64,000 nt of DNA. Origin: a virus. Location: positions 17,538-81,537 of the IMG/VR virus record IMGVR_UViG_3300042563_002299; one strand, given 5' to 3'. Positions 1-64,000 of the stretch are shown here, piece after piece (within the stretch, counting starts at the first letter, position 1; every line of letters starts with the position of its first letter). Position numbers and translations under genes: made by a program. The notes below the pieces were generated by a model, which saw nothing but the letters and a program-made list of their open reading frames with translations, was not told the origin of the DNA and searched no databases.

Positions 1-911
1 TGACCTCTTGCTGTTGGTTTTGACTCCAATAAATCTTCAAGGTTTGATCCTGTTGTAAGTATTGTCATTAAGAAGTCTTCTTTGGTCCCAATTGAGTTTT
101 TGATAAACGCTTCAGTTTCTCTTCTTTGTTCACCGGTAAAATTCAATAAAGTACCGTCCGATAGTTTCTTGAAGAAATCCAACTCTGTTTTAACGTTCCA
201 TTCACCTTTTTTGGATAACTTTCTTTCAATGTTTCTTACAATTACGTAATCCTCACCATCAATGGTAATTTCACCTTTAACGTGGACTTTGTCTTTATTT
301 GAAAATCGGTTGAAGATCTCCTCGGCTTTGGTCGTCTTTGTTGTTTCATTAAAGAACAAAAACATTAGGAGGTCAACGGTAAGAACCGTTTTCCCCCCAA
401 AGTTAGGTGGATCGGATTCAACCACCACAATTCCATTTAACTTATCAAAATCTAATCTTTGATTTTCACCGTATGATAAAAAGTTTGAGAACTCAATGTT
501 TCGAATATACCACTTCTTAAACTGAGCTTGGTTTTCTTCATCACCAGACATTCTGTTTTCAACCATTCTGTTGATACCTAACACATCTTCACTTTTATCC
601 TCATAACCTTTTGATTTAAGATAGTTGGTGATGAGGTCAAGTTGGTATTGTGGGTCAGAGATATTCACTGACACATCAATACTTTGCATGGATTCAGTTT
701 CAACGTTCTTCGTTTTAGTGAGAACATTAACATTGGTGGTATTATACTTCTTCGAGAAGTAATGTTTAACACTCTTGAGTTTGTCCTGTGTAAAGTTTTC
801 CGGTAAATCTTCCCATACAACTTGTATGATTGGGTTTTCATACATAGAAAAGTCCAAATCTTTTATCATGATATTGTAATTAAATGTTTTTGGTGGATTG
901 AATAAATCCAT
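1..911 (-). CDS. SbcC/Rad50-like (T4 gp46-like) recombination ATPase, 3'-truncated by the window edge
   Basis: Not in the ORF track; read by hand from ATG at 911: MDLFNPPKTFNYNIMIKDLDF...KWYIRNIEFSNFLSYGENQRLDFDKLNGIVVVESDPPNFGGKTVLTVDLLMFLFFNE. It has the SMC/Rad50 N-terminal strand (NFLSYGE), a Walker A-like NFGGKT, and an SbcD-like gene 1.3 kb upstream. Confidence 0.85.
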   Translation of the reverse strand, partial: MDLFNPPKTFNYNIMIKDLDFSMYENPIIQVVWEDLPENFTQDKLKSVKHYFSKKYNTTNVNVLTKTKNVETESMQSIDVSVNISDPQYQLDLITNYLKSKGYEDKSEDVLGINRMVENRMSGDEENQAQFKKWYIRNIEFSNFLSYGENQRLDFDKLNGIVVVESDPPNFGGKTVLTVDLLMFLFFNETTKTTKAEEIFNRFSNKDKVHVKGEITIDGEDYVIVRNIERKLSKKGEWNVKTELDFFKKLSDGTLLNFTGEQRRETEAFIKNSIGTKEDFLMTILTTGSNLEDLLESKPTARG

Positions 912-914
912 TTT

Positions 915-1211
915 TTATCCTTCTGTTTGTGGTTCTTCAACTACTTCAGATTCATCAAATTCTTTGTTAATTTTTGCGGATTCTTCAGGATTTGGCGTGA
1001 ATTTGAACGCATGTTCAACAATCTTTTCTTCAACTACACTCATATCTAATTGTTGTTCACCAACTTGAGCACTTAATTCTTCTTCTTTAAGTTTATTCAA
1101 TTGTTCTTGGATCAACATATCAAATGCCTTTTGCATTCCTGATTTTTTTTGTGCCAAAACCGAATTACGTTTCGCAACCTTTCTTCTGTGTTCTTTTGCT
1201 TTTTTACCCAT
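915..1211 (-). CDS. Hypothetical protein (basic N-terminus, acidic C-terminus)
   Basis: 98-aa ORF tightly packed between neighbours on the dominant strand. Confidence 0.7.
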   Translation of the reverse strand: MGKKAKEHRRKVAKRNSVLAQKKSGMQKAFDMLIQEQLNKLKEEELSAQVGEQQLDMSVVEEKIVEHAFKFTPNPEESAKINKEFDESEVVEEPQTEG

Positions 1212-1222
1212 TTTATTTGTTA

Positions 1223-1579
1223 TTAATTATTGTTATTTGGTCTATTTTCTTCAAACCACTCTACTACACCATTGATTGCCCATACAGCACCTGCTGACAA
1301 CATTCCATCAAAGAATATGGAAATATATCTATTAAGTCCAATAAATTCATGCCAAGGTGCGAACAATGTTAAGGACATAAAAAATCCTACCCAAGTTGAT
1401 GTACAAAGTATACATTGAATTAAACTATATATAAATTGAAATATCGATCTAAAAAGAACCCACCCAACATTTGGTTGAGCATTTTTATGTATCCAATTTC
1501 TTAATCCGTTAAAAATTGATCCGTAAACAAGAATGTTCGTCATTCCGTAAGCGGTAATCATCCACATTAAAACTATCAT
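1223..1579 (-). CDS. Small membrane protein, DUF1360-like
   Basis: Three hydrophobic segments and CILCTSTW (CxxCxSxW); ATGA overlap with the upstream gene. Confidence 0.6.
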   Translation of the reverse strand: MIVLMWMITAYGMTNILVYGSIFNGLRNWIHKNAQPNVGWVLFRSIFQFIYSLIQCILCTSTWVGFFMSLTLFAPWHEFIGLNRYISIFFDGMLSAGAVWAINGVVEWFEENRPNNNN

Positions 1580-2277
1580 ATTCGTCTATTTAAATTTGAT
1601 CCCCTCATAAGATAACCCTGATTTTGATTACCATTAATAAGTTCTCGGTTTATTTTTTCCAATTCTTTTATTTGTTCGTTCTTTTGTTGTAACTCACCTC
1701 TCAAGTTTTGGAGTGTTTCTTGTAACATATTTGTCTTATTATTTGTTACGAGAATGTCTAAATTATGTCTAAGTTCATCTAACTCTTCATCCTTTTTAGA
1801 CATTTTATTTTGGAAAATATTTTCCATTTCTTCCGTTTTAGTGGAAAATTCTTCTCTAATTCTGTCAATTTCAAGGGTCTTAGTGGAAATTTCTCCGTTT
1901 AACTGGTCTATTTTTAACAATAGTTCATTAACTTGAGTATCATCAGAGGTATAGATTATTTTCTCAACCTCTTTGATGACTTCAACAGGTACTTCCACCC
2001 GTATTTCTCGGATTACTTCAATTTCCACCCATTTTTCTTGGTCCCCACCCGTTTTTCTTGAATCACTTAAGTCTTTTTCACCTTCATTGTCGGTTTTTAA
2101 GTCTTTTTCATCTTCATTAAGTGTTTTTCCCAAAAGACCGTACTTCTTAATATCAAAACCTTGCTTGAAGCATAGGTACATGAAATTATCCACATCCTTT
2201 ATTCCTTTGGATTCACATAATGCAGACACTGCCTGCATTGTTTCTCTATTAAATATTTTGGAGTTTTTCGGTTCCAT
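1576..2277 (-). CDS. Coiled-coil protein with VEVPVEVIKEVEK low-complexity stretch
   Basis: Long heptad-rich C-terminal half; start codon uncertain (2292, 2277 or 2238). Confidence 0.65.
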   Translation of the reverse strand: MEPKNSKIFNRETMQAVSALCESKGIKDVDNFMYLCFKQGFDIKKYGLLGKTLNEDEKDLKTDNEGEKDLSDSRKTGGDQEKWVEIEVIREIRVEVPVEVIKEVEKIIYTSDDTQVNELLLKIDQLNGEISTKTLEIDRIREEFSTKTEEMENIFQNKMSKKDEELDELRHNLDILVTNNKTNMLQETLQNLRGELQQKNEQIKELEKINRELINGNQNQGYLMRGSNLNRRI

Positions 2278-3028
2278 TCTCAATATCTTCAAATGATTTT
2301 ATGGAGAACTTCATAAATGGTTTTGGGTTTGGTAAATCAACATAAGAATACTCTTTTGATTCAACATCATATATCCCATATCCGTGTCTTCCAATACTCT
2401 CACCAATATTTTGTTGGATTGGACTTCCGATCATATATCCCTTACCGGTCTTGAACTTGAACTCTTGTCGTTTGTGGATATCCCCACACAATACGGCTTC
2501 CAACCCATTAAACTTTTCAACATCATATGCTTCCTCACCAAAATCAAAACCAAGATCAGTTTTCATCCCTTGAATTGCTCCGTGAAATAAACCAATTCTT
2601 TTACCTTTTGATTCGGTAATGTCGGGTGGAATATTTCCTTGATATTGTGAATACACACACCAACTAATATTCTCATCCTCATACACACCTCTATCTCGGT
2701 AATACACAATATCCTCATTCCTCAAAGAATTAATAATAGGAGTAAGAGCATCTAATCTTTCGGTATTGTTTACCAAAAAGTCGTGGTTACCAGGTATAAT
2801 AACGGTTTTAGCAATGAATGAACATTCAGTTAAAATCCAAGCAACAATCTCAATAAGTTCAGGTGTCATTTGATTTTTGGAATGAACAAGATCACCGGTG
2901 AACACAATTCGATCTGGTTCCAACTCTTTCCATTGATCAATGGCTGTTTCCAAAATTGATTTATACAAATCGTGGTCTTTAAAAAGACGGATATGTAAGT
3001 CTGAAAAGTGTATAAGTTTCTTAATCAT
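2249..3028 (-). CDS. SbcD/Mre11-like metallophosphoesterase nuclease (T4 gp47-like)
   Basis: Motifs HFSDLH, TGDLVH, PGNHD, FHG, CGDIHK, GSP. Confidence 0.9.
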   Translation of the reverse strand: MIKKLIHFSDLHIRLFKDHDLYKSILETAIDQWKELEPDRIVFTGDLVHSKNQMTPELIEIVAWILTECSFIAKTVIIPGNHDFLVNNTERLDALTPIINSLRNEDIVYYRDRGVYEDENISWCVYSQYQGNIPPDITESKGKRIGLFHGAIQGMKTDLGFDFGEEAYDVEKFNGLEAVLCGDIHKRQEFKFKTGKGYMIGSPIQQNIGESIGRHGYGIYDVESKEYSYVDLPNPKPFMKFSIKSFEDIENGTEKLQNI

Positions 3029-3284
3029 TTAATTGTGTTTTGTCTCCGCAATATACTTCGTATGGTGGTCTGTATGGATCATCTTTTACCGGAAATGGTG
3101 GATTTACAGGAAATGGGTTTACAGGGATTGGTATTATGGAAGGGTCAAACATACCATTTTTGTTTACTTCTTTAACCTCTTTCATCTTTTCTTGGATGGT
3201 CTCAATATCTACTTGTGTAAAGTCAGTCCAATTTCTGTTGGTCATAAAACCATCTAACCAAAAATAAAATTCTTTGTGTGTCAT
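3021..3284 (-). CDS. Hypothetical protein
   Basis: Likely start MTHKEFYFWLDGF at 3284; Pro-rich PVNPFPVNPPFP C-terminus. Confidence 0.65.
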   Translation of the reverse strand: MTHKEFYFWLDGFMTNRNWTDFTQVDIETIQEKMKEVKEVNKNGMFDPSIIPIPVNPFPVNPPFPVKDDPYRPPYEVYCGDKTQLND

Positions 3285-3288
3285 ATTT

Positions 3289-3507
3289 TTAGTCAATGAA
3301 TAATTCAAAGTCAGCGTTAACGTGACCACACTCATTACACATATAAGTTGGGAATGGTACAATCGTGTCTTCATGACTTCCTGTTAATAATGCCGGTACT
3401 TTTTTGATCATAGTTACTTCTTTGAAGAACTTTGAGTCACATTTTTCACACTTGATAGTTTGTTGTTCTTTCAAGTTAATTTTTGGTCTGATGATATCGT
3501 CGCTCAT
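3289..3507 (-). CDS. Small zinc-ribbon protein
   Basis: CEKC...CNECGH Cys pairs. Confidence 0.75.
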   Translation of the reverse strand: MSDDIIRPKINLKEQQTIKCEKCDSKFFKEVTMIKKVPALLTGSHEDTIVPFPTYMCNECGHVNADFELFID

Positions 3508-3593
3508 TTTATTATATAATTTACGTTTATTTTAATTGTTGTTGTGTCCCAACTGGTATTAGTATACCAAATTGGCGTAATTGTTGCTTCCAT
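3504..3593 (-). CDS. Possible 29-aa micro-protein
   Basis: MEATITPIWYTNTSWDTTTIKINVNYIIK*; fills the gap, and its TGA overlaps the next ATG (ATGA). Confidence 0.45.
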   Translation of the reverse strand: MEATITPIWYTNTSWDTTTIKINVNYIIK

Positions 3594-3606
3594 ACTCAAT
3601 AATAGT

Positions 3607-4470
3607 TTATTTCTTAAGTTTAGTCAAATATTGTTTTATATCCATATCTAAGATTGTGTTCATAGTTTTTTTAGATACTCTATATTCGTGATACTCCCTT
3701 TCATCTGTAATCAAAACGACGATACACCCTAAAAGTTGTATATCCTCATATTTTGATCCCTCCAACATTTTTAAAAGTAACCTACCATAAAAAGGTAATT
3801 GAGTATTGTAGTGACCTAAAGCATTATCAGGTAAATCTTCAAATGGTTTTTTCATTTTTTTAGTATAACGAGTAACCGCAAAGTTCTTCGGCTTATTTGA
3901 TTTCCAATCTGTTATAAGAATACCGATGTTACCATTTGTACCAATTACCAACCAAACCTTATCGGGTTGACCTGTATATTCAAGATCAGGATGCCCTAAA
4001 ACCATCTCCGTATCAATCAGTTCACATCCTCTTTCTTTGAGAAGTTCAATGTAATGTTTACCAGCCATGATCATCGTATCACTTTTGATGATCTGTTCTG
4101 CGTCACAATCAAATATTGGTTGACGAACAACTTTATTGATCCCAAATTCTTTAAGTGTATGTTCTTCCAAAAAGAAGTGACAACGAGACCCCAAGTTTGT
4201 TGATTTCCTACCTAATTCCGCCCATTCTTCCATTAATCTTTCGGCTTCATCAGGATCACCACCAGCTTTACTATAGGCGGCTTGTTCGGTTGGGAAGTCA
4301 TCGTAGAATATCTTCATCACTTTGGATACTGATGGGAAGTCCGATCGTAAATTACCGTTCTTATCCAACATAGTATATTTATGACTTTCCTCCTCAAAGG
4401 TGAGTTGGAATTCTTTTTGTTTCTCAGAAATAATATCCCTTATTTCTTGTGCTATTTTTTTTAAATCCAT
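3607..4470 (-). CDS. PD-(D/E)XK (RecB/lambda-exo-like) nuclease
   Basis: F.EE.H.Y N-terminus, SVS, GSRCH, GQPD...TDWKS, HYNTQLPFY. Confidence 0.8.
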   Translation of the reverse strand: MDLKKIAQEIRDIISEKQKEFQLTFEEESHKYTMLDKNGNLRSDFPSVSKVMKIFYDDFPTEQAAYSKAGGDPDEAERLMEEWAELGRKSTNLGSRCHFFLEEHTLKEFGINKVVRQPIFDCDAEQIIKSDTMIMAGKHYIELLKERGCELIDTEMVLGHPDLEYTGQPDKVWLVIGTNGNIGILITDWKSNKPKNFAVTRYTKKMKKPFEDLPDNALGHYNTQLPFYGRLLLKMLEGSKYEDIQLLGCIVVLITDEREYHEYRVSKKTMNTILDMDIKQYLTKLKK

Positions 4471-5369
4471 TATTTTATTATATGATAATATTCATCTTTT
4501 ATTTCACCCCTTAGATCGGCAATATCTTTCTCGTCGGGTAATTTTATTAACTTTATTCTACCCCATAGTTCACCACCATTCAATTCGTGATAAAGTTTAA
4601 CAGAGTTCCCCCAAGCATCGGCATCCAAACATATTATGATATTTCCTTTAGCGTTGCGATATATTGTCTCAAACAAAAGTTCTGACATATGTTTACCTAA
4701 CATTGGTATAGGATTATTTAAAAACAATCCATCAAAAGCACCTTCAACCAAATAAACATCTTTCTTCCAATCAATTAAATTTTCCCAAAATATAATTTTG
4801 TCTTTTTCGGCTTCAGGGTTCTTATATTTTGCTCGGGACATCGGGTTCCAACTCCTTGCAATATAGTAGTTCAACTCACCTTTTTTATCGTATGATGGGA
4901 TCACAATACGTCCAGCGTGGTCTCCTTTATCACAAAACCCAATCCCAAATCTTTCAATCATTTCATCGGTAATTCCACGACTTTTGAGGTAATTCATTGC
5001 CTGTCGTCTAACAGGATATACCGTACTTGAGTCCTTGAATAAGGTAAATCCTTCAGGTAATCTGAGTGTTTTTTTCTTTTTTTCTCGTTTTACAACTGTT
5101 TCTGGTTTGAAAACCTCATAAAGTTTCTTTTGTTTCTTGTTTCCGTATTTGTCAAATATCCTACCCAAAGGTCCGTGTGTACCCTCACTATCACCGCAAG
5201 ACCAACACTTATAAACATTGTCTATATAATTGACCTCCAAATTGTGTTTATCCCTCCCATCGTCACATACGGGGCAGTTGAAGGATATTTGTCCACGATT
5301 GGGGTAGTGAAGTCCGTGATCACCAAGAACATCTTCCAATAACTCAACTAAAGCATCATTTTCATCCAT
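4470..5369 (-). CDS. DNA primase (Zn finger + TOPRIM)
   Basis: CPVC...CWSC, YLKSRGI, RIVIP, KYKNP, VEGAFD, LDADA, KDIAD. Confidence 0.92.
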   Translation of the reverse strand: MDENDALVELLEDVLGDHGLHYPNRGQISFNCPVCDDGRDKHNLEVNYIDNVYKCWSCGDSEGTHGPLGRIFDKYGNKKQKKLYEVFKPETVVKREKKKKTLRLPEGFTLFKDSSTVYPVRRQAMNYLKSRGITDEMIERFGIGFCDKGDHAGRIVIPSYDKKGELNYYIARSWNPMSRAKYKNPEAEKDKIIFWENLIDWKKDVYLVEGAFDGLFLNNPIPMLGKHMSELLFETIYRNAKGNIIICLDADAWGNSVKLYHELNGGELWGRIKLIKLPDEKDIADLRGEIKDEYYHIIK

Positions 5370-5377
5370 CTCCTATA

Positions 5378-5406
5378 ATATAAACATAAACTTTCAATAC
5401 ATCAAC
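5378..5406 (-). promoter_or_regulatory. Sigma70-like promoter for the primase operon
   Basis: TTGATG-N17-TATATT on the minus strand just upstream of the primase ATG. Confidence 0.45.
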
Positions 5407-5444
5407 TACACAAACTTTTGAGTTCTTTTATATTTATTAATGAT

Positions 5445-5666
5445 ATGCCAACACAAATCACTATTTCAACTTTAACAGGGGCTCAACCATTTGACGTTTA
5501 TTCTTGCGATGACACATACGACAATTGTATATACGTAGCAACAATCACATCAGGTCAGGTTCCCTATAATTTTGATTTACCTTTTATTCAAGAAGGTATG
5601 TCTTCAGTTGGAATAAAAGTGGTCGATAATAATGGTTGTATTGAGGAGTCTAATGTTGTAATATAA
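5445..5666 (+). CDS. Small Cys-containing beta-rich virion protein, paralogue of 15509-15805
   Basis: MPTQITI...PFDVYSCDDTYDNCIYV...P..F.LP...DNNGC; TATTTAT 7 nt upstream of ATG 5445. Confidence 0.7.
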   Translation: MPTQITISTLTGAQPFDVYSCDDTYDNCIYVATITSGQVPYNFDLPFIQEGMSSVGIKVVDNNGCIEESNVVI

Positions 5667-5667
5667 T

Positions 5668-6954
5668 ATGTGTCTTAATTTAGGTCTTTGGGTTTATAGT
5701 GGTACTTCGGTTGGTTTATGTAATGAAACACCAAACTTAACTTTATACGGTAATAATGTATTTTCTGCAGAGCCGGTATTCAGTGGTTCAGGATGTAATA
5801 ATCCTGCGGATTTGATTGCAACAGGATTTTATTCAAATGGTAATTTAACTTTTGAATTTTCATTTTTATTCGGACAATATTATGTAAGTGGTATTTCAGG
5901 TTGTACGACTGGTGGTGATTTATATTGTATACAAAATGAACCAGGTTATAATGACACATATTTACTAGTTGGTGTTCAGGATGATTACCCACTCTACACA
6001 TCTGTAACCAATAATACGTGTATTTATTATTCAACAGTAGAAACAAGATGGTGTTTAGCAAGTAGTGTTGGATCTCCGTGTGTTCAATTTGGTCCTTTTG
6101 CAAGCACAAGTTCGGAGCCAGATTTTGATATAACTGTTGGGTATCCAGGTTTATGCGTAACACCCCCAGCACCACCTGTAGACCCGTGTTTAACAATTGA
6201 TTTTGATGCAATTTTTGATTGTTTAGTTCCAGTATCACCAACACCAACACCTACTATTTCAGTAACACCAACACCAACACCAACTCCATCAGCATCTAAT
6301 CCATGTGGTGGTGTTTCAATGACTGTAACTTCGAGTGGTTACACTCCAACACCAACCCCAACAATGACACCAACACCAACACCTTCACCACAGGTTACGA
6401 GACCTTGTAATTTTTCAGGTGAGGTAATATTCAACGCATTTACCGAATACTTACAATGTGGTAATAGTAAAAAATTCAAAGATTGTTTTACGGGTATCGA
6501 TTATTACACATCAGATGTTGTTTTAGTCTCAGGGACGACGTTACCGACAGAAGGTTATGTCTATAATTCGGTGATTAACGGACAAGGTTATTGTGTTATA
6601 TATGAAGGTACGGTTGATAATATAAGTGGTGTTGATAATATTACATTAACAAATGAGATCGGATCTTACGTTGATGGAGCGTGTTTAGATTGTTTACCAA
6701 ACCTAACCGCAACTCCTACCCCTACACCGACATCAACACCAACTCCAACTCCGAGTTTATCACCTTGTGTTAGTTTATCATACAGAATAACTAATGAAAG
6801 CCCCGCACCAATTAAATTTGATTATACCAATTGTAATGGATCTCAATCTCAAAATTTACCTGGGTTCTCTTCAATCATTATTTGTGCTTCGGTTATACCA
6901 ACAACAACATCACCTAACATACAGATAGATCCTTTAGGTTCAACTTGTCTATAA
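5668..6954 (+). CDS. Cys-rich, Pro-Thr-repeat putative virion surface protein
   Basis: 428 aa, about 22 Cys, three (PT)n tracts. Confidence 0.75.
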   Translation: MCLNLGLWVYSGTSVGLCNETPNLTLYGNNVFSAEPVFSGSGCNNPADLIATGFYSNGNLTFEFSFLFGQYYVSGISGCTTGGDLYCIQNEPGYNDTYLLVGVQDDYPLYTSVTNNTCIYYSTVETRWCLASSVGSPCVQFGPFASTSSEPDFDITVGYPGLCVTPPAPPVDPCLTIDFDAIFDCLVPVSPTPTPTISVTPTPTPTPSASNPCGGVSMTVTSSGYTPTPTPTMTPTPTPSPQVTRPCNFSGEVIFNAFTEYLQCGNSKKFKDCFTGIDYYTSDVVLVSGTTLPTEGYVYNSVINGQGYCVIYEGTVDNISGVDNITLTNEIGSYVDGACLDCLPNLTATPTPTPTSTPTPTPSLSPCVSLSYRITNESPAPIKFDYTNCNGSQSQNLPGFSSIIICASVIPTTTSPNIQIDPLGSTCL

Positions 6955-7009
6955 AAAAAAATATCACCTAAAAAGACGATATTTCCAATTATCGGTATTT
7001 TACCCGATA

Positions 7010-7618
7010 TTAACTCCAAATCTCTTTTAATCTCATAAATCCTAATACACAACTATAAGCATCTGTTTGATCGAAATTTTCTTTCTTAAGTGTGTTATTT
7101 TTGGTGTATAACCATTTAATTTGAGGTTCTCTTTTTGCGACTTTTTCCCAAATAACCATTTTCTTATCAATGTCTTTTGGTAGTCCACCAAACAATACAA
7201 ATTTTTTCTTATCGTTCTCTTGTACCAAATCAGGAAAAGCAAACTTTCTTGAGTTATATGTTGAAATGAATTCAGGTACAATTCCTAATATATTATATAT
7301 TTCTTTGAAGATAAAACTATTGAATCTTAATAATGTTTGGATTGTATATATATTATTAGAGTTAAGTAATGGTTCTTCAATTACAACTCTGACGATTCCA
7401 AGATCTTTGTATTCTTTTAATTTTTCGGCAAAAACTTCGGACTTTAGAATTAACTCTTTAAGTTTGTCATCTTCATTTTTATCCATCTTTGGTCTCGGTG
7501 AAATGTGAGTAAGTTCCAACAATTCTTGTGTCTTTATATCGAATAGTGCCCAACCGATTGTTCTTGTAGAAACGTCCAAACCTAACACTTTGGGTGAATT
7601 TTTTAAATTTTTTGCCAT
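7010..7618 (-). CDS. RuvC-like Holliday junction resolvase
   Basis: VLGLDVSTRTIGWA, VVIEEP and DQTDAY acidic catalytic motifs. Confidence 0.8.
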   Translation of the reverse strand: MAKNLKNSPKVLGLDVSTRTIGWALFDIKTQELLELTHISPRPKMDKNEDDKLKELILKSEVFAEKLKEYKDLGIVRVVIEEPLLNSNNIYTIQTLLRFNSFIFKEIYNILGIVPEFISTYNSRKFAFPDLVQENDKKKFVLFGGLPKDIDKKMVIWEKVAKREPQIKWLYTKNNTLKKENFDQTDAYSCVLGFMRLKEIWS

Positions 7619-7671
7619 AAACAATAATGTTTTATATTATAATAAACTAAAACAATAAAAATTGTAGTTTT

Positions 7672-10173
7672 TTAGAAATCTAACTTAATAACATACTGTT
7701 GAATACCTTGTCTTAGTACCGGTGATTGTAATTTAGACATCACCAAAATATCTTGGTTTTCATCTAGCAAAGCAATCTCCGTAACATATGATTGTGTACC
7801 AAATGTCCATGTTGGGTTCTGTGAAACTAAGAACTCGTTAAAACTTAAGTTGATCTTATACTTCATTTCGTAAATGGTTGCCTGAATATCAGTTTCCAAA
7901 TTACCGTAGAAATAATACTCATCACCGAAATTAAGTTGTTGTCCTGTTGCTCCGTTTTGTACTAATTCAACATAGTTATTCAAATTATAGTATGGTGCCG
8001 AATTGTAATTTTCCGCAGTTACCGTAAACGTACTTGCGGTTAGTGATTGTTGTGTAACATATCCATTAAGGAATAAGTCACTAATTTGATCTGTAAAATC
8101 AATCAATCTCCATTGTGTTGGGTCTGGTCTCTGACCTGCAATTGTTCTCTGAGCCAACACTTGAAATTGTGTTGCGTAGAATCCAGCGGGAACAGTACAA
8201 GTAGGACAAGATGTTGTTGTAGTTGTTGTAAATGGACTAATAGTCGTTGTTGTCGTAGTACTTGGCGAAGTTGTTGTTGTTGTGGTTGTTGGATTAAATC
8301 CTGGTTGTACCAAACAATTAAATTCCGCACCAAATCTAACTGCCACATTCTGTGGAGTATCAGGAGTACAAACATTTGCCGTACCAACAACACTTGTATA
8401 GTAATTACTGTGTAACGAATTAGTAAATGTGTCAGTATTTGATAAACGATAAGTTACCCAAAGAGTTTCTCCACCACCAGTTAACACTCCCGTTGAACTT
8501 GAAACTCCGCAGGTGTTTGGTGTGATTAATGAAACTTGTGGAGCCGGTAACGTCCAGTTTCTATTTGATTTATATGATAATGCCGCAACAATTTCTTCGT
8601 CATCAATAATAATCAATTTAGAATCAGGAAATACTTTACCAATTCTACTTGGTAATCCGTTAGGTTGTGCAAATGTATCCCAAAGGTTATAATACCTCAA
8701 ACCCGGTTGGTTCATATTATCAGAAATACTTGATTTGATGTATTGTACTTGGAATAAGTTTTTACCATCAAACCCTGGAGGATCAACCCAAAAAGTTTGT
8801 CCGAAACAACATTCAGGGTTTTTGTGCCACATCAAAGTTGGTATGTGTAATTTAAAGTTTCTTGCTTGTCCTTGAGTGTTATCAGGATTTTGAGTATCGT
8901 AAGGTTCTAAAGCAAATTTTTCTCCATAGAAAAAATCTATTGTTTGATTTGTATAGTGAATAATCGCAATCGCTTTTTGTTCTTCCGGTGTTACAACAAT
9001 TTTCTCACCAAATGAATTATAATAATAAACAGAATCTGTTGATGTCTGAGCATTTGAGTTGGTATAACCAAAGTATTCTTTTTGACCTATATATTCAATA
9101 GATCCAAATTTAGTATAATCTTGGTATGTACTTGAATTTAATCCAGCAGGACTCTCAGTCCAAGGAATATTCATATTCCATATTTTAACATCAAATTGAT
9201 CGGTATCACAAACCGATTCAAAATCAATAACACTTTGACTCCAATGTGGTTCAGGTGTAAAACTATCATACAATGGAACCATTTGTGGTGGGTAGATCAA
9301 AGTTCTCGCAAGACAATCTGACGCTAAATTTGTAAAGTCAGGTGTTGGTCTATCTAATGTTAATAAATCACCACAAACCGCAACAATTCTATAAGTTAGA
9401 ATTGAGAAACAACTAATAACGTCTTTATTACAGTCAGGCGCCGGTGGTAATGGACACTGTGGTGTATTTGAAGGTGTTAAACACGGGGTATGTGTTGGTG
9501 TTGGTGTTGGGGTCGCCGAAGCACATGGGTTTGAACTTGTTGTGCTTGGTGTTGGTGTTGGAGTGGGTGTTTGACCTACTGATGCGGTTGGTGTTGGTGT
9601 TGGTAAATTACTACATGAACAATCAGTCGCTGCTCTACCATCATAATATATTGTAATAAAGTCACCCACACTTGGTGTGTTATTATTTTGACTATTACAA
9701 TCCATTCTTTGAACACTAATTTCGTTCGTACCATTTAAGGTAGACATATTAACAATATAATTAGGAGTGATAACATAATTGTTGTTAACAAGTGCTTTCC
9801 AATCTACTGTTGTTGCTGTTGTGTTTCCTGAGAAGAACCCTCTCATTGCAGCTCTATTATAAACGGACTCAATACCCGAATCCATAAATGGAATACCATA
9901 AATATTTGTTTGACCTTCATCAACTAAGTAAGGATATTTTATATACTGTCTATTAGATTCAGGAACACCAGAACTATTCTGAGCGTTAAATTCAGGTTCT
10001 AAAATAACCGTATTTGCTTGATTGTAAGTGTTCGGTAATTCATTGTATGAAACCTCACTATCCCCTAAAGCAAAATATGATATCCTAAAATTACCCTCAG
10101 ATAATCTTTGTCTACCTGTGTCAGTAACACGAGTGTTAACTAATCCTGACGTATTTTTAATTATATATCCCAT
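7672..10173 (-). CDS. Virion structural protein (baseplate/fibre-attachment type) with PT and poly-Thr tracts
   Basis: N-term TDTGRQRLSEGNFRISYFALGDSE and C-term YVTEIALLDENQDILVMSKL resemble fibre-attachment domains; mucin-like inserts. Confidence 0.65.
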   Translation of the reverse strand: MGYIIKNTSGLVNTRVTDTGRQRLSEGNFRISYFALGDSEVSYNELPNTYNQANTVILEPEFNAQNSSGVPESNRQYIKYPYLVDEGQTNIYGIPFMDSGIESVYNRAAMRGFFSGNTTATTVDWKALVNNNYVITPNYIVNMSTLNGTNEISVQRMDCNSQNNNTPSVGDFITIYYDGRAATDCSCSNLPTPTPTASVGQTPTPTPTPSTTSSNPCASATPTPTPTHTPCLTPSNTPQCPLPPAPDCNKDVISCFSILTYRIVAVCGDLLTLDRPTPDFTNLASDCLARTLIYPPQMVPLYDSFTPEPHWSQSVIDFESVCDTDQFDVKIWNMNIPWTESPAGLNSSTYQDYTKFGSIEYIGQKEYFGYTNSNAQTSTDSVYYYNSFGEKIVVTPEEQKAIAIIHYTNQTIDFFYGEKFALEPYDTQNPDNTQGQARNFKLHIPTLMWHKNPECCFGQTFWVDPPGFDGKNLFQVQYIKSSISDNMNQPGLRYYNLWDTFAQPNGLPSRIGKVFPDSKLIIIDDEEIVAALSYKSNRNWTLPAPQVSLITPNTCGVSSSTGVLTGGGETLWVTYRLSNTDTFTNSLHSNYYTSVVGTANVCTPDTPQNVAVRFGAEFNCLVQPGFNPTTTTTTTSPSTTTTTTISPFTTTTTTSCPTCTVPAGFYATQFQVLAQRTIAGQRPDPTQWRLIDFTDQISDLFLNGYVTQQSLTASTFTVTAENYNSAPYYNLNNYVELVQNGATGQQLNFGDEYYFYGNLETDIQATIYEMKYKINLSFNEFLVSQNPTWTFGTQSYVTEIALLDENQDILVMSKLQSPVLRQGIQQYVIKLDF

Positions 10174-10201
10174 CTAACTGATAAATATTCTGTTAATCAT
10201 T

Positions 10202-11854
10202 TTATATTACAACAGGTTCGGGTGGTGTTGGATTTACAACATTTAACACACAACAACCACAATTATTAATTGAGTTGTTTGTAATGGTCAGTTGATAGTA
10301 TCCAGCAGCAAGTTCACAAGAACCTGTTGGGTTATTTATTACACTATTAGTAATGGTACCACTAACCGTTTGGTTACTACCCATAGTAATAGTGTTTGTG
10401 TAAATATTATTTTGTTGCGTTACCGTTATTGGATTATCAGCAGTACACGGACCTCCAAGTGGGTATGTATTTAACGACGTACTTGACAATGTCATTGGTC
10501 CAGTACCGGTGATCGTTGTAATATTATTATATGTAGGTAAAGGTGATAGAGTTGTTGGGTAATAATTAAATGTTGATGACTGAACTAAATCGAATGTTAC
10601 CGTAACCCCCGCAGGTAACACAGGTGTAGTGATTGAGAATGTATTCAACGAATAATTAACATTTAATGTCAAATTATATGTAACAGATGGTGTATTACCT
10701 ACAATAACACTCGCAACTGTACCGATTGTTGTATTAACATCCCTCACAAAAATATCATAATTACCATTTGTAAGTCCGTTGAATATTGGTGATGATTGGT
10801 AAGTTGCTCCCCCGTTTATTGAATATTCATATGGTACTTGTCCTCCTGATGCCGAAACAATAATACTACCATTAGTACCACAAACTGCGTTATTTACATT
10901 AGCACTTACCGATATCGTATAAGCGGTCGAGCATTGTCCGTTGATAACATCCAAACTATAAACCGATGGTGTTCCCAAAACTTGCCAGTTACTTATTGGT
11001 GGATCGGAAGGGTCGTTATTTATTAATAACACAGAAGGATTTGAATATCCTGTCATTGTCCATTGGGACGGTGTTGATCCTGTATTCCAATAAATAACAT
11101 ATTGTCCTGTTGATGAACTCCAACTTGGTTGACCGTTTATTTCATTACTTGGGTCTAAATCAATTTGTATTGCTTCCGTTACTTGACCTATCTTTGTACT
11201 TCTAACAACCAGTGTTGCACACAAAGGACCATTAACTTTAGGTATAGATGGTATGTTACAATTACCGGGATATGATTCTTCAATAAAATAATTTGTACTA
11301 CCACTAACAGTCCAAGTGTCCCCCGAAGGATATAGACCACTATTACTTAACGATTCATAAAATGATCCTTGACAATCTAAACTTTCACAGAAAATCCAAA
11401 CACCTTGTGATTGACTCCAAAATACATAACCTAACTCGGTAATACCGTACTGTAATTTGTAATATGGTTTACCATTTTTTAACCCTAAACTACTTGTTGA
11501 GATGTAAACCAAAGTATCTTCAACAACTCCCGATACAACAAAACAAACACCAGAAAAAGTAGTGGTTTCAGCCGTTAAAACACAAGTTGTAATTGCCGTA
11601 AAATCTTTATAGTAATCAGTAACAGTCGCTTGATATGCTCCAACACCTAAGTTAGTTAAAGCCGGAGCAAAACTACCTACCTCCCAAAAAATAGTATAAG
11701 GTGGTGTACCACCTGTTATAATTAAAGCGGTTGCACCATCGAAAGATATGTCACTTGAGGGTTGTAAAACCGAGCAACTTATTCCCAATGGGAATATTGT
11801 AATGACATCACATTCATTTGGTCGGTTAGTACTTTGTATTGTAGAATTTCCCAT
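10202..11854 (-). CDS. SprB-repeat-like beta-sandwich virion surface protein
   Basis: ITGGTPPYTIFW...TNLGVGAYQATVTD and GSIIVSASGGQVPYEYSING...FNGLTNGNYDIFVRD. Confidence 0.7.
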   Translation of the reverse strand: MGNSTIQSTNRPNECDVITIFPLGISCSVLQPSSDISFDGATALIITGGTPPYTIFWEVGSFAPALTNLGVGAYQATVTDYYKDFTAITTCVLTAETTTFSGVCFVVSGVVEDTLVYISTSSLGLKNGKPYYKLQYGITELGYVFWSQSQGVWIFCESLDCQGSFYESLSNSGLYPSGDTWTVSGSTNYFIEESYPGNCNIPSIPKVNGPLCATLVVRSTKIGQVTEAIQIDLDPSNEINGQPSWSSSTGQYVIYWNTGSTPSQWTMTGYSNPSVLLINNDPSDPPISNWQVLGTPSVYSLDVINGQCSTAYTISVSANVNNAVCGTNGSIIVSASGGQVPYEYSINGGATYQSSPIFNGLTNGNYDIFVRDVNTTIGTVASVIVGNTPSVTYNLTLNVNYSLNTFSITTPVLPAGVTVTFDLVQSSTFNYYPTTLSPLPTYNNITTITGTGPMTLSSTSLNTYPLGGPCTADNPITVTQQNNIYTNTITMGSNQTVSGTITNSVINNPTGSCELAAGYYQLTITNNSINNCGCCVLNVVNPTPPEPVVI

Positions 11855-11869
11855 TATCTATATAAATAA

Positions 11870-12850
11870 TCAAATATTGTATTTTTGAATATAAGATTTC
11901 ATATTCTCCATATATTTTATTGTTGAACTATCCTTATTTATATAATCAAAGTGATTGGGGTTCTCTCTCATTTTTAATATTGGATCAATATTAATATAGT
12001 CCCCTTTATAGAATTTTGTAGTTTTTAGATTATCAGTAACTCCCGCCATGTGTAATATTGGGTGTTGTTCGTATTTTTTAATGTCGTCAGTTGCCCAAGA
12101 AAAACTCATTTCATCTGTTATCTTTGTTTCAAATCCGTACATCCATAAGTTCCAAAGTAATGCCCACATTTCTGCCGTCCAAAACTGTATTTGACCCGGA
12201 TTAATCGGAAATCTTTTTTGGTAATTTAACATTTGATCGTACAACTTAATTGAATCTTTATAGATCTTATCCCAAAGTTCACAATTAGAATTCTTGATGA
12301 GGTATTGTCCTCCACCTGAATTTTTTTGATTAGTTTTAATTGTGTCGACATCAACACCAATCACTTCAGACATTTCACTTATAAGTTGTCCCTTTTCGGT
12401 GTTTAGGTGTTTTTGTTCATATCTTCCACAACAATCCATTATGTAATCATACCCAATATACCCTATGGTATCGGATAAATAACAAGTATTGTCATTTAAT
12501 AATTCTTCAAAATTTGGTAGTTCTCTAAAAATGATATCAGCGTCATGTAAGAAAAAAAGTTTACCAAATTCAGGATTTGATTGTATCCACTTCGATATTA
12601 GGTATGGTTTTATACTCGGTATATAATGTTTCTTAACTCTCTCATCAACAAAGTAATGAACGTTAACACCTAACTCTTTTAATTCTTCAGATTGTTTGGA
12701 TGGTTTGGTGTTCCCTTGAACTAAACCTAAAACCACGTGTATTTTATTTGGGTCAATACCTTTCTCAATAAAATTGTGAATGTACAATTTTATTTGCCAA
12801 ATAAAATAGGGGACATCGGGTTGTGCTGAAACAAATAATATGTTTTCCAT
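11870..12850 (-). CDS. Glycosyltransferase, GT-A fold, resembling GT95/GT96 (HPAT/SGT1) protein O-glycosyltransferases
   Basis: PDVPYFIWQ, YIPSIKPYLISKW, LHDADIIF (DxD), GGGQYL, WTAEMW, ILHMAG. Confidence 0.7.
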   Translation of the reverse strand: MENILFVSAQPDVPYFIWQIKLYIHNFIEKGIDPNKIHVVLGLVQGNTKPSKQSEELKELGVNVHYFVDERVKKHYIPSIKPYLISKWIQSNPEFGKLFFLHDADIIFRELPNFEELLNDNTCYLSDTIGYIGYDYIMDCCGRYEQKHLNTEKGQLISEMSEVIGVDVDTIKTNQKNSGGGQYLIKNSNCELWDKIYKDSIKLYDQMLNYQKRFPINPGQIQFWTAEMWALLWNLWMYGFETKITDEMSFSWATDDIKKYEQHPILHMAGVTDNLKTTKFYKGDYINIDPILKMRENPNHFDYINKDSSTIKYMENMKSYIQKYNI

Positions 12851-12904
12851 AAAGGAAAATTAAATTAAAATAAGGTAAAGTGAATTAATTTTAAATTTTA
12901 AACT

Positions 12905-15487
12905 CTATACGATTTCATAACTTCCGTTCCATAAAAATCTATCACCATTCGCCCAAGTAAATGGTTGAGTCGCGTTTACATCATTTGCAGTTCCATTTAC
13001 AATATTTACATATTGCATAGGGGCTTTAGTGTTAAACCCTGCTCTTCCTCCAGCCATTATGGCATTATACCAAGCACTACCATTATCTAATAAAGTTACC
13101 GTCATCAATATAGCGTCAGCATGAACTGCCGTAACTGGCATCGAGACATACCATTCTCCCGTACCAAATGTTGTTGTTGATCCCATTGCGATATTTCCTC
13201 TAACAAAACATGTTTTACCAATTACTTTATACCAACCTTCTATAGTTCCATTACCAATTACTGGATTAGTACCTGACGATGTCCAAACAGGTGTGTAGGA
13301 TGACCAAGCAGATTCTATTTGTGACCCAGAAAGGTTAAATGTTATTGTAGATAATGTTGTTGCCGATACCGTTGGTGAAGTTACAGTTGTTGCCGTCATA
13401 CCGCTTGTATAAGTATTACCGCTAATTATAACAGAACTACCAGACATCCTAACTAAATCCGCATCGTTTACTCTGAAGTTTATGTAGCTTGGTGGGTATG
13501 TATTGTTAGTTGCAAACATATCAATACCAACAGGTACGCTTGAATTGTCTGAAATCCCTAATTGGATTTTTCTATCAGAGCTTAACTCGTCACCACCGCT
13601 TGATGCTATAAATGGTCCTTCTTTATTAACACCACCTGTAGATGTAATTAATAATTCTCCGGTTTTTTGATAGATAGCCCCATAAACGTCTAAGTCATAT
13701 TGAGGACTACTAACCCCAATTCCCAACCTTTTATTTACATTATCCCAAGTAAATCCAGTAGTTTGACTTACCGTACTTGCCGAACTTTGGAATAGGACTC
13801 CACCTGTAAATCCTGATTGAATCTGTGTTGAGTTAATAATTACTACATCACTTGGTAAATTTTGATAAGTTGTTGCTGATATTGTTATCGCACTTAAACC
13901 CGCATTAAATATTGTATTACCCGTAACCGTACCTCCTGATAACGGTAAAAATAACCCAATCCCACTTTGACCACTTGTCCCTGACGATCCGTTTGATCCT
14001 GACGTACCGCTAGATCCTGAACTTCCTGAGGATCCTGAAGAACCAGAACTACCTGATGAACCCGATGAACCTACTTGAGCGCCTATTGTTGTTGTAACAT
14101 ATGAATAATGGGAAGTTCCTTGAGTATAAAACGATGCCGAACTTACCTGATTATCTTGATTTACAACTTTAATAATCACCACCATTCTGTCTGTAGAATT
14201 AACCGATGATGTCGGTAATGTAATGTCAGTAATAACACTTACTGGTGTTGTATTATTATTATTCCATCCAATATTAACCGCTTGTGACGAACCAATAAAT
14301 CCTTGAATAACTCCTAAACTGTTCGCTAAATAAAGCTCAACAAAAGCCTCTAAATCATCGTTTTCATCATCTTTTGTGAACCATAAATTAAATATTTGGA
14401 CTCCACCAGGTATAATATTAAATCCAAATTGAGTTGATGCGTAACTACCAATTGTTGTACCTGTTGATAGTGCCGAAATACTTTGAGTTGTAACAGTTTG
14501 ACCACTAGCCAATGGGTCAGTTGACAACTGTAAATAACTACCTACCTCAACTATGTCTGAATTAAAGAAATAATTAGTTCCACCACCGATACCATTTTGA
14601 CCACTAGTCCCTGAAGATCCTGAAGAACCTGAGATACCGCTAGTTCCTGAACTTCCTGAGGATCCTGAAGAACCAGAACTACCTGATGAACCTGAAGAAC
14701 CGTCCGCACCATTATATACCCATGAAATTGTATATGTAAGTGTGTTTAGTGTACCACTACCGGCAATAAACGTTAAAGAAAAATCAAAATAACTTGTGTT
14801 GTCAGTACCACCACCAACTTCAAAAATACCAATTACGTTGTTATTCCCAAGTTCTGTTATTTGTAAATATGGTCTGCTAGAACCTGGTGTATTAATAATA
14901 GTTAATAAGGTATTTAACCAACTATAATAATCCGTTGAATAAGAATCGTCCTTACTAATACTAATCTCAGTTATACTTGAGATGGTACTTGAATTTGTTA
15001 CAAAAAATTTGCTATTAGGGTCATTTGGTGCCTGAGTACCACTATTAAAATCCCACCTACCTGAATTAGATCCATCATTACCTGTAATTCCATTAGACCC
15101 GCTAGTACCGCTTGATCCAGATGTACCTGAAGAACCGCTAGACCCTGTTGTACCTGAAGTTCCGCTAGACCCTGAAGTTCCATTAGCACCACTAGATCCT
15201 GATGTCCCTGATGTTCCGCTAGTTCCATTGGCACCACTAGATCCTGATGTTCCGCTAGTTCCATTGGCACCACTAGATCCTGAAGTTCCATTAGACCCAC
15301 TAGAACCGTTTGATCCTGATGTTCCATTAGTACCTGTGGCTCCACTTATTACTTGAGCAACCTGTTGGATTGTCGCCTTAAAAGAAGAACCGGCAGGATT
15401 TTGAGATGTGTTACCGGTGATGACTATGTGAATTAAGTCCGTTAAAGAAACTCCAGTTGCTTGTATTTGATCCGTTAATAATGCCAT
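12905..15487 (-). CDS. Tail fibre/appendage protein with collagen-like (Gly-Ser/Thr-Ser)n blocks
   Basis: Three GTSGSS blocks, RLGIGVSSPQYDLDVYG fibre repeat, C-terminal WSSYTPVWT...GNGTIEGWY...G tip domain. Confidence 0.8.
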   Translation of the reverse strand: MALLTDQIQATGVSLTDLIHIVITGNTSQNPAGSSFKATIQQVAQVISGATGTNGTSGSNGSSGSNGTSGSSGANGTSGTSGSSGANGTSGTSGTSGSSGANGTSGSSGTSGTTGSSGSSGTSGSSGTSGSNGITGNDGSNSGRWDFNSGTQAPNDPNSKFFVTNSSTISSITEISISKDDSYSTDYYSWLNTLLTIINTPGSSRPYLQITELGNNNVIGIFEVGGGTDNTSYFDFSLTFIAGSGTLNTLTYTISWVYNGADGSSGSSGSSGSSGSSGSSGTSGISGSSGSSGTSGQNGIGGGTNYFFNSDIVEVGSYLQLSTDPLASGQTVTTQSISALSTGTTIGSYASTQFGFNIIPGGVQIFNLWFTKDDENDDLEAFVELYLANSLGVIQGFIGSSQAVNIGWNNNNTTPVSVITDITLPTSSVNSTDRMVVIIKVVNQDNQVSSASFYTQGTSHYSYVTTTIGAQVGSSGSSGSSGSSGSSGSSGSSGTSGSNGSSGTSGQSGIGLFLPLSGGTVTGNTIFNAGLSAITISATTYQNLPSDVVIINSTQIQSGFTGGVLFQSSASTVSQTTGFTWDNVNKRLGIGVSSPQYDLDVYGAIYQKTGELLITSTGGVNKEGPFIASSGGDELSSDRKIQLGISDNSSVPVGIDMFATNNTYPPSYINFRVNDADLVRMSGSSVIISGNTYTSGMTATTVTSPTVSATTLSTITFNLSGSQIESAWSSYTPVWTSSGTNPVIGNGTIEGWYKVIGKTCFVRGNIAMGSTTTFGTGEWYVSMPVTAVHADAILMTVTLLDNGSAWYNAIMAGGRAGFNTKAPMQYVNIVNGTANDVNATQPFTWANGDRFLWNGSYEIV
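14005..14692. repeat. 58-bp direct repeat pair (14005-14062 and 14635-14692), 57/58 identical, 630 bp apart
   Basis: taccgctag[a/t]tcctgaacttcctgaggatcctgaagaaccagaactacctgatgaacc. Confidence 0.85.
15207..15278. repeat. Perfect 36-bp tandem duplication in the first Gly-Ser block
   Basis: cctgatgttccgctagttccattggcaccactagat x2. Confidence 0.85.
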
Positions 15488-15508
15488 ATCGTATAATAAA
15501 TATTTTGG

Positions 15509-15805
15509 TTACTGAAAATTAAACTGCGTTCCATCCATAAAGAAGTAATATTGTAAATTTTGGAACTGTTTTGGCGCTCCTTCAACTGTACAATAAATTA
15601 TTTCAGACACTGAACATCCGTTTGAATCGGTTAAAGTTAATTGTAGTGCGGGTGCGGTGTTGAATTGAGATGGTAAAGTAAAAGTTACAGGAAAAGTGGT
15701 TCCACTACCAACATAAGAGCAATTATTTCCATAAACATCACATGCAACACCACTAAATGGTGGTGTAACACTTGTAGCACTATAAACTATTACTTGATTT
15801 GCCAC
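15509..15805 (-). CDS. Small virion protein, paralogue of 5445-5666
   Basis: GTG start; PPFSGVACDVYGNNCSYV...FPVTFTLP...TDSNGC, plus C-terminal KQFQNLQYYFFMDGTQFNFQ. Confidence 0.7.
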   Translation of the reverse strand: MANQVIVYSATSVTPPFSGVACDVYGNNCSYVGSGTTFPVTFTLPSQFNTAPALQLTLTDSNGCSVSEIIYCTVEGAPKQFQNLQYYFFMDGTQFNFQ

Positions 15806-15807
15806 GA

Positions 15808-17994
15808 CTAACTACAACTAACACAAGATATGTCATAATCAATCAACAAGTTGACTTTTATTTCAGTATCTTGTAATGGATTTATTTGTTGAACTGTACA
15901 GTTTTTAGTTGTATCCTCACATGCTGTTGTTATTGTAATCCTATTTGATATTACATCAACAGTAACACTTGATATACCTGAAAAACTTTCCAAAATATTT
16001 ATAATGGCATCCGCCCAAACCGTATCACTTGGATAATCTGTGGTTCCTGTTGAAGTGTAGAACTGTGTTTGTGCTGATACCCCACCAACCTCAGCGTAAA
16101 TCGTAAAGTCAGCAGAATTAATAATACAATTTGTATCACCACTTGTAAGATCGTAAAAACCTTCTAAGTACATGGACCTTATCGTCTTTTTCTGTATTAA
16201 ACCACTATCAAAGAATTGTTCCTCACAAACAGTATAGTATCTATAATCCACATATTTTTTAGTTCCAGTAAGAGTTACCGATTTTGTTAAAGAACACCCA
16301 CTTACATCAGTACAAGTTAAACTATATGTCCCTGCGGTAAGACCACTAACCGTAGATCCTGTTTGCCCGTTAATACTTCCTCCACTCCATACTAAATTAA
16401 ATGGTGGTTCCCCTGAAAAAATAAAAGTAGTGATTGACCCATCGTTACCATTAAATGGTTGTGAAGCAAATAAATCAAAATAAACCGATTCACTATAATC
16501 AACATAAACAGCAAAACTCTGAATACAATTTGGTGTACCAGAATCTTGTACCGTAAGCGTATAATTACCCCATTTTAGGTTATTAAAAATACCAACAGGA
16601 CTTGTTGTACTTGTTGGATTATAAGTTGGGCCTGTCAATGTAAATAAGTAAGGTAATGTACCTCCCGTCGAAACAACAACTTCAATTCTACCATTATCCC
16701 CCCCACATGTCGTTCCTGTAACTGCGGTTGTTGCACTATATAAATTAGTTGAGCTAATTGTTGTTGTTGCAGTATAAGTACAACCAGCGGATGTTACCGT
16801 TACTAAGTAATTACCATTAGGTAACCCATTAAATGTCTGATTTGGATTTCCTAACACACCAACTTGTTGTATTCCTGAACTACCTGAAACTGAAATTAGT
16901 AAGTTAGCCTCGGTACTATTTCCATTATCAACCAAAACTTGTATTGATCCACTACTTGTAGAACAAAATGAATTAGTTGTGTTAACAGCAACCGTACTAA
17001 ATGAGTTTGGTGTTTGTAAAGTAACGCTATCAAATATCGTACATAAACCAGCATCAGTTACCAAGAAAGAGTATGCTCCCGATGATAAACCTGTAAATGT
17101 TAATGACGTATCAAACGTTATTCCAACTTGACCCGAAGATCCGCTGAAAAAATAAGGTGCGGTTCCATTTGCAACTATAAACTCAACTTCCCCGTCGTTC
17201 GCAAAACAACTTGGTTGCTGAATCGTTATAAAACCGGCAGATTGTAATGGTGCAACGGTATTAACAAAATATGATTGTGAACTACTACAACCGGATGAGT
17301 TAGTTATATCAACAATGTAAGTACCACTTGTTAACCCTGTAACTGTTGTACCTGTTTGTCCGTTTACATTTGAACTCCAGTTTATCGTATAAGCAGAAAT
17401 TGGAGGAGTTAAACCTGTAATAAATATTTTTCCACTTCCTCCACCAATACAACTAGCATCGTCAACAACATATCCACCAAATGTGAATCCTGTTGATGGT
17501 GTTAAAATAACTGAAGCCGTTATCCCTGTACATCCACCACCATCGTTAGCAACTATATAGTACGTTCCCGCAGATAAGTTGGTGAACTCATAATAAGGTG
17601 TTGGTGTTATTGCTGATGTTATGTAATTATCACTACCATCGTAAAGAATAAATGACGCATTCCCATAAACTGTAGGTGTAAACCCTGTAATAACACCATT
17701 ATCTAAACCACACGAAGGTGCTGTCGAATCAATAGTTACAGTTGTACCTGTTGAAATGTAAAATGGTTGGACTATTTTGGTGGTCACGTTCGCAACATTA
17801 ACATAATAAGTACCACCTGTCAGTCCCGTCACATAATAAAAAGTAGTACTTGCAGATGAAGGTAGATATAAACCGGCAGCATCCGCAACACTATATGTGG
17901 CAGTATCACCGGTTATGTTAAAAAACACCGCACCTGATCCTGTATTACTACAGTCACCAGTGACGCTTAAATTATATACTTGAATGTACCCCAT
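15808..17994 (-). CDS. Multi-SprB-repeat virion surface protein
   Basis: Repeated C...G.I....GG..PY...W......TGLTAGTY...V.D..GC units. Confidence 0.75.
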   Translation of the reverse strand: MGYIQVYNLSVTGDCSNTGSGAVFFNITGDTATYSVADAAGLYLPSSASTTFYYVTGLTGGTYYVNVANVTTKIVQPFYISTGTTVTIDSTAPSCGLDNGVITGFTPTVYGNASFILYDGSDNYITSAITPTPYYEFTNLSAGTYYIVANDGGGCTGITASVILTPSTGFTFGGYVVDDASCIGGGSGKIFITGLTPPISAYTINWSSNVNGQTGTTVTGLTSGTYIVDITNSSGCSSSQSYFVNTVAPLQSAGFITIQQPSCFANDGEVEFIVANGTAPYFFSGSSGQVGITFDTSLTFTGLSSGAYSFLVTDAGLCTIFDSVTLQTPNSFSTVAVNTTNSFCSTSSGSIQVLVDNGNSTEANLLISVSGSSGIQQVGVLGNPNQTFNGLPNGNYLVTVTSAGCTYTATTTISSTNLYSATTAVTGTTCGGDNGRIEVVVSTGGTLPYLFTLTGPTYNPTSTTSPVGIFNNLKWGNYTLTVQDSGTPNCIQSFAVYVDYSESVYFDLFASQPFNGNDGSITTFIFSGEPPFNLVWSGGSINGQTGSTVSGLTAGTYSLTCTDVSGCSLTKSVTLTGTKKYVDYRYYTVCEEQFFDSGLIQKKTIRSMYLEGFYDLTSGDTNCIINSADFTIYAEVGGVSAQTQFYTSTGTTDYPSDTVWADAIINILESFSGISSVTVDVISNRITITTACEDTTKNCTVQQINPLQDTEIKVNLLIDYDISCVSCS

Positions 17995-20981
17995 TATTGA
18001 TTACAAAATATTTCAAATTCAATTCCTATGTTTATTTGGAAGTCGTCAAAATTAGGAATACAGTTATTGTTAAATACAACCACATTTTCATTGTCCACAT
18101 CAATATTATAACTATAACCTGATGTTAGTAAATTATCTAAAGCGTCTCCCAAAGCATTAACCCATTGAGTGTCGGTAGGATATTGACTTGGTCCAATTCC
18201 ACTGAAGAATCCGTATTGTTGTATTAATACTCCGTTTTGTCTTATATCAACATACCAACTTGATGAAACCGTATTTATCGAACACACGGTTGAGTTTAAA
18301 CCATTTTGAGTAAAGAAGTTTTGTAATGTTTGAGTTAAAACAACACCAAAAGAACTAATTAACGGATCACTATTCCAAGGATATAAACCACAAATAACTT
18401 CTTGTACAGGACAATCTAAAACATAAAGTTGTGTTGATAAAGTACAAGGTTTACAAGGTACCGGTATAAATCTACAACCTTCTTGTCTTCTCCAAACAAA
18501 TTTTTGTCTGTGTAGAACAGAATTTTCTAACCTAACACCAGTGTTCCATATTGTTGTAGCAGGAACCATTTGTTCTACCATTCTAATCCAATAGTTACCC
18601 ATACCATTCACATAATCAATCATCGTTTGATATGTGAAATTATCATTTTCAATACCCGCTAATTTTTGTGATTCCAAGTATCTCCAATAAATTGATTGTA
18701 ATGTGGGGTACCCACCTGTTTTACCATCAGTGATTGTTTGTCTATTTCGGACATTAATCATATTCCTCCAAAACGTTTGAGCAAACTCAAAGAATGTTTT
18801 TTGTTTTGGTTTCGGAACAATTGTTGTCCAATCAATACCACCCAATTTAGGATATGGGTTTGGTATATCACAAGGTGTTGGTGGTGTATAGAATAACCCT
18901 TGTTCAGGTATTGGGAAGTTATATTGACGAGACATTGTCCATACATCATAAACCAAACCTTGAGCCGGGTTCATCATAATATCAACATTCTTAACATTCA
19001 ATGTTAAACATTCTTCCCCCACCTCATAATAAGAATTAAATCCACCCTCAAAACTTGTTCTTAAAGTTGGGTCTGAATCAGTCCAACTCTTTTTATTATC
19101 GGCAACTCTTCTTAACTTAAACCCTAAGTTCAAATAAGGGAATTGTCTGTATCGTTGTAAATATTCTTCACCGTAATTAAATGGTAATAGTTGAGTTTGA
19201 TAATTTGGGTTATTACCTGTAAATAATAAATTTGTTGGTACCGCAAACTCAGGCATTCTGTGTTGTGGTGTGGACTCAAACCATCCCCCACCAATTTGGA
19301 AGTAATATGTTTCAGATGCGGTTGGCATTTGAGGACAACCGAACGCGTCAACAGGATAATCACCTCTATCCGTTAAAACATTAGAATTAACCGAAAATGT
19401 TGTGAATCCCGTATATTGAACCCCTTGAATGTAGAATATATTATCACCTTGTAATACGGGTAATTGTAAACTTATCGTACCACCTGTAATTTGGAAGTAT
19501 TGTTTTTCAAACTCCCTCATGTTGATTCGTTGATCCGCAACATAGATGTATTCATTAAAATCAATCAACGCTTCAGGTGCACCAACCATTCTTAATAAAC
19601 ACTCAATAGATTTTCTTGTACCTTTTGATTTAAAAAGGTAAGCTGAGTTTAATATTAAGTTCCTATAGAACTGATAGTTGATCTCTTCAGGTGTTGGTCC
19701 GATTTGTAAACCAGGGAATGTATTAGGTTGTGTTGAGAATACCGCCTGTAGTAACTCCTCATTGGATATTGGTGAGAAATTTGTGGTCCAACCCAAAGTT
19801 TGAGCCAAGTTTTTCAATAATTGTGATGGTATATCGTTCTGTACGGTATAATGAACACTATTAATATTACCTAAAGCCGATATGAAAGATTTTGTCTCAT
19901 CGAAACTTCTTCCATAAATCTGTAATAATTTTTCGAATTTTTGGTCAGGTGTATCAAACTCTTTTAATGCTCCTGTTGTAAAAAATCTTGAAATTAAGTT
20001 TGTATTATATTGATCTAAATTGATCGCAAAGTCATTAATCTGTGTTAAGTAGTTATCAAAACTTGATGTGATGATATCTAAGTTCCAAATACCCGCTTTA
20101 GGGAATGTTGCATACTCACTTGAGATCGCAAATGAACCATCTTCCAATTCTTTTGGTACAACAAACTTAGCTGTGTAAGCCGGTGTTATTTGTCTGTTAA
20201 GCAAAAAGTTCTCAACCGGATCAAACTTAAGATTAAACACTTTATTAACCTCAAAGTCATTTGGTCTAATTACCAAATAATCATAAGATATTTGATTACC
20301 ACTAAATGGATTTCCATCAACAATGATTTTTAAACTAGTTGAACTACTATCGGTAGGGTATAAATAATTAAGAGGGTATTGTTGTCCGTTAATGAATAGA
20401 ATATATTTTTTATACTCTAATTTCATATTTCTTAATATTGAAACCTCATTTTCACTAAACCTCATGTTGGTTTCAGCGTTTTGTGAGTAATCAATATCAA
20501 AAGGGTTTCTTATTGAAGATAATAAAATCTCTAATGTTGTATCATTTTCAATAGAATCATAACTTATATTGAATGCGGTTTCTTGGTTAATGAATTTGTC
20601 CGTTTGTGGTGCAATTTCTAAACCAGCGGGAAAGAAGTTAATTATCTTTGTTATTGAGACCGAAAATCTTTTAACTAATGAACCATATTGGGTAAAGTTT
20701 GTTACCTGACTTAAATCGTAATTAGGATAAACTCGGTAGTTTGCCGCTAATATTTCTGCGGACTCTACGTTTGTATCAATATTAATAGATTCTAAATTGA
20801 TAGGATCAGAAAATGTACCTATCGTAAAAGTTCTATTCTGTTTTTCGGTAATGTTTGTTGTGAAATTAAAATTCGCTTGTGTCAAACCTCCGCCAGCAAC
20901 AAGTTGTACCCCAACTAAATTGTTAGAGAATTGATTTGCTGCACTACTTTGAGGCGGACAAGTAAATTTCTGTGTTGCCAT
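17994..20981 (-). CDS. Baseplate wedge protein (P2 gpI / T4 gp7-like core)
   Basis: IPSQLLKNLAQTLGW...FYRNLILNSAYLFKSKGTRKSIE core motif. Confidence 0.65.
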   Translation of the reverse strand: MATQKFTCPPQSSAANQFSNNLVGVQLVAGGGLTQANFNFTTNITEKQNRTFTIGTFSDPINLESINIDTNVESAEILAANYRVYPNYDLSQVTNFTQYGSLVKRFSVSITKIINFFPAGLEIAPQTDKFINQETAFNISYDSIENDTTLEILLSSIRNPFDIDYSQNAETNMRFSENEVSILRNMKLEYKKYILFINGQQYPLNYLYPTDSSSTSLKIIVDGNPFSGNQISYDYLVIRPNDFEVNKVFNLKFDPVENFLLNRQITPAYTAKFVVPKELEDGSFAISSEYATFPKAGIWNLDIITSSFDNYLTQINDFAINLDQYNTNLISRFFTTGALKEFDTPDQKFEKLLQIYGRSFDETKSFISALGNINSVHYTVQNDIPSQLLKNLAQTLGWTTNFSPISNEELLQAVFSTQPNTFPGLQIGPTPEEINYQFYRNLILNSAYLFKSKGTRKSIECLLRMVGAPEALIDFNEYIYVADQRINMREFEKQYFQITGGTISLQLPVLQGDNIFYIQGVQYTGFTTFSVNSNVLTDRGDYPVDAFGCPQMPTASETYYFQIGGGWFESTPQHRMPEFAVPTNLLFTGNNPNYQTQLLPFNYGEEYLQRYRQFPYLNLGFKLRRVADNKKSWTDSDPTLRTSFEGGFNSYYEVGEECLTLNVKNVDIMMNPAQGLVYDVWTMSRQYNFPIPEQGLFYTPPTPCDIPNPYPKLGGIDWTTIVPKPKQKTFFEFAQTFWRNMINVRNRQTITDGKTGGYPTLQSIYWRYLESQKLAGIENDNFTYQTMIDYVNGMGNYWIRMVEQMVPATTIWNTGVRLENSVLHRQKFVWRRQEGCRFIPVPCKPCTLSTQLYVLDCPVQEVICGLYPWNSDPLISSFGVVLTQTLQNFFTQNGLNSTVCSINTVSSSWYVDIRQNGVLIQQYGFFSGIGPSQYPTDTQWVNALGDALDNLLTSGYSYNIDVDNENVVVFNNNCIPNFDDFQINIGIEFEIFCNQ

Positions 20982-21886
20982 TAAGCTGTGATATTGTTAA
21001 ATGCTTTAGAGAAGTCGATATTTTCACCACGATTTTGTCTAACCTCATAAAGAAGAGAGTTAAACTGATCTTTAATTTCATACAAGTTGTATTGTTGATA
21101 GATGTTATTATCAGCATCGTAAATAGTGTAGATACCGTCCTCAATAGATTTAGTTTGATTACCGTAAAGTGCAATTGCAAGTGTTGAAATGTCTTGATCA
21201 ACAATTTCAATTTCAGTACTTATAGGGTTGAAGTATGTATTTGAAATAATGATACTTTGGTTTGGTTGACCTATAAATGGTGTTGCACTTGGTTTGTTAG
21301 TAGGTGATGATGAAGGTGATAACGTACAAAATAGTAGGTTTGTTGCTCCCTCAACATAAGCATATCTAATAGATTTTTGAATTGTGTTTGTTAGGTTTTG
21401 TACCACAGGTTCACAATAGAACGATGAAGTAATGATCCTAAAAAAGTTAGGTATTTTAGTCCCATCAGGATTTAAATATTCAACTCTAAAACCAACTAAC
21501 CCCTGATTAACGAATTTGTTTCTATATTCAACTGGAACGTTATTAAGGTCAATCACAAGACCCTTTACATTTGGTAATGCCGATAAGACACCACAATCAG
21601 TAATTGTTGTTCTGATTTGTGCCGGTCTAATCATTAGAGTATAAATCCCTAATTTGTTAAATTGGTCTGCCGGTAGTTTAAGGTTATATAAACCACCTAA
21701 TATTTCAACACTACTTCCACCTGTATTGGCGTTATTGAAGTATGGTCTCAACACATCTTGAGCATTCAAAGTTGTTAGTGTGAAGTTCTGAGTATCGTCT
21801 CTTGATTCTGTATAAACCACTACGATCTCAACGTCTTCAGGACTAACGTCTGATGGTCTTATAGTTCCGTAATTACCTGTTGCCAT
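20981..21886 (-). CDS. Putative structural protein
   Basis: 301-aa ORF in the baseplate cluster, upstream TATTTAT. Confidence 0.6.
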   Translation of the reverse strand: MATGNYGTIRPSDVSPEDVEIVVVYTESRDDTQNFTLTTLNAQDVLRPYFNNANTGGSSVEILGGLYNLKLPADQFNKLGIYTLMIRPAQIRTTITDCGVLSALPNVKGLVIDLNNVPVEYRNKFVNQGLVGFRVEYLNPDGTKIPNFFRIITSSFYCEPVVQNLTNTIQKSIRYAYVEGATNLLFCTLSPSSSPTNKPSATPFIGQPNQSIIISNTYFNPISTEIEIVDQDISTLAIALYGNQTKSIEDGIYTIYDADNNIYQQYNLYEIKDQFNSLLYEVRQNRGENIDFSKAFNNITA

Positions 21887-21916
21887 TTTTAATCTTTTTT
21901 CCTTTTTTATAAATAG

Positions 21917-23092
21917 TTATGTGGACACTTTTTCAACATTAAAATATTTGTATCCGTATTTTTCTAAATCACCCACATTATCGACTTCACCTAACCTCAT
22001 CACATTTTCCAATGCAGTATATTTGCCTCGTTCAATAAAGACATTTGTTATAATTTCGGGTTCGTCAATAACATTTAATAATGCCTCATTCTTTGTTAGA
22101 GCACTTAAAACTAAATCACCTGGTACTAAACCATACGAATCAACTACATAAATTGTATAGTCCTCGTAATCAAAATAGTTTACACCATTGATCGTATAAG
22201 CCGAATACGACCCTGTTGGGTCAACACCCCAATATGTTCCTATCGAACCTGTGTTTCCTGTAACCTGAATACCTAATTTATATTTCCCGCCAGCCAAGTT
22301 TATCTTTGGTCCGTATTGTGATAAATCATTAAGTGTTGATTCAGTAAATCCTGTAATAACAAATGGTACCGAAGTATAGTTGTAAGAGTAATAATCAGTC
22401 ACATCGGTATTTGAATCACCTGTGAATATATAGTCGTAACTTATTGGTGTTGCAGACCAACTACCGCCAGCAGGATAAAACACAATATTACCCTGTGGAT
22501 TTGTTATTGTTACATTTGAATATGGTACTGTTACGGGTTTCTCAACTTTAGATATACCCCAAGGCGAATTAGCCGTTAGAGTAATTGTGTAGTTGTTTGA
22601 TGCCGTCGGGTAGATGTGAGTTAAAGGTGTAATACCAACAACCGATTGTTGTGGTGACCCATCACCCCAATCCAAAGTATAGGTCGATAATTGTAAAAAC
22701 TTAATAAACTCTAAATCGGAAGTATTATAAAAAGTATATGTATACGGATTTATAGTATTAGCCGTAGCGATAAAATTATTTAATACATCCGCCTGTAACA
22801 TTAAACCATCAGTTGGGGTGTAATAACCCAAATCAACCGCAGATTCAGTTAACATAATATTAACTGAAAGTCCTGTTAAGAACGATGTTCCACCTGTGTT
22901 ACCCGATAAAATATAATCCATAGGTAGATAAACACCAGTTGTTCCTGTTGTAGTTGCACTTATTGTTGTTTCGGTTAAACAACAAGGATCAATAATAGTG
23001 GTAATATCTGTTTCCCCTGTGTATGGAACAAATACAAGATCACTCTTGATGTTTTCGGGTGAAATAATAAACTTATATTCTTGTAATTCCAT
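21917..23092 (-). CDS. PKD-domain virion protein
   Basis: YTLDWGDGSP...THIY...YTITLTANSPWG PKD signature. Confidence 0.7.
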   Translation of the reverse strand: MELQEYKFIISPENIKSDLVFVPYTGETDITTIIDPCCLTETTISATTTGTTGVYLPMDYILSGNTGGTSFLTGLSVNIMLTESAVDLGYYTPTDGLMLQADVLNNFIATANTINPYTYTFYNTSDLEFIKFLQLSTYTLDWGDGSPQQSVVGITPLTHIYPTASNNYTITLTANSPWGISKVEKPVTVPYSNVTITNPQGNIVFYPAGGSWSATPISYDYIFTGDSNTDVTDYYSYNYTSVPFVITGFTESTLNDLSQYGPKINLAGGKYKLGIQVTGNTGSIGTYWGVDPTGSYSAYTINGVNYFDYEDYTIYVVDSYGLVPGDLVLSALTKNEALLNVIDEPEIITNVFIERGKYTALENVMRLGEVDNVGDLEKYGYKYFNVEKVST

Positions 23093-23895
23093 TATGGATT
23101 AACGTATTCGTACCATTTTATCGGTGTTAAAGAATCACCAACCCTTAAGTTGGTTGATGTTGAGAACACTTCGTATGTTTTGTTGTTATAATTTAAATCT
23201 ACTCTATAATAGAAATATGTTGAGTTATCAAAAGTGAATTTATCAGGTATGATTAAATTTTGTCGGGTATTGGTCATTCTCTTAAAAACACCGGTTCTTG
23301 CATCAAAGAAACTTGCCGTCATATAAAATTCATCGATATTAATCACCTCACGACTTCTTAACCAATAAATGAAAAACCCTTCTTTATCACCAATATAATC
23401 TAAAACCATTTTTGGTTTCTTAATCTCAACAGGTGGAACCAAAGGTGATAAAACCACCGTTTCTGTTCTACCTTGTTGTACCGGTAAAATAATCGATAAA
23501 TAAAGTTGTTGTGTCTTTTCGTTATCACTATCAAACAAATCCAACTTAAAAAACGATTTAATAAATGGTTTAGCGTAATAATATACTTGTTCTGTGGTAA
23601 ATCCGAGATCTAAATATGAATTATCCCAAGACCCTACGGTTGTTGCCGTAATTGGTTGTGAGTAATCATAAAAGTAAAATTCGTAATCAATCGCCGAATC
23701 TAAATTAGGAAATACATTATGTGCAAACCTTGATATTTCAAAGTCGGTCGCGGTTCCAATAACTTGTTTTAAGATAGTTGTCTCGTATTCTGTGATCGCT
23801 TCATCTCTACCAGTAAAATCCCATTGCATATTAATTGGGATATTAATAGATTGGTCTAAATCTGTTTTTAATATTTTTACTTTATTCGCATTCAT
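23092..23895 (-). CDS. Putative structural protein
   Basis: 267-aa aromatic-rich ORF coupled to neighbours. Confidence 0.6.
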   Translation of the reverse strand: MNANKVKILKTDLDQSINIPINMQWDFTGRDEAITEYETTILKQVIGTATDFEISRFAHNVFPNLDSAIDYEFYFYDYSQPITATTVGSWDNSYLDLGFTTEQVYYYAKPFIKSFFKLDLFDSDNEKTQQLYLSIILPVQQGRTETVVLSPLVPPVEIKKPKMVLDYIGDKEGFFIYWLRSREVINIDEFYMTASFFDARTGVFKRMTNTRQNLIIPDKFTFDNSTYFYYRVDLNYNNKTYEVFSTSTNLRVGDSLTPIKWYEYVNP

Positions 23896-25675
23896 CTACT
23901 AATGGATCCTCAATTGTGTTTATGTTCTGTGGAACTTTACCTATTTGTGCGTAATCACTTGGTATGTTAAAATCTTCAGGTGTTATCCTAAAAATCGTAT
24001 TAACGTATGGATAATGACCCCCATTCATAAATGGAAAATCAATACCAATACCTTCATTATCTATAAAACCATATGGATATAAATCCCTCCATCTAAACAA
24101 TGCGTTTGTTGTGGAGTAATATGCGTAAGGTGGAATACCAACTACACTTGTTGAACTTCCTTCCTCAATATAATCGGAGAATGCTCCGATTTGAATTGGA
24201 TTATGTGGTTGATAAAAATACCCTATTTGATTACTACTATTTAACCCATTATCAACGATTGCAAACCAATTTTGGTTGAATTTTATTTTGTGTTGATAAG
24301 TTGATATAACTCTTTCTAACTGATTGAAGTTATTCCATTCACAAAAATCTCCGTCGATTGTGTCACCTGATGATAATAATTGATTGTAAAAAAACGGTCC
24401 TGTCCCAACCAAAGAATTGTATTGTCCTTGTGGTATATTTGTATTTGAATTGGGGTTATTTTGATCCCACCAAGTTTGGGGTTTTTTGTTCTGTAAAAAC
24501 GTATTAAAGTCCCAACCTTGTTTCATATTTCTTGTCCACCCAAAATAACCTCTCCAAATTGTCGTAAAAAATAATTCAGTTAGTGGTCTGTTTTGATTAT
24601 CTATTAATCCACTTATATTGATATCACAATTGAATGATAATGTGTAGGACCTACTACCTTCTTTAACAGATGTTCTTTGTTTTTCATTTGGTGTTAGAAC
24701 TTTTATCTCACATTTCTTTTTATCACCATAGATGTTTCTTTCAAAACCGGCATTAACTAAAACAGCACAATTAGGGTCAGTAATGATTTTGTGTTTACGA
24801 ATATAATATTGACTTACCGTGTCCGCAGAATTAGCGGCATTTATTACCCTCCTAAATGTCCCTTGAGTGTTTGTTTGGAATGTCGTACCAGTATATCCAA
24901 CATTTCGTATGTTGAAGATGTATTCATCAGATCCTGACCCTCCATCACCCAAACTAGTTACTTGGAACATTTGGTTTCCGTTGTAATTTACAGATAGATA
25001 AACATATTCTCCAACCGTTAACCCGTGTTTCATTGGTGTCTTGAATACTATATTATTACGTAAAGTATTTGATCCTACCACAATATAATATGGTATCCCA
25101 TTCGATGCGACCCAACTCCAAGTTATATTTGTGTCCGGTTCTACGGTAAATAAAGTTTTGGTGAAATCATTTGCGTAAGCATAACTTATATAATGAGACC
25201 AGTTATAGGTCGTTGCACTTACACTTTTAAAGTTTAAGTGATTACTTGGTGGTTGAGTATAACCCACAACACTATTATCCGTCCTGATGAAATCAAATTC
25301 AGAGTATTGTGGTAGACCTTCCCACGGCACACTTTGATCTGTCGCAAATGGGGGTTGATTACCTTGATAATAGTAGTTTTGAGCATTACCTACCGCGTTA
25401 GTATAATATAAGTTATCTCTATATGGAACATAAGTAGTTTCACCTGAAATTGCGTTCTCAAATAAGATTGTGAACTTGGTGACCGGTCTAAATATGGTTG
25501 ACGCTTGTCGTTCTTCTTCAAATACATTTACCAAATTTAAATCAACACTTCTGTCATATTCAATTAAATCTTTACTTGTTTGACTGAACGGTATGTTTAT
25601 AAACTGATCGGTTCTCGGTGCGGATTTATATCTCTGTGTTGACGATATTATTCTTTCTGTTGGATCTACGGTCAT
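23882..25675 (-). CDS. Putative structural protein
   Basis: 597-aa ORF; KHGLTVGEYVYL small beta-barrel-like motif. Confidence 0.6.
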   Translation of the reverse strand: MTVDPTERIISSTQRYKSAPRTDQFINIPFSQTSKDLIEYDRSVDLNLVNVFEEERQASTIFRPVTKFTILFENAISGETTYVPYRDNLYYTNAVGNAQNYYYQGNQPPFATDQSVPWEGLPQYSEFDFIRTDNSVVGYTQPPSNHLNFKSVSATTYNWSHYISYAYANDFTKTLFTVEPDTNITWSWVASNGIPYYIVVGSNTLRNNIVFKTPMKHGLTVGEYVYLSVNYNGNQMFQVTSLGDGGSGSDEYIFNIRNVGYTGTTFQTNTQGTFRRVINAANSADTVSQYYIRKHKIITDPNCAVLVNAGFERNIYGDKKKCEIKVLTPNEKQRTSVKEGSRSYTLSFNCDINISGLIDNQNRPLTELFFTTIWRGYFGWTRNMKQGWDFNTFLQNKKPQTWWDQNNPNSNTNIPQGQYNSLVGTGPFFYNQLLSSGDTIDGDFCEWNNFNQLERVISTYQHKIKFNQNWFAIVDNGLNSSNQIGYFYQPHNPIQIGAFSDYIEEGSSTSVVGIPPYAYYSTTNALFRWRDLYPYGFIDNEGIGIDFPFMNGGHYPYVNTIFRITPEDFNIPSDYAQIGKVPQNINTIEDPLVDECE

Positions 25676-25677
25676 TA

Positions 25678-28600
25678 TTAATCAGTTGTTGCTACGTAAA
25701 GTTTATAGAACCTGTCTACCGCTGTTTTACCATTATTCAAACCAAAATAGAAGTGGTATGGTGCTCCAACAACAACTGCTTGTTGATTAGATCCGATTGG
25801 TTGTCCTTGTATAATACTATTAATTGATGGTTGAGCATCTGGCACGTTATTAACATAATTTGAAATGTAACCTAACTTAGTTGTTTGGGTAATGTATTTT
25901 TCTTGTAAAGTATTAAAGTCAAGATCTTGGTATTTCTTACTAAAGAACCCTCCACTATAAACATTATCAGTAAGCCAGTTGTTATCTTCAGTTCCAAAGA
26001 TGTTCATAGTAGGGTTACTTTGCTTTAAAGACCATTTGTAATGAGGAACAACTTGAGATTTAGAGTAACCAAATTTTTCCTGAATTAATGGGGAGTTACT
26101 GTATGTTTGAATACCCGGTGATTCAATTTTTCTGTAGTTTAAGTTTTGTAATGGTGTTTGGAAGAACACACCGAATACCGGTTTAATGTCCGCATTTGAC
26201 GGATAAGAAGCCGGATAATAGTTATCACCGAAGAAAATATAATTATTACTTGGTACGTTCTCACTAATGAATGGTAATACTTTCCACTCCGAATTAATTG
26301 ATAACATCTGAGCCCAATCACCATCAATTCTATAACCACCTCTTGTACTGTTAAAGAACTGTATAATACCTTTACCTTCACTTGAGTCACCACCAGTACT
26401 AACAGGTATCATTCTTTGTCTAACCCCTTCATTTAAAATTCTCGATAAGAACCCTAATTGGATTAGATCAGAATTATCTTGGTATGATGTCGCTTTTAAT
26501 TGATCCGCGTAGTAAGATCCAAAACCATCAATACCACTACAACAAATCTCATTAATAAAACTATCTCTTGGCCCTAAATCAACTACCGTTGTTGGGAATT
26601 GAATTTGTTTTTTATTGTACCCAAAACCAGGAAAATCTTTAAGACTTTGTGGGGTAAAAGGACTTATTGATGGTGAATTTTTACCAATAAAGTCATTACC
26701 ATTCCATGGAGATGACCTATAATAGAAACTATTTGACAAATCATTAAATACAACAACATCTTCACAGTAATTGTAATTTGGTTGTAGGTTAGGTCCGAAT
26801 GTTGTACTCTTATTAAAGTTAAACATATATAAAGACCCATTTAACCAGTTGTTTTGGAACACCTGTGAAAACACTCCTCTACAAGCAGCAAAGTTCATTG
26901 TAAATCTAACTTTCCACTCTAAGAATAATCTAGCATCATCACCATATTGTGCTAAGTATGTTTTATTTAATAAACAATAACAACCATTAACCATTCTGTT
27001 AACAGGTATTGAACATTGATCAGGAGGAATAACCCCAACATTACTTCCTGATCCACTATAACATTCCAAAGGAACCATACCTTCACAAGTTAAAGTATTT
27101 GTCAAACCTGAAACAAATGAATCCTCATCTTGTTGATCACCCGTTGGTAAATCCACACCTGCCGATATTGTAGGTTCCGTTTGAATACCTGAAGCATTAT
27201 AAGCGGTAAAATTGTTATTTTGGTGTAAAGCATAACCAGTTCTATTCTGAACACCATTTTCAATTTTAGTTGATGTTGGTAATCGGTCACTTCTCATTAC
27301 GATATTTGTACTTTGGAATGTAACAGGTGTTAATCCGTATCTATAATAAGCTGGTGAATATAAAACTGATAGGTTACCTCCAACATTAACGTTATTAAAC
27401 CAACCACTTTGAGTGTTGTAATATTGCCCTTTCTGACAATCTTGATTACATGAACCACCCGAATTGGTGTATATTGTTTTTGTAAATGTTAATTGATCTA
27501 AATTCCAAGCTAAGAATGCATTACCACCAACATATTGAGTTGGCGCAGATTGTTGTTGTGGTATCGTATAATTAGATGAACCCAAAACTTGATATAAATT
27601 ACCACCTGTTGTTAGTTGTGATGTGTTCTGCCAAGTAGGAAATACTGGTGTGTAAGAACCAATATTAGTAACATTGGTATCGTCAGTACATAAATAATAA
27701 TAAGGTAAGTTAGAGGTAAACGCCGTAAACTTAGTCGTATCAGGTGTGAACGCAAATGATGGGAAATATAAGTTAGAAACGTTATTGTTAGCACTTACGT
27801 GACTCACAGGTTTATTGCCTGAAGCAAAAGAACTATAACCCTGTATTGGTCTATTCAAATAATACGAACCTTCAATCTGAACCGACCCAAAAGATGAGAA
27901 ACCAAATATTTTAGATACATCGTATTTAATAGTTTGTTTTGGTGTGAATGGGTCTACACCTCTAACAAAAATACAAATTTCATAACCTTCCCAACCTTGC
28001 ATCAACGTAACTACGTTATTTACTGTCCAAGAACTAAATGCTGTCGGGTCACCTACCGGACAGTCAGGTGTTAAAATAGTAACATCATGTCTTAAGTAGT
28101 TGTTAGGATAATACCCAGTGGTTAACTGATCAATTCCGATGAATTCATTAACGGTAAGTCCTGTTATAAGTTGGAAGTACTCAATGTCGGTTGCAAACTG
28201 CAAATAAGCCTCCTCCAAATTTGGATTACCAACAACAGGTAATTGACTAACTTGTGGTAGATCAAGTACTATGTTCGCACTTAAGTTAACTTGTGGGTTT
28301 GCAGGATTAGCATATTGCACTAAAACCGGTACTGAATTTCCTATTAGTGTTGTTCCTGTAATTGAATTAGTGTTGAACTGATTAAGTGTTGCCCCTGTTA
28401 AATTAAGTAAACGATTTGAGGATTGTGCGTCGGTGTAATTTGGGTCTTGGAATGAACACACATTTCCAATTCCGATTTGACCTATCGCACCAGGGCTCAT
28501 TAAAACAACAACCACTTGATCCGTAAATGGTTGTGAGTTTAGAGAAGGATTCACCGTTGTTTGTATTTGATTATATGCTCCTCCTGTATTGAAATATTTA

Positions 28601-31260
28601 TCTCTTGTATTGAAGTCGTTTAATTGTTGTGGGAATGTTTTTGAGGTTGGGTACGCAAAATATCTTTCGTCAGCCCCCGAACTTTTATTAGCCGCCCATA
28701 AAAATGGTTGTGGAGCATGAAGTAAATATTGTTCGTTATCATATAATCTATTTGGATTAGTGGATGAAAGTACATCATAACCAGAAATAACTCTAGTTAA
28801 ATCCAAAGACGCCTGAACCGCTAAATCCGTAATAATATTATCATCGCCAATTTCAGAAGCAAAAGTTTTGTATGGTCCAATACCACCACATTGGAATGGA
28901 TCACTATTTGGATCGTCGTCTGGTCCTGAAATATTAAGGTGTTGTATCTCATATGATCCTGCAGAGTTAACAGGTGCAATAATACTTAAAGACGGCACTA
29001 ATGTTAGATCATAAAAACTACTTGACCCTCCTTGAGCGGAAGCTTCTATTTCATCATTAACACTATTGAGGTCAAAATTATCATCCATTTCCGCAGTTTT
29101 ACAATCACAATCACAACTCGTACAATCAGGATATGCAATCATAGGTAAAGATATTCTTGGGAACCCTTTTACTTTAATTGCGGCAATAATAGTAAAGGCT
29201 AAAAATGCCGCGGCTAGTGCTACTTTAAATGCCGCTGCGGCTATTAAGAAAATACCAGCAAATATTAAACGAATACCCTCAAGTATCCACCCCACGTTAA
29301 CGGTAACCCCAAGTCCAACTGAAATAACACCAGCACCCGCACTGATTAATTGTATACCACTCTGTATAGCATTAAACAACGAAACTGCCGCATCATAAGT
29401 TAAATAAAGACTTAAAACTATTAATACGTATTTGAGTATTGGCCATATGAATGAAATAAAGTGAGCAACAAATAGTAAAACTAAAAGTGGGAAAGTTAAA
29501 ACGTTAATCAATATGTTAAACACAAAAAATATTGGGTCAAAGTTTCTAATTATATCATTTACAGGGAACGTATTTACCGTCGATTTACAAGATCTGTTAT
29601 CAATTTCTTTTATCCCTAAATGTCTTGCCCTACCAATTCCATTCTTGTATCTATCCAAGAACATTGCGGTCGTATAAACTTTATTATATTTAAACTCATA
29701 GAAAGTATCTTCACAATCGATCGCTTCTTGTGGGTTAACATAATCATCCCAATCTAAACTGAACGCATATGACTTTAAAAGGTTGAATAGCGTTTCAGGG
29801 TAAACCTTGAATGTGAAATCTTGGGTAACGTTAGGGTTTACGGATGTACCGACTATTTGAATTGTGTCCCCGACATTAAATGGTATTGAATTTTGAGACC
29901 CCGTATATAGAACACCATTCAAATATATTTCATATGATGAATTATTAAGTGAAGTTTCAAATGAAATACCCGCATCAAAACCAAATGATTGTACTTCTGT
30001 TACACCTGTAACTAAACCTGGTTGAATTTGGTAAGTATAGGTTTGTGTCGCTTGATCAAATGGATCATTACCTGATGTTGACCACCCGTATTCTTTAACG
30101 TTTGGTACTAAGAAATTGGCTCTTTGGAAACTATTCTGTAGTCCTTCCTCATTTTGCCACTTCATTTTAAATCGGTACTTACCTTTTGTTGGTATACCTT
30201 TACTAGGATCATCGGACAATACTTGTTCTCCGAATTCATTTGTGAATACGTAATCCAAATTCATTGGTACGTTAAGGACATATGTTCCATCAGGATCAAT
30301 TACTTTACCCTCCTGTTCTACTTGATATACCTCTAATATCGGTAAACCTTGATCATCAGAATTAATTGTTTGTCGTATTGCTTGTATTTCACCAGGACCT
30401 GCAACCAACTCACATAAATTACCTGTATTGTTTTTTGGTTTACATCCAATCTTCAATGCATCGTCATTTGTTGTTGATATAATTGACCCCATAAATATGG
30501 AGGTTGGTTGGATACTGATATTCGCTTGTTTGGTCAAATCAAAATCAACTCGTGTAATACCAACTTGACATAACTCTTGATCACCCCAAAAAGGAGCAAC
30601 ATCAACATCAAACACCAAATTTTTAATTTGTGGTAATTCTCTTAAGTTTGTTGATGATCTGAAGGTAGACCCGTTAACTTGTGTTTCAGTTGCTAACCCT
30701 TGTTGTATTAAATCTTGTGGTGATAAAGAAAAACAACCAATATCAGATAAATCGACATCCATTACAATTGTTTGAGTTCCAGTGGGAACCCCAAAAATCA
30801 TAAAGTCACCACTATCATTTGTTGTTACAGTAAATCTGTAGTATTTGTCGTAAACCTCAATATATGATTCATCCATTAACACATCTCCAACATTAGGAAA
30901 TGTTCCTGTCGATTGGTGTCCTTTATATGATGGTAGTTTAGGTAATAAATTATACCTATAACCTTCTTCATTGGTATCGGTTATGGTTCTATAGGGATAT
31001 AGTTCGGAAATTACAGGGTCAAATTCATCCGCATCATCCAATGGGATAAAAACCGATACTTTAGCATTTGGTAAACCAAATCCGTTATTAACAAAAACAC
31101 GACCAACTACGACACCGTAATCCGCACACATTCTTGTGTATAAATCATTTGCAAGAATCTTTAAGGAAAGCACTTCCAAAGATTCCCAATCTTGTTCTAA
31201 ATTGACATTAATATATTTGTCAACACCTACTTCGGTTCTTATTCTATATGATTTGGGCAT
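25678..31260 (-). CDS. 1860-aa baseplate-associated protein with N-terminal carboxypeptidase-regulatory-like Ig domain and internal hydrophobic helices
   Basis: GVVVGRVFVNNGFGLPNAKVSVF...TNDSGDFMIFGVPTG; about 125-aa hydrophobic stretch followed by DCTSCDCDC. Confidence 0.65.
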   Translation of the reverse strand: MPKSYRIRTEVGVDKYINVNLEQDWESLEVLSLKILANDLYTRMCADYGVVVGRVFVNNGFGLPNAKVSVFIPLDDADEFDPVISELYPYRTITDTNEEGYRYNLLPKLPSYKGHQSTGTFPNVGDVLMDESYIEVYDKYYRFTVTTNDSGDFMIFGVPTGTQTIVMDVDLSDIGCFSLSPQDLIQQGLATETQVNGSTFRSSTNLRELPQIKNLVFDVDVAPFWGDQELCQVGITRVDFDLTKQANISIQPTSIFMGSIISTTNDDALKIGCKPKNNTGNLCELVAGPGEIQAIRQTINSDDQGLPILEVYQVEQEGKVIDPDGTYVLNVPMNLDYVFTNEFGEQVLSDDPSKGIPTKGKYRFKMKWQNEEGLQNSFQRANFLVPNVKEYGWSTSGNDPFDQATQTYTYQIQPGLVTGVTEVQSFGFDAGISFETSLNNSSYEIYLNGVLYTGSQNSIPFNVGDTIQIVGTSVNPNVTQDFTFKVYPETLFNLLKSYAFSLDWDDYVNPQEAIDCEDTFYEFKYNKVYTTAMFLDRYKNGIGRARHLGIKEIDNRSCKSTVNTFPVNDIIRNFDPIFFVFNILINVLTFPLLVLLFVAHFISFIWPILKYVLIVLSLYLTYDAAVSLFNAIQSGIQLISAGAGVISVGLGVTVNVGWILEGIRLIFAGIFLIAAAAFKVALAAAFLAFTIIAAIKVKGFPRISLPMIAYPDCTSCDCDCKTAEMDDNFDLNSVNDEIEASAQGGSSSFYDLTLVPSLSIIAPVNSAGSYEIQHLNISGPDDDPNSDPFQCGGIGPYKTFASEIGDDNIITDLAVQASLDLTRVISGYDVLSSTNPNRLYDNEQYLLHAPQPFLWAANKSSGADERYFAYPTSKTFPQQLNDFNTRDKYFNTGGAYNQIQTTVNPSLNSQPFTDQVVVVLMSPGAIGQIGIGNVCSFQDPNYTDAQSSNRLLNLTGATLNQFNTNSITGTTLIGNSVPVLVQYANPANPQVNLSANIVLDLPQVSQLPVVGNPNLEEAYLQFATDIEYFQLITGLTVNEFIGIDQLTTGYYPNNYLRHDVTILTPDCPVGDPTAFSSWTVNNVVTLMQGWEGYEICIFVRGVDPFTPKQTIKYDVSKIFGFSSFGSVQIEGSYYLNRPIQGYSSFASGNKPVSHVSANNNVSNLYFPSFAFTPDTTKFTAFTSNLPYYYLCTDDTNVTNIGSYTPVFPTWQNTSQLTTGGNLYQVLGSSNYTIPQQQSAPTQYVGGNAFLAWNLDQLTFTKTIYTNSGGSCNQDCQKGQYYNTQSGWFNNVNVGGNLSVLYSPAYYRYGLTPVTFQSTNIVMRSDRLPTSTKIENGVQNRTGYALHQNNNFTAYNASGIQTEPTISAGVDLPTGDQQDEDSFVSGLTNTLTCEGMVPLECYSGSGSNVGVIPPDQCSIPVNRMVNGCYCLLNKTYLAQYGDDARLFLEWKVRFTMNFAACRGVFSQVFQNNWLNGSLYMFNFNKSTTFGPNLQPNYNYCEDVVVFNDLSNSFYYRSSPWNGNDFIGKNSPSISPFTPQSLKDFPGFGYNKKQIQFPTTVVDLGPRDSFINEICCSGIDGFGSYYADQLKATSYQDNSDLIQLGFLSRILNEGVRQRMIPVSTGGDSSEGKGIIQFFNSTRGGYRIDGDWAQMLSINSEWKVLPFISENVPSNNYIFFGDNYYPASYPSNADIKPVFGVFFQTPLQNLNYRKIESPGIQTYSNSPLIQEKFGYSKSQVVPHYKWSLKQSNPTMNIFGTEDNNWLTDNVYSGGFFSKKYQDLDFNTLQEKYITQTTKLGYISNYVNNVPDAQPSINSIIQGQPIGSNQQAVVVGAPYHFYFGLNNGKTAVDRFYKLYVATTD

Positions 31261-31336
31261 TAAAGATTTCGTTTTTTCATAAATAGTTTATTTCCTATTT
31301 TAAAAAAAATAATCTTATTCTTGGAAAAATAAATCG

Positions 31337-33178
31337 CTACGAGAAGTTTACCGCTTTTAAGTTCAATACCCTTACATTAATGTCCTTATTTGGGTATCTA
31401 ATTTGGTAAGTTTGTGTTGGTGTTGCAAAGATAGTATCTGCCGTTGGTTGTATCTGTCTTGTTAAAGGATCCGCATATGGCATCGATGTTTGAGCCGATG
31501 AATATTGACCACCAACTTGATTAAAGAATAGAACATCAGAAATACTCACAATACCATTTTCGGACTGTAGTATTCGTCTTAATTCAGAGATATTAACGTT
31601 TTGACCTAATTCTCTAACTAAGGGGTTAAAGAACTCTGACACCAACTGTATTACTTTGGCAATAACCGCACCTTGATTTTGACTATTATCTAAAACAACA
31701 TCAACCGTAACTGAAAGATCTATCGTTTCTGCTGCTTCTATTGAAATGTAGTCATTTATCATACGATAATTTGATAGGTAATTTGCGACGTTTTGTTTTA
31801 ATGTGTTTGAAACTACGTTCGTTAAACTACCACTTGTATCGTAAGATAACATTTTAATTTTTATTTTATTATTCTCTTCAGTGATCGCAACTTTAGCAGG
31901 TGCACCAAATTGAGAAGGCATTGTTCTTATAATTGAGTTGTAGTCATTCACCGTAACCGCTCTATTTTGAGCCGCGAAGTTAAATGCGACCATGTTTCTC
32001 ACGTCTTCAGTTGTTGGTAGGTTAGCACCTCCAATAGCCGCAGTCACATTATTACATTGTAAACTATTAATAACACTTCTGTTGACAGAATCTGATGGAC
32101 CATTAACCGCAAATGATACAGTACCAATCTGGTTGATTGTATTTATACCTAAGTTACTTGATAATCCACCACCAATCCTATATTGAACGAATAGAGTTGT
32201 GTTTGGTGTCAAAGCAGCACCCATAGCAAAGTTATTAGTATATCTACTTAAATCAAAACCTTTACCGTCACGGGCAAATTCTCTTAATTGTTGTTCTGCG
32301 GATATATTACCACCACCAAAGGTCATTTTACAGAAACCTTCAGGTGTATACTCACTAATAAATTTGTTTGATGTTGTTATATATCTACCTACTTTAATAC
32401 CAGGTTGATCAGATACTTTAGTAGGGTCTTCAATGAAAACTCTATCTTGTACCAAAGCATCCACCTCAAACCATCTCTCAGGACCTACGGTGATAAAATC
32501 TTGTGGTTGTGGTATTGTTGAGTATTGTGTTCCCGATTTAAGTAAAACACTTGTAATACCCAAAACATTTTTTTCAGGTAAGAATAATTCTAAATAAGGT
32601 CTAGCGTCGTTAGCGGTAATTACTCTCTTATAAACTTTTGTAATACCATTAACAACAACTTCTCGTTTAAGAATCGTATAATTAATAAGTTTACCACTTG
32701 AGTCAAAGTTTGGTATTTTAACTCGGTTTGGTGAACCCTCAGCATTTATTGGTGAAGCAAAATCAATATCATACACTGTTTCAAAAGGTTGTCCAGCACC
32801 ATTAACTTGAGATCCTCGTCTTAAGACACCACAATATCTTAAATCTTCCCTATCTCCAAAAGCAGGTACTGTAATTGAAAAATCAACTAAGGCAACTGAC
32901 GGTCTTTGACCCGGTACTTTTAAACCATAAGTTCTTGCAATATTATAAACGGAGTTCTTTTGTTGAGCAAACTGTAATACAGTTTCTTGGATGCTTCTAT
33001 CTATTTGAAAGTTAAGGTTATCCGTAACCGCCGCATTCAAATCTAACATAACAGAGAAAATACCCGCATCGTTAAAATTTTGAACGAGATCAGGGTAATA
33101 CGTTCTAGTGAAGTTAATTAACTCAGTTCTTACTCCTTGAAAATCTCGGACTGTATAAGATATATTCTTTTCTGCCAT
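31337..33178 (-). CDS. Baseplate wedge subunit (T4 gp6 / baseplate J-like)
   Basis: RDFQGVRTEL...YYPD, IARTYGLK, YRIGGG...N, GGA, AQNRAVTVNDY. Confidence 0.85.
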   Translation of the reverse strand: MAEKNISYTVRDFQGVRTELINFTRTYYPDLVQNFNDAGIFSVMLDLNAAVTDNLNFQIDRSIQETVLQFAQQKNSVYNIARTYGLKVPGQRPSVALVDFSITVPAFGDREDLRYCGVLRRGSQVNGAGQPFETVYDIDFASPINAEGSPNRVKIPNFDSSGKLINYTILKREVVVNGITKVYKRVITANDARPYLELFLPEKNVLGITSVLLKSGTQYSTIPQPQDFITVGPERWFEVDALVQDRVFIEDPTKVSDQPGIKVGRYITTSNKFISEYTPEGFCKMTFGGGNISAEQQLREFARDGKGFDLSRYTNNFAMGAALTPNTTLFVQYRIGGGLSSNLGINTINQIGTVSFAVNGPSDSVNRSVINSLQCNNVTAAIGGANLPTTEDVRNMVAFNFAAQNRAVTVNDYNSIIRTMPSQFGAPAKVAITEENNKIKIKMLSYDTSGSLTNVVSNTLKQNVANYLSNYRMINDYISIEAAETIDLSVTVDVVLDNSQNQGAVIAKVIQLVSEFFNPLVRELGQNVNISELRRILQSENGIVSISDVLFFNQVGGQYSSAQTSMPYADPLTRQIQPTADTIFATPTQTYQIRYPNKDINVRVLNLKAVNFS

Positions 33179-33184
33179 ATACTA

Positions 33185-33643
33185 TTAAATATTGATAATG
33201 ATAAAATCGCTAGATTCAAAAGCAGAATCCGTTATTCTGTAATCTATTTTAATTCTTGCTGTGTGTTCTAATTCTGCAATGTTGGTAACTTTAAATTCTC
33301 GTTCACCATCTTGATTTACCGTGAATCCTTTATCTTCTAATCCCGCAGATGCCGGTTCAACAGTGATATTGGTTACCTGTAGGTTTGGCATGTAGTTACC
33401 AATTGTATCTCTAATTTCAGATTCAATATCCGAAAACGTTGGTCCATCTAAAGGTTCAAAAATATACTCATAAAGACGAGTACCAAAATTGGGTAAGAAA
33501 TACCTTGACCCTTTTCTTGTTAAAAGTAAGTGAACTAAGTCAGATCTAATTTCAGCTTCGGTAGAATTTGTCACATCCAAATATCTACCTGTAAATGAAT
33601 CCACAAAAGGAAAAGAAATACCGTATGTAATGCCATTTGCCAT
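33185..33643 (-). CDS. Baseplate wedge protein gp25-like
   Basis: IRSDLVHLLLTRKGSRYFLPNFGTRLYEYIFEP. Confidence 0.9.
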   Translation of the reverse strand: MANGITYGISFPFVDSFTGRYLDVTNSTEAEIRSDLVHLLLTRKGSRYFLPNFGTRLYEYIFEPLDGPTFSDIESEIRDTIGNYMPNLQVTNITVEPASAGLEDKGFTVNQDGEREFKVTNIAELEHTARIKIDYRITDSAFESSDFIIINI

Positions 33644-33691
33644 ATCTAATAAATATATGTCGTGATTATTTCTAATAAATAGATATAAAAT

Positions 33692-33717
33692 AAAAATCCC
33701 GACAATGTGTCGGGATT
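33692..33717 (-). terminator. Rho-independent terminator
   Basis: Stem aatcccgaca/tgtcgggatt followed by a T run on the minus strand. Confidence 0.65.
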
Positions 33718-33743
33718 AATGTCGTGATTAATGTCGCAATTAA
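33708..33743. repeat. Three tandem 12-bp repeats TGTCG(GG/TG/CA)ATTAA
   Basis: tgtcgggattaa tgtcgtgattaa tgtcgcaattaa; another copy at 33658-33668. Confidence 0.7.
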
Positions 33744-33748
33744 TCTTA

Positions 33749-34255
33749 TTAAGCCTCTTCTGTTTCGTTATCGGGATCCAATACTTTAGCAAGTCCTAAT
33801 AATAAACCTGTCACACCCCAACTAATCGCAAGTCCTGCAGGAAATCCTGTCATTGACGCGATTAAGATAGCCGCGGGTACTCCACCCCAATTTCCGATAT
33901 TTGCCGCTCCAATGTCTCTCATGATTCTACCTAATTTTTCTTTAGGTGTTTCATTTTCTTCTTCTTCACTCATTTCACCATCCATAGCTTCACTCGCAAG
34001 ATCTTTAACCGCATCATGAGCATCTTTTGCCGATGAATACTGATCAATACCCAAATTATCTAAAACGTTTTTGATTTGATTTTTTTCACGATCAGATAGA
34101 TTTGATACAATATCTTCTAATTTCATTTGAACTTTAGATGAGTCAACAATTCTTTCTACTTTTTTAGATGCCATGGAATCCTCAGCATCTTCTTTTATAA
34201 TTCGTTTAACAATATTTGCTAAATCATTTTCATTAAGTCGTACTATTTTTTTCAT
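33749..34255 (-). CDS. Hypothetical protein with C-terminal hydrophobic hairpin; possible internal head protein
   Basis: Leader MKKIVRLNENDLANIVKRIIKE; Gly/Ala-rich hydrophobic helices near the C-terminus. Confidence 0.7.
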   Translation of the reverse strand: MKKIVRLNENDLANIVKRIIKEDAEDSMASKKVERIVDSSKVQMKLEDIVSNLSDREKNQIKNVLDNLGIDQYSSAKDAHDAVKDLASEAMDGEMSEEEENETPKEKLGRIMRDIGAANIGNWGGVPAAILIASMTGFPAGLAISWGVTGLLLGLAKVLDPDNETEEA

Positions 34256-34284
34256 GGTAATTTTTATTTATAAATATCTCATAT

Positions 34285-34314
34285 AAAAAAAAATCACGAC
34301 CGAAATCGTGATTT
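34285..34314 (-). terminator. Rho-independent terminator after nrdA
   Basis: aaatcacga-ccgaaa-tcgtgattt hairpin + poly-T on the minus strand. Confidence 0.7.
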
Positions 34315-34323
34315 ATTGTTTTT

Positions 34324-36753
34324 TTAGGAAGAACATCCAAAACATTCAAAATCTGAATTTTCAGGTTTTGACGGTAAATTTAGATTACTATATTCAACTT
34401 TCGGTGGTTCAGGTGTTGCTTTTGGTTTTTGTTTTTTTGAAATGTCCATTGCCAAATGTTTTGCTCCTGTTGAAATCGCTTTGGTTCTCACATAATAACA
34501 AAGTGTTTTCAATCCACTTTCCCAAGAGTGGAAGTGTGATGAGGTAATCTTTGATAATGTTGGATTAGACATATAGATGTTCATTGATTGTGATTGATCA
34601 ATGAATGGTGCTCTATCTGCCGCCATATCAATAAGTTGTTTTTGTGATATCTCCCAAATTGTTTTGTATTTAGGAATCAAATGTTCAATTCGTTTAACTT
34701 TCTTATTGTAATTTTTATCTTCAGGATCTAAGTAGTTATTGAAATTAATGTTCTGAATTGATCCTTCATTCATAATAATTTCATTCTTCAAATCCTCAGA
34801 CCATATACCTATTTTTTCAAAGTCCGTGATTAAATATTTGTTCACAATCATAATCTCACCACCAACAACTCGTCTGTTAAAGATTGCTGAGTGTGCCGGT
34901 TCTGTCATTTCATAAGATCCTGTGATCTTCGCTGAAGACGCAACTGGCATTTGTGCTGTGAATAATGAGTTACAAACACCATACGATTTAACACTTTCTT
35001 TCAATTTGTCCCAATCCCACATTCCTGATAGTTGTGTCTCATCAATATTCCACATATCAAATTGGAATACTCCTTGAGACATTGGTGACCCCTTGAAGAA
35101 TTTGTATTGTTCGTATTTTCCATTCATACACAACTGATTACTTTCGTAGATCGATGCGTAATAGATTGTTTCAAAAATGTCTCTATTTAATTTTTTTGCT
35201 TCATCAGACGTGAAGATATAATCCATTAAATAAAATACATCTGCTAAACCTTGTGTTCCAATAGCAATTGCTCTTTGTTCTAAACCACCTTTTCTACCTT
35301 TTTCAGTTGAGTAGTTGTTAATATCCACAACTTTATTGAGTGATCTTACAACTTTTCTAACCTCATTAAATAAAAGTTCAAAATCAAACTTTCCTGACTT
35401 AATAAAGTTTTTCAATACCATAGATGATAAGGTACAGATTGCGGTCGTTTCTTCATCAGTATACTGATAGATCTCATTACAAAGATTTGATTGTTTAATC
35501 ACACCGATGTTTTGGTGATTAGTTTTCTTATTCGCATTATCTTTAGAACATAAGTAAGGAACACCAGTTTCAACTTGTGATTCAATAACTTTAGTCCAAA
35601 TGTCTTGAGCCTTAACTTTTTTACCAAGACCCATAGAGACCGCTTTGTTATAAACTTCCTCATATTCGTCACCAAAACACTCTTGTAATGGTTTTAATCC
35701 TGATTTCTCAATATCGTTAGGACAGAATAAATACCAATCACCATTTTCTTTAACTGACCTCATAAAGTTGTCAGGTATCCAAAGTGCGGTAAATAAATCA
35801 CGAGCTCTCAATTCTTCAGCACCTGTATTCTTTTTAATGTCTAACAAATCAAAGATATCTTTATGCCAAGGCTCAATATAGATTGCTGCTGAACCTGGTC
35901 TACGACCTTGTTGATTAAAGAATCTAAGTGATTCATTAACAATCTTAAGGTATTTTAACAAACCACCAGCATATCCACCTGAACTAGAAATTCTACTTTC
36001 TTTACTACGAATGTTAGACATTGATAGTCCAATACCAGCGGCATCAGATGAGAACGTAGATATATCAGTCAATGTATCTAACAAACCTTTTCTTGAGTCA
36101 GAATCATTATAATGAAGTACACAAGACGCTAATTGAGGAACTCTAGTTCCTGAATTAATCATAATAGGTGTTGCCTTTGAAATTAATTGTTCTGATAAAG
36201 ATCTATAGTATTCAAATGCATCGGTGATGTTTGATGTAACCCATAATGCAACTCTCATATACATATGTTGTGGTCTTTCAATAACTTTACCATTTGGTCG
36301 TTTCAATAGGTACATTTCCTGTAATGATCTCCAAGCGAAGTAATCAAAGTTGTAATCATTTTCGTGATTAATAACCGCATCGATAGTATCTTCACCATAC
36401 TCTTTAATGGTCTCAATAAGTTTTTCATTAATAATCCCATCCTCATAAAGTTGCATCATAGTTTGTGAAAAACTATCATTTGTTTCTTTATGGTATGAAG
36501 AAATTGCAACAGACGAAGCCAATCTTGAGTAATCGTGATGACTACCGGTGTAAGATGCCGCGATCTCATAAACTAACTTATCAAGTTCTTTTGTGGTTAC
36601 TTCACCTTCAGTTGGCACTGATGTGATAACCTTAATAAAAATCTCGTCTGAGTTTACATTCAAACCTTTTGACGATCGTTTTACTCTGTTGTAAATTTTT
36701 TGTGGGTTAAATGAGACTACCTCACCACCTCTTTTAATTATTTTTAATGACAT
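34324..36753 (-). CDS. nrdA: Class Ia ribonucleotide reductase alpha subunit with ATP cone
   Basis: IIKRGG ATP cone, ATP...QLASC, QQGRRPGS, SNLCNEI, MPVASS, DQSQSMN, YYVR, C-terminal CFGCSS. Confidence 0.97.
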   Translation of the reverse strand: MSLKIIKRGGEVVSFNPQKIYNRVKRSSKGLNVNSDEIFIKVITSVPTEGEVTTKELDKLVYEIAASYTGSHHDYSRLASSVAISSYHKETNDSFSQTMMQLYEDGIINEKLIETIKEYGEDTIDAVINHENDYNFDYFAWRSLQEMYLLKRPNGKVIERPQHMYMRVALWVTSNITDAFEYYRSLSEQLISKATPIMINSGTRVPQLASCVLHYNDSDSRKGLLDTLTDISTFSSDAAGIGLSMSNIRSKESRISSSGGYAGGLLKYLKIVNESLRFFNQQGRRPGSAAIYIEPWHKDIFDLLDIKKNTGAEELRARDLFTALWIPDNFMRSVKENGDWYLFCPNDIEKSGLKPLQECFGDEYEEVYNKAVSMGLGKKVKAQDIWTKVIESQVETGVPYLCSKDNANKKTNHQNIGVIKQSNLCNEIYQYTDEETTAICTLSSMVLKNFIKSGKFDFELLFNEVRKVVRSLNKVVDINNYSTEKGRKGGLEQRAIAIGTQGLADVFYLMDYIFTSDEAKKLNRDIFETIYYASIYESNQLCMNGKYEQYKFFKGSPMSQGVFQFDMWNIDETQLSGMWDWDKLKESVKSYGVCNSLFTAQMPVASSAKITGSYEMTEPAHSAIFNRRVVGGEIMIVNKYLITDFEKIGIWSEDLKNEIIMNEGSIQNINFNNYLDPEDKNYNKKVKRIEHLIPKYKTIWEISQKQLIDMAADRAPFIDQSQSMNIYMSNPTLSKITSSHFHSWESGLKTLCYYVRTKAISTGAKHLAMDISKKQKPKATPEPPKVEYSNLNLPSKPENSDFECFGCSS

Positions 36754-36763
36754 GTTATAAAAT

Positions 36764-37711
36764 TTAAAAATCGTCTGTGAATGCTATAGTTTCGTTTAAT
36801 TTCGCTTTTTGATATTCCATTGTTCTTGATTCAAAGAAGTTACCTTTAGTTTCAACCGCAATTTGTTCCATGAACTTGAATGGTTGTTCTACGTTAAATT
36901 CTTTACTACAACCCATTTTAACCAGTAATCCATCAACAACAAACTCAAGATATTGTTTCATTAAGTTTGAGTTCATACCGATCAAAGAAACAGGAAGTGA
37001 TTCAGTAATAAACTCTTTTTCAATCTCAAGAGCCGACAACACAATTTCTTTAATTCGTTTATCAGAAGGTTTATCCTCTAAATGATTATTCAATAAATGA
37101 ATTGCAAAATCACAATGTAAGTTCTCATCTTTAAAGATAAGTGTGTTAGCGTTACATAAACCTTGCATTATTCCTCTTGATTTCATCCAGAAAATAGAAC
37201 AGAATGAACCTGAGAAAAAGATACCTTCAACCGCAGCAAACGCAACTAATCTTTCAGCGAATGATGCGTTGTCAATCCATTCTAATGCCCACTTCGCTTT
37301 TTTCTGTACAGCCGGTAATCTATCAATTGCATTGAAACATTCATCTTTTTCTTTCGGATTTGAGATGTACGTATCAATTAATAGTGAATACATAAGTGAG
37401 TGGATGTTTTCCATCGCCAATTGGATTCCATAAAAGAACTTCGCCTCAGGGTATTGTACTTCTCGGTAGAAGTTTTCTGCCAAGTTTTCGTTCACAATTC
37501 CGTCCGATGCTGCGAAGAATGATAATACGTTTTTAATAAAGTATTTCTCATTTTCTGTTAATGTTTCCCAATCTCTGATGTCATTTGTTAAATCCACCTC
37601 TTCTGCCGTCCAAAAAGCCGCTTGGTGTTGTTTGTAATATTCCCATATATCATTGTGTTCAATAGGGAATATGACGAACCGACCAGGATTTTCTACTAGT
37701 ATTTTTTCCAT
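36764..37711 (-). CDS. nrdB: Class Ia ribonucleotide reductase beta subunit
   Basis: [49 protein letters not shown]. Confidence 0.97.
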
Positions 37712-37733
37712 TTATTCTAAATTTTTTTATTTG

Positions 37734-39116
37734 TTAATTTGACTGTGTTTCTCTTTGTTTTCTCTTTTCCAAGAGTTCTTTAACTCGTTGTCTTTGTCTT
37801 TCTTCTTTTTGTTCTTCAAGACCCAAGAACGTTGTTGTACTTTCAGTGTCAATTTCAATCATTGCATTGTCGAATTTACAATTCTCAAATATAACCCCAT
37901 CATCACCAATTCGGGACTTAGTTATTGCAATGGTTGCTAATTTCATTTCTTTTTGTTGTAATGTCTTAGCCACCGATATGATAACGTGTCCTACTTGTGC
38001 CTTTTTAATTGATCCCCCCATTTGATCTGTTGTCACAACCTCTGAAGATATTGATGATCGGTTACCTTGCGTTGCGGTCCAACCAACAAGATTCATCTCG
38101 TGACACATTGCTTCAAATGCTCTCATCACTGACCCTTCACTCTTCCATTCATCACCTAAGTTCTTATCAGGAACCACACAATCAATATAATCTAAAATAA
38201 TCATATCAACTTTAATTCCGTCAGAAACCATTTTCCTAATTTGATTTTTGATTTGTAACATCGTCATAGTATCTGATGGTAACTTTTTCATAATCAACTT
38301 GTTTGGCATTGATTCCTCAATTTCTCTAACTTTAGTCACCACTTCTTCTCTTTTTTCTGACAAATCGTCAGGATGGATTTTAGTCCATAAAGTGAAGTGT
38401 TTTCTTTGAATTACCTTTGGGTTGTCCTCAAAAAAGATCTGAAGAACATTGAACCCTAAGTTAAACGCGTGGTTTGCCATCTTAGTTAAAATGGTTGATT
38501 TACCCACACCTGTTGGTGCTAAAATAACACCAATTTCTCCTTTTGCCAAACCACCTTTTAATAATCTATCAATACCAGGTATTCCCATTGGGATCGGGTG
38601 TCTGTAATCATCTTCAAGAACCTGCTCTAAGTTTGAAAACACATCTAACATTGTTGTATCTTTTGCCCCAACTTGTAGTGCCGACTTAACCAATTCCTCA
38701 AGGGTATCGTAGTTCTCAAATTCACCTCCATCGATGATCTTTTGAGCTTTACCCATTACCTTTTGGAGTTCTTGTTGTTTACAGAATTTCAAAGCCTTTT
38801 CTTGTACAAAAGCTACTCCATCGATAGGTGCATCTTTAATTTTCTTAATTGTGTCTAATACAATCTTAGATGCGATCTCTTGTTGGAGTTCTGATTTTGT
38901 AATCTGATCAAGGGTTTCAAATGACGGGGTATGGTCGTATTTTACATAATACTCTCTAATCATCTGAATAATGATTTTGAAGTATTTATTTTCAAAATAA
39001 TTGTTCTCAATCACATCAATAATTGAATGTGAAAAGTCCTTATCTACGATGATTTGATTTAATAATTGTAATTGAAAAGTATTACCTAAATACTCAAAAT
39101 TCTTACCTGTCGCCAT
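37734..39116 (-). CDS. Replicative DnaB-like helicase (T4 gp41-like)
   Basis: APTGVGKS Walker A, ILDYID, TATQGNR, KSR. Confidence 0.9.
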   Translation of the reverse strand: MATGKNFEYLGNTFQLQLLNQIIVDKDFSHSIIDVIENNYFENKYFKIIIQMIREYYVKYDHTPSFETLDQITKSELQQEIASKIVLDTIKKIKDAPIDGVAFVQEKALKFCKQQELQKVMGKAQKIIDGGEFENYDTLEELVKSALQVGAKDTTMLDVFSNLEQVLEDDYRHPIPMGIPGIDRLLKGGLAKGEIGVILAPTGVGKSTILTKMANHAFNLGFNVLQIFFEDNPKVIQRKHFTLWTKIHPDDLSEKREEVVTKVREIEESMPNKLIMKKLPSDTMTMLQIKNQIRKMVSDGIKVDMIILDYIDCVVPDKNLGDEWKSEGSVMRAFEAMCHEMNLVGWTATQGNRSSISSEVVTTDQMGGSIKKAQVGHVIISVAKTLQQKEMKLATIAITKSRIGDDGVIFENCKFDNAMIEIDTESTTTFLGLEEQKEERQRQRVKELLEKRKQRETQSN

Positions 39117-39149
39117 ATAGTTTTTTTCCGTTAGTAAAAATAAATAGTA

Positions 39150-39599
39150 TTAGTTTTTGATAAATTCAGGGTATGCGAAATTAAATTTTCCACCTGAAAA
39201 AATGTCAGTAAGGATACCGAGTATGTTTTTTAGTTTTGGGCGTAGGTCTACGGTATATCTGACCTTTGGCGGGTAGGGTTTAGCGTCGAATACCCTCTGA
39301 CAAATTGTCATATCTCCGAGCTTAATAATTAAATTAAAATTTTCAGGACCATCTGTGATTGACGTATTTAGAACGTCAGGGTTCTCTGAAATTTCATACT
39401 GATTGTCCAACATATAGGTCACAGTTCTCATCTTCAAATCATATTGTAACTCTCTACATAGATTATCAATATAGTCGTAAAACTCTTCTGATTTGTGAGC
39501 ATTTCTGTTAAAACCTCTCACATTGAAGAATCGTTGAACCACGATGTTGTCATTACACATTAACAAAAATTCAACTTTTGTTATTTCTTGTTCTTTCAT
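39150..39599 (-). CDS. Hypothetical protein
   Basis: 149-aa ORF between exonuclease and helicase. Confidence 0.65.
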   Translation of the reverse strand: MKEQEITKVEFLLMCNDNIVVQRFFNVRGFNRNAHKSEEFYDYIDNLCRELQYDLKMRTVTYMLDNQYEISENPDVLNTSITDGPENFNLIIKLGDMTICQRVFDAKPYPPKVRYTVDLRPKLKNILGILTDIFSGGKFNFAYPEFIKN

Positions 39600-39614
39600 A
39601 GTTTTTTTTGTTTT

Positions 39615-40622
39615 CTACTTTTTGTTTCTAAACTTACTTTTTTCTTTTCTTGTTAACTTAAGAAATGGTTTCAAAAAACTCACCCAAGCGTCGTCACCTT
39701 TTGGTAGGTATTTGAAGAATCCGTCTTCCATCATCATTCTAATTAGATTTCTATGTCCTCTTCCGTCGGGATCCATCGACTCAGTATAATATAATCTAAC
39801 CAATTCTTTGTCCTCATCACTTAATAGTGGTTCATCTAAGTCGACAAGTTTTTGGTTGATCACAAAAAATTCATCACCAAAAATACCTTCTTTAGTTTTA
39901 CCACTTAATAGGTTCTGAAGAGCTACGTTCCCCTTTTCCTCTTTAAGTAAATTAGTACTTGTACTCAAAATATAGGGTATTTGTACTAATTCTTCAAGTA
40001 GCTCAGGAAATAATTTAATTAAAGTTTTCTCACCAAGATAAAAGATCCCGTCAATGTTGTCGGAACTATCACCAGTGAGTATCTTTACGGTTTTAACATT
40101 AAAGTGGGGAACTTCAATATCATGTAATTTAATCTTGTCCCCCAACTTGTAATATTGTTTTGTGGATGGCGAATAAATTGAGACCTTCTCAGAGATAAGT
40201 TGGGTTAAGTCCCTATCACTCGAGAATATGGTTTTTGTCTCATCTAATGACACTTGACAGTAATAAGCTATCAAGTCATCAGCCTCTGAGTTCTCCGTCT
40301 CCAATTGTCTTACAAACATCTCCTCGAGGTATTGTCTAACCCTCTGTTTTTGTTCCAAGAAAGCATCTTCTTTTTGTTCTGATTCGGAAGGTCTCCGATT
40401 CAATTTGTACTTTGGGTAAATCAATCTTCTTTGTGAAGATGAGGTTTTAGAATCCCAAAATACCACAACCTTATCATAGTTGTGTTCTTCCAAGAATTTA
40501 CGAAGAGTATTTAGAAAGTGCCAAACACCACCAACGTGTTTCCCATTGTGATAGAAATCTCTAACACCATGAAACCCAATTTTCAATAAATTATTCCCGT
40601 CTACTAATAATGTTTTGGACAC
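39615..40622 (-). CDS. 5'-3' exonuclease / flap endonuclease (T4 RNase H-like)
   Basis: LLVDGNNL, YKLNR, EADDLIA, SSDRDLTQL, GDSSDNIDGI...GEKT; probable GTG start at 40622. Confidence 0.9.
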   Translation of the reverse strand: MSKTLLVDGNNLLKIGFHGVRDFYHNGKHVGGVWHFLNTLRKFLEEHNYDKVVVFWDSKTSSSQRRLIYPKYKLNRRPSESEQKEDAFLEQKQRVRQYLEEMFVRQLETENSEADDLIAYYCQVSLDETKTIFSSDRDLTQLISEKVSIYSPSTKQYYKLGDKIKLHDIEVPHFNVKTVKILTGDSSDNIDGIFYLGEKTLIKLFPELLEELVQIPYILSTSTNLLKEEKGNVALQNLLSGKTKEGIFGDEFFVINQKLVDLDEPLLSDEDKELVRLYYTESMDPDGRGHRNLIRMMMEDGFFKYLPKGDDAWVSFLKPFLKLTRKEKSKFRNKK

Positions 40623-40644
40623 TTCCTTTAATCTTGAATGATTT

Positions 40645-41652
40645 CTACTCAACCTCTTCCTTTTCCGCTTTCAAATCAAAGTCACCATCAACTCCGATTA
40701 TGTCTTTCCAATAGTCAGCATATTCTTTCTTATACTTTTCTATTGATGCCTTTTCTTCTGTGGTGTCTTTACCCGGTAAGAAACCGTGTGGTGTTACAAT
40801 AATTTTCCCATCTTCAAAACCAAGTCCATTAATGTGGTTTTTCATAACCGACACTTTTGTTCTTGAAGCAAACTTTACAGTTCTCTTATCTTTTGTTGCC
40901 GTGATCTTTGTTGTTCCCGCACCTTTTTGATTACCAAACAAAAATACTAAAGAAGAGTTCAACCAAATTGCTTCACCACCTTTTGCTTTAATCTTTGGTT
41001 GTCCAAATGGATTGTCAGGTAATTCAACCCAAGGCTGATTAACAATGATTAAAGTATTCTCGTATTTAGAATCAGCTTTACGAGATCCTGAAATACGTTG
41101 GTTAATACCCATACCAATTTTATCCGCCAATGTGGAAGCGTTGTGTTGTTTACCTCCTTTACCTTCGTAAGTCATTTTACAAGGAACTGATCCAACTGAA
41201 TCCCACATAATACAAAGTGAATAATCTAATTCACCTTTTTCTTGTGCATCCAATAGTCCATTAATGTAATCTGTAATTTGTTCAATATAACTGAAGTTGT
41301 TATTAAACAAGAAGAATCCGTCCCAAGTTAATTCACCTGTTTCTTCATCAACTACTTCCTCACATTCAAACCCCATTATTTTTGAGTGTTCAAAAGACCA
41401 TTTTTGTTCGGTAATAATGAAAACAGGAAGTATTTCTTTCTTTTGAGCATCGACCGCAGTTTTAATAAGTGCTGTTGTTTTACCAGTATCGGAGTGACCC
41501 AATAACATATTAAGGTGTCCAATTGCGGGACCAGGTAAACCTACCGCATCCAAGAATTCGGAACCAAGATCAAAAAATCTTTGTGGTTTATATTTTGCGT
41601 CTGAAGAGAATTTTTTCTTCAACGCACTAAAATCGTTTTTTTTCAGTGCCAT
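40645..41652 (-). CDS. RecA/UvsX-like recombinase
   Basis: GHSDTGKTT Walker A, WDSVG, IVNQ, KGGEA, KNH. Confidence 0.85.
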   Translation of the reverse strand: MALKKNDFSALKKKFSSDAKYKPQRFFDLGSEFLDAVGLPGPAIGHLNMLLGHSDTGKTTALIKTAVDAQKKEILPVFIITEQKWSFEHSKIMGFECEEVVDEETGELTWDGFFLFNNNFSYIEQITDYINGLLDAQEKGELDYSLCIMWDSVGSVPCKMTYEGKGGKQHNASTLADKIGMGINQRISGSRKADSKYENTLIIVNQPWVELPDNPFGQPKIKAKGGEAIWLNSSLVFLFGNQKGAGTTKITATKDKRTVKFASRTKVSVMKNHINGLGFEDGKIIVTPHGFLPGKDTTEEKASIEKYKKEYADYWKDIIGVDGDFDLKAEKEEVE

Positions 41653-41682
41653 ATTTTTTGTTTTTCTATATAAAATATAAAC

Positions 41683-41713
41683 AAAAAAACGGGAACAATA
41701 AACTGCTCCCGTT
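41683..41713 (-). terminator. Probable rho-independent terminator after SSB
   Basis: aacggga...tcccgtt stem + T run. Confidence 0.55.
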
Positions 41714-41732
41714 CATATAATTTGTTAATAAA

Positions 41733-42599
41733 TTAGAATGGTAAATCTTCATCAATCTCATCCTCAACCTGTGGGTCATCAACCTCATTGATTGATTTTG
41801 GTGCCGGTGTTCCTCCCATAGAAACTTCTGAAGTTTCGTTGTTAGAATAAACATATCCGCCTTTTTCAGAGTCCCAACGTGGAGTTTCACCACGAGCGAT
41901 TGCCTCAAGATACTCAACTGCTTTTTTAGAATATACATCCTCCCAAGTCAATTCATCACCAACCCACTCTGACATCTGTGTTTCGTCTTCTGAAATTGGG
42001 GATGGGTCATCATACATTACAGTTTGAATTACTGTGTAGAATGCTCCTTTTGGTGTTTTTGATTTAGTTAACTCAAGGATCAAGTCACGTCCTTTATCAG
42101 GATCGGTTACATCTCCTTTAGCTTTCCAAATTGGAATAATTTTATCAAGGATTCCTTCTTGTTTGTAATTGTGTTTAAATCTCCAAAATTTAACACCGTC
42201 TTGTTCGTTGTCACGATCAATAACTTTAACAATGTAAAATTTACGTGATCTGTATTGTGTCGCCAATTGTTTGTCCGCTTCTTTACCTGTTGACATAAGT
42301 TCTTCATAAACTTCAGTCAAAGGTGAACGCTCATTGTCGTTTTTTCCTGGATCATAAAATTTTTGCCATTTACCGTCCACATTAATCTCGTGAAACCATA
42401 CTTCTTTGAACGGTGAAGATCCGTCTGTTGTAGGAAGAATACGTACTCGTTTCTGTCCTTGTTTTTCGTTGTCTTTTAAGATTGCCGCGAAATATTTTTT
42501 CATTCGGTCTTCAGAAGACATTTTTGAGCCGCTATTTGTGCTGCTCTGTGTTGATTGTTCGTACTGTGCAAGTACTGCGTCTAAAACATTTGTCGCCAT
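41733..42599 (-). CDS. Single-stranded DNA-binding protein (T4 gp32-like)
   Basis: RVRILP...PFKEVWFH, VIDR...GVKFW, DPDKGRDL, acidic tail DEDLPF. Confidence 0.8.
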   Translation of the reverse strand: MATNVLDAVLAQYEQSTQSSTNSGSKMSSEDRMKKYFAAILKDNEKQGQKRVRILPTTDGSSPFKEVWFHEINVDGKWQKFYDPGKNDNERSPLTEVYEELMSTGKEADKQLATQYRSRKFYIVKVIDRDNEQDGVKFWRFKHNYKQEGILDKIIPIWKAKGDVTDPDKGRDLILELTKSKTPKGAFYTVIQTVMYDDPSPISEDETQMSEWVGDELTWEDVYSKKAVEYLEAIARGETPRWDSEKGGYVYSNNETSEVSMGGTPAPKSINEVDDPQVEDEIDEDLPF

Positions 42600-42630
42600 G
42601 TGTAAATAAAAATTAAAGGTTTATATTAAA

Positions 42631-42659
42631 ATTATAGTTGTATAAAAAGTTATAGTCAA
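42631..42659 (-). promoter_or_regulatory. Near-consensus sigma70-type promoter for the replication operon
   Basis: TTGACT-N17-TATAAT just downstream of a terminator. Confidence 0.75.
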
Positions 42660-42670
42660 ATAGTGTCGCC

Positions 42671-42705
42671 AAAAAAAGTTTAAGGTCGAGATTTTCGACC
42701 TTAAA
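42671..42705 (-). terminator. Rho-independent terminator
   Basis: tttaaggtcga-gattt-tcgaccttaaa + T run. Confidence 0.75.
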
Positions 42706-42707
42706 AC

Positions 42708-43385
42708 TTATGAATTATATCTGTTTAATAAAATGTCGTCTTCGTCTTCCATCGGTTCGTTGAATGTTTGTTCAATTTCGGATGGACTAAAGTTTTCCAC
42801 GTCGTCTCTCGTTAGAACGTACTCATTCTTACCTGTTTTTTCCATTTCATCTTCTTTATCTTTAAAGAAGTCAGCCAAATTTTGTTTAAATGGACCAGAA
42901 TCAAGTGATCTTAATTCTAATTTTTCTTGAGCCGTTTTAGGTCTGTATTTTTCAATCTTAGTTTCTAAACTATCTAACTTAGATACTAAACTATCCATTT
43001 CAGATAATTTTTCTTCCATATTTTTAATTTGATTAAACAAGTTTTCAAAATATTCTTCTTGTTTATCAACCATAGTTTTTTGACTATCAACTAAGTCAGT
43101 AATATCTATTTCCTCAACCTCACCTTCGCCTTCACCTTCGTCACCAACTACTTCAACATCAGGATCTGTTGCAACATCAATAGGTGTTGTATCAGATTCA
43201 GGTGCTGCCGGTGGTGCCGGTGCTGCGGGATCGGCAGGTGCTGCTGCCGGATCTTCGGGTAATGGTGGAACAGCACCAGCCGCAGGATCCAGCGCCGGAT
43301 CGGCAGGTACTTCTTGTTCCATAATGTATTTGTTAATAGAATTATATCTTGATAGTTCTTTTAATATTTTTTCGTCTAAAGCCAT
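42708..43385 (-). CDS. Acidic Pro/Ala-rich coiled-coil protein (scaffold/internal-protein-like)
   Basis: DPAAAPADPAAPAPP linker, acidic tract, coiled coil. Confidence 0.7.
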   Translation of the reverse strand: MALDEKILKELSRYNSINKYIMEQEVPADPALDPAAGAVPPLPEDPAAAPADPAAPAPPAAPESDTTPIDVATDPDVEVVGDEGEGEGEVEEIDITDLVDSQKTMVDKQEEYFENLFNQIKNMEEKLSEMDSLVSKLDSLETKIEKYRPKTAQEKLELRSLDSGPFKQNLADFFKDKEDEMEKTGKNEYVLTRDDVENFSPSEIEQTFNEPMEDEDDILLNRYNS

Positions 43386-43386
43386 C

Positions 43387-43611
43387 TTATCCGTTTAATA
43401 ATGTTTTTATACCTCTATTGGTCTCTACTTGTATTTTTTTAAATGTTTTCATTGTGTTGTCAACTCTTTCAATTAGACCGTCTTTCATTCTAACTGTATA
43501 ACAATCACCAGTGTCAAGGTCACAAACTTGTTTTGTGCCATCACCCATATCTTTTTCAGAAACTCTTGTATTTTTACCCAAGTAGTTATCTAATATTAAT
43601 TTTGTGTTCAT
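43387..43611 (-). CDS. Hypothetical protein
   Basis: 74 aa, CDLDTGDC; upstream TATTTAT. Confidence 0.65.
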   Translation of the reverse strand: MNTKLILDNYLGKNTRVSEKDMGDGTKQVCDLDTGDCYTVRMKDGLIERVDNTMKTFKKIQVETNRGIKTLLNG

Positions 43612-43632
43612 AGTTGTTTTTTATTATAAATA

Positions 43633-46600
43633 TCAATTAGTTGTGAAAGTTTGTACCGACTTGAATACATTAATCGCTTTTACAAATTCGGACTCAATCA
43701 ATTTAATTTCATTCGTCTCAACTAAACTTGTGTAAACATTAGGAGGTTGGTTAATTGGGTAGTTCAATACATATTGTTTAGCGTATGTTTGTTCCGTACT
43801 CAAACCTAACTTAATATCAGATTCAATACTTCCTAATATATTAGCAATCCTATTAAATGCGAACTCAACAAAACTTCTGAAAGAAGTGAAACTAGCAACA
43901 GGTAAATTATTATCATTACCTCTTTTGACACAGTAAAATTTCTTATTAATATATGTAACAAAAGAAGGACCATATAATTCTTTTAGATTAATTGTTGAGT
44001 AATTGTTTTCATAACCTGTTATTTTTGATGAGTTTCCTGTGTCAACATATATAAATGTGAATAATATATTCGCATAAATTTGGAATGTCGTACCTGTAAT
44101 ATCGCCAACATTATTACTTTTTAAGACATCCACAATTGTATTAAACAATTCTTTTGTTGTTTGACTTGTTTCGGTAGGATTATCAATTGCAGTATATTGG
44201 AAATAGTTAGGATTAACGTTAGTTTGACAATCCTGATTCTTGGTTAATGTTTCTTGTGATTGAATATTCGCTAAAACATTATTTCTTTGAAATTGTATAT
44301 TGTCAGACCCTTCTCTTAATTTTGTTTCTCTTTCTTGAATTTTACTTTGAATTGTAGATAAAATCTGCACATTCAATGTTTGCACAAAGTTGTCTATTCG
44401 TGGTAAACTATAAAATGGTTGTCTTGTTCCCTCAAATTGTGTTTCAAATCCATTTTCACTAACACTATGACTTACCTTTGTAATCATGTAAGGTCCTGAG
44501 AACATAGGTATATTTCTAATATTGAAGTACATCATGGGTTGTATCAAAGCATCCCCCATCATATCAACAGAACAAGTATAACTTCTATTTTTATATAAGT
44601 TATAAAGTGAAACTGATTGTGTTGTGGATCGTCTGTTCTGACCTAAGTTCGCCATTTGATTTAACATTTCAAGCGACTCCGATGTTGGTTTACCCGGATC
44701 TTGGGCAACACTAAAAGATTTAAAGATTTGTTGGTTTTGTCTTGTCATATCAACATTAAATCCAACAACTTTATTTGATTTAGCCCAATCTTGTTTATCA
44801 ATTTGGTTTTCAATTAAAGGATTATCACTTGCTCTTCTTAAGTCAAATGCATCATCTCTATATCTATAATCAATATTATCTTTCATATCCAAGTGCTCAC
44901 TTGGTTTATTAACATAATAACAAAGGAACTTCGGTGAACTATTTCTATAATCAACATTAAGGAACGTACCAAATAATGTGTTACCAAACTCTAAACTTCC
45001 ATCAGGTCTTGGTGTTGGGTTCTTCTGTGCGTCTTGAACATTATAAAAATTAACATACGCCGGTAACATAAAGTGTTGGAAGTTATTCTGAACCAATATT
45101 GTTGTTACCATATCAAGTAGAGTGTTCTTGTATTGTGCCCCATCTATAAGGTCCATTATTTGGAATATGTCTACTAACACTTTATCACCAACGTTTCGGC
45201 TAGCCCTATCAACCAACATCACGTCCTCAAATAGTGTTTTACTTTCGAAATCAAATCCCGCAATCCAACTATCGTTTAACGCTTTAAATGTTTCCCAAAG
45301 TTCAGTTCTTGTTTGTTCTGTAAAACCAGCCTCTAAAGGTGCTCTGTTCGCAGCATCATCACCTGTAATAAACACATTTGGTATTTGTTTTCTAACTGAC
45401 GGTAACATTACATTTAATACATTATTAATGTAGTTGTCCGACTCAGTTATATAATCATCCATTAAACCATAAAAAGTGGTAAGATTTAAATTGGGGTTCG
45501 CTAACTTTTGAGTTGCATATATTTTAATAAGTGGTGCAAATTCTTCAACGTTTTTTTCATTAAATAGAACATTTAAGTCAACGAAGAAATCCGTAATGTA
45601 TGATCCATTATCAGTATAAACCAATTTTGGTATACTTGATTTACCAACATAAAATTCTAACGCTTCCCAAGTTTTCGGGTTTTGTTGTTTAGATTGAGCC
45701 AATGTTACTCCACCACCTTGTGTTGGTAAAGAACCAGGAAAATACGACCCATAAATAATTGGGTCTTCAATAAATCTAGTTGAGAATGTATAAAACAATC
45801 TTTTATTAAACTCTGATGGATTACCGTATTTAAACACAACATCATAATTCATAAAAGACGATAAGATGTTTTGGAACGTTTCATTTTGATTGGTTATCAA
45901 ACTTGACAATTTTGTTTCTGGCGATGTACCCGTTGGTACACTAACCTTAAATAATTGTCTCGCTAGTGTTTGGAAGTTCTTAAATGTTTGTTCACTCAAC
46001 TCACTTTCAATTGTGTCATTCACAGACGCACCTTGAGGGTCTTTTTTAGAAATACTTAAGTCAGTTGTAGATTGAGAAGTTGGTAAAGTATCAACAAAAT
46101 CATAAATTGATCTACCAAAGTTTAAAAACTCGGACTCAAAATAATCTAATGTTTTAATATTAAATGTCGTAAATAGTTCTTGGAAATTAGTGTAGTCACT
46201 TTTTTCACCACTTATAATAAAGTTTTGTTGATCTTTTTGTTCGTTCAATATCTTTTTAAGATATGTTTCGGGATCATTCTTAACAACTTTTGAGTTATCG
46301 AACCATCCGTATTGAGGTGCGTTCCAGAATAATCTAACAGATCCGTTAAACATCGCGTTATTGCCCGAAAGTTCGTCACGCATAGTTCCATTTTTAAATG
46401 CCTCGTCTTTAGTTTGATTGATATTTGTACCGAATGACGGCATAACATAACAGAAATTAGGTTCCGTCGATGAAGATACCACAACAGACCAAGGCGAAAC
46501 TCTCATTGTTCTTGATGGACTTGACAGGTCAAAACCTGGTGTCTCATAAATTGTTGAGTTAGTGGTATTCATCATAATTAACCTACCACTATCCAAATTG

Positions 46601-49600
46601 TTTTGGATTGAGATTGATGGAATACCTTGAATGTAACTATTTTGTACTACGAATGCAGACACTGTTGATGGTGTTTGACCAACACCAATACTATAAAGTC
46701 CCACACCACCTGTGGTACCTGAAATTTGATTTAATATTGTGACATTACCATTTAATAACGGTCCATTGATGACGGATCCATTAGCTAATACATTACTATC
46801 AATAGAGTTTATTTGTAATGGTGGATTTTCAACACCAAAGCTAGATGTAAAACCGGAAACATTATTAACTATTTTATATAACCCATTTGAGTTTGTACTA
46901 CCACTAATTTGATTACCTATTTGTAATGTATACGGGAATGACGGACCATTAATTATCTGTAGATTTGATAACGCCGATAAACTGACATTTGACATCTGAG
47001 CAAAACTACCGATCGTAAATTGGAGTGGTGCTGTTGTTGTTGATAAAAATGATGGTGTTGTTGTATAAGTACCTGCTCCTCCCGCAGTACCTGAAACTTG
47101 TCCTGTCACCACTAAATTAACATTAACAGAAGGAATTGTAATTGTTGTTCCTACTTGTATTAAATTGTTTGTAATTGAATTCACAATTACTGTTGCCCCG
47201 TTACCACTACAATTACCGGTTACTTCAAAAACTGTTGTATTACCTGTTACTTCTTGTATTGTACAATTACCCCCCACTTGTGAAGATCCGCTAAACAATT
47301 TTAACCCTTGTAAAAAGACATTAAAGTCATCCACCAACTGTGGGTAGAACCCTGTATTAATATCAGTAAATGGTTGTGGTCCCGTTGTTGTTGTATCTAA
47401 TACCAAATTTCTTGGTGTTCCATCAATTACTAAGTCATAGTTTTTAGTTGCGGCTGAAGTTGCGGGATCCCAACTTTCAAGGTAATTAAAGTTTTTCCAA
47501 ACACTATCCAAATAATCAACACCAGTTTCTTTATATGTTTTATATCTATTCCAAATTGATCCGTACTTTAAAATCCAAGCGTATGGTAGTTTGTGTACCG
47601 CACCAAACTTTTTCATTGTAGATAATATATAACTAAGATCTGTAGTTGATTCTCCATTTTTGGTCACATACTTTTCTCTTAGCGTTGCCAAAGGCAAACT
47701 ATTTAAGAACAGGTAAGCGGCTGTCTTATATGGGTATAAATCATTTTGTTTGTACCTAAAGTTAAACACACCTTGTTGTACCGCATTTATAAAATACGGT
47801 GTATTCAACATGGATGTTGTTTGTGTATCGGTCAAATGATTAGTATATCCCGTGTACTTTAAATCGCCCTCAGTTACTAATTGATTTTTATACAATCTTG
47901 TATTATAGAAAGTCTTTAAATTTGTTGTATCAGGTGTTACCGATAAATTTTCAAAGTTAAAATACGTGTACGGTCTTTTTGTGGTTACGTTATCGTCGTT
48001 TTCAAAATTCGTAATGGTTTTATGTGTATCGTTATACTCCAACACATCTTTAGTATCAAACGCTTCATTAGCATTATTTAAACTTTTACCATTCGCCAAA
48101 TTATCCCTATCCCACTTTAAATCGGTAAGTGGGTACACATCCGTAAAATTAAATACATTACTACTAGATGATGAGGTTAAATATTTTTCTAAATTGGTAA
48201 GGTTTCTTGGGTTTGATAAAGAAACATTAGGTTGTGATTTAGTAGAAATTAAAATATCAGAATTGTAAATAACGCTTGGGTTTTCAACATCATTTCTAAT
48301 GTATGGCGTTACAAACGTTCCCCTTGCAAAAGTTTGCCAACTTTCACCTTGACCTTGATTTGATATGTGTCTTAAGAATGGTAAATAATTATTACTATCT
48401 AAAAGATATTCTTTTATTTTTTTAGATAAGAATGGGTTATCAACACCTAAACTCTTAATAACATTAACAGCTTCGTCATCCGCTTCCGCCTCATATATTG
48501 ATAGATCATAACCTGAAACTCTGTTTAATCTACTATAATAAGAATTCAACATTAACCTCTCATAAATCTCAAAGAAATATTTTGATTCCTCTTTGTTTTG
48601 GAACACCTCATTTGTAATTGGGAACTCAATCGCATTTAATGATGCTCTTGATGGTTGACTATCTAATTCATTAAATTCCGCGCCAGCCTTATCATCCGTT
48701 TTTTGACGTTCTATATAACCTTTAATAAATTGTTCAACAAATTCAACCTCAGGCCAAATCTCAGGACTGTATGCTCTATATGAAGATGCCACATTTTGTG
48801 CTCCAGGATAAATTATTTCAAATTTTTCTTTACCATCACCACCAACGGTTTCTTGAATTACTTGAGGCCAAGGATATATTGGTTCATTATTTTGTGTTGA
48901 AGATTTAATGTCAACACTTGGTGCTGTTGTTTGGTTACCAAATATCGCAGCTCTTCTATATTCATTTTCTCTTTGATCCCACGCCTTTTTATGGACCTCA
49001 TCCAACAATCTTAAAAACGCCTCACCCTGACAATAAAATACCGCTAATATGTTTCTAACAGACGGAACAAATCCAAGTCCACCACTACCTCTCGCATTAA
49101 ACTTTTCCGCCAAACTTGTTGTAATTTGTTGTTCTATTTGAGTTCTGAACTTTGCCGCTTGTTTTGACATTCCATCGGTAATCTCCATGAATGATTTAAT
49201 CCCCTCAAAATAATTAAACACACCATCGTTCGTTACATATATATTTTGTTGATTAAGAACGAAATTAGTGTATGCAGTATCAAATTTGGTTAACCCACTT
49301 TGTGGTGTTCCGGGAGGTGATAAAACACCCTTTGGCGCATTTTCTTGTGCCTGGAATGTTTTATTTAAATCAACTTGATCAGGATTAACTTTAACTCTTA
49401 TTGTTTTTGTTGTGATATCAAAAGGGATTTGAGTTTGTTCGGTTTTAGCTCCGATTGTATAACTACCCCCAACACCAAAAACTTTATTCTCATTTAATTT
49501 TGCGTTGTAGTCCTTCAATATACCATCCAATTCGGTTAAAGCGGTTTCTATTTTTTCTGCCGATAATTCTTTCTTAAATGTATAAACTTTCTGTCCACTT

Positions 49601-50721
49601 TTAAGTATGATTGGATTTTTAAAATCCATGTAAGTATTATACCAAGATGTTGTAAATAAAAATACTTTTTGTTGGTAACCAAGTAATAGGTTTGTATATT
49701 CAGTCATAGTTGTTAGAACACCCATATTTTCTTTGGTAAATTGTTCTAACACCTCATCAATAAATCTTTGTAATCTATATTTTAATTGATTAAGAGTTAT
49801 CTCAGGGAAATCATCAGGTATTAAACCTTTTGATTTGTAATTGGAGTATATCTCCTTCATCTTTTGATATCCCTTACTTACAACCGTTGGTGCGGTCGCT
49901 GTGGTTGCATTTGAGTTCGTACCTTGTTCAACAACAACCGGGGTTTGAGTTACCGTATTGTTATACATGTGTGGTACCGCCATTAACGCTCCAAAGTTCA
50001 CATAAGATAATAACGTATATTTGTAACCATAAAACTTCAAGTTGATAATGAAGTTATGGGTTGATGGATCAAACTTAGATGTGAATGATTGTAACATTAT
50101 TGGGAACTTAATCGCTTTACCGTAATACCCTTTTAATGTCAATGTAAATTGAGGGTATGGTAATTGGAAGAACGCAGAGTATGGTGAATTATTTCCACCT
50201 TCAAATAACGCTCTACCTTTTACGTCTTCAAGTTCAACAGTAATTACCGGTAAAAAATCTAAACCAATTGATACGTTAACACTTCTCATCCCTAAAAACC
50301 CATTATCAACAGCACCCGGTGTTCCGTTTGAGTTTAAATTTTGGGTAATATAATAATCATCAGACTTATTTGGGTTTTTAACCGCAGTCTGATTGATTTG
50401 ATTAACCCCCTTACCTTGTAAAGTATCCTTACCGGTGATCTCATCAGACCAAGCGGTATCCATAAATGTTTTGTTACCAGGATTTAAGAAATTAATCTTA
50501 CCAACAGAGATTGTTCTTTGTTGATCGTTCATTGCGGAACCTACCGCCAATTTTGTTCTTGGTAATACATTACACTCAAGATTTGCGTAGTATACCAAAT
50601 CTTCTTGTTTAACTAGTCTTTCTGTGATATTACCTTCTTGGTCTATTAACTTGTTTGGATCAATAAGGGTAATGTTGTCATAATCAAACTCAACTAATAT
50701 ATTTTCCCCGTTATCTGCCAT
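43633..50721 (-). CDS. Giant (2362 aa) baseplate hub protein, gp27/late-control-D-like fold with very large insertions
   Basis: N-term beta-barrel pattern (VITVELED...LTLKGYYG...INLKFYG); C-term MMGDALIQP...SGPYMITKVSHSVSENGFETQFEG; follows LysM gene. Confidence 0.65.
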   Translation of the reverse strand: MADNGENILVEFDYDNITLIDPNKLIDQEGNITERLVKQEDLVYYANLECNVLPRTKLAVGSAMNDQQRTISVGKINFLNPGNKTFMDTAWSDEITGKDTLQGKGVNQINQTAVKNPNKSDDYYITQNLNSNGTPGAVDNGFLGMRSVNVSIGLDFLPVITVELEDVKGRALFEGGNNSPYSAFFQLPYPQFTLTLKGYYGKAIKFPIMLQSFTSKFDPSTHNFIINLKFYGYKYTLLSYVNFGALMAVPHMYNNTVTQTPVVVEQGTNSNATTATAPTVVSKGYQKMKEIYSNYKSKGLIPDDFPEITLNQLKYRLQRFIDEVLEQFTKENMGVLTTMTEYTNLLLGYQQKVFLFTTSWYNTYMDFKNPIILKSGQKVYTFKKELSAEKIETALTELDGILKDYNAKLNENKVFGVGGSYTIGAKTEQTQIPFDITTKTIRVKVNPDQVDLNKTFQAQENAPKGVLSPPGTPQSGLTKFDTAYTNFVLNQQNIYVTNDGVFNYFEGIKSFMEITDGMSKQAAKFRTQIEQQITTSLAEKFNARGSGGLGFVPSVRNILAVFYCQGEAFLRLLDEVHKKAWDQRENEYRRAAIFGNQTTAPSVDIKSSTQNNEPIYPWPQVIQETVGGDGKEKFEIIYPGAQNVASSYRAYSPEIWPEVEFVEQFIKGYIERQKTDDKAGAEFNELDSQPSRASLNAIEFPITNEVFQNKEESKYFFEIYERLMLNSYYSRLNRVSGYDLSIYEAEADDEAVNVIKSLGVDNPFLSKKIKEYLLDSNNYLPFLRHISNQGQGESWQTFARGTFVTPYIRNDVENPSVIYNSDILISTKSQPNVSLSNPRNLTNLEKYLTSSSSSNVFNFTDVYPLTDLKWDRDNLANGKSLNNANEAFDTKDVLEYNDTHKTITNFENDDNVTTKRPYTYFNFENLSVTPDTTNLKTFYNTRLYKNQLVTEGDLKYTGYTNHLTDTQTTSMLNTPYFINAVQQGVFNFRYKQNDLYPYKTAAYLFLNSLPLATLREKYVTKNGESTTDLSYILSTMKKFGAVHKLPYAWILKYGSIWNRYKTYKETGVDYLDSVWKNFNYLESWDPATSAATKNYDLVIDGTPRNLVLDTTTTGPQPFTDINTGFYPQLVDDFNVFLQGLKLFSGSSQVGGNCTIQEVTGNTTVFEVTGNCSGNGATVIVNSITNNLIQVGTTITIPSVNVNLVVTGQVSGTAGGAGTYTTTPSFLSTTTAPLQFTIGSFAQMSNVSLSALSNLQIINGPSFPYTLQIGNQISGSTNSNGLYKIVNNVSGFTSSFGVENPPLQINSIDSNVLANGSVINGPLLNGNVTILNQISGTTGGVGLYSIGVGQTPSTVSAFVVQNSYIQGIPSISIQNNLDSGRLIMMNTTNSTIYETPGFDLSSPSRTMRVSPWSVVVSSSTEPNFCYVMPSFGTNINQTKDEAFKNGTMRDELSGNNAMFNGSVRLFWNAPQYGWFDNSKVVKNDPETYLKKILNEQKDQQNFIISGEKSDYTNFQELFTTFNIKTLDYFESEFLNFGRSIYDFVDTLPTSQSTTDLSISKKDPQGASVNDTIESELSEQTFKNFQTLARQLFKVSVPTGTSPETKLSSLITNQNETFQNILSSFMNYDVVFKYGNPSEFNKRLFYTFSTRFIEDPIIYGSYFPGSLPTQGGGVTLAQSKQQNPKTWEALEFYVGKSSIPKLVYTDNGSYITDFFVDLNVLFNEKNVEEFAPLIKIYATQKLANPNLNLTTFYGLMDDYITESDNYINNVLNVMLPSVRKQIPNVFITGDDAANRAPLEAGFTEQTRTELWETFKALNDSWIAGFDFESKTLFEDVMLVDRASRNVGDKVLVDIFQIMDLIDGAQYKNTLLDMVTTILVQNNFQHFMLPAYVNFYNVQDAQKNPTPRPDGSLEFGNTLFGTFLNVDYRNSSPKFLCYYVNKPSEHLDMKDNIDYRYRDDAFDLRRASDNPLIENQIDKQDWAKSNKVVGFNVDMTRQNQQIFKSFSVAQDPGKPTSESLEMLNQMANLGQNRRSTTQSVSLYNLYKNRSYTCSVDMMGDALIQPMMYFNIRNIPMFSGPYMITKVSHSVSENGFETQFEGTRQPFYSLPRIDNFVQTLNVQILSTIQSKIQERETKLREGSDNIQFQRNNVLANIQSQETLTKNQDCQTNVNPNYFQYTAIDNPTETSQTTKELFNTIVDVLKSNNVGDITGTTFQIYANILFTFIYVDTGNSSKITGYENNYSTINLKELYGPSFVTYINKKFYCVKRGNDNNLPVASFTSFRSFVEFAFNRIANILGSIESDIKLGLSTEQTYAKQYVLNYPINQPPNVYTSLVETNEIKLIESEFVKAINVFKSVQTFTTN

Positions 50722-51034
50722 AGTAAAAAAAGTAATTATCTAATGAATTTTTATAATCCTGTAATGAAGCTACTAACGGAAATGGAATTGTCAATACAGC
50801 ACCATCAGGTATTGAGAATTCGTCACCAGAATATTGTGGATTTGCTTGTAATACCAACCACCCAAAATAAGGTGTTCCGTAGAATTGTTGGGAAACTTTA
50901 TCCAACCTAGATTGTGCAACTTTATAAATGTAGTTTTTGTCAGATGTCTTATTTGGTAATGCAACACCAGGTACAACGGTCTGTTGTCCGTTGATCAGAA
51001 AATCTGTATACCTATTCCAATATTGTAATGCCAT
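50711..51034 (-). CDS. LysM-like baseplate wedge protein (T4 gp53 / tail X-like)
   Basis: SRLDKVSQQFYGTPYFGWLVLQANP...IPDGAVLTIP. Confidence 0.8.
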   Translation of the reverse strand: MALQYWNRYTDFLINGQQTVVPGVALPNKTSDKNYIYKVAQSRLDKVSQQFYGTPYFGWLVLQANPQYSGDEFSIPDGAVLTIPFPLVASLQDYKNSLDNYFFYYGR

Positions 51035-51035
51035 A

Positions 51036-54000
51036 TTAGTTAAATGTTACTTTCCCGTTGAAGGTGTCTTTTTTATTATTCAAGTTATTATTTGAGTATA
51101 AGTCTTGTATTTTTAAATTTTTAAGCTGAACGTCTTGTGTTACATCAGTTGTATATTGACAAATCTTAACAGTATTATCGGGTAATGTGAATGTTGTAAC
51201 CTCTTTATAAATCGGATTACCTTTCACTTCCGCAAATAATTCACCAAAGCTTGCGTTAATTTTTGTGGTATCCGCACCATACCCTTCACATACTTTTTTA
51301 ATTTCACTTACCAAAGCAGGGTTTGATTTTATCTCATCACCACTTGTCAATTCATTAATGGTTGATGTTAATAAATCTGATTTTGTAAACAACGGTGACA
51401 TTGCAATATAAAATCTATTATAAGCACACTCTACAAACAATGGTGTATTTTTCAAATTAAAAGTACAACCATTACCATTTTCTATTGTAGAAGAATTAGG
51501 TTTGAAATTTTCAGTTAATATTTGTGATCCTGTTAATAAGTCTTCAAATTTATTTATAGCCTCAGGTACTTTCACCGTAAATACATTAGATATTGACCCC
51601 TCAGTAGTAGCCGGCGCAAAAAATGTATCACCACTTAAATCATAAAGTTGTGGTGTATTATTGGTATTTAATTCACCATCTAATTTAGATGACACAACAT
51701 CTAATTGTCTAAAAATATTATTTAATTCAGTAGTGTTTTGAATTAGGTTAGTTGTGGTACCGTTTAACACGTCCAATATCGCACCTTGTCTTTGATCAAC
51801 AAGAAGGTTTAGTTTGTCTTTTAATTCCCTTTTTTGTTTGTTAGTTACATTAGGATAATTTTCAAAGACTTTATAAGTAATCGGGTCACTACCGTCATCA
51901 ACATCTTTTTTAACCTTCTTAATTAAATTTTCAACAAAATCTTGATATTTGTTATTTTTACCAAATAGTGTTGTTTCTTTTTTATCTTGAGTGTATTCTG
52001 AAACAACCCCTTTTGTGTATGACCTATCTCTCAAATACAATTGTAATATACCGTAATTGTAGTCAGTGTTAATCTTCTCTAATGTATCGTAGTATGTTGT
52101 TAAATAACCCCTTAAACCATCTTGTAATGATGTTAATACAGGCGCATAATCCATATCGGTCGCATTTGCAATAACCCCAACAGTACTTCCACCTTTTTTA
52201 GGTTGTATATTATTCACTTGTGCCTGTTGTTGTGTAGTTGCAGGTGGTAATCCTCCTGTTATTTTTTCAACAATATATTGATCTAATTTACTCGTATCTT
52301 CGGTAGGTGTCGCTCTTTCATCATAAATCTCAGTATTAGCGTAGTAATTAAATGAAAGCGCATTTTGTAATTCCTGTACGGGTTCTTTAATACCCATACC
52401 TCCAATTATGTTAAAACTTAAACTTATCTTAGCCAACATTGGTTGTACCCCAATACCTTCTGGATTCATATCCAACGTTAATGGATCATAAGTAATACCT
52501 AAACTTGTTGGTACTATTTTAGTATTATAGAAGTCACCAACCCTTAACACTAATATTGGTGGTGCTCCGAATGACGTATTTAATGCGTCATTGTATTTTG
52601 GTCTCCCATCAGGACCGATAATAGGTATTGTTTGACCTGGTCTCGTACACTGTTGTAAGAATGTTAATCTAGCATTCAAACCTTCAGGTGTCATCGAGTG
52701 GAAAGCCGGACTAAAGAATTTTATCTTATCTTTAATCGTATCGTAAATCATAGGATCCGTTTCTTTAATAACTTGGAAATAATCACATTCCGTAAATAAG
52801 TTTCTTAAAATCTTCTTGGATATACCTTCTTTGATTTTTTGTTCTATCGTTATTTTTGGTTCAGGTTTAACACTTTGGGTTGTCGATGTAAGTATGTTTT
52901 GTGGGTTTGGTGTTTCATCACCATCTGTTTCCGGTATATCATTAGGTTTATCCTCAACCTTTTCAGGTGGTATCGTTGCGACGATTTTTTGAATTGAAAC
53001 TCGTCTACAAGCCATTGCAGGAATACTATACCATTGAGCTTCATTTGGTGTGGTTTGATCAGGAATAACTTGCCCCTGAGCGTTTAATGCGACGATGTCA
53101 TCAGTACAATTAACTTGAGCGGATAAAATACTACCACCTGTTGATGTAGTAACAGACACATCGGTAGGATCCGCAGTTGCATCAGCTTCTTTTTGTGTTT
53201 TAGGTATCACCAATTGTTCACCCGAACCTTTAAAGGTCATGGTAAACTTTTGGGAGTCAGCATATTTTTGTATAGTATCTCCGTTAGATAATTTATATTC
53301 TAACATCCATTTTTTAACAGAGTCGTTTCTTCTTTCGGATAGTTTTTGATTATATGAAACTTTTGCAGGTGCCGATGCGGATCCAATCATATCAATTGTG
53401 ATTGATCCCCCTTTTAATAAAATTTCATCAATTTCTTTCATCAACCCACTTTGTATGTAATTAAAGTTTCCTGTAATCACATCACTAAAAAACTGAGGAA
53501 TTCCACCCTTTTGGAACTGTTGTCCTCCTGATGATACGGTTGCCGGTGCCTCTGTTTGATATGTCGTATTTTCTAATGCAATATAAGAATTGTAGTAAAC
53601 GTTAAACGGTGACGCGGCTACTGACCCAGGATTTCCTTTTGGGATATCATTTTCAAAATAGAATCCATATCCAACATATTTGTTAAGATCAACGTCAGTT
53701 GGTTTTGTGTTTTCCGCAGTTTGAGTACCGGTTCCGGTAGTACCAGGATTACCATTGGCACCGGTTGATTTGTTTGGTTGATCGGTACCTTGTTCTTGAG
53801 GAATACTTTCGAATACTTGTATTTGTTCTTCTGTTGTTAATCTTGGGTTGTTTAATATTTGTTGGTACGTAAATAAATCCTTTGTTGGTATCATATTAAA
53901 TTTGATAGCCAAATCATATAAATCATATTTAGTACATCCCGCAAAGAAAGAGTCAACAACACTTTGAACTCGGTCTTTTGATACTCCGTTCATTTGTTTT

Positions 54001-56111
54001 TCAATGATTGTATTTAACATTGCAGGATTATCAACAATAATCGTCCAACTTAATTGACCTGTTCTACTCGTATTTTTATAGGTATAGATTGGTTCAGGTC
54101 TACCCATAAAGAAAGTGGAGTTAAAGTCTGGTTTTGAGTCATCAGAGAATTTTAAATCATAAGGTGGAAACCACATAATTCTACCACCATTAGGTCCTTT
54201 TTCACATACAGGTAAATCATCATAAGTATAACCCGGTCTGTCTGAAGTTCTCCAAGCTAAATTCTCAATAGAGAACATATACTTCTTAACCTTTCCATCA
54301 ACAATGTTAGTTGATCCAGGGTTTCTTAATGGTGCAATGTTTAGGTTGTATGTATTATCTAAAATTGAATAATCTACTCTTCTACCTGATGTTGTAATAC
54401 CGTCAGATTTTTGTAAGTCAGCATAGGTATAATATGGAGTATCTTTTTGGAATACTCGACAATATTCAAGTCCAGCTTGTGTTCCATCTGCTTGATTAAC
54501 ATACGACAGAACCATAGACCCTTTGGTCATTTCTTTATACCCGTCATTGAATACTTTCGATACTTGGTTGATCGCATTACCAACATGTTTTAATCTTGCT
54601 TGACCTTGCACTTGATCCGCTGAATCTACTAATCTTTGTGTTTCATAAAGAATAGACCCCGGTCTAAATGGAATATCTATTGATTGATATCTTAAATAGT
54701 CGGCAGATATCTGATTAAAATCATCATCTAAACTACCCGCACCACCACCTTTAGTTGCCCTAAATCCGGCATTATCTTTATATTTAGGTGATGTCCAAAT
54801 TAATTGACCTGACGTACCACCACCATCACTATACGCTCTACCTTTTAAACCAAAATTAATCGACTCTTCATTTCCTTCATATAAAATACCAAGAGCGTCA
54901 GGTCCATATACGATACTTTGTTGTTGAACTCCGAACTGATTAACGGGTAATTGGTTTGGTGGTCCGTCAATTTGTGCTGGTTCTGAAGTTTCACTACCAA
55001 CATAATACCCTGAAGATTGTTGTTTATCTTGATTAAATAATCTATTAACCGCAGCAGATGCTCCAGCTATTAAACCACCAATAATACCACGATTGTACGC
55101 CGGTCTATAAAGGTTATAATCTAATGATGAAAACAAAGCCGATCTTTGTCCATTACCTGTATTTGCAACAAAAACCTCAGAAGGATTTCTATACTTATTT
55201 AGTATAGGTGCTAATAATCCACCTGTTAGATTGTTTGCAACTCCAAGTGCCGCTTCCGCTTGTGGTCCATTTATCGGATTATCATCATCAAAGTAATCAC
55301 CAGGAATAAATGAAACGGGGAAGTATGTACCTGATAATCTGTTTGCCAAAGATACGGTTGCTAAAACAGGATTTTCGGGAACTGTAATTTTCCAATTTCT
55401 AATAAAGAATGGTTGTTGTCCTGTCGCTAATAAACTCGCAGAAAAAGGATCACTAATAGTATCAAGGTTTATTACCCCAACAGTTGCCTGTTCTAATTCT
55501 TGAGCAACTCTTTCGTTAAATGCAAATTTTAATTGTGATGCACCAATTTTAGCTAAGAAACTATCCGAAGATAAAGGTCCGTTTGAACCTAATGGGTCGT
55601 CTTGGAATACAATATTGAATGTTGGGTATGATGAATAACTATAATATCCAGGATCCCAATATGGTTGATATATATTACCCGCATTCTGTATATCGGTAAT
55701 AATAACTAAATCTTTATAACCACCGCTAGGTCCCCACTTATTAGTCACATATGCGGACTCAATAAAGAATTCGTTAATAACATCTAAAACAGTATCATTT
55801 GGATCGTAAGGTCCTTGATTTGTACCTTCGGGGTTGTTTGTCGAAGCAACTGAATTAATCCCTATAGGGTTACTAAATCCACCTTCAGGTCCGTATTCAT
55901 TCAAAGGATATAAATCCTGAGCAAATAAATTTGTTGATACGTAATTGTTTGGTGAGTCGATAACATTATTAACAGAAAGCACCGTTTCATAATCAACAGG
56001 GTTACCAGGTGATGTGTAGGTTCCAGGAACATTATATGGTGTTAAGTTTTTAACTAATAATTGTTTCCTAAAAGCTGCAGAATTACCAAACGATAAAAAA
56101 CTTTCAGACAT
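51036..56111 (-). CDS. Tail tube-initiator-like protein (1691 aa) with inserted OmpA-like domain
   Basis: FMGRPEPIYTYKNTSRT...W and APPILVLRVGDFY...PMLAKISLSF tube-fold halves; GSAS...YNQKLSERRNDSV OmpA-like motif between them. Confidence 0.65.
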   Translation of the reverse strand: MSESFLSFGNSAAFRKQLLVKNLTPYNVPGTYTSPGNPVDYETVLSVNNVIDSPNNYVSTNLFAQDLYPLNEYGPEGGFSNPIGINSVASTNNPEGTNQGPYDPNDTVLDVINEFFIESAYVTNKWGPSGGYKDLVIITDIQNAGNIYQPYWDPGYYSYSSYPTFNIVFQDDPLGSNGPLSSDSFLAKIGASQLKFAFNERVAQELEQATVGVINLDTISDPFSASLLATGQQPFFIRNWKITVPENPVLATVSLANRLSGTYFPVSFIPGDYFDDDNPINGPQAEAALGVANNLTGGLLAPILNKYRNPSEVFVANTGNGQRSALFSSLDYNLYRPAYNRGIIGGLIAGASAAVNRLFNQDKQQSSGYYVGSETSEPAQIDGPPNQLPVNQFGVQQQSIVYGPDALGILYEGNEESINFGLKGRAYSDGGGTSGQLIWTSPKYKDNAGFRATKGGGAGSLDDDFNQISADYLRYQSIDIPFRPGSILYETQRLVDSADQVQGQARLKHVGNAINQVSKVFNDGYKEMTKGSMVLSYVNQADGTQAGLEYCRVFQKDTPYYTYADLQKSDGITTSGRRVDYSILDNTYNLNIAPLRNPGSTNIVDGKVKKYMFSIENLAWRTSDRPGYTYDDLPVCEKGPNGGRIMWFPPYDLKFSDDSKPDFNSTFFMGRPEPIYTYKNTSRTGQLSWTIIVDNPAMLNTIIEKQMNGVSKDRVQSVVDSFFAGCTKYDLYDLAIKFNMIPTKDLFTYQQILNNPRLTTEEQIQVFESIPQEQGTDQPNKSTGANGNPGTTGTGTQTAENTKPTDVDLNKYVGYGFYFENDIPKGNPGSVAASPFNVYYNSYIALENTTYQTEAPATVSSGGQQFQKGGIPQFFSDVITGNFNYIQSGLMKEIDEILLKGGSITIDMIGSASAPAKVSYNQKLSERRNDSVKKWMLEYKLSNGDTIQKYADSQKFTMTFKGSGEQLVIPKTQKEADATADPTDVSVTTSTGGSILSAQVNCTDDIVALNAQGQVIPDQTTPNEAQWYSIPAMACRRVSIQKIVATIPPEKVEDKPNDIPETDGDETPNPQNILTSTTQSVKPEPKITIEQKIKEGISKKILRNLFTECDYFQVIKETDPMIYDTIKDKIKFFSPAFHSMTPEGLNARLTFLQQCTRPGQTIPIIGPDGRPKYNDALNTSFGAPPILVLRVGDFYNTKIVPTSLGITYDPLTLDMNPEGIGVQPMLAKISLSFNIIGGMGIKEPVQELQNALSFNYYANTEIYDERATPTEDTSKLDQYIVEKITGGLPPATTQQQAQVNNIQPKKGGSTVGVIANATDMDYAPVLTSLQDGLRGYLTTYYDTLEKINTDYNYGILQLYLRDRSYTKGVVSEYTQDKKETTLFGKNNKYQDFVENLIKKVKKDVDDGSDPITYKVFENYPNVTNKQKRELKDKLNLLVDQRQGAILDVLNGTTTNLIQNTTELNNIFRQLDVVSSKLDGELNTNNTPQLYDLSGDTFFAPATTEGSISNVFTVKVPEAINKFEDLLTGSQILTENFKPNSSTIENGNGCTFNLKNTPLFVECAYNRFYIAMSPLFTKSDLLTSTINELTSGDEIKSNPALVSEIKKVCEGYGADTTKINASFGELFAEVKGNPIYKEVTTFTLPDNTVKICQYTTDVTQDVQLKNLKIQDLYSNNNLNNKKDTFNGKVTFN

Positions 56112-56157
56112 ATTGTTTTATTTTATAAATAGAGGTTTGGTATATTTTTTATCACCA

Positions 56158-64000: not shown

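Follow-up and report, generated by a model that had tools for sequence, protein, structure and literature searches.

The product of a minus-strand gene at 11870..12850 (326 residues) is, on our reading of comparative sequence data, likely to be a cytoplasmic glycosyltransferase that initiates O-glycosylation on Thr-rich tags of virion proteins. The gene lies in a window of 64,000 nucleotides (the whole stretch of DNA analysed; positions 17,538 to 81,537 of IMG/VR record IMGVR_UViG_3300042563_002299) from a jumbo myovirus of ~290 kb, whose 81.5-kb contig is rated 28% complete by CheckV. Its baseplate parts are distantly T4-like, and the earlier note's designation of a T4-like phage does not hold in the narrow sense. 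A co-directional block at 7010–33643, bordered by primase and ribonucleotide reductase, contains the baseplate wedge genes (31337–33643), and the tail sheath is encoded at 60495–63845; this setting, the ORF listing and the lack of a membrane anchor bear out the first description of a soluble enzyme amid structural genes. The immediate neighbours are all on the minus strand, as are the features within them described below. Upstream, a 98-aa ORF and a 728-aa SprB-repeat protein (together 15509..17994), the latter conserved as the upstream anchor of the slot, precede an 860-aa collagen-like fibre (12905..15487). An A+T-rich spacer (12851..12904) separates the fibre and enzyme genes; the close spacing noted before stands, but its exact length is 54 nt and not 55. 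Because the minus strand shows no terminator-like site anywhere from 11870 to 15487, the two genes are probably co-transcribed. Directly downstream of the enzyme gene is a conserved neighbour, a 550-aa SprB-repeat structural protein (10202..11854; Pfam SprB E 6.2e-8), kept at +1 in related loci and with S/T-rich homologues in 29 of 78, followed by an 833-aa structural protein (7672..10173).

Five motifs mark the enzyme, all found in the order first reported: PDVPYFIWQ (residues 11–19), YIPSIKPYLISKW (76–88), LHDADIIF (101–108), GGGQYL (179–184) and WTAEMW (224–229). Aligning 51 homologues (alignment A1, 29–53% identity) shows W18, Y76, D105, G180, W224, M228, W229 and H267 to be invariant and D103 nearly so (at least 90% conserved), so the motifs are not a product of chance. 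D103-A104-D105 (12536..12544) forms a DxD motif, where metal and nucleotide sugar are predicted to bind, and His267 (12050..12052) is the predicted third metal ligand in the DxD...H arrangement of retaining GT-A enzymes, a role that we presume by analogy to GT8-type enzymes. The AF2 model (pLDDT 97.4) folds the whole chain into one globular domain; the N-terminus, MENILFVSAQPD, contributes a modelled β-strand at residues 5–11, and neither sequence nor model contains an N-terminal hydrophobic anchor or membrane segment. The profile of phrog_4417, an unnamed phage protein family, covers the enzyme almost end to end (E 7e-69, 233 bits, residues 6–319 on profile positions 3–290 of 293). The GT-A fold model and conserved DxD...His residues support the original call of a glycosyltransferase, and we confidently predict a soluble, metal-dependent (DxD...His) GT-A enzyme of the retaining structural clade. 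In other proteins the same domain is fused to GT60-like, O-FucT, GT2, GT6 and GT61 domains.

Structure searches with the model retrieve over 100 solved chains with Z of at least 8, the top ones all nucleotide-sugar or GT-A enzymes. The best are retaining GT8, GT77 and GT24 enzymes (Z 13–15.7): glycogenin (1zcu, Z 15.7), the Skp1 α-galactosyltransferase AgtA (6mw8, Z 14.9), LgtC (1g9r, Z 14.4), UGGT (6fsn, Z 14.3) and GlyE (5gvv, Z 13.7), each with 212–241 residues aligned at 7–13% identity. These enzymes have the DxD...His metal-site arrangement in common with the phage protein, and glycogenin, AgtA, UGGT and GlyE act on proteins, GlyE in the glycosylation of serine-rich-repeat adhesins; GlyE and AgtA, however, extend existing glycans, whereas the phage enzyme is predicted to initiate. 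The likeness is structural only: Pfam GT8 (PF01501) matches neither the enzyme nor any of the 51 homologues, and the enzyme family has no sequence-level match to any solved chain. The chlorovirus PBCV-1 enzyme A64R (2p6w), likewise a virus-encoded GT-A enzyme that glycosylates its own capsid protein in the cytoplasm, is a weaker fold match (Z 11.0, below the GT8-type enzymes) from a different family; PBCV-1 infects eukaryotes, and its N-linked glycans are atypical.

Sequence profiles point elsewhere, to the plant hydroxyproline O-arabinosyltransferases (HPAT, GT95). By direct search the relationship is remote: the enzyme reaches no curated glycosyltransferase family threshold, Pfam HPAT (PF23452) does not match it by hmmscan at E ≤1 or the contig in six frames at E ≤10, and weak matches occur in only 2 of the 51 homologues (best E 0.09). 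Comparing A1 by hhalign with a protein that scores 34.4 bits on Pfam HPAT, above the gathering threshold of 23.9, gives 92.5% (E 4.9e-7, 242 columns), and with 30 PF23452 proteins 80.9% (E 1.3e-5, 245 columns), against ≤0.5% for control GT60-like, GT6, GT2 and O-FucT domains. The shared ordered motifs (WQ; Y..NKP....W; DxD; W..EM; H) are invariant columns in both alignments, the enzyme DxD falling on the invariant DPD of the HPAT family and H267 on its invariant H232, and of the 30 named clusters that are nearest in the ESM Atlas, 19 carry HPAT. The plant GT95-like pattern proposed in the earlier note therefore survives as motifs on invariant HPAT columns, specific relative to controls, but not as Pfam HPAT membership; the best solved folds are of GT8, GT77 and GT24, yet affinity to the GT95 profile is present. 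We know of no solved GT95 structure. We regard the sequence-profile affinity to GT95 as real, and on this evidence phrog_4417 is a widespread phage family that stands as a distant sister to HPAT/GT95.

Plant and algal HPATs carry the same motifs in the same order (WQ; Y..(N)KP....W; DxD; W.(S/A)(E/D)M; H), and the profile relationship is specific. They initiate on repetitive, unstructured protein tracts, a property predicted for the phage enzyme. SGT1/SERGT1, the peptidyl-serine α-galactosyltransferase of GT96, is likewise an initiating enzyme, acting on Ser in extensin repeats, and the earlier note ascribed the same order of motifs to it. Plant HPATs are membrane-anchored (type II, Golgi); the phage enzyme differs in falling below the Pfam HPAT threshold, in being soluble without a type II anchor and in its predicted location in the bacterial cytoplasm rather than the Golgi.

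The best-supported acceptor in the source phage, as predicted from sequence, is a poly-Thr linker in the 833-aa protein (residues 628–655, PTTTTTTTSPSTTTTTTISPFTTTTTTS; 8209..8292), two genes downstream of the enzyme gene. This protein has no Pfam or PHROG family match and a poor AF2 model; in related loci it is found at +2 and is S/T-rich in 62 of 73 cases (66 of 73 if Pro is counted as well). Across an unbiased sample of its family, 63 of 66 enzyme-bearing loci have a run of at least five [ST] residues, as do none of the 4 that lack the enzyme (Fisher p 3.8e-5; 3/3 independent pairs concordant), and one of these four enzyme-less loci belongs to a complete 257-kb genome that has no enzyme copy anywhere. 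The association recurs in a prophage capsid-protein family, whose members have poly-Thr C-terminal tails in 5/5 loci with the enzyme against 0/52 without (Fisher p 2.4e-7; 3/3 independent tree pairs concordant). Independent gain or loss events are few, 3 per tested family; pooling both families, 6/6 independent pairs are concordant (sign test p about 0.03). Enzyme and poly-Thr tracts are thus seen to co-vary, and comparative genomics strongly favours the earlier proposal that the phage glycosylates its own Ser/Thr-rich virion proteins.

Beyond these families, poly-Thr tails or tracts lie on proteins adjacent to the enzyme gene in all 7 of the cultured phages checked, and among bacterial-genome loci the ORF directly upstream of the enzyme is S/T-rich in 20 of 74, against ~2% at most other positions. 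Cultured carriers of the enzyme–tag pair include Enterococcus phage phiFL1A (gp45/gp50), Lactococcus phage 1706 (orf10/orf13) and Chryseobacterium phage MA9V-3. Where the tagged gene lies directly upstream of the enzyme gene, the two could simply travel together as one DNA segment; against this count tags 4–5 kb away (a capsid protein at -6) and the position of the 833-aa protein at +2. In most prophages with the pair, the phrog_4417 enzyme is the only glycosyltransferase seen close to the genes that carry tags, in keeping with an enzyme that initiates and is directed at peptides.

The fibre directly upstream was at first paired with the enzyme. Pfam Collagen (PF01391) matches it in four stretches (E 3.4e-21), with matches to tail-fibre PHROGs running through the repeat region, and it contains three blocks of uninterrupted Gly-X-Y triplets: 31 at residues 49–141 (15065–15343), 15 at residues 260–304 (14576–14710) and 13 at residues 473–511 (13955–14071). 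Ser and Thr make up 0.49–0.56 of these blocks, and all three are free of proline, which is unusual for collagen-like repeats. That the enzyme serves to glycosylate this fibre, perhaps with the sugar stabilizing a triple helix that has neither proline nor hydroxyproline, is compatible with poly-Thr glycosylation but strikes us as rather doubtful. The 54-nt spacing without a terminator and the Ser/Thr content (about half) of the blocks speak for it, as does an unrelated Bacteroidota MAG (L025), in which a similar, GTSGTS-type collagen-like ORF is found at a distance of three genes from an enzyme homologue; that 0/4 relatives without the enzyme have a collagen-like ORF at this site points the same way, although n=4 is far too small to carry weight. 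The fibre proves, however, to be a variable cassette: only 12 of the 80 related loci have collagen-like repeats (at least eight triplets) in the ORF that immediately precedes the enzyme, a fibre homologue is absent altogether from roughly half, in many the enzyme gene comes straight after the 728-aa gene, and in most loci the 98-aa ORF and the fibre are jointly present or jointly absent. In all other lineages the tract paired with the enzyme is poly-Thr and not Gly-X-Y. The fibre is best seen as a possible additional acceptor that is not conserved.

Pro-Thr repeats are abundant in proteins neighbouring the enzyme, including a linker of the 833-aa protein (~residues 191–239 in translation; 9457..9603) and, in several loci, PT-rich linkers that lengthen the 98-aa ORF homologue. 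Together with the remote HPAT homology, they raise the question of whether the enzyme modifies hydroxyproline in such repeats, as plant HPAT does in extensins. A Myxococcales MAG operon adds to this case, combining an enzyme homologue, a true HPAT-family gene and a PF13640 2OG-oxygenase that we read from its sequence as prolyl-hydroxylase-like. We nevertheless think a hydroxyproline acceptor very improbable, because PF13640 matches are absent from two 93%-complete relatives (and from the other records searched, with control genomes positive); on the same basis the acceptor is likely to be Thr/Ser, a further difference from HPAT. PT repeats of the 833-aa protein are, moreover, retained in relatives without the enzyme and so are not tied to it, whereas the poly-Thr runs are not retained, and the tags of Bacillota prophages are almost pure Thr/Ser. 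The survival of PT-repeat linkers in the absence of the enzyme also indicates that not all S/T/P-rich linkers depend on it.

Phage glycosyltransferases can also act on targets other than virion proteins. The enzyme might alter a glycan of the host envelope (teichoic acid, O-antigen or capsule) and so bring about superinfection exclusion or lysogenic conversion, its location in a structural module being incidental. This would suit the many homologues found in prophages, and such functions have precedent among GT-A enzymes encoded by phages, TarP being one (10.1101/2023.12.21.572611). It would leave unexplained both the poly-Thr co-variation on capsid, tail and fibre proteins and the fixed position of the gene beside major structural genes, which holds for lytic as well as temperate phages from several phyla (in cultured siphophages, directly after a major tail or capsid gene); the enzyme, moreover, has no membrane segment, and we give this possibility little credence. 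Glycosylation of modified bases in phage DNA appears more improbable still. DNA-hypermodifying phage GT-A enzymes do exist and jumbo-phage relatives carry many glycosyltransferases, but the DNA-modifying genes are grouped with those for 5mYOX, thymidylate-synthase-like proteins and methyltransferases, and encode R...DDD...EDY/F motifs (10.1101/2023.12.21.572611), whereas our gene lies among fibre genes and encodes HPAT-type motifs. Small temperate siphophages have it directly after the tail-tube gene, and here, too, the poly-Thr co-variation would go unexplained.

Returning to glycosylation of Thr-rich virion tags, we infer catalysis, donor and acceptor residue as follows. Late in infection the enzyme would act in the host cytoplasm, taking a host nucleotide sugar as donor and adding the first sugar to Thr (or Ser) hydroxyls. 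Its targets would be unstructured poly-Thr tracts in virion proteins of the phage itself, modified ahead of virion assembly or while it proceeds. The poly-Thr linker of the 833-aa protein would be the foremost acceptor, with the collagen-like fibre and other S/T-rich neighbours as possible extras; complete relatives also have several GT2 genes at other sites, and these may lengthen the glycan, which might serve in linker protection, solubility, shielding or adhesion. Among tailed phages, mycobacteriophages are to our knowledge the only ones for which experiments have demonstrated virion glycosylation; there, Freeman et al. (Cell Host Microbe, 2023; cited in PMC12619734) reportedly found phage-encoded glycosyltransferases that modify capsid and tail-tube subunits at their C-termini. 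Beside phrog_4417 homologues, capsid and tail proteins have poly-Thr tails at the C-terminus too, which matches such decoration; the mycobacteriophage enzymes presumably belong to other glycosyltransferase families. We found no paper on the phrog_4417 family itself, on the pairing of a poly-Thr tag with phrog_4417, or on its occurrence in Bacillota, Bacteroidota or jumbo phages.

Poly-Thr tag and HPAT-like enzyme may together constitute a portable two-part module, with the phage and bacterial enzymes forming a sister family of GT95, a joint proposition to which we give slightly better than even chances. Phages of Bacillota, Bacteroidota and other groups would have grafted this module onto capsid, tail-tube, decoration, linker and fibre proteins, their virions becoming O-glycosylated in the bacterial cytoplasm. 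If our interpretation is right, sugar-coated virions would be common, both in abundant aquatic jumbo phages and in phages of Enterococcus, Staphylococcus, Lactococcus and Lactobacillus, which matter for therapy and dairy fermentation, and the poly-Thr tag would be a simple sequence predictor of coated virion proteins, with a bearing on phage immunogenicity, stability, adsorption and mass-spectrometric virion annotation. Plant GT95 would gain a large sister family of soluble enzymes from prokaryotes and viruses, convenient for expression and crystallization, and the hypothesis is directly testable in phages already in culture. Such kinship would further link peptide glycosylation across bacteria, phages and plants. 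Bacterial relatives of the enzyme adjoin peptide-handling partners, an arrangement that we count in favour of virion-protein glycosylation: in one a PqqD domain is fused to the adjacent HPAT gene, and LanC-like and radical-SAM neighbours also occur.

The IMG/VR viral contig that holds the window is 81.5 kb long and 28% complete (CheckV), so that the full jumbo-phage genome would measure roughly 290 kb; its gene content includes a tail sheath, baseplate hub and wedge proteins, a ribonucleotide reductase, a DnaB-like helicase and a UvsX-like recombinase. Within a co-directional, structural-looking block (genes 7010-33643), a 326-aa enzyme (11870-12850, minus strand) lies 54 nt from an 860-aa collagen-like fibre (12905-15487, minus strand), confirming the adjacency described in the earlier note. 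The five glycosyltransferase motifs quoted there are all found in the enzyme, in the order stated. Gly-X-Y repeats in the fibre run without interruption for 31, 15 and 13 triplets in three separate blocks (Pfam Collagen, E 3.4e-21); about half of the residues there are Ser or Thr and none is proline. No terminator-like site was found between the two genes, and sigma-70 promoter scans gave chance-level results only.

Searches of Pfam and NCBIfam return zero matches for the enzyme, and PDB sequence searches with the enzyme or its profile give spurious repeat matches only, with no solved chain of the family. It matches the function-unknown family phrog_4417 (E 7e-69); the family numbers 1356 cluster representatives by word-indexed search (838 at E <=0.001 by exhaustive search) and is found in 77 cultured-phage records, mostly from phages of Lactobacillus, Enterococcus, Staphylococcus, Lactococcus and Clostridium, plus one Chryseobacterium phage. 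The AlphaFold2 model, computed from an alignment of 51 homologues (pLDDT 97.4, pTM 0.94), predicts a GT-A fold, matching glycogenin (Z 15.7), the Skp1 alpha-galactosyltransferase AgtA (Z 14.9), LgtC (Z 14.4), the UGGT catalytic domain (Z 14.3), WbbM (Z 13.9), GlyE (Z 13.7) and the PBCV-1 capsid glycosyltransferase A64R (Z 11.0); Foldseek ranks the solved folds in the same order. Residues D103, D105 and H267 are conserved across the 51 homologues and form a predicted DxD...His metal site of the retaining clade. Elsewhere, domains of this type are fused to a GT60-like GlcNAc-transferase, protein O-fucosyltransferase, GT2, GT6 or GT61 domain, an independent mark of a glycan-building enzyme.

The earlier note likened the motifs to those of plant hydroxyproline O-arabinosyltransferases (HPAT; GT95, PF23452). 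The Pfam HPAT profile matches neither the enzyme nor anything in the window's contig, and has no match in 301 Bacteroidota genomes or in 9 of 10 searched genomes or records carrying enzyme homologues; the single exception, a Myxococcales metagenome-assembled genome (MAG), provided a bridge sequence. No Pfam family other than HPAT is touched by two or more members of the 51-homologue set, and the HPAT hits are weak (2 members, best E 0.09). In the ESM Atlas, PF23452 appears in 19 of the 30 nearest named clusters, in one of them in 58% of members, which we take as a lead only; the second family named there, DUF7164 (PF23741), has no match in the window's contig. The Myxococcales locus arranges 2OG-oxygenase, HPAT::PqqD and phrog_4417-type genes head to tail. 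Its HPAT::PqqD protein scores 34.4 bits against PF23452, over the 23.9-bit cut-off, and aligns by hhalign with the 51-homologue profile over 242 columns (92.5%, E 4.9e-7). An alignment of 30 bacterial proteins, every one carrying PF23452, gives 80.9% (E 1.3e-5, 245 columns), with the WQ, Y..KP....W, DxD, W..EM and H motifs on invariant columns in both families. To control for specificity, the enzyme profile was compared with GT60-like, GT6, GT2 and O-FucT domains, scoring at most 0.5%. Because these profile tests and controls support the GT95 link, the resemblance noted earlier reflects real remote homology; the enzyme fails the Pfam HPAT profile and stands beside GT95 as a sister family rather than within it. 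We know of no solved GT95 structure, and the lack of one, or of any sequence-matched chain, would explain why the best folds are of GT8 type.

Across 80 related viral contigs (enzyme 66-98% identical), gene order is fixed: a 995-aa gene, a 728-aa gene, a variable slot, the enzyme, then 550-aa, 833-aa and 204-aa genes. The slot holds a 98-aa ORF and the fibre. A fibre homologue is absent from roughly half of the loci, many of which place the enzyme gene directly after the 728-aa gene, and collagen-like repeats (at least 8 triplets) are present in the ORF preceding the enzyme gene in only 12/80. With the slot so variable, the fibre is not a conserved partner of the enzyme; co-occurrence gives no support to the fibre as dedicated substrate, and it is instead a possible additional acceptor in the window's phage. 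The slot itself (12905-15805, compared with loci L090-L169) is a fibre-exchange hot spot, its cassette of 98-aa ORF and fibre varying in length, gaining or losing collagen-like blocks, or wholly missing. SprB, a repeat of a Bacteroidota cell-surface adhesin, is detected by Pfam in both conserved neighbours of the enzyme gene (10202-11854 and 15808-17994), which fits a putative Bacteroidota host.

A different protein co-varies with the enzyme. The 833-aa protein encoded two genes downstream (7672-10173, minus strand; AlphaFold2 model poor, pLDDT 36.8) is Ser/Thr-rich in 62 of 73 loci, and in the window it carries the poly-Thr run PTTTTTTTSPSTTTTTTISPFTTTTTTS (8209-8292). A re-search from the 833-aa protein itself, avoiding bias toward the enzyme, yielded 70 informative loci, 66 with the enzyme gene and 4 without. 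Runs of at least five [ST] residues occur in 63 of the 66, whereas none of the 4 enzyme-less loci has one (Fisher p 3.8e-5); these four retain the Pro-Thr repeats of the protein. On the tree of the 833-aa family, enzyme status has to change three times, and each time the poly-Thr run changes with it. One of the four enzyme-less loci (L315) belongs to a relative whose complete 257,166-bp genome (G322) has inverted terminal repeats and zero enzyme copies genome-wide, a natural 'knock-out' for comparison; it keeps the 728, 550, 833 and 204-aa gene order, and its 833-aa homologue has PT repeats and no poly-Thr run.

The association extends beyond this lineage. Among 80 loci sampled from bacterial genomes, a Ser/Thr tract (at least 12 Ser/Thr in 20 residues) is found in the ORF directly upstream of the homologue in 20/74 and in the ORF six genes upstream in 6/31, with most other positions at about 2%. 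In Bacillota prophages the tract forms the extreme C-terminus of ~200-225-aa tail-tube and ~305- or 398-aa capsid proteins and, in some, the tail of a small FN3-like protein. For one capsid-protein family with 57 informative IMG/VR loci, a poly-Thr tail is present in 5/5 loci with the enzyme versus 0/52 without (Fisher p 2.4e-7), and 3/3 independent pairs on the tree are concordant; pooled with the 833-aa tree, 6/6 independent pairs agree (sign test p about 0.03). In siphophages the enzyme gene lies directly 3' of a major tail or capsid gene, followed by tail chaperones and the tape measure. In each of the 7 cultured phages inspected, proteins encoded beside the enzyme gene bear poly-Thr tails or tracts: gp45 and gp50 of Enterococcus phiFL1A, whose enzyme is gp51, orf10 and orf13 of Lactococcus 1706, whose enzyme is orf14, ORF18 of Clostridium FA88, predicted capsid and tail-tube ORFs of Lacticaseibacillus R3.3 (unannotated in the record), and poly-Thr beside the enzyme gene in Staphylococcus vB-SscS-F1, L. 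plantarum Iacchus and Chryseobacterium MA9V-3. We considered whether the link arises purely from co-transfer of one DNA segment and rejected this as the whole explanation, since some tags are on genes 4-5 kb distant and the 833-aa protein, also tagged, is encoded two genes downstream.

The simplest interpretation is that the enzyme is a predicted initiating protein O-glycosyltransferase recognising unstructured poly-Thr tracts. Most module-bearing prophages have one glycosyltransferase only beside the tagged genes, so the enzyme must act directly on peptide, where it would initiate O-glycosylation on the poly-Thr tracts. Lacking both a membrane segment and a signal peptide, it would act in the cytoplasm, with host nucleotide sugars as donors. 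The glycan could be extended by the products of GT2 genes, of which near-complete relatives have 7-8 outside the enzyme locus. We infer catalysis, donor, acceptor residue and glycan role alike. The earlier proposal that the phage glycosylates its own virion proteins is partly upheld, through poly-Thr co-variation in two protein families and not through co-occurrence with the fibre. Three other roles would each leave that co-variation unexplained, and each also has specific evidence against it. For hydroxyproline glycosylation, the absence of a PF13640 2OG-oxygenase match in near-complete relatives argues against a Hyp acceptor. The other two are modification of the host envelope and glycosylation of DNA bases. 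A Tet/JBP search gave zero matches, its controls being silent too, and does not bear on the matter. In the near-complete relatives G316 (272.6 kb) and G317 (274.1 kb), the GT2-family genes mostly gather in a pair of clusters at a distance from the fibre block, at about 158-170 kb and 258-262 kb in G316 and at about 7-16 kb and 245-247 kb in G317.

Bacterial relatives also point to a peptide-acting enzyme: the HPAT-family neighbour of the Myxococcales homologue is fused to PqqD, a peptide-recognition element, and other homologues have LanC-like neighbours. The Myxococcales operon (L250:1-3621, on a contig shared with L015) encodes a 464-aa 2OG-Fe(II) oxygenase, read as prolyl-hydroxylase-like, a 377-aa HPAT::PqqD protein and a phrog_4417-type glycosyltransferase. 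The three together look like a candidate bacterial pathway that hydroxylates and glycosylates a peptide; about 100 relatives of the HPAT::PqqD protein are present in metagenomes. In Chitinophaga niastensis (L026:2565-10110) and Elizabethkingia (L038:6001-8183), a phrog_4417-type domain is fused to a second GT domain, Glyco_transf_7C (~450-590 aa). Both fused forms adjoin LanC-like genes, the Chitinophaga locus also having radical-SAM and GT1-type genes, and neither has poly-Thr genes nearby; these loci may be glycosylated-peptide (RiPP-like) gene clusters.

Our literature search found no description of phrog_4417, of HPAT-like phage enzymes or of poly-Thr tags as glycosylation sites. Phage virion O-glycosylation is known; the present case would bring another enzyme family and a specific tag to it. 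A 2025 paper (PMC12619734) lists, for large aquatic Bacteroidota phages, four core putative glycosyltransferase groups with roles unassigned.

Four Bacillaceae loci encode 113-122-aa proteins directly upstream of the homologue (L045:5624-5992, L046:5654-5995, L054:5624-5992 and L061:5636-5995), with an FN3-like head in 3/4 and 50-70 near-pure-Thr residues in T6-T8 blocks split by K/A/E-P; these look like candidate dedicated glycan-carrier decoration proteins. In vB-SscS-F1 (L007:3767-5469) the major tail protein is annotated as pieces of 75 and 90 aa around a 295-aa ORF, which may be an intron or inserted mobile gene inside the tail-tube gene; a poly-Thr tail closes the second of the two pieces. 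A 5.3-kb contig binned as Candidatus Woesearchaeota (L009) encodes an enzyme 64% identical to the window's together with a poly-Thr ORF, and is most likely a phage contig of the window's lineage mis-binned into an archaeal MAG.
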